Part shown: positions 1-64,000 of the stretch, piece after piece | Layout: each line of letters starts with the position of its first letter | Numbering within the stretch: the stretch's first letter is position 1 | Assembly: GCA_965208105.1 (NCBI GenBank) | Contig: OZ242318.1 | Span: 1,376,001-1,440,000 of the forward strand | Direction of reading: 5' to 3' | Length of the DNA stretch: 64,000 bases | Source of the DNA: Candidatus Latescibacterota bacterium | GTDB lineage: Bacteria > Latescibacterota > UBA2968 > UBA8231 | Notes under the pieces: generated by a model | Database searches by the model: none | What the model saw: the letters and a program-made list of their open reading frames with translations, nothing else | Told to the model about the DNA's origin: nothing | Program-made: the position numbers and the translations under genes

Positions 1-497
1 TGGTCCGACGCTTTCCCCATGCACAATGCGACGAGGTCGCGCGCACGGTGCTCATCCGTCCTCCAGACAACCCGGCACCGGAAGCAAAGGGCCTGATCGC
101 CGTGGTCACGGCGGGGACATCCGACCTGCCGGTAGCGCAGGAGGCGGTAGTTACCGCCCGTGCGATGGGTGCCAAGGTGGAGACCATCTTCGACGTGGGT
201 ATCGCCGGACTCCACCGCCTCCTCGCCCACCGCGACCAGTTGAGGTCCGCCCGCGTCATCGTTGTGGTAGCAGGCATGGAAGGCGCCCTGCCCAGCGTGG
301 TCGGGGGACTCGTGGACAAGCCCGTCATCGCCGTGCCCACCAGCGTGGGTTATGGCGCCCATCTCAACGGCATCGCCGCCCTGCTCGCCATGCTCAACTC
401 CTGCGCCTCCGGGGTGACGGTGGTGAATATCGACAATGGCTTCGGAGCCGGATATTCAGCCGCTCTCGTCAACGCTCTCCCGGAAAGCAGGGAATAG
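1..497 (+). CDS. larB: Nickel pincer cofactor biosynthesis protein LarB (PurE/AIR carboxylase-like), 5' truncated by the window edge
   Basis: Motifs [63 protein letters not shown]. The frame is open from position 3. Confidence 0.92.
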
Positions 498-506
498 GAG
501 GCGACC

Positions 507-1115
507 TTGCAGGTCTCCACGGCAATCCTGGCGGGGGGCCTGAGCCGCCGCATGGGCCGTGAGAAGGCCTTCCTCGAGCTCGGTGCCTCCACCCTGATCG
601 AGCGCGTGATCGCCGCCGCCGCTCCCCTGACCTCGGACTGGATGGTGATCGCCCCGGGTACCGATACCTTCACCCGTCTCAACCTCCCCATCCACCCTGA
701 TCTGCGCCCCAATCTCGGCCCTCTCGGCGGACTTCATACCGCCCTCAAACGGGCTGCCCATCCCCTGGTTCTGCTTCTGGCCTGCGACCTGCCCTTTCTG
801 ACGGCGGATTTCCTGCGCTTCATGGTGGATCACCTCGGTTCTCACCAGGCACTCGTTCCCAGAAACGCCAACGGCCTCCAGCCCTTGTGCGCCCTCTACA
901 CCCGCTCCTGCCTTCCCGCCGTCGAAGCGGCCATCCAGCGCCGGGAACTCCACATGCCGTCATTCCACCCCGACGTGGACCTCCGCATCCTGGAGCCGGG
1001 CGAATGGCGGCCTTTCGATTTCCACCAGCTCCTCTTCACCAACATCAATACTCCGGCGCAGTACCGGCGCGCCCGTCAATTGGTGGAGCAGGAGCTCGAT
1101 GAGGACCGGGGGTAG
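507..1115 (+). CDS. mobA: Molybdenum cofactor guanylyltransferase MobA family
   Basis: ILAGGLSRRMGREKA, GPLGGL, LACDLPF, QPLCALY, NINTP motifs. AGGAGG RBS precedes the TTG start. Confidence 0.9.
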   Translation: MQVSTAILAGGLSRRMGREKAFLELGASTLIERVIAAAAPLTSDWMVIAPGTDTFTRLNLPIHPDLRPNLGPLGGLHTALKRAAHPLVLLLACDLPFLTADFLRFMVDHLGSHQALVPRNANGLQPLCALYTRSCLPAVEAAIQRRELHMPSFHPDVDLRILEPGEWRPFDFHQLLFTNINTPAQYRRARQLVEQELDEDRG

Positions 1116-1157
1116 GAGCCTTTGTTCCCGGCCCCCGCTGGAATGGTGGGAAAGCAG

Positions 1158-1322
1158 CTAGGAGCTGGGCGCGCAATCGGCGTAGGAACGAGGGCGGCTG
1201 GCGCCAGGCTCGCAAGGCGCCTGAGCGAGTCGCAGCGGTGGTGTACGGCGAGTGAAGGCAACGCCGTGAGCGGGGATGGACCGGCGGAAGAATGGCGGCA
1301 TATCTCTGCGGAGGGACGCTAG
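1158..1322 (-). mobile_element. MITE-like repeat, copy A (~165 bp, bounded by CTAG at both ends)
   Basis: About 125 bp are highly similar to the reverse complement of 4363-4490. It starts at the CTAG containing the cyoE stop and ends at CTAG 1158-1161. Confidence 0.75.
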
Positions 1323-2182
1323 AACCCGGCGTCCAGCACGCTCAGGAGCAGCAGCAGGGGAAGATAGACCACGGAGACCTTCAGCAGGCGCTGGGCCTCG
1401 AGATTCGCCCTGGACAGGGCGAGGGCGATCCCGGCGGCAAGCATTCCCAGTCCCATGATCACCGCCCCCCACAGGTAGATCGGTCCCGACATCCCCAGGA
1501 AAGTCGGCAGGGTGGACACGAGAATCAGCAACAGGGAAAAGCCGATGATCTGACGGCATGTGCGCCGGCCATTGGCCTCGATCACGGGCAGCATCTTGAA
1601 GCCGCCGCGGCGGTAATCCTCCTTGAAAATCCAGGCAATCGCGAAGAAGTGCGGATGCTGCCAGGCGAAAAGGATCAGGAAGAGGACCCAGGCACCCGTC
1701 TCGAGTCCGCCGGTAGCGGCGCTCCAGCCTCCCATGGGGGGGAGAGCCCCGGGTATGGCCCCCAGGGAGGTGTTGAGCCACGTCATCCTCTTCATGGGGG
1801 TGTAGATCACGACGTACAGGAAGGCCGACAGCAGAGCCAGGAAAGCGGTGAGCAGATTGGTCTTCACGAGGAGGATAAAAACCCCGGCCAGCACCAGGCA
1901 CAGCCCATAGGACATGGCTCCGGAAGGCCTTATGAGGCCGGCGGGAAGCGGCCGGTGGCGGGTGCGCTCCATGAGGCGGTCCACGTCGCGCTCGAGAAAA
2001 TGGTTGAGCACGGACGCGCCTCCGGCGGCGCAGGCCGTCCCCAGCATCGTGTAAAACAACAGGGACCAGGAATGGATGCCCTCGCCACCCCAGAAGAACC
2101 CCAGGGCGGCGGTGCACAGCACAAGGGCCGTGATCCTGGGTTTGGTCAACTCCAGATATACAGACGGCGAGGTCAATTTCAC
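1319..2182 (-). CDS. cyoE: Protoheme IX farnesyltransferase (heme O synthase)
   Basis: [55 protein letters not shown]; multiple TM segments. Confidence 0.95.
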
Positions 2183-2286
2183 TCCATCAGCCAGACGGCA
2201 GGCGATTGTCTATTTCCGCTGAGAAGATAGGGGAGGATACCCCGAATGTCCACTATTGGCGCGGTCATTCCCCTGGATGGAATTGT

Positions 2287-4530
<2,244 letters not shown>

Positions 4531-4577
4531 TCGGTTACTACTCCAGGCAGGGTGGATGCGGAAGAGTCGGGTAAACT

Positions 4578-4886
4578 CTACTCCGACAATTTTTCTTCGA
4601 TCGCGCTTTTCCCTTCTTCCAGGGCGTCCCCTCCGTACTTCCTGACCTGCTCTCCGGCCTTCCTCAACAATTCCGCACCCTGCTCGCGCAACAAATCCGC
4701 CTTGGCGCGCCATTCCTCCTCCGCCGCCCTGTTTGTAAAGTAAAGCCCGACGAGAAAAAGAAGACCCAGCCAGAAGGCCAGACGCAACAGTTTCCTGATT
4801 ATGCTGCCCAGGATGAGCCCCACCAGGAGGGCAAGCCCCAGGGCGATGAGAGGATGAGCCTGGAAGTATGCAATCAGGGGATCCAT
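4578..4886 (-). CDS. Small hypothetical membrane protein (2 TM plus amphipathic/coiled tail)
   Basis: 102-aa ORF 3 nt downstream of the enolase-family gene, with two hydrophobic segments and a GGAG RBS. Confidence 0.75.
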   Translation of the reverse strand: MDPLIAYFQAHPLIALGLALLVGLILGSIIRKLLRLAFWLGLLFLVGLYFTNRAAEEEWRAKADLLREQGAELLRKAGEQVRKYGGDALEEGKSAIEEKLSE

Positions 4887-4889
4887 AAG

Positions 4890-6329
4890 CTACTCCAGAG
4901 AGGAGAACTCCCATTCCTCCAGCGGCACCATGGAATCCAGGTCGGGAGCCACTCCCACCCCCAGACCGGGCATTTGCAGGGACCCCAACTCGATTCGGCC
5001 GCGCCTGATGTCCAGGACCAGGGAATCTCCCCGCTGGCGGTACAGCCCTTCGTGCCGGAGCCGGCAGCCCCGGCGTTCGGAAGAGGAGAGGTGATCCAGT
5101 CCGCGCACGTAGTGATGCCCGTTGCGCTCGGCGTGGGGGATACCAAGGGCTGCCAGATGAACGAGATCCTGATGCAGGGCCACGATGGGCAGATTCATCA
5201 GGTCTTCACCGGTGAGAAAGTAGCCCCCCCCAAAATGCCGTGCCAGGGCCTGGTTTGTCAGGGCCTTGAGCACCCCCTTGCAGTTCTTGGATGAAACCCC
5301 CAGATATCCCAAGCCGACGGCCGCCTTGAACACCCCCAGATCTTCGTCGGACTCGTCGATCACCATGGGCTTGCGCGCTGATGCCGAGCGAATCCCCGCT
5401 TCCAGGGCCGGGTCCAGGGCGGCGGCGCGGTCCAGGGGCTGCTCGATGTAGATGATGCTGGAGTAGAAGCGATCCAGGACCCGGTCCTCCTGCATGCGCC
5501 CCATCAACTCCAGGAAAGTCTCCATTTCCCTGTACTGTTCGTTGCCGTCCAGGGACACGTGATACGGCACCTCGGTCCTGTCCAGCAGTTCGGCTATGCG
5601 GCGCAACCGCTCCAGGTCTCCTTCGAGATCACCATTGACCTTGATCTTGAAATAGGAGATCCCCTGTTCATCGATGTACTCCTCCAGCGACTGGGGCAAG
5701 CCATCGTCCAGGCGCTCCTCCCGGGAGATATCCCCGGTCCGGATCGGGTCGGCCAATCCCACCGTGTGGCGCACGTAGATGCGCCCCAGCGGGTCAGGGG
5801 CAATCACGTCGATGGGCATCACCCCATCCAATTCCGGATGGATCAGGGAGAAATCGACCCCCAGCGTATTTTCCCTGAGCATTTCGTGGTAGGTCTCCCC
5901 CAGCGTCCGACCCACCCCGTCGATGAGGGCCCTTTCCATCAGGGAGCTGCCATGGGCGGAGGTCAGGTGGTTCAAGTGCTGCGCTTCGCCGGCGGCCAGG
6001 GAATCGGCATATCCCCGGCGCCAGATTGCGAATACACTCTTCGACCTCTTTCCCGCTTCTCCGTAGGCGGCCGCCGCGGCGCGGGCGCCCCAGATCAGGT
6101 CCCCCACGTTGCGCTCGTAGTCCTTGGCCGGATCCTTGTCGAACCATTTCGGGGGAAGAATGTCGGCCGCCATGCCCCTGGTCAGGGTCCCGTCATCGAG
6201 CTCCACATCCATCAGGGTATGGAGTATGGGGACGGAGGTAAGGGTGGCCTGCCCGTACTTGAACGGCATGCGGGTGCGCACATTGCGCATGTAGAACCGC
6301 ACGTCCTTGACACTGACTTTAATCGCCAT
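4890..6329 (-). CDS. Enolase/mandelate racemase superfamily protein (probable dehydratase)
   Basis: TRMPFKYG, YFKIKV (KxK), SLDGNEQY, YIEQPL, IDESD, SKNCKG, HAERNGHHY. Likely start MAIKVSVK at 6329; the longer ORF to 6587 runs into a repeat element. Confidence 0.8.
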   Translation of the reverse strand: MAIKVSVKDVRFYMRNVRTRMPFKYGQATLTSVPILHTLMDVELDDGTLTRGMAADILPPKWFDKDPAKDYERNVGDLIWGARAAAAAYGEAGKRSKSVFAIWRRGYADSLAAGEAQHLNHLTSAHGSSLMERALIDGVGRTLGETYHEMLRENTLGVDFSLIHPELDGVMPIDVIAPDPLGRIYVRHTVGLADPIRTGDISREERLDDGLPQSLEEYIDEQGISYFKIKVNGDLEGDLERLRRIAELLDRTEVPYHVSLDGNEQYREMETFLELMGRMQEDRVLDRFYSSIIYIEQPLDRAAALDPALEAGIRSASARKPMVIDESDEDLGVFKAAVGLGYLGVSSKNCKGVLKALTNQALARHFGGGYFLTGEDLMNLPIVALHQDLVHLAALGIPHAERNGHHYVRGLDHLSSSERRGCRLRHEGLYRQRGDSLVLDIRRGRIELGSLQMPGLGVGVAPDLDSMVPLEEWEFSSLE

Positions 6330-6481
6330 GGCTCGACCCTTCTCCCTGAAATGGAACCTCCCCCGGACCAGATGGAGCAACCGCCGGTCCGGACCTTTCC
6401 CCCTGCGCCAAGGGAAGGGCCCCGCTATTCGCGCGACCCCGAAGCACTCCTCTCGCCATCCACCCGACCTGGCCTCGGGTC

Positions 6482-6647
6482 CAGCAGGCCGTTGATAAAG
6501 TTGCTCTGCAGGCGAGGCCGAGTCATGGCGGTCGAAGGCAAGGCGTGCGACCGAGGCGAATCGAGGGGATTCGGGGAGGGAGCGCAACGCCGTATTCGAA
6601 CGACGGGGCCGGCCGCAGCCCGGATGGACTTTTTCAACGGGCTGCTA
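6482..6647 (-). mobile_element. MITE-like element C (~166 bp) with ~19-bp TIRs (IS1182/IS5-like ends)
   Basis: TIRs AGCAGGCCGTTGATAAAGT and ACTTTTTCAACGGGCTGCT. Includes the argH TAG stop. Shares the core GCAAGGCG-N38-GCAACGCCGT with copies A and B. Confidence 0.72.
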
Positions 6648-8042
6648 TGTTTCCCCTGCTTTCTTCGCGAGCGCGGAGCGCGCTTTCTCCAACTGGTCGC
6701 GAACGGCCTCTGGTCCGGTGCCCCCTTCAATGTTGCGCAGTTCCAGGCTCAAATCGGCCCCCAGGAGTTCCAGCGCCTCCGTTTCGAATACATCGGAGTG
6801 CAGGCGCAGCTCTTCCAGTCCCAGATCGGCCAGGCTGCGGTTAGATTCCGAGGCCTGGCGCACCATTCCGCCGACGATGCGGTGGGCATCCCTGAAGGGA
6901 GTCCCCTTCCTTACCAGGTAGTCCGCCAGGTCCGTCGCCAGGGCATTTGCGCCCAGGGCCCGCGCCATGCGCTCGGGGTGGAGTTCCATGGATTCCCATA
7001 CCGCGGAGAATACATCGAGGCACACCGCCGCGGTCTCGAGGGCATCGAAGCAGGGCTCTTTGTCCTCCTGCATATCCTTGGCATAGGTGAGCGGAAGTCC
7101 TTTCATCGTCGTCAGCAAGGCGATCAAGTCTCCGTACACGCGCCCGGTCTTGCCGCGCACGAGTTCGAGGGAATCGGGATTCTTCTTCTGCGGCATCATG
7201 CTCGAACCGGTGGAGAAAGCATCGGCCAGTTCGACAAAGCCGAACTCCGCCGACGACCAGATGATCAAATCCTCGCAGAACCGGCTCAGGTGCATCATCA
7301 ATATGGAGAGAGCGGCCAGGCATTCGACCAGGAAATCGCGGTCGCTGACCGCATCCAGACTGTTGGGGGACACCCGGCTGAAGCCCAGCTCCCGGGCCAT
7401 GAAGCCGCGGTCCAGGGGAAATGCACTGCCGGCCAGGGCTCCCGCTCCCAGAGGCATCAGGTCGGCCCTCTTCCAGGTATCCCGGAGACGCCCGTCGTCG
7501 CGTTCCAGCATCCAGAACAGCGACAGGGCGTAGTGGCTCCACAAAATGGGCTGGGCCTGCTGCAAGTGGGTATATCCAGGCAGAACCACGTCCATGTGCG
7601 CCTCGGCCGCGGCCACCAGTACCTGCTGAAGGCGGCGCACCCGCAGCCGCACCGCCGCGATCGCCTCGCGCAGGTAGAGGCGCTCGTCCACGTTGACCTG
7701 ATCGTTGCGACTGCGTCCCGTGTGCAGCTTTCCTCCGAGCGGACCGACGAGCTCCACCAGCCGGCTCTCGACTGCCATGTGGATATCCTCGATCCCGGGA
7801 TCGAAACCACCCTCGCCGGCGGCCATCTCTTCCCGCACCTTGTTCAGCCCCTCCACCAGGCGCAGTTCCTCCTCAGGGTCGAGGACGCCGGCTCGATGCA
7901 AGGCCCGGGCGTAGACTATACTGGCCTCGATGTCCACCTCCAGCAGCTTGCAGTCGAACCCGATGGAAGCGTTGAAACGCTGCATCAACTCATCCGTGGC
8001 AGCGCCGAACCGCCCTCCCCATGCCGATTTGTTGATGATCAG
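6645..8042 (-). CDS. argH: Argininosuccinate lyase (probable CTG/ATC start)
   Basis: EDIHM, HTGRSRNDQV, PGYTHLQQAQP, GSSMMPQKKNPD. The N-terminal WGGRF motif lies upstream of the first canonical start (7988). Confidence 0.95.
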   Translation of the reverse strand: MIINKSAWGGRFGAATDELMQRFNASIGFDCKLLEVDIEASIVYARALHRAGVLDPEEELRLVEGLNKVREEMAAGEGGFDPGIEDIHMAVESRLVELVGPLGGKLHTGRSRNDQVNVDERLYLREAIAAVRLRVRRLQQVLVAAAEAHMDVVLPGYTHLQQAQPILWSHYALSLFWMLERDDGRLRDTWKRADLMPLGAGALAGSAFPLDRGFMARELGFSRVSPNSLDAVSDRDFLVECLAALSILMMHLSRFCEDLIIWSSAEFGFVELADAFSTGSSMMPQKKNPDSLELVRGKTGRVYGDLIALLTTMKGLPLTYAKDMQEDKEPCFDALETAAVCLDVFSAVWESMELHPERMARALGANALATDLADYLVRKGTPFRDAHRIVGGMVRQASESNRSLADLGLEELRLHSDVFETEALELLGADLSLELRNIEGGTGPEAVRDQLEKARSALAKKAGET

Positions 8043-9238
8043 TCCACCCCCTGCCGTAAAATCTCTTCAAAGGCGTCCATCACCTCGTCAATGAGACCCC
8101 TGTCCACCACCAGCGGCGGCAGAAACCGCACCACGTCCGGTCCCGCCGTCGCCACCAGAATGCCGCGCTGGCGGAAGGCGGTCAGATAATCCGCTGCCGG
8201 ACGATCAGTCACAGCCCCGCCGATCAGGCCTCGGCCGCGTATCTCGATTATGCGGTCGGGCCAATTTCCCATGATCTCCTGCAGGCGCCCCATCAGGTGC
8301 TCTCCCTTTTCCCTCACTCCCTCGACAAAACCCTCCGCTGTCAGCTTCGAGAAAACGGCCAGAGCCGCGGCGCAGGACACCGGGTTGGCACCGAAGGTCG
8401 CGGCGTGGTCGCCGGCCTCGATGGCATCGGCCACCTGCTGCCGCAGAAGGGCCACACCAATGGGCAGCCCGCCTCCCAGCGCCTTGGCCAGGGTCATTAT
8501 GTCGGGTTCGATCCCGTACTGCTCGTGCGCCCACAGGGAGCCCGTGCGACCCAGCCCCACCTGAATCTCGTCCAAAACCAGCAGCATCTCGCGCTCGTCG
8601 CACAGTGCCCTCAGCCCCTGCATGAACTCCCCGCTGCCCACGTGGATTCCCCCTTCGGCCTGCAGAGGCTCGACCAGAATGGCGCAGGTATCGTCGTTCA
8701 CCTTCCTTTTCACCGAGTCCAGGTCGTTGAAATCCGCAAAGTCGACCCCCGGCAGCATGGGTTCGAATCCCTTGTGGTATTTGGGCTGTCCGGTGGTGGA
8801 TATGGACCCGTAGGTGCGCCCGTGGAAGGAGTTGATCATCGCGATGAACCGGTACTTGGGCTTGTCGAAACGGGAATGGCCCCACTTGCGGCAGAACTTC
8901 AGCGAGGCCTCCCATGCCTCGGTGCCGCTGTTGCAGAAGAATACGCGGTCCGCGAAGGAGTTCTCCACCAGTTGCCTGGCCAGAATCGTCGAAGGCAGAG
9001 TGTGGTACAGGTTGGAAACGTGGATCAACTTTCCGGACTGCTCCGCGATGGCGTTGAGGACATCCCGGTCTCCGTAGCCCAGGGCATTCACCGCGAGTCC
9101 GCTGACGAAATCGAGATAGCGGTTGCCCTCGGTGTCGAAGAGGTAGACCCCATCCCCCCTCTCCAGGGCGAAGGCGGGCCGTCCGTAGGTCTGCAGGATG
9201 TACTGGCCCTCCCAGGATATGATTTCTTCTGTCTTCAT
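8039..9238 (-). CDS. argD: Acetylornithine aminotransferase (class III PLP)
   Basis: NSGTEA, SFHGRT, EPLQAEGG, DEIQVGLGRTG, TLAKALGGG. GGAGG RBS before ATG 9238. Confidence 0.93.
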   Translation of the reverse strand: MKTEEIISWEGQYILQTYGRPAFALERGDGVYLFDTEGNRYLDFVSGLAVNALGYGDRDVLNAIAEQSGKLIHVSNLYHTLPSTILARQLVENSFADRVFFCNSGTEAWEASLKFCRKWGHSRFDKPKYRFIAMINSFHGRTYGSISTTGQPKYHKGFEPMLPGVDFADFNDLDSVKRKVNDDTCAILVEPLQAEGGIHVGSGEFMQGLRALCDEREMLLVLDEIQVGLGRTGSLWAHEQYGIEPDIMTLAKALGGGLPIGVALLRQQVADAIEAGDHAATFGANPVSCAAALAVFSKLTAEGFVEGVREKGEHLMGRLQEIMGNWPDRIIEIRGRGLIGGAVTDRPAADYLTAFRQRGILVATAGPDVVRFLPPLVVDRGLIDEVMDAFEEILRQGVD

Positions 9239-9251
9239 CTCTTCCTCCCTC

Positions 9252-10133
9252 TCATTGGACGATCTGGGTTCCAATCCCCTCGTCGGTGAAGAACTCCAAC
9301 AGCATGGAGTGCGGTATCCTCCCGTCGACGATGTGGGTCTTGCGCACGCCGGCTCTCACCGACTTGACACAGGCATTTACCTTGGGGATCATGCCGCCTC
9401 CTACAATCCCCGCCCTGGCGAGATCCTCCACCTCCTTCACGTGGACCGAGGAAAGCAAGGTGGCCTCGTCGGCGGGGTCCTTCAATATTCCCTTTACATC
9501 GGTCAGAAAAACAAGTTTTTCAGCCTGAAGTGCCGCGGCGATCTCGCCGGCGGCAGTGTCGGCGTTGACATTGTAGCTCTCCCCTTCCGCACCGCGGCCG
9601 ATGGGAGCTACCACCGGAATCATACCCCTTCCTATCAAATCGAGGAGCGGGGAAGGGTCGATGCGCTCCACCTCGCCCACGTACCCGAGGTCCACCGTCC
9701 CCTCCTCCGTATGGGCAAGGTGCTTGCGGACGTGCATGACCCCTGATTCCTTGGCCGAAACCCCCACCGTTTTACCCCCCAGCTCGTGGATGGCCGCCGC
9801 GATTCCGGCGTTCACCTCGCCGACCAGGACCTCCTCCACCACCTTCATCGTGTCCCTGTCGGTTACCCGCAGGCCGTTCACCCGCTGGCTCCCCATTCCA
9901 AGCTCTTCAAGGCGGCGGCTTATCGCCGGTCCGCCGCCGTGGACCATGACCGGCTTCATGCCGACGCTTTCCATGAATACGATGTCTTTCAGCACCGTGT
10001 CGGCCTGTCCCTGCGCGCTCATCGTGCTGCCTCCGTACTTCACCACCACGACCTTGTCCCGAAACGACTGGATGTAGGGCAGGGCCTCGATGAGGGCCGC
10101 GGCCTTGTCGATGTATTCCTGCAGAGCTTGCAT
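9252..10133 (-). CDS. argB: Acetylglutamate kinase
   Basis: EALPYI, VVKYGGS, VHGGGP, GLRVTD, YNVNADT, GGMIPKV, GIGT. Confidence 0.97.
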   Translation of the reverse strand: MQALQEYIDKAAALIEALPYIQSFRDKVVVVKYGGSTMSAQGQADTVLKDIVFMESVGMKPVMVHGGGPAISRRLEELGMGSQRVNGLRVTDRDTMKVVEEVLVGEVNAGIAAAIHELGGKTVGVSAKESGVMHVRKHLAHTEEGTVDLGYVGEVERIDPSPLLDLIGRGMIPVVAPIGRGAEGESYNVNADTAAGEIAAALQAEKLVFLTDVKGILKDPADEATLLSSVHVKEVEDLARAGIVGGGMIPKVNACVKSVRAGVRKTHIVDGRIPHSMLLEFFTDEGIGTQIVQ

Positions 10134-10139
10134 AAATTC

Positions 10140-10607
10140 TCAAGAGGCCTCTCCGCGGACCGCGGCAATGCGCTCTACCACGCCGGCGGCCTCGGAACCG
10201 GTCGCCGAGGCGATGAAAATAGTATTCTCTCCGGCGATGGTCCCCGCGATCTCGGACCATCCGATCCGGTCTATTGCCTCGCAAACACTCTGGGCATGGC
10301 CGGAGATCGTGCGGACGACGACCAGGTTCCCGGCCTGCTTCGCTTCCACGAGGTAATCTCTCAATTCGCGCTCGAGGATCTGCCGGTCCCGGGGAGTGAC
10401 CACGGTCTCCGGCAGGGTGTAGCGAAATCCCCCGTCGGGACGGGGAGCCCGTACCACCCCCAACTCGCGCAGATCCTTCGAGAGGGTCGACTGGCTTACG
10501 TCGACATCCTGCTCCTGCAGAGCCGCTGCCAGACCTTCATGGGTTTCGAGAGTTCTGTTTTGAAGCAGTTCCCTGATCTTCGCCTGGCGGACTTGTTTGC
10601 TGCCCAT
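10140..10607 (-). CDS. argR: Arginine repressor
   Basis: SQSTLSKDLRELG HTH; GTIAGENTIFI arginine-binding domain. Confidence 0.95.
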   Translation of the reverse strand: MGSKQVRQAKIRELLQNRTLETHEGLAAALQEQDVDVSQSTLSKDLRELGVVRAPRPDGGFRYTLPETVVTPRDRQILERELRDYLVEAKQAGNLVVVRTISGHAQSVCEAIDRIGWSEIAGTIAGENTIFIASATGSEAAGVVERIAAVRGEAS

Positions 10608-10608
10608 C

Positions 10609-10646
10609 TATGAATATAAATTCTTTTTATTGAATAATTATTGAAA
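10609..10646. promoter_or_regulatory. Tandem ARG boxes (ArgR operator)
   Basis: TATGAATATAAATTCTTT (10609-10626) and ATTGAATAATTATTGAAA (10629-10646), 2 nt apart. Both match TGAAT-W4-ATTCA. AT-rich island directly before argR. Confidence 0.85.
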
Positions 10647-10673
10647 TATACCGCGCGGGGAAACTGCTGTCAA
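10645..10673 (-). promoter_or_regulatory. Sigma70 promoter of the argR-argB-argD-argH operon
   Basis: Minus-strand TTGACA-N17-TATATT, abutting the ARG boxes. Confidence 0.8.
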
Positions 10674-10705
10674 GAGTTTATTCGGAGTTGGCTTGCCCTG
10701 GGACC

Positions 10706-11524
10706 TCAAACCCTTTCTTCTTCGGCGGCCGCCACCCTGCTGCCCCTGCCCGAGGCCGTCAGCTCGGCCAGGCGCCGCTTCAATTCCGCCGGGCTCAACC
10801 CCTCGGTCAACACCCCTCCGATGGCAAGGGATATGGCTCTGTTTTCCTCCGAAACCACGACCGTCACCGCATCGGATTCCCGGGAGAGGCCCAGCGCAGC
10901 CCGGTGCCGCATCCCCAGGCGCTTCTCGCCCACCTCCTCGGCCAGGGGCAGCGTACATCGCGCCGCGACAAGGGTTTCCCCGTCGATGACGACGGCCTGG
11001 TCGTGGAGTGGTGACCTAGACGTGAAGATGGTTGTGAGGAGATCCGCCGAGACCCGCGCGTTGAGCGCAACACCGGAGTCGACGATGGTTCTCAATCCCA
11101 CCTCGCGGGTCAGAACGATCAGGGCTCCGTAGCCCAGGCGGGCCAGTTGCTCCGCGCTGGAGGCCACTTCGTCGAAAACGCGGGTCTCCTCGATCTTGTA
11201 GAACCAGCGGAACAATCGGCCCTGTCCGAGGACGCCGAGCACCCGGCGCAACTCGGGCTGAAACAGGATTACCAGGAGAATGAGGAGAATGGAAAGCACC
11301 TGCTCCATCAGCCACATCACCGCTTCCATTTTCAGCAGCGGCGCCACCATCGCCACGGTCACCACGAGGAAGAGCCCCGCCACTATCTGTGCCGCGGGCG
11401 TACCGCGAATCAACCCCAGGACGCGATAGAAGATAAATGCGACGATAAGAATATCGAATACGGAAATTATGGAAACCGGAATGAAGCCGAAGATGTGGAA
11501 CAGGGTGAGTTTGTCCTCGATCAC
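10706..11524 (-). CDS. cdaA: Diadenylate cyclase CdaA/DacA
   Basis: Three TM segments, FQPELRR, GALIV, SPLHDQAVVI (DGA variant), GMRHRAALGLS, VSEE. Confidence 0.9.
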   Translation of the reverse strand: MIEDKLTLFHIFGFIPVSIISVFDILIVAFIFYRVLGLIRGTPAAQIVAGLFLVVTVAMVAPLLKMEAVMWLMEQVLSILLILLVILFQPELRRVLGVLGQGRLFRWFYKIEETRVFDEVASSAEQLARLGYGALIVLTREVGLRTIVDSGVALNARVSADLLTTIFTSRSPLHDQAVVIDGETLVAARCTLPLAEEVGEKRLGMRHRAALGLSRESDAVTVVVSEENRAISLAIGGVLTEGLSPAELKRRLAELTASGRGSRVAAAEEERV

Positions 11525-11548
11525 GTCTCTAAGGATCCTTGCAATGTA

Positions 11549-12385
11549 TCAGTCATTGCGACCGGTTATGGCCTCGGCCATGCGCACGGCGCGCACCGTC
11601 TCCCGCACATCGTGCACCCGCAGTATGTGGACACCTCTGGCCACACTGAGAGCGGCAACGGCCAGGCTGCCCTCGAGGCTTTCTTCAGGGGTCAATCCCA
11701 GCAGCTTCCAGATGAAGGACTTGCGCGAGGATCCAAGGAGTACGGGGCATCCCATATCGGACAGGACGTCGAGGTGCTGAATGACGGCGAGGTTGTCCCT
11801 TGGGGACTTGCCGAAACCGATTCCCGGGTCCAGGGCCAATCGATCCCGGGACAGACCTGCGGCCCGGGCGGCGGCAACGCGCTCCGCCAGGAAGCCCTTG
11901 AGTTCACCCAGGAGGTTGGCATAGGGTCCGGGTGCTCGGCCGTGACCATGCATCAGAATTACCGGAGCTGCCCCGGCAGCGGCTACTTCGACCATCCCGG
12001 GGTCGGCGCACAGGGCGCTGATGTCATTGATGACATCGCCCCCGGCGAGCAAGGCCTGCCGAGCCACCTCGGCCTTGGTCGTATCCACCGAGATGGGAAC
12101 CGCGCTGTATCGGCGCATCTCTTCGACCACCGGAACCACGCGTTCGCACTCCTCGGATACACCCACCGGCCGGACCTCGCCGTAGAGGGGAGGACGCGAG
12201 GACTCTCCGCCAACATCGATGATGTCGGCGCCTTCTTCGACCATCTGCAGGCCACGCTCCACCGCGGCCTTGCGCTCATGGTAACGGCCTCCATCGAAAA
12301 AGGAGTCGGGAGTTACGTTGAGAATGCCCATGATCTGCACGCGGGAGTGGAAGTCCATGCTGCGGCTTCCCAGGGTCCAGATCAT
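11549..12385 (-). CDS. folP: Dihydropteroate synthase
   Basis: MGILNVTPDSFFDGG, DVGGESSRP, ISVDT, DPGIGFGK, SRKSF, RVHDV. Confidence 0.97.
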   Translation of the reverse strand: MIWTLGSRSMDFHSRVQIMGILNVTPDSFFDGGRYHERKAAVERGLQMVEEGADIIDVGGESSRPPLYGEVRPVGVSEECERVVPVVEEMRRYSAVPISVDTTKAEVARQALLAGGDVINDISALCADPGMVEVAAAGAAPVILMHGHGRAPGPYANLLGELKGFLAERVAAARAAGLSRDRLALDPGIGFGKSPRDNLAVIQHLDVLSDMGCPVLLGSSRKSFIWKLLGLTPEESLEGSLAVAALSVARGVHILRVHDVRETVRAVRMAEAITGRND

Positions 12386-14403
12386 GTACCCTCTTCTCCA
12401 GTGGCCGGCGCCTCCTGGATTTCTTCATCTGCCGGGTTGCCCTTCGCCACGGACGGCTCTCCGCCCTCCACTTCCGGCGGTCCGAGCGCCAGGATGTTGT
12501 CGATCTCGGCATCATCCAGCATCTCGAATCGGAGCAGGGCATGGGCAAGAGCGTGCAGCTTGTCCTGGTTCTTCTCGAGGAGGCCCGCAGCGGTCTTCTC
12601 CGCGGTGATGACCAGATCCCTGATCTCCTGATCGATCGCCTGAGCGGTCTGTTCGCTGAAGTTCCGGGTCCGGGCGAACTCCTTGCCCAGGAAGACCTCC
12701 TCCTCCTCGTTCCCGAAGGAGAGCGGGCCGAGATGCTTGCTCATGCCCCACTCGCAGACCATGGAGCGCGCCAGGGCGGTCACCTGCTTGTAGTCGCCCT
12801 GGGCCCCGGTGCTGCGTTCCTTGAATATCAGGGACTCGGCACAACAGCCTCCAAGTGCCGTCGCCAGGTGGGTGCGCAGCCGGGTCTCCGAGACCGAGTG
12901 CCTCTCGTCTGCCAGGAAGGACACCATGCCCATGGTCTGACCGCGAGGAATGATGGTTGCCTTGTGAATGGGCTGGGCTCCGGGAAGGAGTTTCGCCACA
13001 ATGGCATGTCCCGCTTCGTGGTAGGCCGCCAGCCTCTTGTCCTCCTCACTCATCACCATGCTCTTGCGCTCCGCCCCCAGCATGATCTTGTCCTTGGCCT
13101 CGTCAAAATCGGCCATGACCACCTCCTGGCGGTTTCGCCGCGAAGCCAGCAGGGCAGCTTCGTTCGCCAGATTGGCCAGGTCGGCACCGGAAAGCCCCGG
13201 CGACCCCTGGGCTACCCGCTTCAGATCGACGTCGTCGGCCATGGGAATATGGCGGGTGTGAACCGCGAGAATCCCTTCGCGCCCACGCAGATCGGGCAGG
13301 TCCACTACAACCCTGCGATCGAAGCGCCCGGGGCGCAGCAGAGCAGGGTCCAGCACATCCGGACGGTTGGTAGCGGCGACCAGAATCACCCCGTCGTTGG
13401 ACTCGAAGCCGTCCATCTCCACCAGCAACTGATTCAGGGTCTGCTCGCGTTCGTCGTGACCACCGCCGATTCCGGCGCCCCGATGGCGGCCAACCGCGTC
13501 GATCTCGTCCATGAAGATGATGCATGGGGCATTGGCCTTGCCTTGCTCGAACAAATCGCGCACCCTGGATGCTCCCACCCCGACGAACATCTCGACGAAG
13601 TCCGAGCCGCTGATGCTGAAGAAGGGGACGCCCGCCTCTCCGGCTACCGCCCGGGCAAGATGGGTCTTGCCGGTCCCTGGAGGCCCTACCAGAAGGACCC
13701 CCTTGGGGATACGGCCTCCCAAACGCTGGAACTTCTTTGGGTCCTTCAGGAATTCGATGATCTCCTCCAGCTCCTGCTTGGCCTCGTCGGCTCCGGCCAC
13801 GTCCCTGAAGGTCGTCTTCTCCTTCTCCTCCATGAGGAGCCTTGCCCTGCTCTTCCCGAAGGAGAACAGACCCCTGGCCCCACCTTGCATCTGCCGCAGC
13901 ATGAATAGCCAGAAGGCGATGAAAAGCAACCAGGGAAGGAAACTCAGCATCAGGTTGTACCACTGGAAGGGCTTCTCCTTGAACCTGAAATCGAGCCCCA
14001 TTTCCTCCCATTCGCGCTTGGTCGCCGCATCGATGGGTCCCAGGTTGACCACGAACTTGCCACCGTTGTACAGAGTCCCGTGGAATTCGCTTTCGCCGAC
14101 CACCATGCCTTCGGCGATTTCCCCGGTCTTCAGGTATTCCCTGAACTCTTTGTAGGAAATATTCCTCGCATCGGAGGGCATGCTGCCAAAAAATTTGGCC
14201 GCAAAGACCAGGACCAGAATCAAAAGAATCCAGGCTGCCTGGGTCCTTGAGGGACGGCGCCAGCGGTTTTCCCTGTCTTCATGCCTTTTGCGGTCCCCCT
14301 GCGCGACCCCCGGCGACCTCTGCCTCTCGGACGGGGAATTCTCCTGTACATCATCGGGGGTCCGGGAGGTCCTGCTGTTTTTCTCTTCGCTGTTCTCGGT
14401 CAT
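12382..14403 (-). CDS. ftsH: ATP-dependent zinc metalloprotease FtsH
   Basis: Two TM segments, [27 protein letters not shown]. Confidence 0.98.
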
Positions 14404-14427
14404 CGCGATGGTCTTCCGTAAGCCCGT

Positions 14428-15849
14428 TCAGCAGGGGTTCCGCTTCAGCTCCACCAGCAGAATTTCCCGCGTGGCTTCGCCAACCCGGCAACGGTGGCTG
14501 GCGCGCATCCCTACTACCCAGAGGATCTCCTCCCCCCTGGTCAGCAGCATGACTTCGTCCCGCAGAATGCGCGGCCATTTCACGTCGATGAGGTAATCGC
14601 TCACCTTCTTGTGGCCTTTCATTCCCAGGGGTTGAAATCGGTCGCCGCCCCTGGGGCTGCGCAACAGAAGTTGCGCTCCGGCCAGGTCCCAGTCAAAGGC
14701 GGCTCGCGATTGTCCGAGCCTGGGTTTCAACTGGGGGAAGCGGCTGACGGGGAGAAGCCGGGTCTTCAGGGAAACTCCATGGGAGCGAATCCCGGTTTCG
14801 CCGGGGACATGGATGGGGAATTCCACAGGCGGCGGAGCTCCGCGGCTCAAAATAAACCGCTCCCCGGAGTGCTGGCTCCACAACTTCGATGATATCTGGC
14901 GCAGTCTGCCATCCCGCTGCCGGACCATGCCGAGAACGGTTTCAACACGGGCAAAATCAAAAGGCCCTTCGCGCTTGGAAAGGCCCTGAGTTAGCGTTCT
15001 GATCACCCGCCTCTGTATCGCTATAGGATAATTCAGAATTCGCTCCCTATCAAGGACAATCTTGCGGGCAGAGCGCTCGCAAACCACTGCGTTCAAAGCA
15101 GCTAGGGCCCTATCGGCAAGGAAGCGATTCTCCTCCCTGGCAATCTGCGCGGTGCGTCCGAGGGTGGCGACAATGTTGGGGTTGTGGTGCCTTTGCAGGT
15201 AGGGGAGGAGCTGGTGGCGCACTCTATTGCGCGCAAAGCGCAGGTCCCTGTTGGTACTGTCTTCGCGAAAGGAAATGCCGCAAGCACAGGCGTAGGTCTC
15301 GATCGCGGAACGCTCGAAGGACAAAAGGGGACGGATATAGCGTTCATCGCGCACCTGGTCCATGGCGCCAAGGCCACCGGGGCCACTGCCCCGGAGAAGC
15401 CGAAGGAGCACCGTTTCGGCCTGGTCGCCGGCGTGGTGGCCCAGGGCGATTCTGGCCCCGCCCGATTCCATAGCGACCCTGTCCAGGAACTGGTATCGCA
15501 GATGGCGGGCGGCGGCTTCCAGGGAAAGCCGCTGCTGCCGCGCGAACTGGATCACGTCCAGAGAATCGCTGGTGCAAGCGAGGCCGCGTTTCCGGGCAGC
15601 GGCTTCGACGAAATCGCGGTCGGAGCCCGATTCGGGGCGCAGCCGGTGGTCGAGGTGGGCCACCTGGAGTTCCACTTCCAGGCATCCTCGGAGCTTGTCC
15701 AGGATGTCCAGCAGCACCATGGAATCAATTCCTCCCGAAACCGCTGCAACTACCCGTTCGCCTGGTTTCAGGCTCGCGCCAAGCTCCAACACCTGGCGCA
15801 CCTCTGCGACCATTCCTCCAATTTCCCGATCGCAACGGCTCTGGGCCAC
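14428..15849 (-). CDS. tilS: tRNA(Ile)-lysidine synthetase
   Basis: AVSGGIDS PP-loop, HLDHRLR, GHHAGDQAET, RNRVRH, C-terminal GDRFQPLGM. GTG start at 15849 chosen from the AGGAG RBS; alternatives run up to 15903. Confidence 0.95.
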   Translation of the reverse strand: MAQSRCDREIGGMVAEVRQVLELGASLKPGERVVAAVSGGIDSMVLLDILDKLRGCLEVELQVAHLDHRLRPESGSDRDFVEAAARKRGLACTSDSLDVIQFARQQRLSLEAAARHLRYQFLDRVAMESGGARIALGHHAGDQAETVLLRLLRGSGPGGLGAMDQVRDERYIRPLLSFERSAIETYACACGISFREDSTNRDLRFARNRVRHQLLPYLQRHHNPNIVATLGRTAQIAREENRFLADRALAALNAVVCERSARKIVLDRERILNYPIAIQRRVIRTLTQGLSKREGPFDFARVETVLGMVRQRDGRLRQISSKLWSQHSGERFILSRGAPPPVEFPIHVPGETGIRSHGVSLKTRLLPVSRFPQLKPRLGQSRAAFDWDLAGAQLLLRSPRGGDRFQPLGMKGHKKVSDYLIDVKWPRILRDEVMLLTRGEEILWVVGMRASHRCRVGEATREILLVELKRNPC

Positions 15850-15948
15850 AATCCCTTCTCCTGATAGTGTGCCACTCATTGCAGAGGAGGAAGCATCCCG
15901 CACCCCGGGGAGGATCGATAATCGTTCGAGGAGGCGGTAATCACACCT

Positions 15949-18900
15949 TCAATTCGACACTGTAATTCCCGCTAGGGCAGTCCAGACACTTACCCTGTCG
16001 TCCACGTCCCGTGCCCGCACGCGATAGTAGTAGGTCTCCCCCCGCCTTACGGAATCGTCCTCCCTGGAGGTGCTGAGGTCGTTGGGCAGAATATCCACGA
16101 AATCGCCGTCCTCCATGCTGCCGGGGACTGAAGTGCGCTGCACCTCGTAGTGGAGTATCGCGCCTGATGCCGCCGTCCAGCTAATGGTAACGACCGGCGG
16201 ATGCAGCAGGTTGGAAGGGGTGGTCGAAGAAACGGACACGTTCTTGGGAGGATCGACCCCTCCTGTCGTCAGGGGAGTCGTTGCCGAGCGCGGGCTCGAG
16301 TTCCCCGCCGGATCCACTGCTTCGACCTGGTAGAAATAGGTCGTCAACTCCTTGAGACCTGTATCGACGAATGCAGCCTCCGTCGCTGTTCCCACCAGTT
16401 TGAAGGGCCCGTCCTCATCGGGGGAGCGGTAGATTTGAAAGCCCTGCAAGCCCGTCAGTCTGCCTCCGGCGGCGTCGGTGTTGGGCGCCGTCCAGGTAAT
16501 TTCCAGCATCGAGGGATCTTCCGCCAGGGGAACACCTTCCAGGAAGGTCGGCGCCCCGGGAGGACTGTAGTCGGTCAGGACCGTGGTTCCGACGAATGCG
16601 GAAAGCCCGCTTTCACCCTGCGAAGTCAGAACGCTGACCCTGTAGAAGTAGACATCTCCCGCCGCGAGCCCCGCATCAGTATAAGCCGTCTGGCCCGTGG
16701 TGAAGGGCGCGCCCTCCAGCCCCTCCAGGCGCTCGTAGCCCGCGTCCGAGCGCGAAGAGCGATACACGTTGTAGCCGCGCAGGTCCGTCTCTGCGCTCGC
16801 CTCCCACTCCAGCAGCACCCGCCCGATCTCCCCGGTCGCCCGCAGACCCGCAGGCGGAGCGATGCCCCCCGTCTCCACCGTCACCGGCTGCGAGCGCGTC
16901 CCCGGGTTGCCCGAGCCGTCGAAGCCAACCACCGCATAGCCATAGCGGCGAAGCTCCTCCAGGCCCCGGTCCACGAAGCTGTGCACCCCCGAGCCCAGTG
17001 TATCCACCACCGCGAACGATCCTCCCTCTTCCGAGCGCAGCACCACATAGCCCGCCAATCCCGTCAGCTCGCCCCCGTCAGCATCCGAGCGCGGAGCCTC
17101 CCACGACAGCCGCACCTCCCCCACCGCTCCCGGCTCCACCACCACCGACAGGTTCGACGGTGCCCCAGGCCCCACCTCGTCCGCCAGCACCGTCGCGCCA
17201 ACGAAGCCCGACGCCGCGCTCTCCCGCCGGGACGTCACCGCCGTCACCCGGTAGAAATACCGGCCCCCCGCAGATACGCTCGAATCCACGTAGCTGACCT
17301 GCCCCGTGGTGAAGGACCCGCCCTCCAGCCCATCCAGGCGCTCGTAGCCCGCGTCCGAGCGCGGCGAGCGATACACGTTGTAGCCCTGAAGATCCGTCTC
17401 TGCGCTCGCCTCCCACTGCAGCAGCACCCGCCCGATCTCCCCGGTCGCCCGCAGACCCGCAGGCGGAGCGATGCCTCCCGTCTCGACCGTCACCGGCTGC
17501 GAGCGCGTCCCCGGGTTGCCCGAGCCGTCGAAGCCCACCACCGCGTAGCCATAGCGGCGAAGCTCCTCCAGGCCCCGGTCCACGAAGCGGTGCACCCCCG
17601 CGCCCAGTGTATCCACCACCGCGAACGATCCTCCCTCCTCCGAGCGCAGCACCACGTACCCCGCCAACCCCGTCAGCTCGCCTCCGTCCGCGTCCGAGCG
17701 CGGAGCCTCCCACGACAGCCGCACCTCCCCCACCGCTCCCGGCTCCACCACCGCCGACAGATTCGACGGTGCCCCAGGCCCCACCTCGTCGGCCAGAACC
17801 GTCGCCCCCACGAAGCCCGACGCCGAGCTCTCCCGCCGGGACGTCACCGCCGTCACCCGGTAGAAATACCGGCCCCCCGCCGCCACGCTCGAATCCACGT
17901 AGCTGACCTGCCCCGTGGTGAAGGACCCGCCCTCCATCCCATCCAGGCGCTCGTAGCCCGCGTCCGAGCGCGAAGAGCGATACACGTTGTAGCCGCGCAG
18001 GTCCGTCTCTGCGCTCGCCTCCCACTCCAGCAGCACCCGCCCGATCTCCCCGGTCGCCCGCAGACCCGCAGGCGGAGCGATGCCCCCCGTCTCGACCGTC
18101 ACCGGCTGCGAGCGCGTCCCCGGGTTGCCCGAGCCGTCGAAGCCAACCACCGCATAGCCATAGCGGCGAAGCTCCTCCAGGCCCCGGTCCACGAAGCTGT
18201 GCACCCCCGAGCCCAGTGTATCCACCACCGCGAACGATCCTCCCTCTTCCGAGCGCAGCACCACATAGCCCGCCAATCCCGTCAGCTCGCCCCCGTCAGC
18301 GTCCGAGCGCGGAGCCTCCCACGACAGCCGCACCTCCCCCACCGCTCCCGGCTCCACCACCACCGACAGGTTCGACGGTGCCCCTGGCCCCACCTCGTCC
18401 GCCAGCACCGTCGCGCCAACGAAGCCCGACGCCGCGCTCTCCCGCCGGGACGTCACCGCCGTCACCCGGTAGAAATACCGGCCCCCCGCAGATACGCTCG
18501 AATCCACGTAGCTGACCTGCCCCGTGGTGAAGGACCCGCCCTCCAGCCCATCCAGGCGCTCGTAGCCCGCGTCCGAGCGCGGCGAGCGATACACGTTGTA
18601 GCCCTGAAGATCCGTCTCTGCGCTCGCCTCCCACTGCAGCAGCACCCGCCCGATCTCCCCGGTCGCCCGCAGACCCGCAGGCGGAGCGATGCCTCCCGTC
18701 TCGACCGTCACCGGCTGCGAGCGCGTCCCTGGGTTGCCCGAGCCGTCGAAGCCAACCACCGCGTAGCCATAGCGGCGAAGCTCCTCCAGGCCCCGGTCCA
18801 CGAAGCGGTGCACCCCCGCGCCCAGTGTATCCACCACCGCGAACGATCCTCCCTCCTCCGAGCGCAGCACCACGTACCCCGCCAACCCCGTCAGCTCGCC

Positions 18901-21273
18901 TCCGTCCGCGTCCGAGCGCGGAGCCTCCCACGACAGCCGCACCTCCCCCACCGCTCCAGGATCCACCACCGCCGACAGGTTCGACGGAGCCCCTGGCCCC
19001 ACCTCGTCGGCCAGAACCGTCGCCCCCACGAAGCCCGACGCCGAGCTCTCCCGCCGCGATGTCACCGCCGTCACCCGGTAGAAATACCGGCCCCCCGCAG
19101 ATACGCTCGAATCCACGTAGCTGACCTGCCCCGTGGTGAAAGACCCGCCCTCCAGCCCATCCAGGCGCTCGTAGCCTGCGTCCGAGCGCGAAGAGCGATA
19201 CACGTTGTAGCCGCGCAGGTCCGTCTCTTCACTCGCCTCCCACTCCAGCAGCACCCGCCCGATCTCCCCGGTCGCCCGCAGGCCCGCAGGCGGAGCGATG
19301 CCCCCCGTCTCGACCGTCACCGGCTGCGAGCGCGTCCCCGGGTTGCCCGAGCCGTCGAAGCCCACCACCGCATAGCCATAGCGGCGAAGCTCCTCCAGGC
19401 CCCGGTCCACGAAGCGGTGCACCCCCGAGCCCAAGGTGTCGACCACCGCGAACGATCCTCCCTCCTCCGAGCGCAGCACCACGTACCCCGCCAACCCCGT
19501 CAGCTCGCCTCCGTTCGCGTCCGAGCGCGGAGCCTCCCACGACAGCCGCACCTCCCCCACCGCTCCCGGCTCCACCACCGCCGACAGATTCGACGGTGCC
19601 CCAGGCCCCACCTCGTCGGCCAGAACCGTCGCCCCCACGAAGCCCGACGCCGCGCTCTCCCGCCGGGACGTCACCGCCGTCACCCGGTAGAAATACCGGC
19701 CCCCCGCAGATACGCTCGAATCCACGTAGCTGACCTGTCCCGTGGTGAAGGACGCACCCTCCAGCCCCTCCAGGCGCTCGTAGCCCGCGTCCGAGCGCGA
19801 AGAGCGATACACGTTGTAGCCGCGCAGGTCCGTCTCTGCGCTCGCCTCCCACTGCAGCAGCACCCGCCCGATCTCCCCGGTCGCCCGCAGGCCCGCAGGC
19901 GGAGCGATACCCCCCGTCTCGACCGTCACCGGCTGCGAGCGCGTCCCCGGGTTGCCCGAGCCGTCGAAGCCCACCACCGCATAGCCATAGCGGCGAAGCT
20001 CCTCCAGGCCCCGGTCCACAAAGCTGTGCACTCCCGCGCCCAGTGTATCCACCACCGCGAACGATCCTCCCTCCTCCGAGCGCAGCACCACGTACCCCGC
20101 CAACCCCGTCAGCTCGCCCCCGTCCGCGTCCGAGCGCGGAGCCTCCCACGACAGCCGCACCTCCCCCACCGCTCCAGGATCCACCACCGCCGACAGGTTC
20201 GACGGAGCCCCTGGCCCCACCTCGTCCGCCAGCACCGTCGCGCCAACGAAGCCCGACGCCGAGCTCTCCCGCCGCGATGTCACCGCCGTCACCCGGTAGA
20301 AATACCGGCCCCCCGCCGCCACGCTCGAATCCACGTAGCTGACCTGCCCCGTGGTGAAGGACGCGCCCTCCAGCCCCTCCAGGCGCTCGTAGCCCGCGTC
20401 CGAGCGCGAAGAGCGATACACGTTGTACCCGCGCAGGTCCGTCTCTGCGCTCGCCTCCCACTCCAGCAGCACCCGCCCGATCTCCCCGGTCGCCCGCAGA
20501 CCCGCAGGCGGAGCGATGCCCCCCGTCTCCACCGTCACCGGCTGCGAGCGCGTCCCCGGGTTGCCCGAGCCGTCGAAGCCCACCACCGCATAGCCATAGC
20601 GGCGAAGCTCCTCCAGACCCCGGTCCACGTACACCCGCGTCTCCACCCCCAACGTATCCACCACCGCAAACGACCCTCCCTCCTCCGAGCGCAGCACCAC
20701 GTACCCCGCCAACCCCGTCAGCTCGCCTCCGTCAGCATCCGAGCGCGGAGCCTCCCACGACAGCCGCACCTCCCCCACCGCTCCCGGCTCCACCACCGCC
20801 GACAGGTTCGACGGAGCCCCAGGCCCCACCTCGTCGGCCAGCACCGTCGCCCCCACGAAGCCCGATCGTTCGCTGTGGAGGTTCATGGTGTCGACGGCGG
20901 CGACGCGGTAATAAAAGGTCTTTCCGGCAAGGTCAGGGGATCCGGCGAACTCCAGCGAGTCGATGAAGCTCGTCAGTGCGGTGGTTGTTCGCGCTCGCGA
21001 TGTGGTATCGCCTTTCTGGGAGATGAATTCGTACTCGCCATCCGAACGGGGGGCACGGAACAGCGCATATCCTGCCAGGTCCCTGTCGACAACCGGTTGC
21101 CAGTTCAATAGAATTCGGTTCACTCCCGGCTTGGCCGTCAGTCCCTGGGGCGTGGGAGGAGATTTTCTCAGCGAGGTGGATTGCGGATCTATGGGGTTGC
21201 TGCGCTCGCGGTCACAGCCAAGCATGATCAGCATGGCTGCTGCCGGGACGAGTGCACGGAAAGGGCGCTTCAT
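15949..21273 (-). CDS. Giant lipoprotein with tandem fibronectin type III domains
   Basis: Signal peptide with lipobox LIMLG-C. Repeated FN3 hallmarks (P..P.NL, L.W..P, GY.V.RS, D..L....Y.Y.V.A). AGGAG RBS before ATG 21273. Confidence 0.88.
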   Translation of the reverse strand: MKRPFRALVPAAAMLIMLGCDRERSNPIDPQSTSLRKSPPTPQGLTAKPGVNRILLNWQPVVDRDLAGYALFRAPRSDGEYEFISQKGDTTSRARTTTALTSFIDSLEFAGSPDLAGKTFYYRVAAVDTMNLHSERSGFVGATVLADEVGPGAPSNLSAVVEPGAVGEVRLSWEAPRSDADGGELTGLAGYVVLRSEEGGSFAVVDTLGVETRVYVDRGLEELRRYGYAVVGFDGSGNPGTRSQPVTVETGGIAPPAGLRATGEIGRVLLEWEASAETDLRGYNVYRSSRSDAGYERLEGLEGASFTTGQVSYVDSSVAAGGRYFYRVTAVTSRRESSASGFVGATVLADEVGPGAPSNLSAVVDPGAVGEVRLSWEAPRSDADGGELTGLAGYVVLRSEEGGSFAVVDTLGAGVHSFVDRGLEELRRYGYAVVGFDGSGNPGTRSQPVTVETGGIAPPAGLRATGEIGRVLLQWEASAETDLRGYNVYRSSRSDAGYERLEGLEGASFTTGQVSYVDSSVSAGGRYFYRVTAVTSRRESAASGFVGATVLADEVGPGAPSNLSAVVEPGAVGEVRLSWEAPRSDANGGELTGLAGYVVLRSEEGGSFAVVDTLGSGVHRFVDRGLEELRRYGYAVVGFDGSGNPGTRSQPVTVETGGIAPPAGLRATGEIGRVLLEWEASEETDLRGYNVYRSSRSDAGYERLDGLEGGSFTTGQVSYVDSSVSAGGRYFYRVTAVTSRRESSASGFVGATVLADEVGPGAPSNLSAVVDPGAVGEVRLSWEAPRSDADGGELTGLAGYVVLRSEEGGSFAVVDTLGAGVHRFVDRGLEELRRYGYAVVGFDGSGNPGTRSQPVTVETGGIAPPAGLRATGEIGRVLLQWEASAETDLQGYNVYRSPRSDAGYERLDGLEGGSFTTGQVSYVDSSVSAGGRYFYRVTAVTSRRESAASGFVGATVLADEVGPGAPSNLSVVVEPGAVGEVRLSWEAPRSDADGGELTGLAGYVVLRSEEGGSFAVVDTLGSGVHSFVDRGLEELRRYGYAVVGFDGSGNPGTRSQPVTVETGGIAPPAGLRATGEIGRVLLEWEASAETDLRGYNVYRSSRSDAGYERLDGMEGGSFTTGQVSYVDSSVAAGGRYFYRVTAVTSRRESSASGFVGATVLADEVGPGAPSNLSAVVEPGAVGEVRLSWEAPRSDADGGELTGLAGYVVLRSEEGGSFAVVDTLGAGVHRFVDRGLEELRRYGYAVVGFDGSGNPGTRSQPVTVETGGIAPPAGLRATGEIGRVLLQWEASAETDLQGYNVYRSPRSDAGYERLDGLEGGSFTTGQVSYVDSSVSAGGRYFYRVTAVTSRRESAASGFVGATVLADEVGPGAPSNLSVVVEPGAVGEVRLSWEAPRSDADGGELTGLAGYVVLRSEEGGSFAVVDTLGSGVHSFVDRGLEELRRYGYAVVGFDGSGNPGTRSQPVTVETGGIAPPAGLRATGEIGRVLLEWEASAETDLRGYNVYRSSRSDAGYERLEGLEGAPFTTGQTAYTDAGLAAGDVYFYRVSVLTSQGESGLSAFVGTTVLTDYSPPGAPTFLEGVPLAEDPSMLEITWTAPNTDAAGGRLTGLQGFQIYRSPDEDGPFKLVGTATEAAFVDTGLKELTTYFYQVEAVDPAGNSSPRSATTPLTTGGVDPPKNVSVSSTTPSNLLHPPVVTISWTAASGAILHYEVQRTSVPGSMEDGDFVDILPNDLSTSREDDSVRRGETYYYRVRARDVDDRVSVWTALAGITVSN
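16690..20865 (-). repeat. Intragenic tandem repeat, ~7 x 609 bp (203 aa, two FN3 domains per unit)
   Basis: CCCACCTCGTC recurs at about 17171, 17780, 18389, 18998, 19607, 20216 and 20825 (period 609). Units are nearly identical at DNA level. Confidence 0.95.
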
Positions 21274-21366
21274 GGAAGCTCCTACCAAAAAGTCCAAGAC
21301 GATGTGCTTTCAATTATCCTGGGAAGGAAGAGGAAAGGAGAAGAAGACCTCCGGGAAGAGACAGCC

Positions 21367-21822
21367 TCAGAAAAAAACCCAAATTTTCTTCAAGCCGAAG
21401 CCCATGCCCGGACGGGAGATACCAGGGTCGAATCTATATCCACCATCCTTCGCGCCGGCGGAAAAAACCCGGCGCTCGTTGGATTTGGCCTCTCTCTCCT
21501 CGCTAAACAGCAGGCGCGCCCCGCTGACGGCAAAAGCGGCGCCCAAGGCCCAGCTCACCTGGCTCTTGACGTCCCGATTGGTGGTGCGTCGGTAAAGCTG
21601 GTCAGCCTCCACCGGATCGCTGGAAATTTCGTAGCGCCCGTACAGGTGATTCGCTTCCTTGCGCAAGTCGAATCCCTTCTTTACGAGCAGCGCACTGCTC
21701 CCCATGAACACCATGCCCAGGGAGCGTTTCAGCGTGAAAAAATTCCGGTCCTCGGCCTGGACTGACTGACTCGTGAACAACCAGCAAAAAAGGACCAATA
21801 CTGTAATCCTCAATCGTCCCAT
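21367..21822 (-). CDS. Hypothetical exported/membrane protein, upstream partner of the FN3 lipoprotein
   Basis: Signal peptide MGRLRITVLVLFCWLFTSQSVQA, two Gly/Ala-rich hydrophobic helices, aromatic C-terminus. Confidence 0.65.
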   Translation of the reverse strand: MGRLRITVLVLFCWLFTSQSVQAEDRNFFTLKRSLGMVFMGSSALLVKKGFDLRKEANHLYGRYEISSDPVEADQLYRRTTNRDVKSQVSWALGAAFAVSGARLLFSEEREAKSNERRVFSAGAKDGGYRFDPGISRPGMGFGLKKIWVFF

Positions 21823-21859
21823 ACATCCCTTGTTGCATTGCGGATTTACCTCTGGTTCT

Positions 21860-21888
21860 AGATTAGGGCCGAGGGTAAACTTTGTCAA
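21860..21888 (-). promoter_or_regulatory. Putative sigma70 promoter divergent from lexA
   Basis: Minus-strand TTGACA-N17-TAATCT. Confidence 0.55.
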
Positions 21889-21957
21889 CCGCCCTCTCCC
21901 CTTGCTGCGATCTTCTTTCGCCGCCGATTTCTTCCCGCCTGCGAATCCAGGCGGCAC

Positions 21958-21986
21958 TTGACAAATGAACTAATGTGCAGTAAAAT
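21958..21986 (+). promoter_or_regulatory. lexA promoter with candidate SOS box in the spacer
   Basis: TTGACA-N17-TAAAAT; the spacer contains TGAAC-TAAT-GTGCA (21966-21979). Confidence 0.75.
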
Positions 21987-22040
21987 AAAACTGTTCGGAC
22001 TTCCCCATCCCACCTTCATAATCTCCCAGAGGGTTGCACC

Positions 22041-22670
22041 ATGCGCAAAAAGCTGACAGAGCGCCAGCAGACCATCTATGACTTCATCGCCCGCACCATC
22101 AGGGATCGCGGAGCCCCTCCCACCATCCGCGACATCATGGAGGCATTCGGCATCAGCTCCACGAACGGCGTGCGCACGACCCTTGCGGCGCTGGAGAAAA
22201 AGGGCCACATCCGCCGCCATCCTCGCCTTTCACGAGGCATAGAGTTGGCCGACTACGTCGAGCGCACTCCTCTCTCCGACGCCGTCTCCGAGGTGCCTCT
22301 GATAGGCAGGGTAGCTGCGGGCGAACCCGTGTTGGCGGTGCAGAACATAGAGGACACTCTGCAAGTCGACAGGGCCCTGTTGCCGGCTTCCGGCGACCTC
22401 TTCGCGCTGCGCGTGCACGGAGAGAGCATGAAGGATGCGGGCATTCTCGACGGCGACATCGTCCTCGCCAGGCATCAGCAAACCGCCGAACGAGGAGATA
22501 TCGTCGTTGCCCTGCTCGACGAAGAAGCCACGGTCAAGCGCTATTACCCCGACCCTCAGTGCATTCGCCTGATGCCCGAAAACGAGACCTTCGAACCCAT
22601 TATCATCCCTTACGAGGCAGAGAACTTCAGGATCGCCGGCAAGGTGGTGAGCCTCATGCGGCGCCTGTAA
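22041..22670 (+). CDS. lexA: SOS repressor LexA
   Basis: LTERQ..IYDFI, PPTIRDI, RVAAG cleavage site, GESM (Ser), ATVKR (Lys). Confidence 0.97.
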   Translation: MRKKLTERQQTIYDFIARTIRDRGAPPTIRDIMEAFGISSTNGVRTTLAALEKKGHIRRHPRLSRGIELADYVERTPLSDAVSEVPLIGRVAAGEPVLAVQNIEDTLQVDRALLPASGDLFALRVHGESMKDAGILDGDIVLARHQQTAERGDIVVALLDEEATVKRYYPDPQCIRLMPENETFEPIIIPYEAENFRIAGKVVSLMRRL

Positions 22671-22680
22671 AGGAAGCGCG

Positions 22681-24018
22681 ATGCCCTCAGCGGGAAGCGC
22701 CGGGCGGCGCGCAGATGCACTGAACATCTTCGAGTCCGCACTGAAGGCAGCCGACCCCGGACAGTGCATCTCGAGAGCTCTGTCCGTACGAGATGGAGAA
22801 CTTCGCATCTGCGGCGTCTCCTATGCCCTGGAGCGGATCTCCAGGCTCGTCGTCGTCGGCGCGGGAAAAGCAACCCCCGCCATGGCCTCCGCGGTCGAAG
22901 GAATTCTGGGCGCAAGGATCAGCGCCGGTGCCGTCAACACCAAGTACGGCCACGCCCTGCCCCTCGACCACATCGCCACAACCGAATGCGGCCATCCCTT
23001 CCCCGACGAGGCCGGTGTGGCCGGTTCCGAGCGCATGCTCTCCCTGATCCAGGGGCTGGACGAGAACGCCCTGGTCATCGGCCTCTTCTCGGGCGGCGGA
23101 TCCGCCCTCATGCCCGCTCCCGCGGAGGGAATCTCCCTGGGCGAAAAGCAGGAGGCCACCCGGGCCCTGTTGGCCTGTGGAGCCACCATCGACGAAATCA
23201 ACGCCATCCGCAAACATCTCTCCCGCGCCAAAGGCGGTCTTCTCGCCCGCCGCGCCAATCCGGCGCGGATCGTATCGCTGCTCCTCTCGGACGTCGTCGG
23301 CGATCCCCTGGACACCATAGCTTCCGGACCCACCTGTCCCGACTCCACCAGCTTCGGCAACTGCCTGGACATCCTCGACCGCTACCGCCTGCGCCCCAGG
23401 CTGCCCGCCGCTGTGCTCCGACGCCTGGAAGCAGGCGCCCGAAACGAAATCGAGGACACGCCGAAAGTGGGCGACTCCTGCTTCGTCCGCAGCCGAAACC
23501 ATCTCATCGGCAACAACCTCCTCGCTATCGAATCCGCCGTTCAGACTGCCCGCGCCCTGGGCTACAACACTCTCGTGCTCTCCAGCCGAATCCAGGGAGA
23601 AGCCCGGGAGGTTGCGGCCGTTCACGCCGCCATCGCCCAGGAAGTGACCACCTCGAGTCAGCCCGTCCCTCCACCGGCCTGCGTCATCAGCGGGGGAGAG
23701 ACCACCGTCACCCTGAACGGCCGGGGAAAGGGGGGCCGCAGCCAGGAACTCGCCCTGGCCGCATCCATGCGCCTGGAGAACTGGGAGCGGATCACCCTGC
23801 TGAGCGCGGGTACGGACGGCAGCGACGGACCCACCGACGCAGCCGGCGCCATCGTGGACGGCAGCACCGCAGATCGGGCGCGCCAGCTCGGTCTTTCTCC
23901 TGCCGCCTGCCTTGCCGACAACGATTCCTACCATTTCTTCAAGGCGCTGGGCGACCTCGTAATCACCGGACCCACCAACACGAACGTCATGGATCTCCAA
24001 ATCATCCTGGCCTCCTGA
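22681..24018 (+). CDS. Glycerate 2-kinase (GckA/TtuD, MOFRL family)
   Basis: GAGKA, SGGGSAL, NAIRKHLS..KGG, SDVVGD..IASGP, GGETTV, GTDGSDG, TGPTNTNVMD. Confidence 0.92.
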   Translation: MPSAGSAGRRADALNIFESALKAADPGQCISRALSVRDGELRICGVSYALERISRLVVVGAGKATPAMASAVEGILGARISAGAVNTKYGHALPLDHIATTECGHPFPDEAGVAGSERMLSLIQGLDENALVIGLFSGGGSALMPAPAEGISLGEKQEATRALLACGATIDEINAIRKHLSRAKGGLLARRANPARIVSLLLSDVVGDPLDTIASGPTCPDSTSFGNCLDILDRYRLRPRLPAAVLRRLEAGARNEIEDTPKVGDSCFVRSRNHLIGNNLLAIESAVQTARALGYNTLVLSSRIQGEAREVAAVHAAIAQEVTTSSQPVPPPACVISGGETTVTLNGRGKGGRSQELALAASMRLENWERITLLSAGTDGSDGPTDAAGAIVDGSTADRARQLGLSPAACLADNDSYHFFKALGDLVITGPTNTNVMDLQIILAS

Positions 24019-24035
24019 TCCACGTCATCCTCCTC

Positions 24036-24064
24036 TTGACACCTCCTTTGCATACAGTTAGTAT
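24036..24064 (+). promoter_or_regulatory. Putative sigma70 promoter for the PorV-like gene and era
   Basis: TTGACA-N17-TAGTAT. Confidence 0.6.
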
Positions 24065-24137
24065 TTGCCCCGTCGGGTTCCAAACCGCCTCCTCTGTCCG
24101 GAATTTCCATCCGCGCCAAACCTTTCCGGTCCTCTTC

Positions 24138-25076
24138 ATGATCCGCTTCCTTTTCCCGCTTGCCTGCACCCTTCTGTTTCTGGCTCCGCCACTTTCCGCC
24201 GCATCGGGCTACGCGGGTGAGTTCCTCGCCCTTGGCGCCGGCGCCCGAGCCCTGGCCCTGGGCGGCGCCTATGTGGCCATCGCCGACGACGCCACCGCAG
24301 GTTACTGGAACGCGGCTGCCCTCGCCACCCTCACGGGACGCCGGGTCCACCTGACCCACGCACGCCGGTTCGCTGGATTGGTGCAACACGACTACCTGGC
24401 CCTGGCGCGTGCCGGCCAGCGCGTCCACGGGCTCGCCGTAAGCCTCCTGCGCATGGGCGTGGCCGATCAGAAGGAGACTGTCCTGCAGGATCCAGGAGGC
24501 TCTCTGGGACCAGACAACCGGCCCCTGGTTTCCTCCACCTTCAGCAGCTCCGACTACGCCGTGTACCTTTCGGGCGGACACAGGCTCTCCCGCGGCGTAT
24601 CTGCCGGCGCAAGCCTCAAACTGATCTACCGCAGCATCGGAAATTTCAGCAGCGCCTATGGCCTGGGGCTCGACCTGGGACTCCATTACCGCCTGCGCCC
24701 CGAAATCACCCTGGCGCTCAGTATCAGGGACGTTACCACCACTCCCCTTTCATGGAACACCGGTACCACCGACCGGATCCAACCATCAATCCTGGCCGGC
24801 ATCGCCTACTCCCGTCCTTTCATGGGCGGCCGGACCATCTTTTCCCTTGCTACCAGGCAGGGAGGAGATGCCGAGGACCATTCCGGGTCGAAGCCCGTCA
24901 ACGCCGGTCTCGAGTACCGGTACGAACAGGTCGCTCTGCGGGCCGGCATGGAAGAAGACAGTCCAGCCTATGGGCTGGGTTTGATCCTGCGCCGTCGTTT
25001 CGAGCTGGACCTCGCCCGCTTCGACCACTACGAGCTCGGACACACCTATCATTTCTCGGCCGGTGTCCAGTTCTGA
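24138..25076 (+). CDS. PorV/PorQ-family (FadL-like) outer-membrane beta-barrel
   Basis: Signal peptide, FLALGAGARALALGGAYVAIADDATAGYWNAA, G.GLDLG, terminal Phe. Confidence 0.8.
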   Translation: MIRFLFPLACTLLFLAPPLSAASGYAGEFLALGAGARALALGGAYVAIADDATAGYWNAAALATLTGRRVHLTHARRFAGLVQHDYLALARAGQRVHGLAVSLLRMGVADQKETVLQDPGGSLGPDNRPLVSSTFSSSDYAVYLSGGHRLSRGVSAGASLKLIYRSIGNFSSAYGLGLDLGLHYRLRPEITLALSIRDVTTTPLSWNTGTTDRIQPSILAGIAYSRPFMGGRTIFSLATRQGGDAEDHSGSKPVNAGLEYRYEQVALRAGMEEDSPAYGLGLILRRRFELDLARFDHYELGHTYHFSAGVQF

Positions 25077-25977
25077 TCGACCGGCGGTCGGCGGGGCACC
25101 GACCCGCTGCGGCTACGTCGCCCTGGTCGGGCGGCCCAACACCGGCAAATCCACCCTCTTCAACGCCTTTCTCGGCCAGCCTCTCTCGATCGTCACCTCC
25201 AAGCCCCAGACCACGCGCAGCCGCGTGCTGGGGATCTTGACCCGCCCGCGAAGCCAGATCATCTTCCTGGATACTCCGGGCCTCCTGGAACCCAGCTATA
25301 AGCTCCACGAGAGCATGGAGCGCCAGATCTTCATCGCTGCCCGCGAGGCCGACCTGGTACTGCTTCTCATGGATGCCTCACGGCCCCGCGACGGCCGCGA
25401 CCTCATCCGCCGCTTTCTGGAAAAATCCCGGGTTCCTCTCATCGCGGCCCTCAACAAGATCGATCTGCTCACCGAGGGGCAGGTTCAGGCGCAACGAGCA
25501 CAACTTCGAAGCGAACTGGGCTTGAAGAATCTGCTGCCCCTTTCCGCCCTGGAGGGGGAGGGAGTCGATGATCTTCTCGAGAACGCCGAAAGGCTTCTGC
25601 CCAGCGGCCGGAAGCTCTACCCCGACTCCATGGTCTCCGACCAGCCCGAGCGCTTTTTCGTCAGCGAATTCATCCGCGCCGCCGCCTTCAACAATCTGCT
25701 CGATGAGCTGCCCTACGCCCTCAACGTCGCCGTCGAGAGCTTCGCCGATCGCCCTGAAAAGACCTATGTCCAGGCCTTGATCTTCGTCGAGCGGGAAAGT
25801 CAGAAGGGCATCGTCATCGGACGCAAGGGCAGCCTGCTGCGAAAAATCGGACGCGAGGCCAGGCTTCAGATCGAAGAATTTCTCCAGCGTCCGGTCTATC
25901 TGGACCTGTGGGTGAAGGTGCGCCCCGACTGGCGCAAGAGAGAGAGAGACCTGACCGAGTTCGGATACATGCAGTAG
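25063..25977 (+). CDS. era: GTPase Era
   Basis: GRPNTGKST, PQTTR, DTPG, NKID, KH domain (SQKGIVIG), LWVKV..DW. Confidence 0.97.
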   Translation: MSSSDRPAVGGAPTRCGYVALVGRPNTGKSTLFNAFLGQPLSIVTSKPQTTRSRVLGILTRPRSQIIFLDTPGLLEPSYKLHESMERQIFIAAREADLVLLLMDASRPRDGRDLIRRFLEKSRVPLIAALNKIDLLTEGQVQAQRAQLRSELGLKNLLPLSALEGEGVDDLLENAERLLPSGRKLYPDSMVSDQPERFFVSEFIRAAAFNNLLDELPYALNVAVESFADRPEKTYVQALIFVERESQKGIVIGRKGSLLRKIGREARLQIEEFLQRPVYLDLWVKVRPDWRKRERDLTEFGYMQ

Positions 25978-26126
25978 CTGCGGAGCCCGCGCTCCAGGAC
26001 GCGGCGGCGCCCCGATCCAGCCAAAGAGGGCTTTCGGCAATATGCGAGACTGAAGGGAGGCGGCCGCGGAGGGAATGGCGGGAGCATGTCCCCAGTCGAG
26101 TTCACCCAACAGGAAAGGAATTCTCC

Positions 26127-27458
26127 ATGAAGGTTCTCGTCGTCGGCAAGGGAGGCCGCGAGCACGCCCTGACCTGGAAGATCGCCCAGAGTCCCAAAGT
26201 TCAGCGCATCTACGCCGCCCCGGGCAGTCCGGGAATGGCCCAGCACGCCGAGTGCGTCGACATCCGGGTGGACACGCCCATTTCCAACCTTGAAGAGCTG
26301 ACGTCCGAAATCGGGCGGCTGCGGCAGTTCGCCCTCGACCAGCGCATCGACCTCACCGTGGTGGGACCGGACGATGTCCTCAGCGCCGGCATCGTGGACC
26401 GCTTCGCGGAGAAGGGCCTGAAGGCCTTCGGTCCCACGGCGGCGGCGGCCCGCATCGAAAGCGACAAGATTTTCGCCAAGGACCTGATGGTGCGCATCGG
26501 CGTGCCCACGGCGAGCTACCGCACCTTCAGCGACAGCGCCGCGGCCGCGGCCTACGTGCGCCAGCGCGGTTGCCCCATCGTGATCAAGCCCAAGGGGCTG
26601 ACTGCAGGCAAGGGAGTGGCGGTTGCCCGTACGGAAGAGGAGGCCTTCCAGGCCCTCTCTTCCATGATGGAGGAAGGTGCCTTCGGCGCAGCTGGGGAAG
26701 AGGTCGTCGTGGAGGACTTCATGGAGGGCGAGGAGGCCTCCCTCTTCGCCCTTACCGACGGGGAGAAATTCCTCACCCTCGCACCGGCCCAGGATCACAA
26801 GGCCGTCCACGAAGGAGACAAGGGGCCCAATACCGGCGGAATGGGCGCCTATGCCCCGGCTCCGCTGATGACCCCGGCGCGGGTCAGGGAAGCGCAGGAG
26901 CGCATCATCCGCCCGGTGCTGGACGAAATGCGCCGCCTCGGCTGCCCATTCCAGGGAGTACTTTACTGCGGGCTGATGCTGACGGATTCAGACCTCAAGG
27001 TGGTCGAGTTCAACAGCCGTATGGGCGACCCCGAAGCCCAGGTGGTGCTTCCCCTTCTCAAGAACGATTTCGTGGAGGTTATCGAAGCGGTCTGCGACGG
27101 CCGCCTGGACCAGGTCAGCATCGAAAACATCGATGCCGCCGCGGTGTGCGTCGTCGCCGCCTCGGAAGGCTACCCCGGTGCCTACGAAACCGGCCGTGAG
27201 ATCCGCGGCCTCGAGCGCCTGCAGGGGCGTGAAGACCTGCTCGCCTTTCACGCCGGCACCATGCTCGAGGACGGCCGTCTGCTGACCGCCGGAGGGAGGG
27301 TCATGGGGATTACCGCCATCGCCGCCGATATCCCGGCGGCCGTGCGCAAGGTCTACGCCGGCATCGAACAGATATCTTTCGATAATCTCTACATGCGCAG
27401 GGACATCGGCCACCGCGCCTTCCCCGGGATAACCTCCGCGCGGCCCCCCGGGACCTGA
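26127..27458 (+). CDS. purD: Phosphoribosylamine-glycine ligase
   Basis: MKVLVVGKGGREHAL, AQDHK, GPNTGGMGAY, EFNSRMGDPE, HAGT, RRDIG. Confidence 0.97.
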   Translation: MKVLVVGKGGREHALTWKIAQSPKVQRIYAAPGSPGMAQHAECVDIRVDTPISNLEELTSEIGRLRQFALDQRIDLTVVGPDDVLSAGIVDRFAEKGLKAFGPTAAAARIESDKIFAKDLMVRIGVPTASYRTFSDSAAAAAYVRQRGCPIVIKPKGLTAGKGVAVARTEEEAFQALSSMMEEGAFGAAGEEVVVEDFMEGEEASLFALTDGEKFLTLAPAQDHKAVHEGDKGPNTGGMGAYAPAPLMTPARVREAQERIIRPVLDEMRRLGCPFQGVLYCGLMLTDSDLKVVEFNSRMGDPEAQVVLPLLKNDFVEVIEAVCDGRLDQVSIENIDAAAVCVVAASEGYPGAYETGREIRGLERLQGREDLLAFHAGTMLEDGRLLTAGGRVMGITAIAADIPAAVRKVYAGIEQISFDNLYMRRDIGHRAFPGITSARPPGT

Positions 27459-27482
27459 GCGCGGAGACCCGCCGAGGCTCGA

Positions 27483-28304
27483 TCAGAAGCAGAAAATGTA
27501 GAAGTCCTCGCGCGGACAGGATAGGGGGATCACCGTCGTCCCCAATTCATCTGCCAGGCGCTCTACCCGCAAGGCGTAATTCCGTTTCATCCCCATGTTC
27601 CTGCCGCAGAACGATCTGCTCGGAAAAGAGGCGACCACGTATGGCGCACCCGACTTCCTGAGCAGCTCCAGCGATGCGTCTCTCCGGGTGTGTTCCAGGC
27701 AGGGAATGGACTGGAACAAAAAAACCACGTCGCCTTCGAGGGCCGGGGTCCGGGTGAGGATGTCCGTGCACTGCGCACCTCCGGCCTGGTTCAGGCGCGC
27801 AAAGAAAGTGTTTATGCACGAGACCAGCCGGTGATCGATGTCATAGGCGCGATAGTTGACGCAGGGATCCACGTCCATCCAGGGCAGCGCGAAAGGATTG
27901 AATCCGCAAGCCAGGTCGACAATGGAACGGGGCCTGCCGATGGCGCTCCAGATCTCCCCGTAGAGCCCTTCGAGGAAGGGCAGGCGCTCGGCGGTGGACC
28001 TGTGCTGGCGGAGCAGGTTGCGGCAGGCCGCAAGCCTCGCTTCGGCGGAGACGGAGGCGGACAGCCCATCGATCAATTCTTCCACCTCGGCGAAATCGAC
28101 CTGGTCGAAATAGGCTCCGTATACCTGATGCAGTTTGCTCTTGGCGGCCTTCAGGGTCTTCCTGAATCCCCTGTTGCGAAGCATGGACCAGGCCGCCACC
28201 CGGACGAGAGTCTCCTCGCACAGGTGCCGGTATTTCCTGCTCTGCCTCAAATTACGGACAAGTCTGGAATTATCGATACTATTGGTTGTGCTCTGGACAG
28301 GCAT
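27483..28304 (-). CDS. ArmA/Rmt (FmrO)-family 16S rRNA m7G1405 methyltransferase homologue
   Basis: SRKYRHLCEET, KLHQVYGAY, HRSTAERL, DLACGFNP, YDID, SFPSRSFCGRNMGMKRNY and C-terminal EDFY, all collinear with RmtB/Sgm motifs. Confidence 0.88.
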   Translation of the reverse strand: MPVQSTTNSIDNSRLVRNLRQSRKYRHLCEETLVRVAAWSMLRNRGFRKTLKAAKSKLHQVYGAYFDQVDFAEVEELIDGLSASVSAEARLAACRNLLRQHRSTAERLPFLEGLYGEIWSAIGRPRSIVDLACGFNPFALPWMDVDPCVNYRAYDIDHRLVSCINTFFARLNQAGGAQCTDILTRTPALEGDVVFLFQSIPCLEHTRRDASLELLRKSGAPYVVASFPSRSFCGRNMGMKRNYALRVERLADELGTTVIPLSCPREDFYIFCF

Positions 28305-28325
28305 TGGGCACCTGACTAGGTGACA

Positions 28326-29426
28326 CTAAGCCCTTTTGAAAAATTTCTCGATATAACTCAACAGCTTGTTGTAGAAATACAGGTTATGCACCGTGAAAAG
28401 ACGTTGCGCCAAGGGCTCGTTCATCCGGTGCAGATGGCGAAGATAGGCCCTCGTATACTGGCGGCAGCACCTGCAGCCGCAATTCTCGTCGACGGGAGAG
28501 AAATCTCTGCAGTACCTCTGGTCCGCCATATGGAGGTTGAAATAGAAAGATCCGCCCATCAACCTGGCCGCGCTCACTTCTCCATCGAATACGTACAATC
28601 TCCCGCGGCGGGCTTCCCGGGTGGGGATCACGCAATCGAACAGGTCATATCCCCACTGGTGCGCTTTTACGATGTTTTCCGGTCTTCCTATCCCCAGGGC
28701 GTGCCTGGGCGCGCCGGACGGAAGCAGCTCGCCCACCAGCTCCACCATTTCCACCAGGCCCCCATCGCGGTCGATGGGCCAACCCCCGAAGCCATAGCCG
28801 TCGAAGCCCATCTCCACCAGGCTCTCAGCGCAGGCCCGGCGCAGGGCTTCGTCGCTTCCACCCTGCACCACCGCGAACAACAGGGGCCGCCGGGGCGCTG
28901 CCGCTCCGTTTTCCAGCAGGCGGCAAAATTCTTCCCGGCACCTTCGGGCCCATTCGATGGTGTAGGTGACGCTCCTTTCCTGCTCTGCCCTGGCGGCGCG
29001 CCCATGGGTGCAGTAGTCGAGGCAGAATATGATATCCGCTCCCATGCGGACCTGCTTGCGGATACAGATCTCGGGTGACCACCTCCTCTCCCGCCGTCCC
29101 TTTCCCATGCGGTAGGTGATCCCCTGCGCGGCAATCCTCCCGGTCATTGACCCCTGGTCCTTGCGGTTGAGCACGGACAGAATCTGAAAGCCCCCGGAAT
29201 CCGACAGAATGGGCCCGTCCCACCCGGTGAACCGATGGATGCCCCCTGAGGCCGAGATAACCGAAGCGCCCGGGTCGGAGGCCAGATGAAGAGAGTTCAC
29301 CATGAGGCCGCCCGTCCCGCACCCGAGGAGGTCCTCCCGGTCAATGGTCTTCACCACACCCCTCGTTGCATCGGGGATGAATGCTGGCAGTGCGAGACGT
29401 CCGTGCCCGGTCTCTATCTGCGGCAA
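28326..29426 (-). CDS. tgt: tRNA-guanine transglycosylase-like protein (divergent base pocket)
   Basis: DSGGFQ, LDYCT, VQGG, DLFDCVIPTR, zinc site CGCRCC...HN. AAGGAG RBS before the TTG start. Confidence 0.88.
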   Translation of the reverse strand: MPQIETGHGRLALPAFIPDATRGVVKTIDREDLLGCGTGGLMVNSLHLASDPGASVISASGGIHRFTGWDGPILSDSGGFQILSVLNRKDQGSMTGRIAAQGITYRMGKGRRERRWSPEICIRKQVRMGADIIFCLDYCTHGRAARAEQERSVTYTIEWARRCREEFCRLLENGAAAPRRPLLFAVVQGGSDEALRRACAESLVEMGFDGYGFGGWPIDRDGGLVEMVELVGELLPSGAPRHALGIGRPENIVKAHQWGYDLFDCVIPTREARRGRLYVFDGEVSAARLMGGSFYFNLHMADQRYCRDFSPVDENCGCRCCRQYTRAYLRHLHRMNEPLAQRLFTVHNLYFYNKLLSYIEKFFKRA

Positions 29427-29473
29427 AATCCCTTCTCCTTTTCCCCCTCGAGGAGATGGTCCGACCTGTTTGA

Positions 29474-29502
29474 TTGACAGGCATCGAGCCTGCGGATATA
29501 TT
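29474..29502 (+). promoter_or_regulatory. Sigma70 promoter of folB-folK
   Basis: TTGACA-N17-TATATT. Confidence 0.7.
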
Positions 29503-29528
29503 CAGCCGAACTGCCTGCGAGCCTTCCC

Positions 29529-29894
29529 ATGCCCTCCGATATCCTGCGCCTCCGCAACATGCGCTTTTTTGCCCACCACGGCCTCTTCGCCACCGAAGAA
29601 GAACTCGGCCAGCACTTCGAGGTCGACGTGGAACTCTGCGGCGATTTCTCCGCGGCCGGCCGCGAAGATTCCCACGCCGAGAGCCTGGACTATCCCCGGG
29701 TCTACGAGATCGTCCGCGGGGTGGTCACTCAGCGGCGGTTCAAGCTGGTGGAGGCCCTGGCCGAGCACATTGCCCGGGCGGTGGGCGAGACCTTCGCACC
29801 CATTGACCTGACCGTGCGGGTGCGCAAGCCCAATCCCCCGCTCGACGCTCACTTCGACGGAATCGAAGTGGAGCTGCGTCGCTCCTATGCCTGA
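29529..29894 (+). CDS. folB: Dihydroneopterin aldolase
   Basis: FFAHHG...EEELGQHFEVD, LDY, LVEALAE, RKP. Confidence 0.95.
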   Translation: MPSDILRLRNMRFFAHHGLFATEEELGQHFEVDVELCGDFSAAGREDSHAESLDYPRVYEIVRGVVTQRRFKLVEALAEHIARAVGETFAPIDLTVRVRKPNPPLDAHFDGIEVELRRSYA

Positions 29895-30414
29895 ACGAGC
29901 CTTCATCGGCATGGGGTCCAACCTGGGGGACCGCCGCGCCTTCCTCGAAGCGGGCCTCACCGCCCTGGCCGACCTCGAGGGAGTGATGCCCATTGCCCTT
30001 TCCTCCCTCTACGAAACGGCGCCCCAGGGATACCTGGACCAGCCCATGTTCCTCAACGCGGTCCTCTCGGTGCAAACGGAGCTTCCCCCCCCGGAGTTGC
30101 TCCTGGCAATGCAGCAAATCGAGGACAGCCACCAGCGCCGGCGCACGATTCACTGGGGACCCCGCACTCTCGACCTGGATCTCCTGCTCTACGGCTCGCG
30201 CCGGGTCAACAGCCCGGATCTGATCCTGCCCCACCCGTGCATCACCACCCGGAGCTTCGTCCTCGTTCCCCTCTGCGAGATCGCACCCGGACTCCGCCAC
30301 CCCTGCACCGGCAAGTCCTTCAGGTCCTACTGCGACGAACTCGAACCTGCCCGGGAGATCTGCAAGGCAGGGGCCCTCCGCGACTTGCCCGCAGGCTCCC
30401 GCGAAGGCCGCTGA
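29887..30414 (+). CDS. folK: 2-amino-4-hydroxy-6-hydroxymethyldihydropteridine diphosphokinase
   Basis: GSNLGDR, SSLYET, FLNAV, WGPRTLDLDLL, LPHP. Confidence 0.96.
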   Translation: MPERAFIGMGSNLGDRRAFLEAGLTALADLEGVMPIALSSLYETAPQGYLDQPMFLNAVLSVQTELPPPELLLAMQQIEDSHQRRRTIHWGPRTLDLDLLLYGSRRVNSPDLILPHPCITTRSFVLVPLCEIAPGLRHPCTGKSFRSYCDELEPAREICKAGALRDLPAGSREGR

Positions 30415-30454
30415 ACTCTGCGCAGGGTCTGGCGACAGAGAATCCGCCGCCCTG

Positions 30455-32098
30455 CTATCTCAGCAGACTGATCTTGCGGGCCACCTGCTTCGGTCCACTG
30501 CGGAGGAGGACGAGGTATGTCCCGCTCGCGAGTTGGCCGCCGCCCTCGTCCAGCCCGTCCCACGCGACCTGATGAGTCCCGGGCGGTAACAGCCCGCGGC
30601 GCAACAGGCGGACCCGCTGCCCCAGACTGTTGTAGAGCGACAGTTCCACCTCTTCGGCAGAGGACAGGCTGAAGGGGATAAGGACGCGGCGATTGAAGGG
30701 ATTGGGGAAGACGGGAGCGAGGACCGGTCCCAGGGGCAAGGTCTGGTCCGAGGACGCGACCACGGCCGTTGGGACCCTTGCCGACAGCTCGAACTCACGG
30801 CCCGGGGACGCGCCGCGTCCCACGATCAGTACCAGGCTGTCCACATTCACCACCTCCGCCACGCCCCCGCCCGAGGAGTCCAGCTCGACCGCAGCCAGGT
30901 CCCCCATCCCTTTCCTCATCGCGTAGGTCCAGACATGGAAGGATCCCTCCCGCTCTGCGGCGAATTGAAAAGCCAGACTTCCCTTGTGGCGGAAGAGGAC
31001 GTAGATGCTTCCCCACTCCCCTGCGATTGCGCCTCCTATCCCCTCGATGGGCAGGCCGGGAGCCAGGACAGGCAAGACGCGCCGGCCCCTGAGAGCGCCA
31101 TATCCGTAGTACTTCTCCTCCACCGCGTAGTTGCCTACAATCCACCGCCCCCAGACCTCCTTGAACCCCCCTTCCCCTTCGGAGCCGTCGAGAACCGCCT
31201 CGATCCCGTCGATGCCGTTTCCCGGCTCCCGGACCAGCGCCCGGATAGATCCCGGTCCAAATTTTTCCGCCAGGAAGGACATGAAGAGATAGGTCGCTCC
31301 GTAGTTGTCCGCCCTGTTCTGCCAGTTGGTGAGACTCACCTGTGGGTCCATCAGAAACGCAGGCACCGCCGCCGGGTCGGCGCCGGGGTATCCGGCCAAC
31401 TCCTCGGCATAGCCGGAGAGCCCCTCATCGACCCAGGATTCCTCGTCCTCGTCGTGGGACCAGTGGATGAGGTGCTGGAACTCGTGCGCCAGGGTCCCAC
31501 CGGCCAGGTAGCGCCGCCGGCGAACCGTGGCCGCGTCCAGGTACACAATATCGCGGCGCAGGCGGGTATCGGGATGTGCCGCAACCCTTGGGTCGAAGAA
31601 CCCGGCCAGGTCGGGACGGTCCGGATTGGGATTGCCCAGGTCCAGAATCAAGATGAAAACGCGCGCATCGCCATCGACGTCGGCCGGCTCCCCGAATGCC
31701 TCGGAGGCCAGGTCATAGATCCCGCGCTCCGCATCCGAGGGCACCGCGTGGTCGAACAGCTCTCCGACGAAGTCCACGTCTACCTGCAGCACCGGCCCCC
31801 CATTGGCGTCCCACTGGGCGCTCTCGACGAAGACATAGCAGTGCTCCCCCGCGTACCTGCAGACGGCCGGCTGCAACGACGATCTGCCGGCGACCACGAA
31901 TTCGCGCTGGCTGCCGACCTCTATGGGATCCTCATCCTGCTGCCCGGCCAGGACCTTGGCGCTGGGCAGGGGGAGCCGCTCCGCATTGCGGCGCAGCCAC
32001 TGGGTTCCACAGACGCGGGCGTCGGCAATGGAAGCGGCCGTGCCCAGAAGGGACAGGGCGACTATCGGAAGGCAGCATCTGAAAATGATCTGGTGCAT
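30455..32098 (-). CDS. Secreted zinc metallopeptidase (M30/M6-like) with C-terminal FlgD-Ig/T9SS sorting domain
   Basis: Signal peptide, LAHEFQHLIH plus WVDEGLS; C-terminal FPNPFN...YNSLGQRVR...WDG..ASGTYL. Confidence 0.8.
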   Translation of the reverse strand: MHQIIFRCCLPIVALSLLGTAASIADARVCGTQWLRRNAERLPLPSAKVLAGQQDEDPIEVGSQREFVVAGRSSLQPAVCRYAGEHCYVFVESAQWDANGGPVLQVDVDFVGELFDHAVPSDAERGIYDLASEAFGEPADVDGDARVFILILDLGNPNPDRPDLAGFFDPRVAAHPDTRLRRDIVYLDAATVRRRRYLAGGTLAHEFQHLIHWSHDEDEESWVDEGLSGYAEELAGYPGADPAAVPAFLMDPQVSLTNWQNRADNYGATYLFMSFLAEKFGPGSIRALVREPGNGIDGIEAVLDGSEGEGGFKEVWGRWIVGNYAVEEKYYGYGALRGRRVLPVLAPGLPIEGIGGAIAGEWGSIYVLFRHKGSLAFQFAAEREGSFHVWTYAMRKGMGDLAAVELDSSGGGVAEVVNVDSLVLIVGRGASPGREFELSARVPTAVVASSDQTLPLGPVLAPVFPNPFNRRVLIPFSLSSAEEVELSLYNSLGQRVRLLRRGLLPPGTHQVAWDGLDEGGGQLASGTYLVLLRSGPKQVARKISLLR

Positions 32099-32143
32099 GG
32101 AAAGTGCGGGATAAGAGGCTTGGGTGGGAACGGAGGAAGCCGA

Positions 32144-32779
32144 TCAGAACCGCCTGGAGAGCACTACCGCAGCGCGGCCGTCGAATGCGTGAGCTTCCAG
32201 ATTGAATGACGGCCCCCCTTCGTCCTCCCGATCCACCGTGCGGGCAGCGTGAATGGCTGAGAACAGATGGTTGACCGCCACAAGCCCGGTGGTGAAAAGG
32301 GCCTGGCGTGCCGCGCTCTCGCTGGAGTTGCGCAACTTCCGGTAGCGCCGGCGCGACTCCTCCCGGTCCCACTCCCAGAAGAACTCGGGTGAATCCGGGT
32401 AGAGATCGGCATCGGGGCCGTCGCGGTAAAGCGCATAGCGGTTGTGCTGCAGTCGGCTCTCGTAAAACCCCAAATCGTCGAAGTATGCGTCGTTCTTGCC
32501 CCCCGTGCGCGCCCGGGCGTGGTCGGCAGCATAGGCGCGAAAGTGGGTGGCGCGGATGTCCTGGAGATACCGCAGTCCCAGGTAGCCACCCCAGAGCCCC
32601 AACTCGGCCACCCAGAAGCGCCTTGCGCTCGCGTCCTGCCCGGAATAGTGCTGCCCCCACCCGGGAAGCAGCAGGGAGTAGCAGAAGGCGCGGCGCCCCG
32701 ACCTGCCCTCGCTCCACTCCGGGGAGGCCAGGACGGCGATAAGAAAAATCGCGCTGAAATACCTGAGCATGGTTCCCAT
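32144..32779 (-). CDS. DUF5683-like membrane/exported protein
   Basis: SLLLPGWGQHY, NHLFSAIHA; paralogous to the adjacent gene. Confidence 0.65.
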   Translation of the reverse strand: MGTMLRYFSAIFLIAVLASPEWSEGRSGRRAFCYSLLLPGWGQHYSGQDASARRFWVAELGLWGGYLGLRYLQDIRATHFRAYAADHARARTGGKNDAYFDDLGFYESRLQHNRYALYRDGPDADLYPDSPEFFWEWDREESRRRYRKLRNSSESAARQALFTTGLVAVNHLFSAIHAARTVDREDEGGPSFNLEAHAFDGRAAVVLSRRF

Positions 32780-33697
32780 TTAGTAGAAGGGCTTGTAGGC
32801 GGTCACCATGGGCACCTGGCCGCGCACTCCCCGGTGCATGGAAAAGACGAACCGGGTCCGCCTTTCGAGCCTGGCCGCGTCCGCGCCTTCGGACCGCCCC
32901 CGCCCCAAGCGCGCCGCGTCGATGGCACTGAGAAGGTGGTTGATCATAATCACCCCGGCCACGTTGCTGGCCCTCTTCAGCAGCTTGTTGCTGTCGTTGC
33001 GGCGCTCTTCGTAATCCAGCCTCAAATCTGAGATGTAGTTCTCCACCGAGTCTATCTCGGCAGGCAGGACCTCCCGGGGGTCATCGCTCTTGTCCCGGCT
33101 GTCGCGCAGGTCGCTCCAACCCGCCCCGAACTGGTAGTACTTGCCGATGAGCTCGTAGTACTGCTGCTTCTCGGTCTCCCTGCAGCCTTCAATGGCTTCC
33201 GTTACCGCGCCTATGTACAAAGCGGGATTGGCGCTGGCCACGAAAGAACTGCAGGGGAGGCCGTGGGTGATGGAGCTGCGCGAGGTGGGCAGCACCCGCC
33301 ACTCCAGGTAGTGCTGCGGGTTCCAGTTTTCGTCTGCCACAGTGCGAAACTCTTCCTCGATGTCGTTGCCTTCGCCCCTCCAGCTCAAGTACAGCCCCCA
33401 GAGCAGGGCCTCGACCCCGAAGAAGGCCACAGCCCGCTTCTTGCTGCCCATGTAGTACTGCCCGGCCCCCGGCGCCAGGACAGAAAGCAGAAGCGCCCTC
33501 TTCGAGGATTTGCCGCCCTCCTCCGCCGCCGCATCGGCTTCGGGGCCCTCCGTTGCTCCATGCTCGACCCCGCGCATCAGGGCCCATCTCTGCAGGGGAT
33601 GCGGTGACTCTCCGAAAATGCTGGGCAATCCGTCGGCGGCGGCCTGGCTGGCCGCAAGGGCGCCCAGCAGCGCGATCACACTCCAAATTCTCATCAT
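32780..33697 (-). CDS. DUF5683-like membrane/exported protein
   Basis: KSSKRALLLSVLAPGAGQYY, QQYYELIGKYYQF, NHLLSAIDAA. Confidence 0.7.
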   Translation of the reverse strand: MMRIWSVIALLGALAASQAAADGLPSIFGESPHPLQRWALMRGVEHGATEGPEADAAAEEGGKSSKRALLLSVLAPGAGQYYMGSKKRAVAFFGVEALLWGLYLSWRGEGNDIEEEFRTVADENWNPQHYLEWRVLPTSRSSITHGLPCSSFVASANPALYIGAVTEAIEGCRETEKQQYYELIGKYYQFGAGWSDLRDSRDKSDDPREVLPAEIDSVENYISDLRLDYEERRNDSNKLLKRASNVAGVIMINHLLSAIDAARLGRGRSEGADAARLERRTRFVFSMHRGVRGQVPMVTAYKPFY

Positions 33698-33719
33698 CTC
33701 CGCTTCCTCTCCGAACAGG

Positions 33720-36700
33720 TTACAGATAGCCGAACAATACGGTAAGATAGAACTTCCACGGATTCTTGTCCTTCACCTCGTCGATCCCGTAGGCCGCATC
33801 CACCTGCACCCGGGTGGGAAGGCCGAAGTAGGACAGGATATCGCAGCGCAGCTGTCCGCCCACGTCGCGCAATGGCCCCTTGCGGCCGAAGACTGGGTCG
33901 CGTTCGCCCACACTGCCGTCCCAGGCCTTGCCCACACCACCGTAGACCGCCCCGTAGACCCTTTCGAGGTAGAGGTGCAGGATGCGCCGGCGAAGGTCGG
34001 GGAGGATGGGGAAGCGCAGAGTCAGGTTGCCCATGGCGGCCTTGCGGCCTTCCATGCTGTAGAAGGTGTACCCCTTCATGAAGGGCAGGCCGCCGAGTCG
34101 ATAGTCGAAGAAATCGCCGATCAGCTCCGGATCGTCCACCTCCTCACTGTCGATCCACCCCCCGTAAAATCGAAGGCCGAGGGCGGCGTTCCCCGGCAAG
34201 CCCATGTTCTCGCGCCAGTCCAGGGTGAACTGGTTGTAGAACAGGCCGACGTACTCCTCGTCAATGAAGCTGGACCGGTCGTTGAACCCCTCGAGGAAGA
34301 AATTGAACAGGCGGCTGTAGCGGAAGTAGAGCCGGCGCCCGATGGGGTTTATGTCGCGGTCCTGGCGCCTGGCCAGCGCCTCGAGCCGGTAGGTCAGCCC
34401 CAGGTCGATGCCGTTGAGATAGGTGTATCCAAAGGGTTTCTGCTCGACCCGCTCGAACCCCAGCCTCCCGTCCCGCCTCGGCACGAAAGCGTCGTACTCT
34501 ACACTGGCGTCGTAGCGGTCGTAGGTCGCCGACAGGGACAGCTCCGCCGACCTGCCGAGCTTGCCGCGCAGGCCGACGGACAGCTGGTTGAGATTGAACT
34601 TGACCCCGTTGATGACTGCAGACCGGGCCGCGGAGCTGTCGCCCCGGGAAGAATAGCGGCGCTGGTGAAAAAATTCCACGAACAACGTGGGACGCCACTC
34701 CCTGTACTCGTACAGCGCAAAGAGGTCGCGGTCCCCGTTGGCGGGCGCAACCGCCAGGCCGGTGAAGACGTTCTGCCTGCCCATCGCGTCCCCGCCTCCC
34801 GCGTAGGCCCCCAGTTTCAGGCGGCCCTCGTCCACAAACAGGCGCGGCAGCAGAGCCGCCCTCAGGAAGGCGATGCCCGACGGCCTGGACTTCCATTCAC
34901 TCGTGGATTCGACCCCGGAAAGGTCGATGTAGCCGGGTGCCGGCGGCAACCGGGGCAACGCGATCTCCGGCGCCTCCCGGCCATCGATCCGGCGGATCCC
35001 GTATCCATCCTCGCCGTAGGCGGCGAAGGCGACCATTCCCCGGGCATCGACGCTGGGATGCAACCCTCCCCCCGGCAGATTGGTCAACTGCCGCACCGTC
35101 CCGGCGTGGAGATCCACCGCGTAGATGTTGAAGATGCCGCTGAAGTCCGAGGCAAAGATCACCTCTTTTCCGTCGCGGCTGAAGACCGGATCCCGGTCCG
35201 TGCCCTCCGTGGCCACCAGCACCTCGAAGCGCGTTGCGGGTGGCGCCGCCGGCTCTGCCGATGCGAGCCGGACATCCCCTCCGTTCTCCACTTCGATCAG
35301 GACGATATCGCGCTTGCCCTGGCGTCCGATGGAGAGGACGAGACGGCGGCCGTCCGGTGACCAGCGCGGGGTGTAGAGCTGGGTGCCGTCCGCGAAATCG
35401 GTCAGCATGCGCACCTCGCCTCCGTCTGCCTTCATCAAGCCCAGGTTGTTGCTGCCCCCCTGGTTGCGCACGAATGCGATCCAGCCTCCGTCGGGGGAAT
35501 AGGACGGGTAGAAAGCCCGCAAGCCCCGGCTCAGCCGCCTGATGCGCGGCGATTCCGGGCCGAAGCCTCCCACCATTCCCGGCAGGGTCCAGAGGACCCC
35601 GGATGCCAGGCCGCGGTCCTCACCATCCAGATCGTACTCGTAGATATCCGCCTGCCGCGAACCGTACTTGTCGGCCCTGTCCTTGCGCACGAACAGCAGG
35701 CGGCGGCCGTCGGGCGACCAGCTCAGGGAGGAAGGAGAGACCCTGGGAACGAGGACCTCCTCGTCTCCGGACTCCACCTCGCGCAGCACCAGGGCGTGCA
35801 GTCCGTAGTGGCGCATGCGGCTGGACAGAAAAGCCAGTTTGCCGCCGTCCGGTGAAAAGGCCGGCCACATATTGGAGAATCCCTTCGCGCTGACTACCTC
35901 GCCCTGGCGCAACTCCCCCAGGGCGCCCATCTGCTCCTCGTACTCCCGCTCCATGGACGCGCGCCAGTCGTCGTATAGGGTCCGGCCCGGCACCCCCAGT
36001 GCTTCCTCGATGGCGCCGCTGAAAGTGAGATCCGACCACTTCGAGGCCGCCCTGCAGATAGCGGCCAGCTTCTCCTCTCCATAGGTCCGGACGATGTAGC
36101 GCACCAGGGCATAGCCGTGGTCGTAGACATACTCGTTGCCGAAGCCGCGCTTGCCGAAAACCCCCATATCGTCGAGGGAAAGCAGACCCCCGTTCAATAC
36201 GGCGGTCCGCAGGACCATGTCGCGGTGAGAGTCCCAGCGGTCGAAGCGCGCTCCCTCGACCTGGTACTGGGCCACACCCTCCGAAAACCAGTGGGGGACC
36301 GCGATGGTCATCAGGGGGTAGGACGCCAGCCAGTCGGGAAATCCGATCAGGACATCGGGCCGATTCTTCTCGCGCTGGTAGCCGAAGTACTGGAGGTAGA
36401 GGGCAGGCACCCGCTGCGGGCCCTTGCGGGCCGCCCCGAGGGAAACGATGTGGACGAACTCGTGGGTGATGACGTTGCGCAGCCAGTCCGATGTGCCGCG
36501 CAACTCATAGTCGTGCTCCAGGGCGGTGGTCCAGATCTCGATGGTGTCCTGAAAGAAGAAAGCCACGCCATTGGCGTAGTCGTCGTGGTCCTTGAGGATG
36601 ATGCGGACCTTGGATCCGGGCTCGTAGCCGTATAGCCGGGTCACCGGACCGTAGGCCTGTTCCGCTGCCTCTGCAGCGCGCGCCGCCGCCCCTTCCAGTC

Positions 36701-36830
36701 CCTGGTGGTAGAGGACGCGGAAATGTTCCGTTTCCAGGAGCTGCCACTCCAACTCGGGATGGTTCTGGGGCCATGCCGCCGACGAGCAGGCCAGCAGCAG
36801 GAAGAGAACAGCTACGGGACCACGCCTCAT
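33720..36830 (-). CDS. Outer-membrane protein: gluzincin peptidase-like domain, PD40/TolB-like propeller and Omp85/BamA-like barrel
   Basis: ITHEFVH plus WFSEGVA; repeated P.[FWY]SPDG motifs; LGGLPFMKGY loop; C-terminal FYLTVLFGYL. ATGA overlap with the upstream gene. Confidence 0.8.
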   Translation of the reverse strand: MRRGPVAVLFLLLACSSAAWPQNHPELEWQLLETEHFRVLYHQGLEGAAARAAEAAEQAYGPVTRLYGYEPGSKVRIILKDHDDYANGVAFFFQDTIEIWTTALEHDYELRGTSDWLRNVITHEFVHIVSLGAARKGPQRVPALYLQYFGYQREKNRPDVLIGFPDWLASYPLMTIAVPHWFSEGVAQYQVEGARFDRWDSHRDMVLRTAVLNGGLLSLDDMGVFGKRGFGNEYVYDHGYALVRYIVRTYGEEKLAAICRAASKWSDLTFSGAIEEALGVPGRTLYDDWRASMEREYEEQMGALGELRQGEVVSAKGFSNMWPAFSPDGGKLAFLSSRMRHYGLHALVLREVESGDEEVLVPRVSPSSLSWSPDGRRLLFVRKDRADKYGSRQADIYEYDLDGEDRGLASGVLWTLPGMVGGFGPESPRIRRLSRGLRAFYPSYSPDGGWIAFVRNQGGSNNLGLMKADGGEVRMLTDFADGTQLYTPRWSPDGRRLVLSIGRQGKRDIVLIEVENGGDVRLASAEPAAPPATRFEVLVATEGTDRDPVFSRDGKEVIFASDFSGIFNIYAVDLHAGTVRQLTNLPGGGLHPSVDARGMVAFAAYGEDGYGIRRIDGREAPEIALPRLPPAPGYIDLSGVESTSEWKSRPSGIAFLRAALLPRLFVDEGRLKLGAYAGGGDAMGRQNVFTGLAVAPANGDRDLFALYEYREWRPTLFVEFFHQRRYSSRGDSSAARSAVINGVKFNLNQLSVGLRGKLGRSAELSLSATYDRYDASVEYDAFVPRRDGRLGFERVEQKPFGYTYLNGIDLGLTYRLEALARRQDRDINPIGRRLYFRYSRLFNFFLEGFNDRSSFIDEEYVGLFYNQFTLDWRENMGLPGNAALGLRFYGGWIDSEEVDDPELIGDFFDYRLGGLPFMKGYTFYSMEGRKAAMGNLTLRFPILPDLRRRILHLYLERVYGAVYGGVGKAWDGSVGERDPVFGRKGPLRDVGGQLRCDILSYFGLPTRVQVDAAYGIDEVKDKNPWKFYLTVLFGYL

Positions 36831-39775
36831 CTTCTCACCGCCATCTTTACGACGGCGACCTCCCTGCCTCCATCCGGGTCTCTGGCTTCCAGGCGGCACA
36901 GGTAGAGGCCGCTGGCGTAGTTCCTGGTGGACCAGGTGAATTCGCTCTCGCCCTGGATCGGCGCATCCGCGTTTCTCTGCAACCGGTCCACCCGCCCTCC
37001 GATGGCGTCGAAGACCTCCAGGTCGAGCCTGGCCGGCCGGCTGAGGAAGAACCGCAGATGAGCGTCGCCGCCGCCCTCGACCGGATTGGGATAGCAGTAG
37101 ACCCGTTCGCGGGGAAGCAGCGCCTGCTTGTCGGAAACGGTGTCAACAGGCGCCGCTACAGGTGGATGGGCGCGGGTGCCGGCCGCGCTGAAGCCGTACT
37201 GGCCCCACCCCGCCAGGCCTCCCTCGTAGGCCGGAGTAAACCGCTGCGGCTCCCAGAGGTAGAGAGCCTCGCCGGCGAGAGCGGCCAATTCCATGCCGCC
37301 GTCCCCGTCGAGGTCCGCGCCCAGGGGCGTGAAGCGCACGGGACCCGCCGTCAGCAGGGGAAATGCCGCCAGTGACATGCCTTCTCCGCCGAAGCCGTAA
37401 ACCCCATGGCCGGACCCGGCCAGGATCTCCTGCCCGCCGCCTCCGTCCAGATCGACCAGGACCGCAGAGCCTTGCAGGCGGCCTGCCTCCTCGAAGCGGG
37501 CAGGCTGCAGCGGAAAATCGGCCTGCGGGATGCCGTTGCCCCTCAGCGCGTGGACCCGGTCGGCGCCGAGGGCGACGATCTCGAGCAGCCCGTCCCCGTC
37601 CACGTCCCCCAATATGGGAGCGGCGCCGATGGAGTCGGCCAAATCGCGCGCGAAGACCTCACCGCGGGCAGACCATGCCTGCACCGCACCGGCCCTGGTG
37701 GAGGACACGATCTCGTAGGCGCCGTCTCCATCCAGGTCGCCGCTCGCCGGAGCCAGCAAGGCTTCCCCGTGAGGGTCCCTCAGCTTCTCCAATCCATCCG
37801 GCCTCAGCCGCCACAAGCCTTCGCCGCCGGCCAGGACGAGCTCCACCGCGCCGTCGCCGTCCGCATCGGCTGCTCCCAGGGCATGGGCACTTGCGTTCCG
37901 GCGCTGCAGTACGGCGCCGGTGTGGGCGTCCAGCAGCACCAGCCCGCCCGCCCCGAGGGCGAGCACGGCGCGTCCGGGAAAGAGGTCAAGATTTGCGGTG
38001 AAGAGACCAGTGGCCGGATTCGCCTCGAGGACACGGGACCACAGCGCCTCCTGCCCTTCCGCCCGCCAGGCGCTCACCTCGCCGCCCCGGGCGACGAAGA
38101 TCTCGACCCTGCCGTCGGCGTCGGCGTCGGCGGCTGCCAGTATGTCCGCTCCCTCCAGGAACCACGGTGAAAAGCCCTCCTCCGCCCGGGCGAGCCCCAC
38201 CCCTCGCGCGCTCTCGACCAGCAGATCCACCTCGCCGTCGCCTTCCACGTCCGCTCCCTGCAGGCGCTCACCTCGCGCCAGGGGAAGCGGCCAACCGCGC
38301 CGGGCGCGCTCGAAGCTGATACCGACCCGCATGCTGTCCCCGGGGCTGGAGAGGACCTCCACCCGGATGCCGCTGGCCGCCCCGGTGTTGCTGCGGCTGT
38401 CCGGCCGGGTTTCAGGTCCGAACACGGTCTGGCCCCCCACGAAGAAGGGATCCCGCGGCGTGCCCTCGTCGTGATTCGGGCGCGCAAAGGTGGCCTGGCC
38501 GATGTCGCGGAAGCCGTCCGCCTCCTCCAGCGCAATGCCCGGCCGCACCGGGTCGTTGTTGATGGCGCCGGCGCCGATCCTGTCCTCGATCACCGCATCG
38601 TCCACGTGCCAGACCAGAATCCCCGATCCGGGGACAAAGGCATCGTAGGCCTCGACCTCGAGCCAGACCCCGGCCTCGTCGGCGCGGGAGAACTCGATCT
38701 TCCCCGAATCCAGCCACACCATGTCTTCGCGGAGGGAAGCTCCGTCGACTCCCGGGGGTATCCCCCTGTTGCCGCGCTGCTGCCGGTTCTCCAGCAGAAA
38801 GTATTCGGTGGTGCTGATGGGAATGCGAACGGCCTTGGGCAGGTCCACCCCCTGCAGGTCCGTGGCGGCCAGCACCAAGGTGGTGTCGCGTTCGACCATC
38901 ACCGGCTCTATCCAGCCCAGGCGCGCCTTGCTCCAGGCCATCGGGTGGGGCGGCGCGAAACCGACCGTGAAAATCAGCGAATCCTGCAGCACGTACCCCC
39001 CCGCGTTGGAGCCTACATCCATCAAGCTCCAGGTCCCCAGGGCGGGCTGGCCGTCGGCGAAATTCGACAGCCCGGGCAGGCCCAACTGGTGGCCGAAGAA
39101 CCTGGCCAGGAGCCCGTTGAGGCCGGCGCGGCCGTTCTGGCTCCGGGCTTCGGGAAGAATCCAGCCGTTCGGGATGGCGAATTGCCCCTCGTCCACCAGC
39201 AGGGGACCACCCAGGAACCTGCTCAGGTCCAAGCTGTCGAGATACACCGAGCGGATGTCGTTGAGCTCACCTGTCTCGTACCCGGCGCCGGCGTGGAATA
39301 TCAGGAAGCTGTTGAACTCGGCAAAGCGCGGACCCAGGGCATCGGCGTCGGCCAGCTCCACGGCGTCGCGGAACAACTGCCCCCACTGGCTGCCGATCTC
39401 TTCCTCGGAGCGCCCGGTGGCGTAGCTCAAGGCCGGGCGCGGCAAGGTATAGGCATTGTTCCGGCCATGGGGAAAAACTGCGAATTCGATCTCCACCCGT
39501 CCCTCGGAAACCTTGCTGTAGTAACGAGAGAGGGCCTGCAGATGGTTGGCGAAATAGGTGGAATCGTGAGGCGGGGTGTCGTAGGGGGCGGGATAGCCGG
39601 GCCGGGCTTCCAGGAAGTGGCGCAAATCGAATTTGCCCCTGCCCGTAGTGGTTGGCTCATCCGGTTCTTCAAGGGGGAAATCCACCCGCAGGGCCAGAAT
39701 GCGCCACTCCTCGGCGGACCAGGTCGCACCGGCACTGCACAACAGCAGCGCCAGGAAGATCTTCAGCAACAGCAA
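36827..39775 (-). CDS. M6 (immune inhibitor A)-like protease homologue lacking HExxH, with FG-GAP repeats and a T9SS-type C-terminal domain
   Basis: IFHAGAG, ARFFGHQLGLPGL, WSLMD.G, AWSK..LGW, EYFLLENRQ, GILVWHVD; several D.DGDG motifs; CYPNP...ASGLYL. Confidence 0.8.
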   Translation of the reverse strand: MLLLKIFLALLLCSAGATWSAEEWRILALRVDFPLEEPDEPTTTGRGKFDLRHFLEARPGYPAPYDTPPHDSTYFANHLQALSRYYSKVSEGRVEIEFAVFPHGRNNAYTLPRPALSYATGRSEEEIGSQWGQLFRDAVELADADALGPRFAEFNSFLIFHAGAGYETGELNDIRSVYLDSLDLSRFLGGPLLVDEGQFAIPNGWILPEARSQNGRAGLNGLLARFFGHQLGLPGLSNFADGQPALGTWSLMDVGSNAGGYVLQDSLIFTVGFAPPHPMAWSKARLGWIEPVMVERDTTLVLAATDLQGVDLPKAVRIPISTTEYFLLENRQQRGNRGIPPGVDGASLREDMVWLDSGKIEFSRADEAGVWLEVEAYDAFVPGSGILVWHVDDAVIEDRIGAGAINNDPVRPGIALEEADGFRDIGQATFARPNHDEGTPRDPFFVGGQTVFGPETRPDSRSNTGAASGIRVEVLSSPGDSMRVGISFERARRGWPLPLARGERLQGADVEGDGEVDLLVESARGVGLARAEEGFSPWFLEGADILAAADADADGRVEIFVARGGEVSAWRAEGQEALWSRVLEANPATGLFTANLDLFPGRAVLALGAGGLVLLDAHTGAVLQRRNASAHALGAADADGDGAVELVLAGGEGLWRLRPDGLEKLRDPHGEALLAPASGDLDGDGAYEIVSSTRAGAVQAWSARGEVFARDLADSIGAAPILGDVDGDGLLEIVALGADRVHALRGNGIPQADFPLQPARFEEAGRLQGSAVLVDLDGGGGQEILAGSGHGVYGFGGEGMSLAAFPLLTAGPVRFTPLGADLDGDGGMELAALAGEALYLWEPQRFTPAYEGGLAGWGQYGFSAAGTRAHPPVAAPVDTVSDKQALLPRERVYCYPNPVEGGGDAHLRFFLSRPARLDLEVFDAIGGRVDRLQRNADAPIQGESEFTWSTRNYASGLYLCRLEARDPDGGREVAVVKMAVRR

Positions 39776-39821
39776 CAGGCGTGGACTGGTTGGAGTTGGA
39801 GGGATGAGAAGAACGGCAAAG

Positions 39822-40865
39822 TCAGAAGGCCATGTTCAGAGAGAAGCGCGCATTATCGTCTACGGGTGTGTCGGAGCCGATCATGTAGGCCACGTCCAGC
39901 TGGAAGATGTTGTACTTCAGCCCGACCCCGAGGGTCCAGATCTTCAACTCGCCGTCCTCGTCGAGCGAATAACCGCCGCGCATGGCGAAAAAGGCATCGC
40001 CCTGGCCGTAATCGTAGCGATATTCGCCGCCGATGTGCAGGTCCATCTCTTCGAACTCGCGCTTCAATGGCTGGTCGGTCCAAGCGGTGAACAGATTCCT
40101 GACGAAGGAACCATCGGCGATGAGAGGCTTGTAGATATCCATGGACAGGAGGATATCGTTGTATTCGGAATCCAGCGCCTGGTAGGCCAGGCCGACGACA
40201 ACGTGCTGGGGGAGTGGATCGGCCTGGCTGGCATCTATGTAGACCATCTTGGGACCCAGGTTGCGCAAGGCGGCCCCCACACTGAGTAAAGGAGATGCCT
40301 TCCACAACAGACCCAGATCCGTCGCGAAGCTGTTTCCCACTCCCTTGCCGCGCTCGATACCGGCACCCTGGCCCGCGAGGTGGCTGCGGATGAACTTGAG
40401 CCCGATGCCGGCCGCCATGTTATCCGAAACCTGGTCTCCATAAGCCGCCGACACCGCCAGGTCGTAGCTGCGGAAAGTCCCCTGCTCGTTGCCGCGCTCG
40501 TCGGTTCGCAGCTGCTCTCCGAGGTTGAGGAGGGCGATATTCATCCCCACGTTGCCCCAACCCTCCAGCGGTTGGGCATAGCCCAGAAATTCATAGGACA
40601 GATCGTCGGCCAGACCGGGAAGCCATTTCATGTGGGTAAAATTTATCTGCTTTTTGGTCTGACCCGACAGAGCGGCGGGGTTGAAATAACTTGCCGTGGC
40701 ATCGTCGGCGATGGCTACGTAGGACTCGCCCATGGCGATTCCCCTCGCTCCCGGCTCTATCAGCAGAAGCAGTACCGCCGCCCCGCTTTCAGAGGTGGCT
40801 GACGCCTGTCCGGAACCGAGGCAGACGAACAACCCCGCCAGCAGCATTGAGAAGGTCTTTTTCAT
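39822..40865 (-). CDS. porV: T9SS outer-membrane shuttle PorV
   Basis: LLIEPGARGIAMGE...DDATASYFNPA, WLPGLADD, NLGPKMVY...DPLP, terminal Phe. Directly downstream of porU. Confidence 0.85.
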   Translation of the reverse strand: MKKTFSMLLAGLFVCLGSGQASATSESGAAVLLLLIEPGARGIAMGESYVAIADDATASYFNPAALSGQTKKQINFTHMKWLPGLADDLSYEFLGYAQPLEGWGNVGMNIALLNLGEQLRTDERGNEQGTFRSYDLAVSAAYGDQVSDNMAAGIGLKFIRSHLAGQGAGIERGKGVGNSFATDLGLLWKASPLLSVGAALRNLGPKMVYIDASQADPLPQHVVVGLAYQALDSEYNDILLSMDIYKPLIADGSFVRNLFTAWTDQPLKREFEEMDLHIGGEYRYDYGQGDAFFAMRGGYSLDEDGELKIWTLGVGLKYNIFQLDVAYMIGSDTPVDDNARFSLNMAF

Positions 40866-40950
40866 AGTCTTGATGTCCTCCCTCGGCCCGGGACCGGGCG
40901 GGCCATATATGGAAAATAACAAAAATAAAGTTCCCGCGCTCCGCAAATGA

Positions 40951-43900
40951 TCACTTGAGGACTTGCAGCGCCCCCATTCGTTCGGCTTCCTGGCCCTCCG
41001 GGACCTCCACCCGCACGCTGTATAAATAGGCACCGTTGGCAAGATCGGCGGACGGGGTCCAGGCCACCTTGTTGAAACCAATCTCGGTGCCGCCCTCCAT
41101 CTCGTCCACCAGCCTCCCGGACACCGAGAACACCCTGATGCGGACCTTGCTAGCAGCGACCTTGAGGCTATAGGTGAAATGCCCCTCCATCTGCATGGGA
41201 TTGGGAAAGAAGAGCAGGTCGGCGAGGGCGGAATCGGGCTCCTCGGCGATCCGGACCAGGACCTCGGCGCTGGCAGAATTGTTGAAGGTATCCCAGGCCT
41301 TGAGACGAATCGCATGCTCACCTGGTTCCAGCTCCGGCAGCGGATACTCCAGCACCCCCTCCTTGTAGCTGCCGCCTTCCACGATGAAGTACTCGGTAAC
41401 CTTGAACACCTGCCCGTCGACGGCCAGCTCGATTTCGTGGCCTGTCTCACCGGTGATATTTATCCCGCTCTCGTCGCGTATCACCGCCCGCAGAATGGAT
41501 CCGTTGGGAATGGTCGTCCCGCTGCTCCCCAGGAAACCCAAAGAGATTTGCGGGCCTTCCCGGTCGGCTTCCACCCCCTCGGCAGTCCCGGCCAGGACCA
41601 GGTCCCGGACCGATCCGAAGCCGGATGGCCGCCCCTCGCCCCATACAAAGGCGCTGACGCTGCCTTCCACCCCCTGGTAGGTGATGTCCTTGGGCACCCG
41701 GAATGCGGTTTCGAAACGACCCCGCTCCACCTGGAACCTACCGCGGAACAGAGGTCCCCCCAGCTGTTTGTAGGTCAAACCGTCCAGGTGGCTCCGCACC
41801 GCCGAATCGAACACCTTCACCCAGACGCGGCCCTCGAAGTCGTCTAGGGCGACCCCCCGATCATCCACTACCTGGCCTCGAATCGGCACCTCGCTCAGAG
41901 CCTGCAGGGTATCGGCAATCTCTATCTCCACCCTGTATGGCGGCATGGCCAATCGCGTGGCCGGATCGCCTATGAGCGAATAGCGCTGGACATTTCTCCT
42001 GTCCAGATCGGACAGCCGCACCATCTGCTTGGCCTCCATCAAGGCAAGGCCCACGGGGACATAGGCGCGGCCGGAGCGATACATCTGCTCGTGGAACCTG
42101 AATGCCAGGGTCATGTTGCTGCCGTGGTAGCCGACCCTCGTGGCCGAAATCATACCGATGATGCCACCCTCTGGCAGCTTCAGCAGATCCTCCGGCATGG
42201 AGCTGCGCACGGGATCGTCGAAAGGTCCCACCTGGCTGGCCGCCATGTACATCAGCGGCAAGCGCCTGCCGTTGTCGATGGCGCCCAGGTCGCGGGAGAC
42301 CACGAACATGCGCTCGTGAGCCAGGGTCCGCCAGTTGCCGTGGCCCAGGAAGGTGAGAATCAGGGCCCCTTCGTTGAAGCTCCGGATGAAGGCATCGCGG
42401 GCGCGGGGCTTGGTTCGGCCTTCGAGGGGATACTGCGCCAGGTAGAGCTTCACGAGGTCCAACTCCGGAGGCAGGTAATTTTCGGCCATGGTCTCCGCGT
42501 CCCAAAGAAACCACCTCTCGACCGCCCCCGGATTGTCCAAATTACTCAAATCGTCCGCTATCAGGAGGACCCGGCTCTGCCAGGGGCCGGCCTCGGGGCG
42601 GCGGTCGTAATCGATCACCTTGTCCACCACGAGGTCCGCTTCCGCTTCCGTCTGCACCGTCAGCCGGCCGATTGCCATGTCGGGCAGCGGATCGTCGCCA
42701 GCCACCCGCACGTACCACTCATCGTAGGTGCTGTCCCAATCCTGATAGGGAGGGATCCAGTTGCCCGGGCTGCTGCCCGAGTTGTTCTTGTAGTCGTAGG
42801 TGCCATCTCCCAGCAGCACCACGAAGAAGGGCGCCGGATCCCAATGTTCGGCTGCATGTTTGAGAAAGTTGCGGATCGCCGCAGGGTCCACCAGGCCCCC
42901 GGAAAACTCGTCGTAGATATCCTGCACATCCACGACGGCAGTGCGCAGCGGCCTTCCCAGGCGGTCGTCCTCTGCCCTCCAGGCCGCCAGCCGGTTCGCG
43001 GCCCCGGAAAAATCACCGTGGGTGATTATCAGGTACTCGGTCCCGTTGCCTGCTCCCCTCAAGCCGCCGGAACGGTCGACTTCGAGCCGAAGGGGCCGCT
43101 TGAGGCGCGAGGGACCCAGCGCAAGGTAGCTCCTGGGAACGGGACCGGACACGTCCTGGAAAGTCGCGATGCCCGAGGACGGGTCATAGACGAAATCGTC
43201 GATCTCGGCAAGCCCGGAGGAAACCTCGAAGATGCGCGGCTCCTCCTGCGCAAATCCGGATAGTTGAAATTCCACAGTCCCCTCGCTCCCGGGAGCGTCG
43301 AAGACCAGCTCATTGCGCTGGGCGACGAACTGCCGGCTGTACTCCAGCTCGTACCAGTCCAGGCGGGTCAAGGATTCGTCTTCGTGCACCAGCCCCAACT
43401 GGTTGACCCCCTCCCGGGCGCCCCGGGGCGCCTGCGCCGCCAGAGTAAAGGAGCGGGCGCCGAAGAACTGAAATTCACCCAGCACCTCGTCGTTCCACTT
43501 GAAGGTGAACCGGTGGTCCCTGTTGGTCCATCCGAAGAAGCGCACCCGGATGTCCACCGGATCGGCAACGGCACCCTGGACAACGGTCGAATAGTTGCGG
43601 GCATTCCCCTGGAAATCCTCCCAGTACCACTCGTATCCGGAACGCACGGAAAAGGTCTGGACGAGGATGATTTCCTCCGACTCGACGTGCTCGCGCACGC
43701 GGTAGCTCTGCGGCCTCAGGGGCGCCGGCGCCTGCAGTGCGCCGCTGCGCCGGGTGGCGCGTCTGCCGGCGACCTCCCCGTGGAACTCGAGCCAATACAC
43801 GTTGTCGTGGGTATAGGGGTTCTTCCTGAAAGCGTAGGCCCCGTCGCCTTCTCTGTACTCCCAGCGGTTCACGGGCTCGCCATGGAACAGGATGGAATCC

Positions 43901-44712
43901 TCGGGATCCAGTCTGCCGTCTCCACCATCCTCAACCACGATGGCCTGTTCCTCCAGGACAGCCCCGGCCGCATGGGAGATGCTCAACGGAAGGACTCTTC
44001 CTCCGCCGTACAACATGCGGATGCGCATCGGGTCGACCGCCGCCAGATCGATTCCCGCCGACTCCAGGTCGGCTCCGCTGATGCGGTATATTCCCCCCTC
44101 CCTCAACACCACCCGGACGCGTTCGGCAGTACTGCTCTGCAGGGATGGCCGCTCCCTCCTCCCACCCCGGTGCCGGCGCCAATCCCGGGCCTGCTCGTAG
44201 TTAAGCAGGGTCTGGTTGAAGAACATTTCCGCCCAGCGATCCCTTCTGCCGCTCCCCGGTGACCTCCGCCCTTCCGCAAAGCGCAGATCCACAACCACGC
44301 GGTCGTAGACCTGGACCGAGCCACCCGCCTCTCGCCGGGGCGCGAAGACCAGCTCGACGACGCGCTGGTCGCGGACGAATCCCTGCGCGCCCAGGAAGGC
44401 CGGCCCCTCGAGGTCCTCGGGCAAGGATGGGAGGGAGGCAGGTTCTGCAGGTGAGGATGTCCTCGCCTCGACGACTTCGAGGCTGACCTCCCCTTCGAGC
44501 GGCAGCCCGACGAGCCAACTGCGGCCGGCGGCAAGCCGCAGGTCGACCGGTTCGGCTTCGTAGGCGATGCGCAGGTAACCTGGCCCGCTTTCCACAACGC
44601 GCACTTCGGCGTGCAATGCGCTCAGCACCAGAAAGACGGCTGGCAGAGCGGCGAGAAAGCACTGAGATCGGAAAAGAGGAAAAGGAGGGAGGAACAAACT
44701 AAAGAGGAACAA
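40951..44712 (-). CDS. porU: T9SS sortase PorU (gingipain C25 family) with Ser at the catalytic Cys position
   Basis: IYDEFSGG..DPAAIRNFLK, LLGDGTYDYK, IGRL, FLGHG, MAASQVGPFDDP, LIGDPA, F.VPKDI, DESGIN..GH, KAWDTFNN, FPNP. Confidence 0.87.
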   Translation of the reverse strand: MFLFSLFLPPFPLFRSQCFLAALPAVFLVLSALHAEVRVVESGPGYLRIAYEAEPVDLRLAAGRSWLVGLPLEGEVSLEVVEARTSSPAEPASLPSLPEDLEGPAFLGAQGFVRDQRVVELVFAPRREAGGSVQVYDRVVVDLRFAEGRRSPGSGRRDRWAEMFFNQTLLNYEQARDWRRHRGGRRERPSLQSSTAERVRVVLREGGIYRISGADLESAGIDLAAVDPMRIRMLYGGGRVLPLSISHAAGAVLEEQAIVVEDGGDGRLDPEDSILFHGEPVNRWEYREGDGAYAFRKNPYTHDNVYWLEFHGEVAGRRATRRSGALQAPAPLRPQSYRVREHVESEEIILVQTFSVRSGYEWYWEDFQGNARNYSTVVQGAVADPVDIRVRFFGWTNRDHRFTFKWNDEVLGEFQFFGARSFTLAAQAPRGAREGVNQLGLVHEDESLTRLDWYELEYSRQFVAQRNELVFDAPGSEGTVEFQLSGFAQEEPRIFEVSSGLAEIDDFVYDPSSGIATFQDVSGPVPRSYLALGPSRLKRPLRLEVDRSGGLRGAGNGTEYLIITHGDFSGAANRLAAWRAEDDRLGRPLRTAVVDVQDIYDEFSGGLVDPAAIRNFLKHAAEHWDPAPFFVVLLGDGTYDYKNNSGSSPGNWIPPYQDWDSTYDEWYVRVAGDDPLPDMAIGRLTVQTEAEADLVVDKVIDYDRRPEAGPWQSRVLLIADDLSNLDNPGAVERWFLWDAETMAENYLPPELDLVKLYLAQYPLEGRTKPRARDAFIRSFNEGALILTFLGHGNWRTLAHERMFVVSRDLGAIDNGRRLPLMYMAASQVGPFDDPVRSSMPEDLLKLPEGGIIGMISATRVGYHGSNMTLAFRFHEQMYRSGRAYVPVGLALMEAKQMVRLSDLDRRNVQRYSLIGDPATRLAMPPYRVEIEIADTLQALSEVPIRGQVVDDRGVALDDFEGRVWVKVFDSAVRSHLDGLTYKQLGGPLFRGRFQVERGRFETAFRVPKDITYQGVEGSVSAFVWGEGRPSGFGSVRDLVLAGTAEGVEADREGPQISLGFLGSSGTTIPNGSILRAVIRDESGINITGETGHEIELAVDGQVFKVTEYFIVEGGSYKEGVLEYPLPELEPGEHAIRLKAWDTFNNSASAEVLVRIAEEPDSALADLLFFPNPMQMEGHFTYSLKVAASKVRIRVFSVSGRLVDEMEGGTEIGFNKVAWTPSADLANGAYLYSVRVEVPEGQEAERMGALQVLK

Positions 44713-44896
44713 CCTTCCAGGACGATGTGCTTGAGCGAATGGAGGATTTCATCTGCGGCGACCTTGGAGACCTGCCTCGAGGGATCAGACCCGGCGCATA
44801 CACCCCGACCCCGGGACGGCGCGAAATGCCGCAACCCGGGATTCAGGGACAGCCTCTAAGGTGAAGGCTATCTCCTTGTTTGTCAAGGCGTTCCCC

Positions 44897-44925
44897 TTGA
44901 CTGATCCACCGGGCTTGCCTATCTT
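44897..44925 (+). promoter_or_regulatory. Putative promoter of rpmB
   Basis: TTGACT-N17-TATCTT; AAGGAG RBS further downstream. Confidence 0.6.
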
Positions 44926-44961
44926 TCTCTGTCTTTCCCGAGGAGAGCAAGGAGATTTTCC

Positions 44962-45189
44962 ATGTCCAGGATATGTTCCATCACCGGAAAAAAGAGCAAA
45001 ACGGCCAACAATGTGAGCCACTCTCACCGCAAGACCAAGCGGGTGCAGCGGCCCAACCTGATCAAGAAACGCATCTTCATTCCCGAGGAGAACCGCACGG
45101 TGACCCTCAAGCTCAGCGCCCGGGCCCTGCGCACCCTGGCCAAGAAGGACCTCAGCCAGGTCATCAAGGAGAAGGGGTTGAAACTCTAG
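44962..45189 (+). CDS. rpmB: 50S ribosomal protein L28
   Basis: MSRICSITGK...NNVSHSHRKTKR...PNL...SARALRT. Confidence 0.97.
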   Translation: MSRICSITGKKSKTANNVSHSHRKTKRVQRPNLIKKRIFIPEENRTVTLKLSARALRTLAKKDLSQVIKEKGLKL

Positions 45190-45280
45190 TCCGCCTCCCC
45201 TCGCTCATCCCACCTGCAATTCCCGACCAGACCAGAAGGAGAGCCCGCAGGACCTGCCGGGACGACAGATTCCCGGGCTG

Positions 45281-45682
45281 CTAGGTCAACAGGTCGCCGA
45301 TCTCGCGCTGCACCCGTTCATCGCGGACCTGGTCGATCACCTCCTTGAAATACTGCGCCGTTCCGCTCAGAATCAGTCGTTCGACCGAGCGGATCTCCTC
45401 CTCCGTGTACACGTTCGATTCCTTCACCAGTTCCATGAATCCCATCCTGTCTTCCAGGTCCAGCCTCGCCACCGCCGCCAGGGTGTCGAACAATTTGTAG
45501 GCGGACGGACTGGCGAGGCACCGCTCCACAATGGCGGCAAGGCGCTCGTTGTTGACGATCGGCGGCAAACGGCCCTTTCCCATGAGTCGATCCCTCTTCG
45601 GTTGGAGGACATGGCGCACTGCTTCCATACCCTCCAGAGCAAGGACCGGGCCCAGGTTTCGGAACAATTCCCTTAATTTCAC
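45281..45682 (-). CDS. Hypothetical helical protein
   Basis: 133-aa ORF with typical codon usage, preceded by an AT-rich promoter-like region. Confidence 0.65.
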   Translation of the reverse strand: MKLRELFRNLGPVLALEGMEAVRHVLQPKRDRLMGKGRLPPIVNNERLAAIVERCLASPSAYKLFDTLAAVARLDLEDRMGFMELVKESNVYTEEEIRSVERLILSGTAQYFKEVIDQVRDERVQREIGDLLT

Positions 45683-45937
45683 ATAAGGTATTCATTATCA
45701 ATATGTTATAATAATAAAAACCCCCCGTCGGACCGGGCCTGATGCACCCTGCTGGACGAAGAAAAGGGAAAATTCTTCCATCAAGGGGAAATTCCCGCCT
45801 TCTCCCCCTCCCGGCTGGCCTTGTCCGCCTCCCCTGCCAAATCTATTTTTGCGGTAACCGTCAGGCCCTTCCCGGGATCGACGCATCTGTCCGGGCTAGG
45901 AATTTAACGTGGACCATTTGCTGCGAGGTGGAAGAAA

Positions 45938-46207
45938 ATGCTCGACAAGGAATTGCTGGACATCCTGGCCTGTCCTGAAACCAAGGAACCCGTGCACCTG
46001 GCGGATCAGTCCGTTATCGAGGCCGTCAATGCCCGCATCGAGCAAGGCGAGGCGAGAAACCGCGGAGGGAAGCGGGTAGAGAAGAAAATCGACGCGGGGC
46101 TGGTTCGCGCCGACGGAGCCTACCTTTACCCGGTGGAGGACGACATCCCCATCATGCTCGTGGAAGAGGCCATCGCACTGCGAGAGGGGCAGGATTCAGC
46201 CCCATGA
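45938..46207 (+). CDS. Trm112-like (UPF0434) protein
   Basis: LLDILACP.TK...YPVEDDIPIMLVEEA. Confidence 0.88.
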   Translation: MLDKELLDILACPETKEPVHLADQSVIEAVNARIEQGEARNRGGKRVEKKIDAGLVRADGAYLYPVEDDIPIMLVEEAIALREGQDSAP

Positions 46208-46216
46208 GACTTGCGC

Positions 46217-47953
46217 TCAGGCGGTGAAGAACGCGACGGTGGTCCAGCAGACGGCTGCCATGCCCGCAGCCATGGTAGCCTGCGGAATCTGGGTCTTGAC
46301 GTGGTCCATCAGGTCGCAGCCGGTGCACATGGAGCTGAGCACGGTGGTGTCCGAGATGGGGGAGCACTGGTCGCCGTAGACGCTGCCGTCCATGACCGCG
46401 GCAAAACACAGGGTCATGAAGAGTTCGGGGTGGGCGAGCCCGTGGGCCCCGGCGACCGCCCAGGCGAGCGGCATGGCCAGCGGGAAGGCCACTGCATAGG
46501 TACCCCAGCTCGTGCCGGTGGAAAAGGCGATGACCATGGTCATGATCTGCAGCATGACCGGCAGGAGGAAGTAGGGAATGGCCGAGCCGAGCTGCTCGAC
46601 CAGAAAGATGCCGCCGCCCGTTTCCTTGCTGATTCCGCCGATGGTGATGGCGAGCAGGAGGATGACGGAGCCGAGGACGACCCCTTTGAGGCCGTCGTGA
46701 AAGCCGGCGATCAGGTCCTTCAGCGACATGCCCTTGGCCAGGGCCATGCCCGCGGCCAGAAGGAGGGCGACGCCGAAGGCCCATTGCACGTTGGGAGATC
46801 CCTTGACGATGAAGGTCCCCACGGCGATGCCGATGAGCGCTCCAAGAGGCAGGAAGAACTCCAGGACGTGGGGCTTGTATCCGGCGGGAACGTTGCTGCC
46901 CTGCAGTTCTTTGGCGCTCAGGGGAGCGGCGCCCTCGGCGTCGAGTTGGCCGGTCTCCCGTGACCGTTTCATGGCTGTCCTGAGCTGTTTGCCCAGAAAC
47001 AGGGGCCTTTCAATGCTGAGGAGAAAGGTACCCAGCACCGCAAAGATGGCGTAGAAGCAGAATGGAACGCTCTGGAAGAAGAAGGTGATGCGGTCGGCTT
47101 CGGTGGCCAGGAAACTGACCCCGGAGACGAAGATGAAGGCCTGTATGTACCCCGGCCAGGCGTTGAACGCGAGCTGGGAGGCAATGGGGGAGGCGGTGGA
47201 GTCGACGATGTATGCCAGCTCTTCGTGACTGATCTTCTCGTTGTCGGCGATGGGTTTGACCGTAGTGCCCACCAGTACCGTGCTCACCGTCCCGCCCTGA
47301 AAGAAGACCACCCCCAGCATCCATGCGACCAGCTTGGCGCTCCTGGGCCCGCGAACGAAACGCCTGGTCATGAACTCGGCAAAAGCCTGGGCTGCACCGG
47401 TCCGCGACCAGATGCCCATGAGCCCGCCCAGCAGCCACAAATAGAGCAGCAGAACTCCGGCGGCGCTGGTGGAAGCCAGTGAGGGAACCAGTACATCCCC
47501 GGTGAAATCGTAGCGGGTCAGGACGAGCGCCCCGGAGAGGATCCCGCCGAGCAGAGCGGTGACGGGTTCTTTGGTGAGCCAGCACAGGAGCACGGCCACC
47601 ACCGCCGGCAGCAGCGACCAGAACCCCCAGTGGTGCTTGGCGAGAAGCTGATAGTAGAAGGTCCTGGATCGTCCCTCGCGCGTTTCCACCTCGGCGACGA
47701 ATTCCTCCTTGACCGGCGGCGCCACACTCGACCCATGTACTCTAGCCGGATTGAGATGGGCTTCGTCCATGGGAACCGGTGTAAAATATGCGGGTTTGCC
47801 TCTGTAGATGTAGAACAGCCTTCCCTCCTCGTCGGCGCTGACGTCCAGCTCAATTTTCTCAACCGTCCAGGTAGGAGGCACGCTGACGCCTACGATCCAT
47901 GATGCGATCAGGGCGAGCGCGAAGATGGCGAAGTTGCGAATGCCTTTGGTCAT
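46217..47953 (-). CDS. Na+/H+ antiporter NhaC-family transporter (possibly amino acid/amine)
   Basis: [52 protein letters not shown]. Confidence 0.88.
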
Positions 47954-48238
47954 TTACAGCTCCAGGGTTAGGTCTCGGAAATTCCCTTCATATGGCATGA
48001 ATCCATTTTGCACCCAGCAAAAAAGAAACAATCGATGGGCGAGTCAAGGAGATTCGCACGGCCGACGCTCCGACAGGACAATGTTTTTCAGCTGAGCGGC
48101 TCGCGGGGAATGGGCAGCCGTCCACTTCTTCCGGATTTGAAAGTTACCGGGGCGGAACCTACATTGTGGAGGTGTAAACAAGGCAAATCTGCACACACCG
48201 CCTCGCTATTTTTCGACCAGCAGGAGAGCCCCCGAACG

Positions 48239-49240
48239 GTGCCAACTCCCCAGCATCACAACTCCCCACCCGAGCACGGAATTCGCGTTCCCGCGGCGGC
48301 GATGCGGTCCTTCATGGAGAAATTGTTCGCAAGGGCAGGGCTCTCGCCCGAGGATGCCGGGTTGCTCGGCGGGATTCTCACCGGGTGCGATTTGCGCTGC
48401 GTCTTCACCCACGGCACGCAGGCGGCCGTCTCCTACCTGAGACATCTGCGCGACGGGGAGATCAATCCTCGTCCCCGGATCAAGGTCGTTCACGAGGCGC
48501 CGGGCGCTCTGGTCCTGGACGGCGACGGCGGGCTGGGTTACTTCCCCTGCTGGCGCGGCACCGAGCAGATCATCGCCAAGGCCAAATCCTGCGGGTCCGC
48601 GGTGCTGACCACCCGCAACCACCACCATTTCGGCGCCGCGGGGATCTACACCCGGCAGGCCATCGACCACGGTTGTATCGGACTGGCCGCTTCAAACCAC
48701 CGCACTGAACTGCCGGCGGAGCAGCCGGTGCACCGCACCATCGCCAACTCGCCACTCAGCATCGGCGTGCCCGCCCGGCAACAGCCGCCCCTGGTGCTGG
48801 ACATGGGAACCAGTATTCTCGAAGTCGACCAGGCGATTTCCTCCGGTCACTTCCGCTCTCTGTTCAAAGCCCTTGCCCTGGGCAACGCGGTCCAGATTCT
48901 GGGCGGTGCGGCGGCGGGGATCTATCTCGAAGCCTGCCGCCGAGGGCCCTGGCTCGCCAACCAGGGCTCCTTCATCGCCGTCTTCGACGGGAACCAGCTC
49001 ATGCCCCCTGGACAACTCCAGGACCAGGTCGATCGCTACCTGCGCGAAGCGCGGGCAATGCAGCCGGTGCCGGGCAGGGAAGGAGCCGAGTTGGCCGGCG
49101 GACTCGAATGGAACTGGGAGAGAAAGAACCGGCGGGCGGGCATCCCCGTGGGCGACCATCACCTCCATGCCCTCGAGGAGATTGCCGGCGAGTGGGGCGT
49201 GGAATCACCTTTCGGGGAGTGGGAGAAGACCAGGTTCTGA
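48239..49240 (+). CDS. Ldh_2 family (malate/L-lactate/ureidoglycolate dehydrogenase-like) oxidoreductase
   Basis: DLRCVFTHG, DGDGGLG, NHHHFGAAG.Y, NSPLS, LDMGTS. Start uncertain (GTG 48239 after CAGGAG). Confidence 0.82.
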   Translation: MPTPQHHNSPPEHGIRVPAAAMRSFMEKLFARAGLSPEDAGLLGGILTGCDLRCVFTHGTQAAVSYLRHLRDGEINPRPRIKVVHEAPGALVLDGDGGLGYFPCWRGTEQIIAKAKSCGSAVLTTRNHHHFGAAGIYTRQAIDHGCIGLAASNHRTELPAEQPVHRTIANSPLSIGVPARQQPPLVLDMGTSILEVDQAISSGHFRSLFKALALGNAVQILGGAAAGIYLEACRRGPWLANQGSFIAVFDGNQLMPPGQLQDQVDRYLREARAMQPVPGREGAELAGGLEWNWERKNRRAGIPVGDHHLHALEEIAGEWGVESPFGEWEKTRF

Positions 49241-49262
49241 TGTCCAGACCCGAGGAGACCAC

Positions 49263-50996
49263 ATGACTCCGCCAGCACGTCCGGTCGATCCGATCAAGTT
49301 CGAAGTGATCCGCAACGCCCTGGTGGAGGCCACCGAGGAAATGGCCGTTGCCCTCCGCCGCAGCGCCTACTCCACCAACATAAAGACGCGGGCGGACTTC
49401 TCCTGCGCCTTCTTCGACACCCGCCTGCGCCCGGTTGCCCAGGCCTTCACCCAGCCGGTGCACCTTGGGTCGCTGGCCATCCTGGTGCCCCGCGCGGTGC
49501 GCCGCTACGGGGCCGGTAACATGGGGCCGGGAGACGCCATTCTGGTCAACGACCCCTTTCTCGGCGGCGCCCACCTCAACGACATCACCCTCATTTCGCC
49601 GGTCTACTGCGGCGGCGCGCACCTGGGCTACCTGGCCAATCTGGCCCATCACGTCGACGTGGGCGGGGGCGCTCCGGCCAGCATCGGAGCCTTCCGCGAG
49701 GTCTTCCAGGAGGGCGTCGTCATCCCGCCGGTGAAACTGGTCAGGGGCGGAGCCGTGGTCGAGGACGTGTTCGACCTGGTGCTGGCACAGATCCGTTCCA
49801 AGAGCGAGACCGCGGGCGACTTCCGCGCCCAGATGGCGGCCAACCACACCGGCGCCCTGCGCCTGGCCGAGCTGGTGGAGCGCGAGGGGCTCGAGACCGT
49901 GCAGGCCTACATGGAAGAGCTGCTCGCCTACACCCGCAACCGCATGGAGGCCGAAATCGGCCGTCTGCCCCGCGGAGTCTTCCGCGCCCGGGGGGTGGTG
50001 GACAACAACGGCTTCAGCGACCAGCCCGTGCACCTGCAGGCCGCCATCAGCATCGACGAAGAGGGGGTCCTCTTCGATTTGAGCGGTTCCGACCCGCAGC
50101 GCCGCGCCCCGGTCAATTCCACCTACGCCCAGACCTTCGCCGCCTGCGCCTACGTGCTCAAATGCCTCACCGACCCGGACGTTCCGGTCAACGATGGCTT
50201 CTATCGCCTCGTGCGTCTGACAGCCCCGGCGGGCACCGTGGTCAACGCCAGCGCGCCGGCGCCGGTGGTGGGAGGCTGGGAGACCCAGGTGCGCCTGTCG
50301 GAAATTCTGCTCAAGGCCCTCGCCCAGGTCATGCCCGAGCGGGTGCCGGCGGGCACCAAGGCGATGATGTGCCAGGTGGGCTTCGGCGGCACGGACCCGC
50401 GCAGCGGGGAGCTCTACGCCTATTACGAGACCGTGGCCGGGGGCTACGGCGGCAGAATGGGACGCGACGGACCCGACGCGGTGCAGTGCCACGGGCAGAA
50501 TACCGAAAACGCCCCCATAGAAGAAATCGAGCTCAATTACCCCGTGCGCATCACCCGCTACGAGCTGATCGACGACTCGGGGGGACCGGGGCGCTGGCGC
50601 GGCGGGTTGGGGCTCAGGCGCGACTATTCCTTTCCCGGCCACGAGGTGTCCTTCACCATCCTGGCCGACCGCGACCGCTGGGGGCCCTGGGGCCTGGAGG
50701 GCGGCCGCAGCGCCGGATCCGCAAGGTATGTCCTGCAGGAGGAAGACGGCAGCGAAAGAGAGCTGGGCTCCAAGACCACCTTGCAGCTCAAGCCCGGTCA
50801 GACCGTGAGCTACCGCACCTGCGGCGGCGGCGGATTCGGACCTCCCGATCAACGCGATCCCGCCCTGGTGGGCCGCGACGTCAGCCAGGGCAGGGTGAGC
50901 CCGGAGGACGCGCGCCTCCATTACCTCGTGGAAGTGGACCCCGGGGGCCGGGTCGATTGGGACCGGACCCGCCGCCTGCGCGAGAAAGGACCCTAG
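49263..50996 (+). CDS. Hydantoinase B / 5-oxoprolinase subunit
   Basis: DPIKFEVIRN, AYSTNIK..DFS, PVHLGS, NDPF.GGAHLND, HHVDVGG, NAPIEEIE, GGGGFG. Confidence 0.92.
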   Translation: MTPPARPVDPIKFEVIRNALVEATEEMAVALRRSAYSTNIKTRADFSCAFFDTRLRPVAQAFTQPVHLGSLAILVPRAVRRYGAGNMGPGDAILVNDPFLGGAHLNDITLISPVYCGGAHLGYLANLAHHVDVGGGAPASIGAFREVFQEGVVIPPVKLVRGGAVVEDVFDLVLAQIRSKSETAGDFRAQMAANHTGALRLAELVEREGLETVQAYMEELLAYTRNRMEAEIGRLPRGVFRARGVVDNNGFSDQPVHLQAAISIDEEGVLFDLSGSDPQRRAPVNSTYAQTFAACAYVLKCLTDPDVPVNDGFYRLVRLTAPAGTVVNASAPAPVVGGWETQVRLSEILLKALAQVMPERVPAGTKAMMCQVGFGGTDPRSGELYAYYETVAGGYGGRMGRDGPDAVQCHGQNTENAPIEEIELNYPVRITRYELIDDSGGPGRWRGGLGLRRDYSFPGHEVSFTILADRDRWGPWGLEGGRSAGSARYVLQEEDGSERELGSKTTLQLKPGQTVSYRTCGGGGFGPPDQRDPALVGRDVSQGRVSPEDARLHYLVEVDPGGRVDWDRTRRLREKGP

Positions 50997-50998
50997 GC

Positions 50999-53089
50999 AT
51001 GGCCTATCGCCTTGGGGTGGATATCGGCGGTACCTTCACCGACGCCACCCTCATCGACGGGGACGGCGGCTCCGTTTTTTGCGCCAAGGTGCCTTCGACA
51101 CCGTCGGCGCCTGCCGACGGCTTCATGTCTGCGGTGGAGCGCATTCTGAAAACCAACCGGGTGGCGCCGGCCGAGGTGAGCTACATCGTCCACGGGACCA
51201 CGGTGGCCACCAACGCCATCATCGAGGCCAAGACCGCCCCCACCGCCTTTCTGACCACCGCCGGCTTCCGCGACATGCTGGAGATCGCCCGCCAGACCAG
51301 GCCCAGCCTCTACGACCTGCATTTCGAGAAGACCCCCCCGCTGGTGCCGCGCCAGCTATGCTTCGGGATCCCGGAGCGGCTGGGGGCCGACGGCGAGGTC
51401 CTGGCGCCCCTCGACGAGGCCGCGGTGGTCCGCGTGGCCGCCGAACTGCGGCGGACCCGGGTCGAAGCCGTGGCCGTTTGCCTCCTGCACTCCTACGCCA
51501 ACCCCGACCACGAAAAACGCGTGGGTGCCCTTCTGCGCCGGGAGCTGCCGGCCGCGGCCGTCTCCCTTTCATCCGCGGTGGCGCCCGAGTTCCGCGAGTA
51601 CATGCGCGCCAGCACCACGGTGATCAACGCCTGCATCCAGCCGGTGGTGGGTCGCTACCTGGCCGCCATCGAGGCCGGCCTGAAGGAGCTCGGACTGAAC
51701 GCCGGGCTCCTGGTCATGCAGAGCGGAGGCGGGGTTTTCAGCGCCTCCGCCGCCGCCCGCAAGCCCGTCTTCATGGTGGAGTCGGGGCCGGCGGCCGGAG
51801 TCATCGGAGCCGCCCACCTCGGATCCGCCTGCGCCTTCGGCGATATAATCTCGTTCGACATGGGGGGCACCACCGCCAAGCTGGGGCTGGTCAGGAATGG
51901 GCAACCGCAGATTACCAAGGACTACGAGGTGGGCGCCTCGGCTCATCCGCCGGGAGGAGGGCGCGGCCAGGGATATCCCATTCGCACCCCCGTGGTGGAC
52001 CTCGTGGAAATAGGCGCCGGCGGCGGCTCGGTGGCCTGGGTCGATTCGGGGGGAGGACTTCGGGTCGGTCCGCACAGCGCCGGGGCCGATCCGGGGCCGG
52101 CGTGCTATGGCCAGGGAGGCGAGCAGCCCACCATCACCGACGCAAATGCGGTCCTCGGCCGACTCGACCCCGATTATTTCCTCGGGGGGGAAATCCGCCT
52201 CGATATCGAAGCCGCCCGGCGCGCAATCGAGGAGCAATGTTCCAGGCCCCTTGGCATGGAGGTCGTCGAGGCTGCCCACGGCATCGTCGAGATCGCCAAC
52301 GCGGCCATGGTCAACGCCCTGCGTCTGGTCTCGGTGCAGAAGGGGTACGATCCGCGCGCTTTCGCCCTGGTGGCCTTTGGAGGCAGCGGCCCGGTGCACG
52401 CCAACCGCCTGGCCCAGCTGGCGCAGATCCCCACTGTGGTGATCCCGTCCAGCCCGGGCACGGCGTCAGCCCTGGGGCTGCTCCTCACCGACCTGGAGCA
52501 CGAATACGCGGGCTCGGTGCTGCAGCGGGTCGAGACCCTGGATCCTGCTGCGGTCGAGCGCCTGTGCCGGTCCCTGGAAGAGCAGGGGCAGGAGGCCCTC
52601 GAGAGGGAGGGAGTCGAAAAGGAAGCGAGGCAAATGGCCCGCCTGGCCGAGTTGCGCTATGTGGGCCAGAGTTACGAGTTGACCGTTCCCATGACCACCC
52701 CCCTCCTGGACGAAGAAGCGAAAAAGTCCATGCTGGCGCGATTCCACGACGCCCATGAGCGCGCCTACGGCTTCAAGGCCGAAGGGGAGCCGGTGGAGTT
52801 GGTCCACGTGCGGGTCCGGGCCATCGGCCGCATGGCCAGGCCGGAAAGCAGGCGAATGCAGGGTCCGGTCGGCACATTGGAGGAGGCAAGACGCAGCGTG
52901 CGGCCGGTCTACTTCGCCGCCGCGGGCGGCTTCGTCGACTGTCCCATCTACGATCGCCCGCGCCTCGGCCGCGGCGCCGTGGTCAATGGCCCCGCAGTGA
53001 TCGAGGAGGCCGATTCCACCACGGTGGTCGAGCCCGGCTACGCCGCCCGGGTCGACCCCCTGGGCCCTTTGGTCCTGCGGTCGGCATGA
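50999..53089 (+). CDS. Hydantoinase A / 5-oxoprolinase ATP-binding subunit
   Basis: GVDIGGTFTD, HGTTVATNA, ESGPAAG, DMGGTT, GAGGGS, GADPGPACY, GPAVIEE. Confidence 0.93.
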   Translation: MAYRLGVDIGGTFTDATLIDGDGGSVFCAKVPSTPSAPADGFMSAVERILKTNRVAPAEVSYIVHGTTVATNAIIEAKTAPTAFLTTAGFRDMLEIARQTRPSLYDLHFEKTPPLVPRQLCFGIPERLGADGEVLAPLDEAAVVRVAAELRRTRVEAVAVCLLHSYANPDHEKRVGALLRRELPAAAVSLSSAVAPEFREYMRASTTVINACIQPVVGRYLAAIEAGLKELGLNAGLLVMQSGGGVFSASAAARKPVFMVESGPAAGVIGAAHLGSACAFGDIISFDMGGTTAKLGLVRNGQPQITKDYEVGASAHPPGGGRGQGYPIRTPVVDLVEIGAGGGSVAWVDSGGGLRVGPHSAGADPGPACYGQGGEQPTITDANAVLGRLDPDYFLGGEIRLDIEAARRAIEEQCSRPLGMEVVEAAHGIVEIANAAMVNALRLVSVQKGYDPRAFALVAFGGSGPVHANRLAQLAQIPTVVIPSSPGTASALGLLLTDLEHEYAGSVLQRVETLDPAAVERLCRSLEEQGQEALEREGVEKEARQMARLAELRYVGQSYELTVPMTTPLLDEEAKKSMLARFHDAHERAYGFKAEGEPVELVHVRVRAIGRMARPESRRMQGPVGTLEEARRSVRPVYFAAAGGFVDCPIYDRPRLGRGAVVNGPAVIEEADSTTVVEPGYAARVDPLGPLVLRSA

Positions 53090-53229
53090 GCACCTCCCTG
53101 GAACCCCAATGCCCGCCCTGGAACGAAAACCCCGCGGCTCCCGTGGCCGGCCGAATCTCCTTTTCCAGCTGACCATGTCCCAACCGGGATTTACCGTGAT
53201 GTCACGCGCGCAGCCGGGGGATTTCAGTA

Positions 53230-55701
53230 TTGCGCGGTAGAAGCGGACTGACCGCAACGGCCTTGCTGCTCGGCCTCCTCGCTGCCGGGGCCGAGACCCA
53301 GGAGCGTCCCTACGGACTGGACCGGCGCCTGACCGCCGACGTCCAGGTTGCCAGCGGCGGTCCCGGCGGCAATGCCCGGTTGCAGCCGGTGTTCCGGGGA
53401 CTGGACTTCACCCAGCCAGTCTACCTGACCCACGCGGGTGACGGCAGCGGCCGGGTTTTCGTCGTCGAGCGCCCGGGGACCATCCGCGTCTTGCGCCCGG
53501 GGGACGAGACCGCGCGGACCTTCCTGAATATCGCCGACTGGGTGATCGATTTCCGCCCCGAGATCGGGCTATTGGGCCTGGCCTTCCACCCCCGGTACCG
53601 CTCCAACGGGCGGTTCTTCGTCTACTATATCGCCCGCGGGCTGGTTTCACGACTGGCTGAATTCCGCGTTTCCAGCCTGGCTGACAGCGCCGACGTGGCC
53701 AGCGAGCGCATCCTGCTGGAGGTGCAGCAGCCCGACGACACCCACAACGGCGGACAGTTGGCCTTCGGGCCCGACGGCTACCTCTACTGGGGCCTGGGCG
53801 ACGGAGCCAATCCCGACGACATCCACGGCAATGCCCAAAACCGGCGGACCCTGCTGGGAGCCATCCTGCGCCTCGACGTCGACGGAGCCGAGCCCTATGG
53901 AGTGCCGCCGGACAACCCCTTCGCCGGCAACGACCAGGGGTGGCGCGAGGAGATCTGGGCTTGGGGGCTGCGCAATCCCTGGCGCTTCAGCTTCGACCCG
54001 GTCACGGGCCAGTTGTGGGTCGGAGACGTGGGGCAGGACCGCTGGGAGGAGATCGACCTGGTGGAAAAGGGGGGCAACTACGGCTGGAACATCGTCGAAG
54101 GACCGCAGTGCCTGCACGGCGATTCCTGCGACCGGGAAGGGTTGATGCCCCCGGTCTGGTCCTATGACCACAGCCAGGGACGCTCCATCATCGGCGGCTA
54201 CGTGTACCGCGGCCGGGCGGCGCCGGCGCTCCGGGGACTCTACATCTATGGCGATTTCGGCACCGGATGGATCTGGGGGCTGGAGGTCCAGGGCGGCCTG
54301 GCGGTCGAAAACAGGCTGGTGGCCACCAGCCCGGGACACATTTCCAGTTTCGGCGAGGACGAGTCCGGCGAGCTCCATGTCATCAATATCGACGGGCAGA
54401 TTCTGCGGCTCGAAAAGGGGTCGGGGGAGCCTCCGCAGAGCCAAATCCCGGCGCTGCTGTCGGACGCGGGCGTCTTCGCCCATATGGCCACCAGGGAACC
54501 GGCACCGGGATTGATCCCCTATGCGGTCAATGCGCCCCTGTGGTCGGACGGGGCGGGCAAGAGTCGCTGGCTGGCCCTGCCCGATACCGCCCGCCTCCAC
54601 TTTGACGTGGACGAACCCTGGCTCTTTCCCAACGGCACGGTACTGGTGAAGAATTTCTATTTGCCCGGCGCGGGTGCGGGCGGCCGGGACCGGATAGTCG
54701 AAACCCGGTTGCTGGTCAAGCGGACCCGGGGCGAGGTCTGGGACGGATTCAGCTACGAGTGGAACGAGGCCGGTACCCAGGCGGCCCTGTTGCAGGGACG
54801 GGAGCGGCGCGTGTTCGAGGTGCCGGACCCGGCGGCGCCCCAGGGACTGCGCAGGCACGAACACCGCTTTCCCAGCCGGTCAGACTGCATCGCCTGCCAC
54901 ACCCCGGCCTCCGGCTACGTCCTGGGGGTGCGCACCGCCCAGATGAACCGCGTCTACGACTACGGAGCCGTGGCCGATCATCAGCTGCGCAGCTTCAACC
55001 ACATCGGCCTTTTCACCGAGGACATAGGAGAGGACTACCATGGCTGGCCCCGCCTGCCCGATCCGCTGGGGGCGGCCGGGTCGGTGGCCGAGCGCGCCCG
55101 CGCCTACCTGGACGCCAACTGCTCCCACTGCCACCGACCCGGAGGCGGCGGGCGGACCGCCATGGATTTGCGCTACGACACGCCCCTGCAGGGGACCGGC
55201 CTCACCCAGCCCGCGTCACTGGGGGATCTGGGCTTGACCGGGGCACTGCGGTTGGCGGCGGGAGCCCCGGAGCGCTCGGTGCTCTACCGCCGGATGCTCG
55301 ATCTGGGACGCTGGCGCATGCCTCCGGTGGCCAGTGGCCGGGTCGACCGGGAAGCGGCCGCCCTGATTCACGAGTGGATCGCCGGCCAGGGTGGAACGGT
55401 GGTGGAGGAACAGGCAGGCCCGCCGCCATTCGAGCTGGCCCAGAACTATCCCAATCCCTTCAACAGCAGAACCGTTCTGTCCTACCAGCTTTCACACCCG
55501 GGACCCGTGGCCATGACCCTCTACGGGATCAACGGCCAGGTGGTGCGTCACCTGGTGAGGGACGTGGCCACGGCGGGGCAACACAGGGTTGTGTGGGATG
55601 GGCGCAACGCCGCCGGCCGGATGGTGGCCAGCGGGGTCTACTTTGCACGCCTGCAGGTTGGAAAGGCCAGCCGGATTCGCAAACTGGTGCTGCTGCGCTA
55701 G
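53230..55701 (+). CDS. PQQ-dependent aldose sugar dehydrogenase (GSDH) fused to a diheme cytochrome c domain and a FlgD-Ig/T9SS C-terminal domain
   Basis: GLLGLAFHP, HNGGQLAFGPDG, GLRNPWRFSFD, GGNYGW; CIACH and CSHCH; QNYPNPFN...WDG..ASGVYF. Confidence 0.85.
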   Translation: MRGRSGLTATALLLGLLAAGAETQERPYGLDRRLTADVQVASGGPGGNARLQPVFRGLDFTQPVYLTHAGDGSGRVFVVERPGTIRVLRPGDETARTFLNIADWVIDFRPEIGLLGLAFHPRYRSNGRFFVYYIARGLVSRLAEFRVSSLADSADVASERILLEVQQPDDTHNGGQLAFGPDGYLYWGLGDGANPDDIHGNAQNRRTLLGAILRLDVDGAEPYGVPPDNPFAGNDQGWREEIWAWGLRNPWRFSFDPVTGQLWVGDVGQDRWEEIDLVEKGGNYGWNIVEGPQCLHGDSCDREGLMPPVWSYDHSQGRSIIGGYVYRGRAAPALRGLYIYGDFGTGWIWGLEVQGGLAVENRLVATSPGHISSFGEDESGELHVINIDGQILRLEKGSGEPPQSQIPALLSDAGVFAHMATREPAPGLIPYAVNAPLWSDGAGKSRWLALPDTARLHFDVDEPWLFPNGTVLVKNFYLPGAGAGGRDRIVETRLLVKRTRGEVWDGFSYEWNEAGTQAALLQGRERRVFEVPDPAAPQGLRRHEHRFPSRSDCIACHTPASGYVLGVRTAQMNRVYDYGAVADHQLRSFNHIGLFTEDIGEDYHGWPRLPDPLGAAGSVAERARAYLDANCSHCHRPGGGGRTAMDLRYDTPLQGTGLTQPASLGDLGLTGALRLAAGAPERSVLYRRMLDLGRWRMPPVASGRVDREAAALIHEWIAGQGGTVVEEQAGPPPFELAQNYPNPFNSRTVLSYQLSHPGPVAMTLYGINGQVVRHLVRDVATAGQHRVVWDGRNAAGRMVASGVYFARLQVGKASRIRKLVLLR

Positions 55702-55765
55702 TGTCCCCTCTATCTGCGCCCGCCCGTGGACTTCTCTCGGGATTCCACTCCCGCCGGGACACCTT
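55698..55765 (+). repeat. Possible degenerate short relative of the CTAG-anchored MITE
   Basis: CTAGTGTCCCCTC at the TAG stop matches the copy B left end at 12/13 nt; the inverted GGGACAC is at 55756-55762. Confidence 0.35.
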
Positions 55766-55794
55766 CTACGATGGATGGGTCCGCCATCACGGCC

Positions 55795-57201
55795 CTATTT
55801 CTTCTCCGCCCAGTCGGGGCCGGCCACCGGATCGAGGAGGCTGCGGTTCTCTTCCGGGGTGCCGACCCAAAGCAGAAATTCGCGCAGGGCGCGCTCCATT
55901 CGGGCGGCGACGCGGGAGTGGCGCCGGACCAGGTTCTTCCCTTGCCCCGGGTCCGTGCGCATTTGGTACAACTCCGCCCGGCCTGCCTTCTCACCCTGGG
56001 GGATATAGCTCCAGTTCCTGTCGGTGATGGTGGGTCCGCCGTTGCGGATGAAGGTGGAGCTGAAGGCGAACCGGCGGGGCCATTCCCTGCCCATTGCCTG
56101 AAGCAGAGGGGTGAGCGCGTGGCCGTGAAGGGGAGGGCCCTGGTAGTCCACCCCGGACAGGTCGAGAAAGGTGGGCAGCAGGTCGACCGATTGGGTGAGC
56201 TGGACGACCCGGCTGCCGCCCGCGGCGCCCGGAGCGGCCATCAGCAGCGGGATGTGGGCAAGCTCGCGGTAGAGCGGCCAGACGCGCTGGTCGTCGGGGT
56301 GGATGTTGGATTTGCCGGTGCGGTTGTGTTCGCCCAGGAGCATCCCGTGGTCGGAGGTGAAGACGACGATGGAATCGCGCCACAGGTCCAGCTCCTCGAT
56401 CTTGGTGAGGACGTGACCGATCCACTTGTCCACCAGCTGCACCTCGGCGGCGTAGTGGGCCCTGAGATTGGCCAGCTCTCTTTTCGAGTAGGCGGTCGCC
56501 GGTCCGTAGTTGGGATGGATCTGGGGCGGTCCGCGGTAGCCGGAGGAGTCGTAGCGCCGCACCAAGTATTCGGGCGGGTCCCAGGGTTCATGGACGTCGA
56601 AGAAGTCGACCCACAGCAGGAAGGGGGAGGCGTCGTGGTTCTCCTCCAGCCAGCGGCTGGCCGTGCGCGCGGTGCGGACGCAGAAGCGGTCCTCCTCCCA
56701 GGCCCAGTCGCGGTTGGTCCAGGTGTGCAGGGTGGCCAGGTTGCCGAAGCGGGTGCCGCGCATGTGCTCATCGACGCGGGTCCTGGCGTCTGCCGGAACG
56801 GTGAGGCGCGGAGCCAGGTTGCCCTTGAGCAGGGGACGGTCCCCCTCCTGGCCGCGGATCCAGTGGGCGCCGTCGAAGCCGCGGTCGAAGTGGTGCCCCC
56901 TGCTCATCAGGTGGGGGGTGTCGGCGATGAGCTGGGTGCTGTAGCCCGCCTCACCGAACAGGGTGCTGAGCACGGGGATATCGCGGTCGAGGGGCTGCCA
57001 GCCGTGGAAGGGAAAGGTGAAGCGGCCGGTGAAAAGATCGGTGCGGTTGGGGATGGTGGGAAAGGAGGACAGGTAGTAGCGGTCGAAGGAGACCGCGCGC
57101 CGGGCGAAGCGGTCGAGGTTGGGGGTGCAGATCCAGGAATTGCCGTTGCACCCGAGGTAGTCGTAGCGGAAGGTGTCGCTGAGGAGGACGATGACGTTCA
57201 T
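55795..57201 (-). CDS. Sulfatase-fold (alkaline phosphatase superfamily) hydrolase with TxPxR motif
   Basis: SDTFRYD, TPNLDRFA, PTIPNRTDLFTGR, DVHEPW, SDHG, HIPL, ELY...DP. Confidence 0.85.
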   Translation of the reverse strand: MNVIVLLSDTFRYDYLGCNGNSWICTPNLDRFARRAVSFDRYYLSSFPTIPNRTDLFTGRFTFPFHGWQPLDRDIPVLSTLFGEAGYSTQLIADTPHLMSRGHHFDRGFDGAHWIRGQEGDRPLLKGNLAPRLTVPADARTRVDEHMRGTRFGNLATLHTWTNRDWAWEEDRFCVRTARTASRWLEENHDASPFLLWVDFFDVHEPWDPPEYLVRRYDSSGYRGPPQIHPNYGPATAYSKRELANLRAHYAAEVQLVDKWIGHVLTKIEELDLWRDSIVVFTSDHGMLLGEHNRTGKSNIHPDDQRVWPLYRELAHIPLLMAAPGAAGGSRVVQLTQSVDLLPTFLDLSGVDYQGPPLHGHALTPLLQAMGREWPRRFAFSSTFIRNGGPTITDRNWSYIPQGEKAGRAELYQMRTDPGQGKNLVRRHSRVAARMERALREFLLWVGTPEENRSLLDPVAGPDWAEKK

Positions 57202-57480
57202 CTTTCTCACCCTTCGGGAGTGGCCGGTGCAAGGCATTGCCGGCCTGTGGCTTGTTCAGAAATTCGGGCATGAAGCGTCGCCGCGCCAGGGCAACATGGC
57301 TGTTCCCCCCAATCCATTCCCCCTCTGGCCGCCGTCGAACCCGAATTGACAAATCGCGGGTGCTGCCATTAAGTTCAACCACCCTTGCTGGCGTGACCAG
57401 GTCCGGAATTTCACGTCCAGAATTTCAAAGCCCAGTATTACCAGAGTTGACAACTCCAGTACAAGTTGAGGGATATTTCC

Positions 57481-59778
57481 GTGTTCGAATATAGCTTGCG
57501 CCCTTTCCTGCTCGTGGTGGGCACCCTGGCCGGCCTTTCCATGGCAGCCCGGAGCCCCGCCGCCACCTTGAGCGGTTTCGTCACCGACGCCGACAACGGC
57601 GAGGCCCTGACCCTGGCCATTGTCGCGGTGGAGGCCGAGGGGACCCGCCTGGGATCGGCGAGCAACAGCAGCGGCTACTACGCGGTCAAGGACATCGGTG
57701 CGGGGGAGTACCGGGTGGCGGTGTCGCACATAGGCTACCAGACCCGGCGCGATACCCTGCGCTTCGGGGCAATGGAAGACCTGCGCCTGGACGTGGCCCT
57801 GGAACCCCGGCCCCTGAACATCGCGGAGGAGACGGTGGTGGAAGCCGAGCGCAGGGAAGAGCTGGAGCAGGCCATCCAGAGCAGCTTCATCGCCCTGCAG
57901 GTCGAGCCGCTGCAGCAGATGCCGGCCATCGGCGAGGCCGATCTCCTGCGCAGCCTGCAGCTGCTGCCGGGGATCCAGTCGGCCTCGGACCTCAGCAGCG
58001 GCCTCTACGTGCGCGGGGGCGGGCCCGACCAGACCGCCATTCTCCTCGACCACATTCCGCTCTACAATCCCTCCCACCTCTTCGGGTTCTTCTCGACCTT
58101 CAACGGGGACGCCATCAAGGACGTCCAGCTCTACAAGGGGGCCTACCCGGCGGCCTTCGGCCGCACCCTGGGGGCGGTGCTCGACGTGAGCAACCGCGAG
58201 GGCAACCGGCAGCGCTTCAGCGGCCGCGGCGGCGCCAGCCTGATCGCCAGCCGGCTGCTGGCCGAGGGGCCGGCGGGAGAGGGATCGTGGATGCTGGCCG
58301 GGCGCCGCACCTACCTGGAGCCGGTGCTCAGCGCCGTTCGAGCCAGCGGAGTGGACATACCCCTCAACTATTACTTCTACGACTTCAACGGCAAGATCAA
58401 CCAGCGCCGCGGGGACGACACCTTCACGGTGAGCACCTACTGGGGCCAGGACGACCTGCGGGTGGAGATTGAAGAGGAAGATCAGGAGTCCTTCGTCGAT
58501 TTCCGCTGGGGCAACCGCGCCCTGACCGCGCGCTGGACCCGGGTGTTCTCGCCTGACCTCTTCGGCCACTTCATGGCCGCCGGATCGACCTACAATAATT
58601 CCATCCTGTTCAGTTTCTTCGACACGCCATTCAGCTTCGAAAACAGCATTCGCGACTGGTCTCTCAAGGCCGACGTGGACTACTTCGCCAACCGCGACCA
58701 CACCTTCACCTTTGGCCTTCTCGCCACCCTCTTCGAGTTCGACTTTACCCAGTCCTTCAACCAGCAGGAAGAGTCCTTGTACCAGAAGTCGGTGTTGGCC
58801 TCGGCCTACCTTCAGGACGAGTGGCAGGCCGGCCTTGCGACGAAGCTGCGGCTGGGAGGACGGGGAACCTACTTCAGCGTCGGGGACCGCTTCCACCTGA
58901 TGCCCAGGCTCTCCCTGAGCCACGCCCTCAGCGACAAGGTGCGAATCAAGGCCGCCGGCGGGATGTACCGCCAGTACCTGCAGCTGGTCACCACCGAAGC
59001 CTTCAGCGGGGGCGACTTCTGGGTGCCGCTGGACCGCACCGTTGAACCCGGGCGCTCATACCAGGGAGTTGTGGGGGGCGAGTGGAACCCGTCGCGGCGC
59101 TACCAGCTCTCCGTTGAGGGTTACTATACCGACCTGGCCAACCTGGTGGTCCTGGACACCGCGGTGGAGGCGGACAGCGAGGCCACGCGCTCGGACGACA
59201 TTTTCAAAAGCGGGGGCAGCGGCTGGGCGGGAGGTGTCGAAGTCTTCTTGCAGCGCCGCACCGGGGCGCTCACCGGCTGGGTGGGCTATACCCTGGGCTG
59301 GACCCGGCGGACCTTCCCCGAGGTCAACCAGGGCCTCGCATTTCCACCCAAGTACGACCGCCGCCACGATCTGTCTTTCGTTGTCTCCTACAGCGCGGGG
59401 AAATGGCGCCTGGGCTCCAACCTGGTCTACGCCACCGGACAGGCCTTCACCCCCGCGGCATCCCGCTACACCCTGCGCGAGCCCGCCACCGGGGTGGTGG
59501 ATGACTACGTCCTGCCGGCGAGCCGCAACAGCGCCCGGCTGCTGCCCTACCACCGCCTCGACGCCAGCGCCAGCCGCGAGTTCGGCCTGTGGGGCCTCGA
59601 CGTCGAAGTCTATTTGCAGATCTTCAACCTCTACAGCCGCCGCAACGAGTGGTTCGTGCAATATCCGATCGCCACCACGGAGACGGAGGAAGGCGAGGTG
59701 GTGGAGGTGGATGTGGAGCCGGAAGTGATCAAGCAACTTCCCATCGTGCCGACGCTGGGTTTCAATTTTTCGTTTTGA
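57481..59778 (+). CDS. TonB-dependent receptor with N-terminal carboxypeptidase-regulatory-like domain
   Basis: LSGFVTDADNGEAL, GEADLLRSLQLLPG, YVRGGGPDQ, YNPSHLFGFFSTFN, YDRRH, terminal FNFSF. Start is 57466 or 57481. Confidence 0.9.
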   Translation: MFEYSLRPFLLVVGTLAGLSMAARSPAATLSGFVTDADNGEALTLAIVAVEAEGTRLGSASNSSGYYAVKDIGAGEYRVAVSHIGYQTRRDTLRFGAMEDLRLDVALEPRPLNIAEETVVEAERREELEQAIQSSFIALQVEPLQQMPAIGEADLLRSLQLLPGIQSASDLSSGLYVRGGGPDQTAILLDHIPLYNPSHLFGFFSTFNGDAIKDVQLYKGAYPAAFGRTLGAVLDVSNREGNRQRFSGRGGASLIASRLLAEGPAGEGSWMLAGRRTYLEPVLSAVRASGVDIPLNYYFYDFNGKINQRRGDDTFTVSTYWGQDDLRVEIEEEDQESFVDFRWGNRALTARWTRVFSPDLFGHFMAAGSTYNNSILFSFFDTPFSFENSIRDWSLKADVDYFANRDHTFTFGLLATLFEFDFTQSFNQQEESLYQKSVLASAYLQDEWQAGLATKLRLGGRGTYFSVGDRFHLMPRLSLSHALSDKVRIKAAGGMYRQYLQLVTTEAFSGGDFWVPLDRTVEPGRSYQGVVGGEWNPSRRYQLSVEGYYTDLANLVVLDTAVEADSEATRSDDIFKSGGSGWAGGVEVFLQRRTGALTGWVGYTLGWTRRTFPEVNQGLAFPPKYDRRHDLSFVVSYSAGKWRLGSNLVYATGQAFTPAASRYTLREPATGVVDDYVLPASRNSARLLPYHRLDASASREFGLWGLDVEVYLQIFNLYSRRNEWFVQYPIATTETEEGEVVEVDVEPEVIKQLPIVPTLGFNFSF

Positions 59779-59788
59779 GGAGAAAGTC

Positions 59789-60718
59789 GTGCGCTATTTT
59801 CTCATGGCCCTGTGCCTTACCGCCTGCGCCGCCGAGCGCCAGCCGGGAGAACTCTTCGGCCCGGTGGAGAAAGAGGCCGAGCTGGTGGTGGACGCTCAGC
59901 TGCTGGTCGGCCGGACCCTGCCCGAAGTGTTCGTGCGGCGCACCCTGCCCCCCGGCCGGGCCTACAGCCGGGAGGATGCCGCGGTTACCGACGCCCGGGT
60001 CCGCATACTCCACGGAGATCAGGTATTTGAGTACGCATACACAGCCGACGAGGCCGCCCCCGGCCGCTACCTGCCGCCGAGGGGAGCTCCCCTGGTGGAA
60101 GCCCTTGCCGAATACCGCCTGGAGGTGGACGTAGAGGGCCGGAAGGTGAGGGCGAGCACCACCACCCCCGACAGGGTGCGGATCAGGCAGGCGGTGCTGC
60201 TGGACGAGGAAACTCTCCAGATCATCCGGACCCTGAAGACCTTTGCCGAGCTCGGGGACCAGGTCTACACCGCGCCGGAGAACCAGATCACCTATCTGGA
60301 CGGCCTGATCGAGTTCCACTTTGACACACTGGAAGTTGCAGGGTTCCAGGCGGCCATCTTCGCCCTGGATGAGGATGCCCCATTCGCCGACGAGGACCTC
60401 GTGGACTTCTACGACGAAGAGGATACCAGCACCTTGCGGGCAAACCAGTCGCCTCCCCTGGCGGTCAGCGAAGGTATTTTGCGCTGGCCGTGGTTCGCCG
60501 TGGCGTTCACCGGGCGCTCCATGATCAAGGTCTACGCCCTGGACCACAACTGGTTCGAGTACGCCCGCTCCAGCCCCGACCAGCAGGAGCAGGGTGGGTT
60601 CGGAGGGCTGGCCGGCGAAAATTTCGAGCGCCCCTTCTTCCAGGTAGAGGGAGGCATCGGGCTGTTCGGCTCGGCGTCGGTGGATTCGGTGGGGTTCGTC
60701 GTCTTGCCGCGGCCGTGA
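59789..60718 (+). CDS. DUF4249-family lipoprotein, partner of the TonB-dependent receptor
   Basis: Lipobox LTA-C; C-terminal VEGGIGLFGS; typical position after this receptor class. Confidence 0.75.
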   Translation: MRYFLMALCLTACAAERQPGELFGPVEKEAELVVDAQLLVGRTLPEVFVRRTLPPGRAYSREDAAVTDARVRILHGDQVFEYAYTADEAAPGRYLPPRGAPLVEALAEYRLEVDVEGRKVRASTTTPDRVRIRQAVLLDEETLQIIRTLKTFAELGDQVYTAPENQITYLDGLIEFHFDTLEVAGFQAAIFALDEDAPFADEDLVDFYDEEDTSTLRANQSPPLAVSEGILRWPWFAVAFTGRSMIKVYALDHNWFEYARSSPDQQEQGGFGGLAGENFERPFFQVEGGIGLFGSASVDSVGFVVLPRP

Positions 60719-60758
60719 CCGACTGAAAAGGAGGGATTAAATTAATCAGGAAGTACTG

Positions 60759-61718
60759 ATGGTCGTCGGATTCCTGCTGGGCGCGTATTCCATCGTCGGC
60801 AACGACGCCATCCAGACCCTGGGGACCTTTCTCAGCTCCAACTCCCATCGTCCGTGGTGGGTGCTCTGGCTCTTCGGCGGGGGAGTCATCACGGCGGTCA
60901 TGGTGTACGGGTGGACGGTCCACTCCGGCGACGTCTCCTACGGCCGGCTGCAGGCCATCCAGGTGCCGGAGCACTTCACCTGGATCTACTGCGTTCCCCC
61001 CTTCGTCCTGCTCCTGCTGACGCGCTGGGGGATCCCGGTGAGCACCACCTTCCTCACCCTGACGATCTTCGCCACCAAGGCGCTGCCGAGCATGCTGGTC
61101 AAGTCGCTGCTTGGATACGCCACCGCCTTCGTGGTCGCCATCATCGTCTACAAGCTGGTCACCCGCAGTCTCGAGCACCGCTTCAACCGCACCGATGGCC
61201 CCATCGGCGGCTGGTGGGTGGTTGCCCAGTGGTGCTCCACCGGCTTCCTCTGGAGCCAGTGGCTGATCCAGGACCTGGCCAACATCTACGTCTTCCTGCC
61301 GCGCGACCCGGTCACCCGCACGCCGGACCTGGCAGTGGGTTGGTTCGCGGCCAGCATCGTCGTCATCCTGGCCATTCTCGCCTACATCTTCTACACCCAC
61401 GGCGGCGCAATTCAAAAGGTGGTGCTGACCAAGACCAACACCACCGACATCCGCTCGGCGACCTTCGTCGACCTCATCTACGGCGTCGTGCTGTTCCTGT
61501 TCAAGGAGGTCAGCAACCTCCCGATGAGCACCACCTGGGTCTTCGTCGGCCTTCTGGCAGGACGAGAGATCGCCATCTCATGGAACGAGAGGCACCGCGG
61601 CAACCGGGATGTGTCGCGGCTGGTGCTCTCCGATCTGGCCAAGATATTCGCCGGTCTCTCGGTGAGCGTCGCCCTCGCCCTGCTGCTGCCCTGGGTGCAG
61701 AAGCTAATCGGGATCTAA
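60759..61718 (+). CDS. Multi-pass membrane protein, PiT/PHO4 phosphate-transporter-like
   Basis: VGNDAIQ, GIPVSTTF, QDLANI, LPMSTTW: duplicated ND/PxSTT signature. Confidence 0.7.
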   Translation: MVVGFLLGAYSIVGNDAIQTLGTFLSSNSHRPWWVLWLFGGGVITAVMVYGWTVHSGDVSYGRLQAIQVPEHFTWIYCVPPFVLLLLTRWGIPVSTTFLTLTIFATKALPSMLVKSLLGYATAFVVAIIVYKLVTRSLEHRFNRTDGPIGGWWVVAQWCSTGFLWSQWLIQDLANIYVFLPRDPVTRTPDLAVGWFAASIVVILAILAYIFYTHGGAIQKVVLTKTNTTDIRSATFVDLIYGVVLFLFKEVSNLPMSTTWVFVGLLAGREIAISWNERHRGNRDVSRLVLSDLAKIFAGLSVSVALALLLPWVQKLIGI

Positions 61719-61813
61719 GGAAAGGACCGTCAGGGAGACGGGAATTCAGGCCGACGCAGAATGCGGACCCACAGGTCTAGGTACGGACGGCGTCGGCACA
61801 AAGTCGGCACTGA

Positions 61814-62302
61814 ATGCCAGGGAATAGTGCCGCAGTCCCTTGTCCTTGCGCCCTCCTGCCCCGAGCCCGACTGCTGAGATTCCGTCCCGCGCCATTACGA
61901 AGGATAAAACAAGCTCTATTTCGCCTGACAGATGGCGACTTCCAGAGGGCTTATCTGGATTTAGGTGGAATAGACTTCAACGAAGGCAGGTTGCAAGACG
62001 CTCAAATCAGCTACGAGGAAGCCGCAAGGCTGTATCCGGATGGCGGTCCGTACGGCCACGTGGCCTACTTTTGGCTCGCTTCTGTGCAGTTCATGCAGGG
62101 GAATGTAGAGGACAGTCTGGCAAATTTTCGGCGATCAGCACAAGCGTGGGCCGGTTTTAGACCCGCTTGGCAGGCTCTTGAGAAGGTTCGTCAATTGAAC
62201 CAGTTTTCCGAAGGCAGGGCGGACGAGGAAAAAATCCTAGAAATAGCCCACGCCATCAACGAGGACTTCAATTCCTTCGGTTCCTTTGGGGCCAGTCAGT
62301 GA
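61814..62302 (+). CDS. TPR-like protein, possibly a truncated remnant
   Basis: AYLDLG...G.L.DA..SYEEA...YP and AYFWLA..F.QG TPR-like helices. Lower GC; the N-terminus is unconvincing. Confidence 0.45.
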   Translation: MPGNSAAVPCPCALLPRARLLRFRPAPLRRIKQALFRLTDGDFQRAYLDLGGIDFNEGRLQDAQISYEEAARLYPDGGPYGHVAYFWLASVQFMQGNVEDSLANFRRSAQAWAGFRPAWQALEKVRQLNQFSEGRADEEKILEIAHAINEDFNSFGSFGASQ

Positions 62303-62339
62303 GTCATCACTACCATCATTACCATCCGACAATCGAACC

Positions 62340-62930
62340 ATGAAGCTGGAATTTGTGCCTTGTTTGCTGATAGTGTTCGCCAACTTCGCCAGTGCGCAGG
62401 CCTTCCAAGACTGGAGTCCCCATCTGTCACTCGGCAGCTTCAAGTTTACCGGGAGCGGCCCACCCGGTACTCAAAGAGATCTGATTACTCAACCTGCCAT
62501 CATGGCAGAGTTCCACTTTGAAAAAAGAGACGCGGAGCGTTCCATACCTGCCGTGGAGGCTGGCTTTGTCAATTTGAAAACTAACCTCTCGAAGTACGAT
62601 CACTGGAAACCATTCTACTATGGATACAGGCATGTATTTAAAAGCCAATTGATCGGACCGCTCGAGACGTTGGCCTATATCAGTCTGGGGGCAGCTCAAA
62701 CCAAGTACGTTCCCGGCGAATCGACGACGGCGGACGATCATCGACAAAATTTTATCGATGCCTACTACCACTATATCGCCATGCGACCGTACGCCGTTGC
62801 CGGAATAGGGGTGGGTATAAATCTCTGGTTCGGCGTCACAGTTCGCGCTGGTCTGTCGCAGAGATTATACCACATCGGAGGGAGATATCGCCTGAGCAAT
62901 GCTACAGTAGTAAGCATTGGCTTAAGGTAA
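62340..62930 (+). CDS. Hypothetical exported protein (small beta-barrel-like)
   Basis: Signal peptide MKLEFVPCLLIVFANFASA and alternating-pattern strands; atypical low GC. Confidence 0.55.
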   Translation: MKLEFVPCLLIVFANFASAQAFQDWSPHLSLGSFKFTGSGPPGTQRDLITQPAIMAEFHFEKRDAERSIPAVEAGFVNLKTNLSKYDHWKPFYYGYRHVFKSQLIGPLETLAYISLGAAQTKYVPGESTTADDHRQNFIDAYYHYIAMRPYAVAGIGVGINLWFGVTVRAGLSQRLYHIGGRYRLSNATVVSIGLR

Positions 62931-63190
62931 CTTACAGCTAACCAGGCACCGTTCTCCTCGACCTTCTCTTTCTGTTTCGTTTCAATCCCAAATTCCATCC
63001 ACAATTCCTCATGTCAATTCCTCTTTTTCATCTTGGCGCTGGAGCCAACTGACCTGCCCCCAAGAGCGGGGAACGGACCTTCTACTCCCGGCGCGGGAAT
63101 GATTTGTCACCGCTCATTGTTCCCGCTGCCCCCGCTCTAAGGTGCTCTCCTGCATCACTGTAAGAATATCCATTTTGGAACACAGCGCCA

Positions 63191-64000
63191 TTACAAAGCG
63201 GGCTTGTCCCACACCCCCACCATGTCCGCCTGCGGAAAATCGGCATGCTCCACCCTCAGGGTATCGGTACCGGCAGGAGTGGATCCAACCACGTCGCCGA
63301 TCAGAAGCTCGGTCTCCTGGGATGTCATCACCGGGAAGCGGTAATGCCCGTTCATGTGCCTTAACGGCTTCTGCCGCCGGGTGCGCTCTGCGGCAAACTG
63401 CAAATGCCTGGCGAGCCGCTCGCGGGTGTAGCGATTGGCGAACTCCGGGGCCGCGGCAAGCATATTCCATCCAACACCTGCAAAGAAGCTGTCCACCTCC
63501 ATACCCACGGAGCTGCGACCGGAGGCCAGAGCGGCAGCCAGGGTGGTTCCAGTGCCCGCGAACGGGTCCAGAACCAGGTCTTTCCTGATCGAGAACATGG
63601 AGATGAGGCGATAGGCGAGCTCGAAGGGAAAGGCGGCGCTGCGGTCTCGTGCCTCCTTGGTGACGAGGGTCTGCGGCGTGCCCTTGATATCGTACCAGAC
63701 ATCGGAGAACCAGGTATTCCTCTCTTCCCAGAAAAATGCGCTTTGACGGCGTAGTCTCCTCTCTTCCTCGCCTTCGAATCGGCGCCGGATGCCCTTGCGA
63801 AGCACGAGAATGTACTCGTGCTCGTAGGTCACGTAGGCTCCTCCGGGCAGCATGCCCGAGCCCATGAACTTGTTCGGCGCGTTGGTCTGCTTGCGCCAGA
63901 GAATATCCGGCAGTGCCGCATACCCCCGGTCCAGGAATGCCTTCAGCACCCGCCAGTGGTTCGAGTAGAGGCGGAAATCGCCGTTCAGCGTCCGGGTCGC
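63191..64000 (-). CDS. Beta-class N4-cytosine DNA methyltransferase, M.MthZI/M.MjaI-like; 5' part lies beyond the window
   Basis: ATR...LYSNH, WRKQTNAPNKFMGSGMLP..AYVTYEHEYIL, SAFFWEERN.WFSDVW, AAFPFELAYRLI, DPFAGTGTT. The frame is open to 64000. Confidence 0.85.
   Translation of the reverse strand, partial: ATRTLNGDFRLYSNHWRVLKAFLDRGYAALPDILWRKQTNAPNKFMGSGMLPGGAYVTYEHEYILVLRKGIRRRFEGEEERRLRRQSAFFWEERNTWFSDVWYDIKGTPQTLVTKEARDRSAAFPFELAYRLISMFSIRKDLVLDPFAGTGTTLAAALASGRSSVGMEVDSFFAGVGWNMLAAAPEFANRYTRERLARHLQFAAERTRRQKPLRHMNGHYRFPVMTSQETELLIGDVVGSTPAGTDTLRVEHADFPQADMVGVWDKPAL

Follow-up and report, generated by a model that had tools for sequence, protein, structure and literature searches.

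A pocket-divergent Tgt paralogue coupled to a predicted 16S rRNA G1405 methyltransferase: a candidate rRNA-guanine transglycosylase

Introduction

To our knowledge, base exchange by enzymes of the tRNA-guanine transglycosylase (TGT) family is known for tRNA and DNA, not for rRNA. The bacterial enzyme replaces G34 in tRNA Asp, Asn, His and Tyr with preQ1 and requires U-G-U in a loop, and the superfamily includes members retargeted to other substrates, namely DpdA (DNA) and archaeal ArcTGT (tRNA position 15). Methyltransferases of the Rmt/ArmA/Sgm family methylate N7 of G1405 in the 30S subunit and thereby confer resistance to 4,6-disubstituted aminoglycosides; we know of no settled natural origin or native role for RmtB, RmtD, RmtE and RmtG. 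A chromosomal locus of a Candidatus Latescibacterota bacterium, in which a gene of each family lies in one apparent operon, raises the question of which RNA the transglycosylase acts on and how its activity might be related to that of the methyltransferase. The locus was analysed within a 64,000-nucleotide stretch of contig OZ242318.1, hereafter the window.

The gene pair and its surroundings

A preliminary description had reported a tgt-like gene followed 21 nt later by an rmt-like gene on the same strand, between purD and folB-folK. Open reading frames and Pfam scores confirmed this arrangement, with the following features:

26124-27458, plus strand: PurD, flanking the pair
27483-28304, minus strand: FmrO/Rmt/Sgm-type SAM-dependent methyltransferase gene, 273 aa, predicted 16S rRNA G1405 N7 methyltransferase (Pfam FmrO, 154.5 bits)
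28305-28325, minus strand: 21-nt spacer between the TGT and FmrO genes (operon junction), both genes being on one strand
28326-29426, minus strand: GGWP-type TGT paralogue gene, 366 aa, TTG start, candidate rRNA-guanine transglycosylase (Pfam TGT, 310.9 bits)
29427-29528, no strand assigned: intergenic region from which the TGT gene and folB diverge, with the AAGGAG ribosome-binding site for TGT and a plus-strand promoter-like site
29529-30414, plus strand: FolB/HPPK (folB-folK), flanking the pair

The FmrO gene is thus downstream of the TGT gene, and the genes farther upstream of the pair encode LexA, a DUF4147/MOFRL protein and Era. The AAGGAG sequence 8 nt before the TTG start is a plausible ribosome-binding site. 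A promoter scan placed the promoter-like match at 29474-29502 on the plus strand, directed at folB, and the scan of the locus gave no promoter or terminator consensus for the TGT-FmrO pair itself. One metatranscriptome run yielded two short contigs for the FmrO gene (151 and 165 nt; 95-97% similarity) and none for the TGT gene; contigs of this kind cannot prove a transcript absent, and they may stem from carried-over DNA. Complex prediction from alignments for TGT with FmrO gave 0.07, where the mark is 0.32, and is uninformative in either direction.

A distinct TGT subfamily with intact catalytic residues

The TGT paralogue was well above the cut-offs of the superfamily profiles (310.9 versus 26.3 bits for PF01702; 293.3 versus 47.6 bits for TIGR00449), but remained below that of the bacterial Tgt equivalog TIGR00430 (293.8 versus 306.75 bits) and far below those of DpdA (NF041059, 22.6 versus 200 bits) and TgtA (81.2 versus 350 bits). 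Across 50 genomes with a module locus, TGT scores were bimodal, with 245-329 bits for the GGWP type and 410-544 bits for canonical enzymes.

Alignment to the Zymomonas mobilis TGT bore out the motifs and pocket changes of the preliminary description (DSGG, DCV, CxCxxC...H, GGWPID, HALG and PDAT). The catalytic and base-binding residues D76, D137 and D264 (D102, D156 and D280 in Z. mobilis), Q188 and G214-G215 are kept, as are the zinc site C316/C318/C321/H347 (canonical Cys318/Cys320/Cys323/His349), the counterpart of canonical Cys158 and the dimer-interface aromatics F92, Y330 and H333. The paralogue is about 38% identical to tRNA TGTs, retains the zinc subdomain, and shares the fold family and length of the Z. 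mobilis and Escherichia coli enzymes. The pocket differs from theirs by L231W, A232P, V233I, G234D, E235R, Y258H, L259A, M260L and V45D/G46A, with W216-P217 of the window protein at the L231-A232 positions and D19 at V45.

These changes define a group rather than a single protein, as the GGWP motif was present in all 120 best homologues of the window TGT. When the specificity positions of these 120 sequences were compared with those of 21 canonical TGTs, D102, D156, Q203, G229/G230, D280, R286, R289 and the zinc site were common to both groups; D102, D156, Q203, G230, D280 and the zinc site were at least 95% conserved in each. L231W, A/S232P and V45D were invariant across the GGWP sequences, which also carry Y258H, M260L and a 14-aa insert bearing a conserved Phe-Tyr. 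Glu235, present in 100% of the canonical TGTs, is lost or variable. Judged by these alignments, the GGWP-type TGT is a distinct, pocket-divergent subfamily with intact catalytic residues.

In a report on Z. mobilis TGT, the backbone at 231/232 directs an NH towards guanine N7 via a water or a C=O towards preQ1, and Glu235 fixes this switch, so that the pocket accepts guanine and then preQ1 (PMC3660597). The Leu231/Ala(Ser)232 switch with Glu235 is not retained in the GGWP type. Its pocket therefore seems poorly suited to plain guanine, and base exchange via a covalent ribosyl-enzyme would still be expected as in Tgt.

The FmrO-type partner

The window methyltransferase exceeded the cut-off of Pfam FmrO PF07091 (154.5 versus 27 bits) and reached 195.8 bits against the Rmt_gen equivalog NF000466, whose cut-off is 250. 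It aligned over its full length to Sgm (129.6 bits; residues 14-270), RmtB (residues 17-246), RmtC and ArmA, with the N-terminal helical 30S-binding part and class I SAM fold of that family, and is 27-33% identical to the clinical Rmt/ArmA enzymes. The motifs SRKYR, KLHQVYGAY, HxSTxERL, DLACGxNP, PCLE and SFPxRSxxGRxxGM are kept, and we take their functional roles to be those of the Rmt/Sgm family. Unlike the genes for those enzymes, the window gene is chromosomal, lies between housekeeping genes and is outside antibiotic gene clusters. By homology, and from the presence of RmtD2, RmtG, RmtB2 and RmtE2 in similar modules, we infer that it methylates N7 of 16S G1405.

In a quick tree, the window protein belongs to a separate starred clade that comprises 42 environmental sequences, of which 40 are TGT-adjacent. 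A second FmrO paralogue clade, of ancient divergence, shares the cluster in Anaerolineae and in one MAG each of Spirochaetales and Cyclobacteriaceae. Nesting of the clinical Rmt genes within the environmental clade was considered and not adopted, as this tree does not settle its middle forks and the branches of RmtC and ArmA are long.

Co-occurrence of GGWP TGT and FmrO across genomes

Whether GGWP TGTs neighbour FmrO genes in other genomes, a check proposed in the preliminary description, was examined in surveys of two phyla and at FmrO loci from others. Among 168 Latescibacterota genomes, FmrO was over the cut-off in 20, and the same 20 and no others had a TGT match of at least 49% identity, all remaining TGT matches being at or below 41%. 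The pair was adjacent on one strand in 19 of them and divided between two contig ends in the 20th. In a survey of 301 Chloroflexota genomes, all 59 with a GGWP TGT also had FmrO (adjacent in 53, with the gene order reversed in 7), and one genome (G351) had stops in both module genes. In two more Chloroflexota genomes FmrO stood without GGWP TGT, and there it was fragmented or bordered a contig edge.

Over about 12 phyla, including Chloroflexota, Latescibacterota and Armatimonadota, GGWP TGT was found at 72 of 80 FmrO loci and directly upstream of FmrO at 68. In these 68 same-order loci, from other genomes, the spacing ranged from -10 to 128 nt, with stop/start overlap at L014, L020 and L034. 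A metagenome scan with the GGWP alignment, which brought in generic TGT patterns, yielded 5 GGWP loci alongside 75 canonical tgt loci; downstream DNA was available for two of the former (L095 and L096) and contained FmrO in both, numbers too small to count.

The recurrent pairing of GGWP homologues with FmrO is far above chance, which supports the pair as a conserved, functionally coupled unit. FmrO was found without GGWP TGT at several loci (L044, L053, L066 and others), but GGWP TGT was never found without FmrO in either phylum survey, the pattern expected if the TGT performs a downstream step.

Canonical tgt and 7-deazaguanine genes

The genome of the window also encodes a canonical tgt (Pfam TGT, 541.7 bits), queA, two queC, queE and queF elsewhere, indicating that the paralogue is not its only or housekeeping tgt. 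With the pairing conserved as well, the simple outcome allowed for in the preliminary description, an unconserved neighbourhood around a sole housekeeping tgt, does not hold. Canonical tgt was present in 45 of 50 module-locus genomes, plus 2 in which the gene is in two pieces, so that salvage of 7-deazaguanine is possible. QueC was over the cut-off in 20 of the 50 and missing in 30; de novo 7-deazaguanine synthesis is accordingly not universal among module genomes, and the idea that the module requires it is weakened. A queE gene lay directly upstream of the TGT or one gene away in 9 Latescibacterota loci, a link limited to this one phylum. Clustering of the neighbourhoods of module loci contained no dpd or arcS genes. 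DpdA and ArcTGT provide a precedent for retargeting, and their similarity to the window TGT is very weak.

Neighbours and fusions around 16S rRNA helix 44

The preliminary description named no target RNA; neighbours and fusions now point to 16S rRNA helix 44 as the predicted one. In contrast to bacterial Tgt, the GGWP TGT is linked to FmrO and often also to rsmI or rsmH. The rsmI gene was present at 34 of 80 FmrO loci, immediately preceding the TGT gene at 29 of them (TIGR00096, 189-233 bits; cut-off 167.9), and was usually the sole copy of its genome; in Anaerolineae an RsmF-like gene follows the module. Fusions of the GGWP type comprised TGT-FmrO (P0205), RsmH-TGT (P0206) and RsmI-TGT (P0207-9), whose partners FmrO, RsmH and RsmI are all enzymes acting on C1402/G1405. 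Three of the fusion types are each known from one metagenome contig and are possible frameshift artefacts; RsmI-TGT occurred on 6 contigs.

In the window genome, no stretch matched the 16S 1392-1412 motif at up to 2 mismatches, owing to ordinary variation at 1409-1412; the genome does have a 16S gene, and the G1405 context in it is normal. Around G1405 the sequence of this gene is ordinary (...CCGCCCGUCAAG...), and no special target sequence was found in this 16S rRNA. G1405 stands in C-G-U within a helix, unlike the U-G-U loop of Tgt substrates.

The same gene pair on clinical resistance plasmids

GGWP-type TGT genes with the same GGWP/PDAT motifs adjoin rmtD2, rmtG, rmtB2 and (truncated) rmtE2 on clinical plasmids, near IS91/ISCR elements. 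These rmt genes are annotated as resistance genes and their products as G1405 N7 methyltransferases. Rmt enzymes by themselves suffice for resistance, and clinical strains with tgt plus rmtD or rmtG are reported to be highly aminoglycoside-resistant. The statement in the preliminary description that no mobile genes lie nearby held for the window, where a scan of 10 flanking ORFs around the pair gave no mobile-element family, but not for these plasmids. The clinical rsmH-tgt-rmtG-rsmI operon contains the same gene pair; in the rmtD/rmtG environment it is an IS91/ISCR-captured fragment taken as a passenger ORF, whereas the window carries the native chromosomal form.

The preliminary description knew of no characterised system of this kind. 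The pairing itself has in fact been seen with rmtD2, rmtG, rmtB2 and rmtE2, and two reports mention it, calling the gene a "putative tRNA ribosyltransferase" or the "tgt" of the rmtG operon and giving it no function there (PMC3904158, PMC9311965). We found no assignment of a function to the TGT paralogue in the freely available literature searched.

Discussion

Considering that the coupling, the fusions, the changed pocket and the kept catalytic residues are direct observations, we propose that the GGWP-type TGT is an rRNA-guanine transglycosylase acting on the m7G1405 made by its FmrO partner, and give this reading a probability of about 0.5. Of the couplings suggested in the preliminary description, m7G written first and then exchanged would agree best with the data. 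Both genes would then form one module modifying the decoding-centre end of 16S helix 44. First, the Rmt/Sgm-type enzyme would methylate G1405 of the 30S subunit at N7. The TGT pocket, with Trp for Leu231, Pro for Ala232 and Glu235 lost, would no longer offer a backbone NH towards N7 of unmodified guanine, and the enzyme may take this G1405 as its substrate once it is methylated. Its cationic m7G would be a good leaving group, expelled via the usual Asp-ribosyl covalent intermediate. The base inserted instead may be another of guanine type, with 7-deazaguanine precursors (preQ1 or preQ0, for example) the likeliest. Which RNA is targeted, in what order the steps run and which base comes in are all predicted from gene context and sequence.

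Several points weigh against this reading: its basis in gene context and sequence, the retained likeness to tRNA TGT, the position of G1405 outside a U-G-U loop, QueC in only 20 of 50 genomes, the sufficiency of Rmt alone for resistance, by which the TGT is dispensable for methylation, the risk of fusion artefacts and the confinement of the queE link to one phylum.

The likeness to bacterial tRNA TGT, which is high over the whole length and includes the zinc subdomain and dimer interface, would suit an enzyme that has kept tRNA as its substrate, with a different position, tRNA set or base, and that simply shares its expression with small-subunit rRNA methyltransferases in a translation-tuning operon; the U-G-U requirement points the same way. 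Co-expression leaves unexplained the strict both-or-neither occurrence with FmrO (20/20 and 59/59 genomes) and the fact that three distinct 16S C1402/G1405 enzymes occur as fusion partners, and a canonical tgt for tRNA is kept in nearly all module genomes (45/50, plus 2 in two pieces). We consider a retained tRNA function rather unlikely.

The steps could also run the other way, with TGT inserting a non-standard guanine analogue in 16S rRNA at or near 1405 and FmrO then methylating it. The TGT-then-FmrO gene order at 68 of 80 loci would agree with this, and the second FmrO paralogue clade would suit extra methylation steps. However, FmrO enzymes act alone on G1405 in clinical strains, FmrO occurs without TGT and never the converse, a 7-deaza base offers no N7 for methylation, and the pocket lacks the NH for holding unmodified guanine as leaving base, which makes this order improbable.

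It is similarly hard to credit that the TGT is an eraser exchanging m7G1405 back to guanine, as a transient mark or an off-target correction, given that writer and eraser in one translationally coupled operon or polypeptide (P0205) would run a futile cycle. The chemistry would need only the kept catalytic residues, guanine is a universally available incoming base, and QueC is missing in 30/50 genomes. The pocket nevertheless seems ill-suited to plain guanine, and strains carrying tgt with rmtD or rmtG are reported to be highly resistant. Finally, a non-catalytic partner like eukaryotic QTRT2, aiding methyltransferase docking on the 30S subunit, would fit the fusions and the tight linkage to three methyltransferases but is very improbable, as a docking subunit would be expected to lose the catalytic, base-binding and zinc-site residues that are at least 95% conserved in 120 members; QTRT2 chains align with the window TGT solely at residues 295-364, and the catalytic Asp residues, whose loss would mark a QTRT2-like subunit, are invariant in the family.

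Taken further, the rRNA-guanine transglycosylase reading would make the GGWP TGT the first enzyme of its kind: N7 methylation of G1405 would both address and activate the base, which the TGT would swap for preQ1 or preQ0, leaving a hypermodified purine without N7 in the decoding centre across a dozen phyla, and the clinical Rmt genes would be pieces torn from this pathway. We put this forward only tentatively and hold it to be doubtful as a whole.

Because cultured carriers of the module exist (Levilinea saccharolytica KIBI-1 and Dictyobacter aurantiacus S27), the rRNA reading is directly testable. If GGWP TGTs act on helix 44, they would represent a new rRNA modification chemistry and possibly produce a new modified nucleotide at the aminoglycoside-binding site. 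The conserved module gives the acquired RmtB, RmtD, RmtE and RmtG a native context, and accounts for the "tRNA ribosyltransferase" ORF that travels with clinical rmt genes.

The gene pair and its genome

The preliminary description of this locus, a tgt-like gene followed on the same strand by an rmt-like gene between purD and folB-folK with no mobile genes nearby, was correct on all points checked. The pair consists of two open reading frames (ORFs):

28326-29426, minus strand, TGT-family ORF of 366 aa; TTG start, with AAGGAG 5' of the start
27483-28304, minus strand, FmrO-family ORF of 273 aa; start 21 nt past the TGT stop

In profile searches, the TGT ORF scored 310.9 bits against Pfam TGT and 293.8 bits against TIGR00430 (bacterial tRNA Tgt), slightly below the curated cut-off of 306.75, and the FmrO ORF scored 154.5 bits against Pfam FmrO and 195.8 bits against the NCBIfam Rmt equivalog, below its cut-off of 250. 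On the FmrO side, the flanking genes encode LexA, a DUF4147/MOFRL protein, Era and PurD; on the TGT side, they encode FolB, HPPK and proteins resembling secreted peptidases. No mobile-element gene was present among the 10 flanking ORFs scanned against families. Era (25063-25977 in the window), which its Pfam domains mark as a 30S-assembly GTPase, is 1.5 kb away from the two genes, probably by coincidence. A 547-aa secreted-looking protein (30455-32098, minus strand) has a C-terminal FlgD-Ig-like domain as the sole domain found, and its neighbours, ORFs 32144-32779 and 32780-33697, matched no Pfam family. Of the DNA runs covering at least half of 27400-29600, all but four carried sponge or marine metagenome labels, the four coming from a single sample whose organism name is a code; the source organism probably lives in association with sponges.

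The window's genome is a single contig of 4.85 Mb (marker completeness, 93.9%) with only one FmrO gene. It also carries another, canonical tgt (541.7 bits on Pfam), queA, two copies of queC, queE adjoining the second queC (C1:3.735 Mb) and queF. The TGT paralogue is not the housekeeping tgt of the genome.

A distinct TGT subfamily coupled to FmrO

The GGWP motif was present in all 120 of the best homologues in a collection of 5.8 billion proteins. These were compared with 21 canonical TGTs from genomes holding both types, using Z. mobilis numbering by alignment. Both groups share D102, S103, D156, C158, Q203, G229, G230, D280, R286, R289 and the zinc ligands. Positions 231/232 are invariant Trp-Pro in the GGWP group versus Leu/Val-Ser/Ala/Gly in canonical TGTs, position 45 is invariant Asp versus invariant Val, and Glu235, present in 100% of canonical TGTs, is lost. 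Further changes are Y258H, L259A, M260L, Y72L and S214C, along with a 14-residue insert holding a conserved Phe-Tyr. By these alignments, the GGWP-type TGT is a distinct subfamily.

The pairing, which the preliminary description knew from one locus, recurred across genomes. Among 168 genomes of the window's own phylum, Latescibacterota, FmrO was above the cut-off in 20, and the same 20 held a GGWP-type TGT (at least 49% identity, 352-858 bits; every other TGT match, at most 41% and 241 bits). The genes were adjacent in the order TGT then FmrO in 19 of these, and split across two contig ends in the other (G081). In an even sample of 301 Chloroflexota genomes, which includes one unpublished genome (G254), FmrO occurred in 61 and GGWP-type TGT in 59, with FmrO present in all 59; in the two FmrO-only genomes, the gene is fragmented (G414) or lies at the edge of a contig (G343). 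The pair lay within 400 nt in 53 of the 59, while three had gaps of 1.3-6.4 kb on the same strand and three had separate contigs; the order was reversed in seven genomes. In one genome (G351, C209:412-1781), stop codons interrupt both genes, which appear to decay jointly.

Across phyla, we took the best 80 of 594 confirmed FmrO loci from one-genome-per-species contigs, which by their record titles covered Latescibacterota, Armatimonadota, Chloroflexota, Hydrogenedentota, Nitrospirota, Acidobacteriota, Thermodesulfobacteriota, Bacillota, Spirochaetota, Eisenbacteria, Poribacteria and Bacteroidota. GGWP-type TGT was found in 72 of these 80, directly upstream of FmrO in 68 (spacing, -10 to 128 nt), directly or nearly downstream in two and further upstream in two; two of the eight TGT-less loci had less than 100 nt of upstream DNA. 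FmrO without a GGWP-type TGT anywhere in the genome was found in G192, G201, G209, a CPR genome and an archaeon. FmrO can thus stand alone; in the two phylum surveys, the GGWP-type TGT never does.

The window's FmrO can be aligned along its whole length to Sgm, RmtB and RmtC, and its family motifs are kept. A quick maximum-likelihood tree of 104 FmrO sequences placed it in a starred clade made up of 42 environmental sequences (40 TGT-adjacent), beside a starred clade of RmtB1, RmtF1, RmtD2 and RmtG; the placement of RmtC and ArmA, on long branches, is unsure. TGT-less FmrOs were scattered over the tree, as expected from losses or contig ends. Because of the alignment and motifs, and because clinical G1405 methyltransferases occur in the same module, this FmrO probably methylates N7 of G1405.

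Neighbours and fusions

All ORFs of the 80 loci were clustered and scanned against families. The 16S C1402 2'-O-methyltransferase gene rsmI, above its cut-off, was present in 34 loci and directly upstream of TGT in 29. In 50 of the genomes behind the 80 loci, TIGR00096 mostly matched a single copy, indicating that this neighbour is the housekeeping gene. Although rsmI is the module's commonest neighbour elsewhere, the window's genome gave no TIGR00096 match at E ≤ 1e-3.

In nine Latescibacterota loci (L009-L011, L017, L021-L023, L025 and L032), queE precedes TGT, and thrS comes after FmrO; some of these loci have a GFO/IDH/MocA oxidoreductase between queE and TGT. In Anaerolineae, a second FmrO paralogue comes after the pair, together with a gene like that of RsmF, the enzyme for 16S C1407, and a Cyclobacteriaceae and a Spirochaetales MAG have the order FmrO2-rsmI-TGT-FmrO. 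Such paralogues (L047, L049-L052, L056, L061, L063, L072, L077, L081, L082; L048:1206-2111; L070:1413-2213), tandem in the former and upstream of rsmI in the latter, lie in the same cluster as the pair and formed their own clade (SH-aLRT 97), which we read as old.

Natural fusions turned up among longer relatives, and all carried GGWP.

Table. Fusion proteins
P0205, 649 aa, TGT-FmrO, 1 contig
P0206, 671 aa, RsmH-TGT (RsmH 311.8 bits vs 154.3), 1 contig
P0207-9, 707-713 aa, RsmI-TGT, 6 contigs

Frameshifts in assembly could explain the single-contig forms; RsmI-TGT is replicated. In the unpublished genome G254 (C218:2719-4701), a single 770-aa open frame contains both matches and may be a second TGT-FmrO fusion; no other claim depends on it.

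The module on clinical plasmids

When known Rmt genes were collected for a tree, the module was noticed on four plasmid records, each with an adjoining IS91-family transposase:

NZ_KT935446, tgt-rmtD2
NZ_KX029332, rsmH-tgt-rmtG-(rsmI fragment)
NZ_CP118864, tgt-metallophosphoesterase-rmtB2
NZ_LC511996, 5'-truncated tgt-rmtE2

Both plasmid TGTs translated (rmtD2- and rmtG-linked) carry PDAT and GGWP. At E ≤ 1e-60, 32 of 72,556 plasmid records matched the rmtD2-linked TGT, of which just 12 reached 60% identity. In NZ_CP118864.1 (4146-4955), the metallophosphoesterase gene separates TGT from rmtB2; in NZ_LC511996.1 (3058-3756), the TGT gene lost its 5' end beside the transposase and overlaps rmtE2.

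The preliminary description knew of no characterised system of this kind, and a "putative tRNA ribosyltransferase CDS" immediately upstream of rmtG is already in print (PMC3904158), as is tgt in the rmtG operon (PMC9311965), with no function proposed in either passage. The pairing as such can already be seen in publications on resistance. The rmtD and rmtA environments have reportedly been described in like manner.

A proposed reaction on 16S rRNA

Since the catalytic apparatus is kept, the GGWP-type TGT can be argued to perform real base exchange. By their NCBIfam family names, RsmH, RsmI and FmrO all act at the top of helix 44, on C1402 or G1405. Multi-domain RNA-modifying enzymes usually have a single RNA as target, and mainly for this reason the fusions place the TGT on 16S rRNA as its likely target. 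The enzyme could be a tRNA enzyme after all, or its target could be a different G close by. G1405, also in the window's genome, lies in C-G-U inside a helix, whereas the known site of TGT is a U-G-U loop. The fusions speak against the tRNA reading.

In Z. mobilis TGT, the 231/232 peptide is described as pointing its NH into the pocket with guanine bound, contacting N7 via water, and its carbonyl with preQ1 bound, Glu235 stabilising both states (PMC3660597). As proline has no NH and Glu235 is lost, the GGWP pocket would be unable to meet the lone pair on N7 of unmodified guanine; a carbonyl and an aromatic side chain are predicted to remain at its 7-position, and the Asp at position 45 suggests that the backbone is held differently.

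The most economical order would be that FmrO methylates N7 of G1405 and TGT then acts on the resulting m7G, because TGT depends on FmrO and never vice versa, because the pocket lacks an NH directed at guanine N7, and because m7G, labile and cationic, is a good leaving group. An eraser that puts plain guanine back fits poorly with the TGT-writer fusion and with the fact that clinical strains carrying both genes are resistant.

For TGT acting on m7G, the unchanged edges reading the 2-amino and 6-oxo groups suggest a guanine analogue as the incoming base. Cys158, invariant in the subfamily, bears on preQ1 affinity, as C158V is reported to raise the preQ1 Km about ten-fold (PMC3660597). The linkage to queE, in one phylum only, favours a 7-deazaguanine, and canonical tgt, in 45 of the 50 module-locus genomes and in two pieces in 2 more, implies that a supply is present; against it, QueC was above the cut-off in just 20 of the 50.

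The initial observation is thus confirmed and much widened, and the suggested coupling of two enzymes at position 7 of guanine stands in part, with the target narrowed to 16S rRNA. As far as the searched literature shows, the subfamily, its strict coupling to FmrO, the fusions and the likely rRNA target have not appeared in print.
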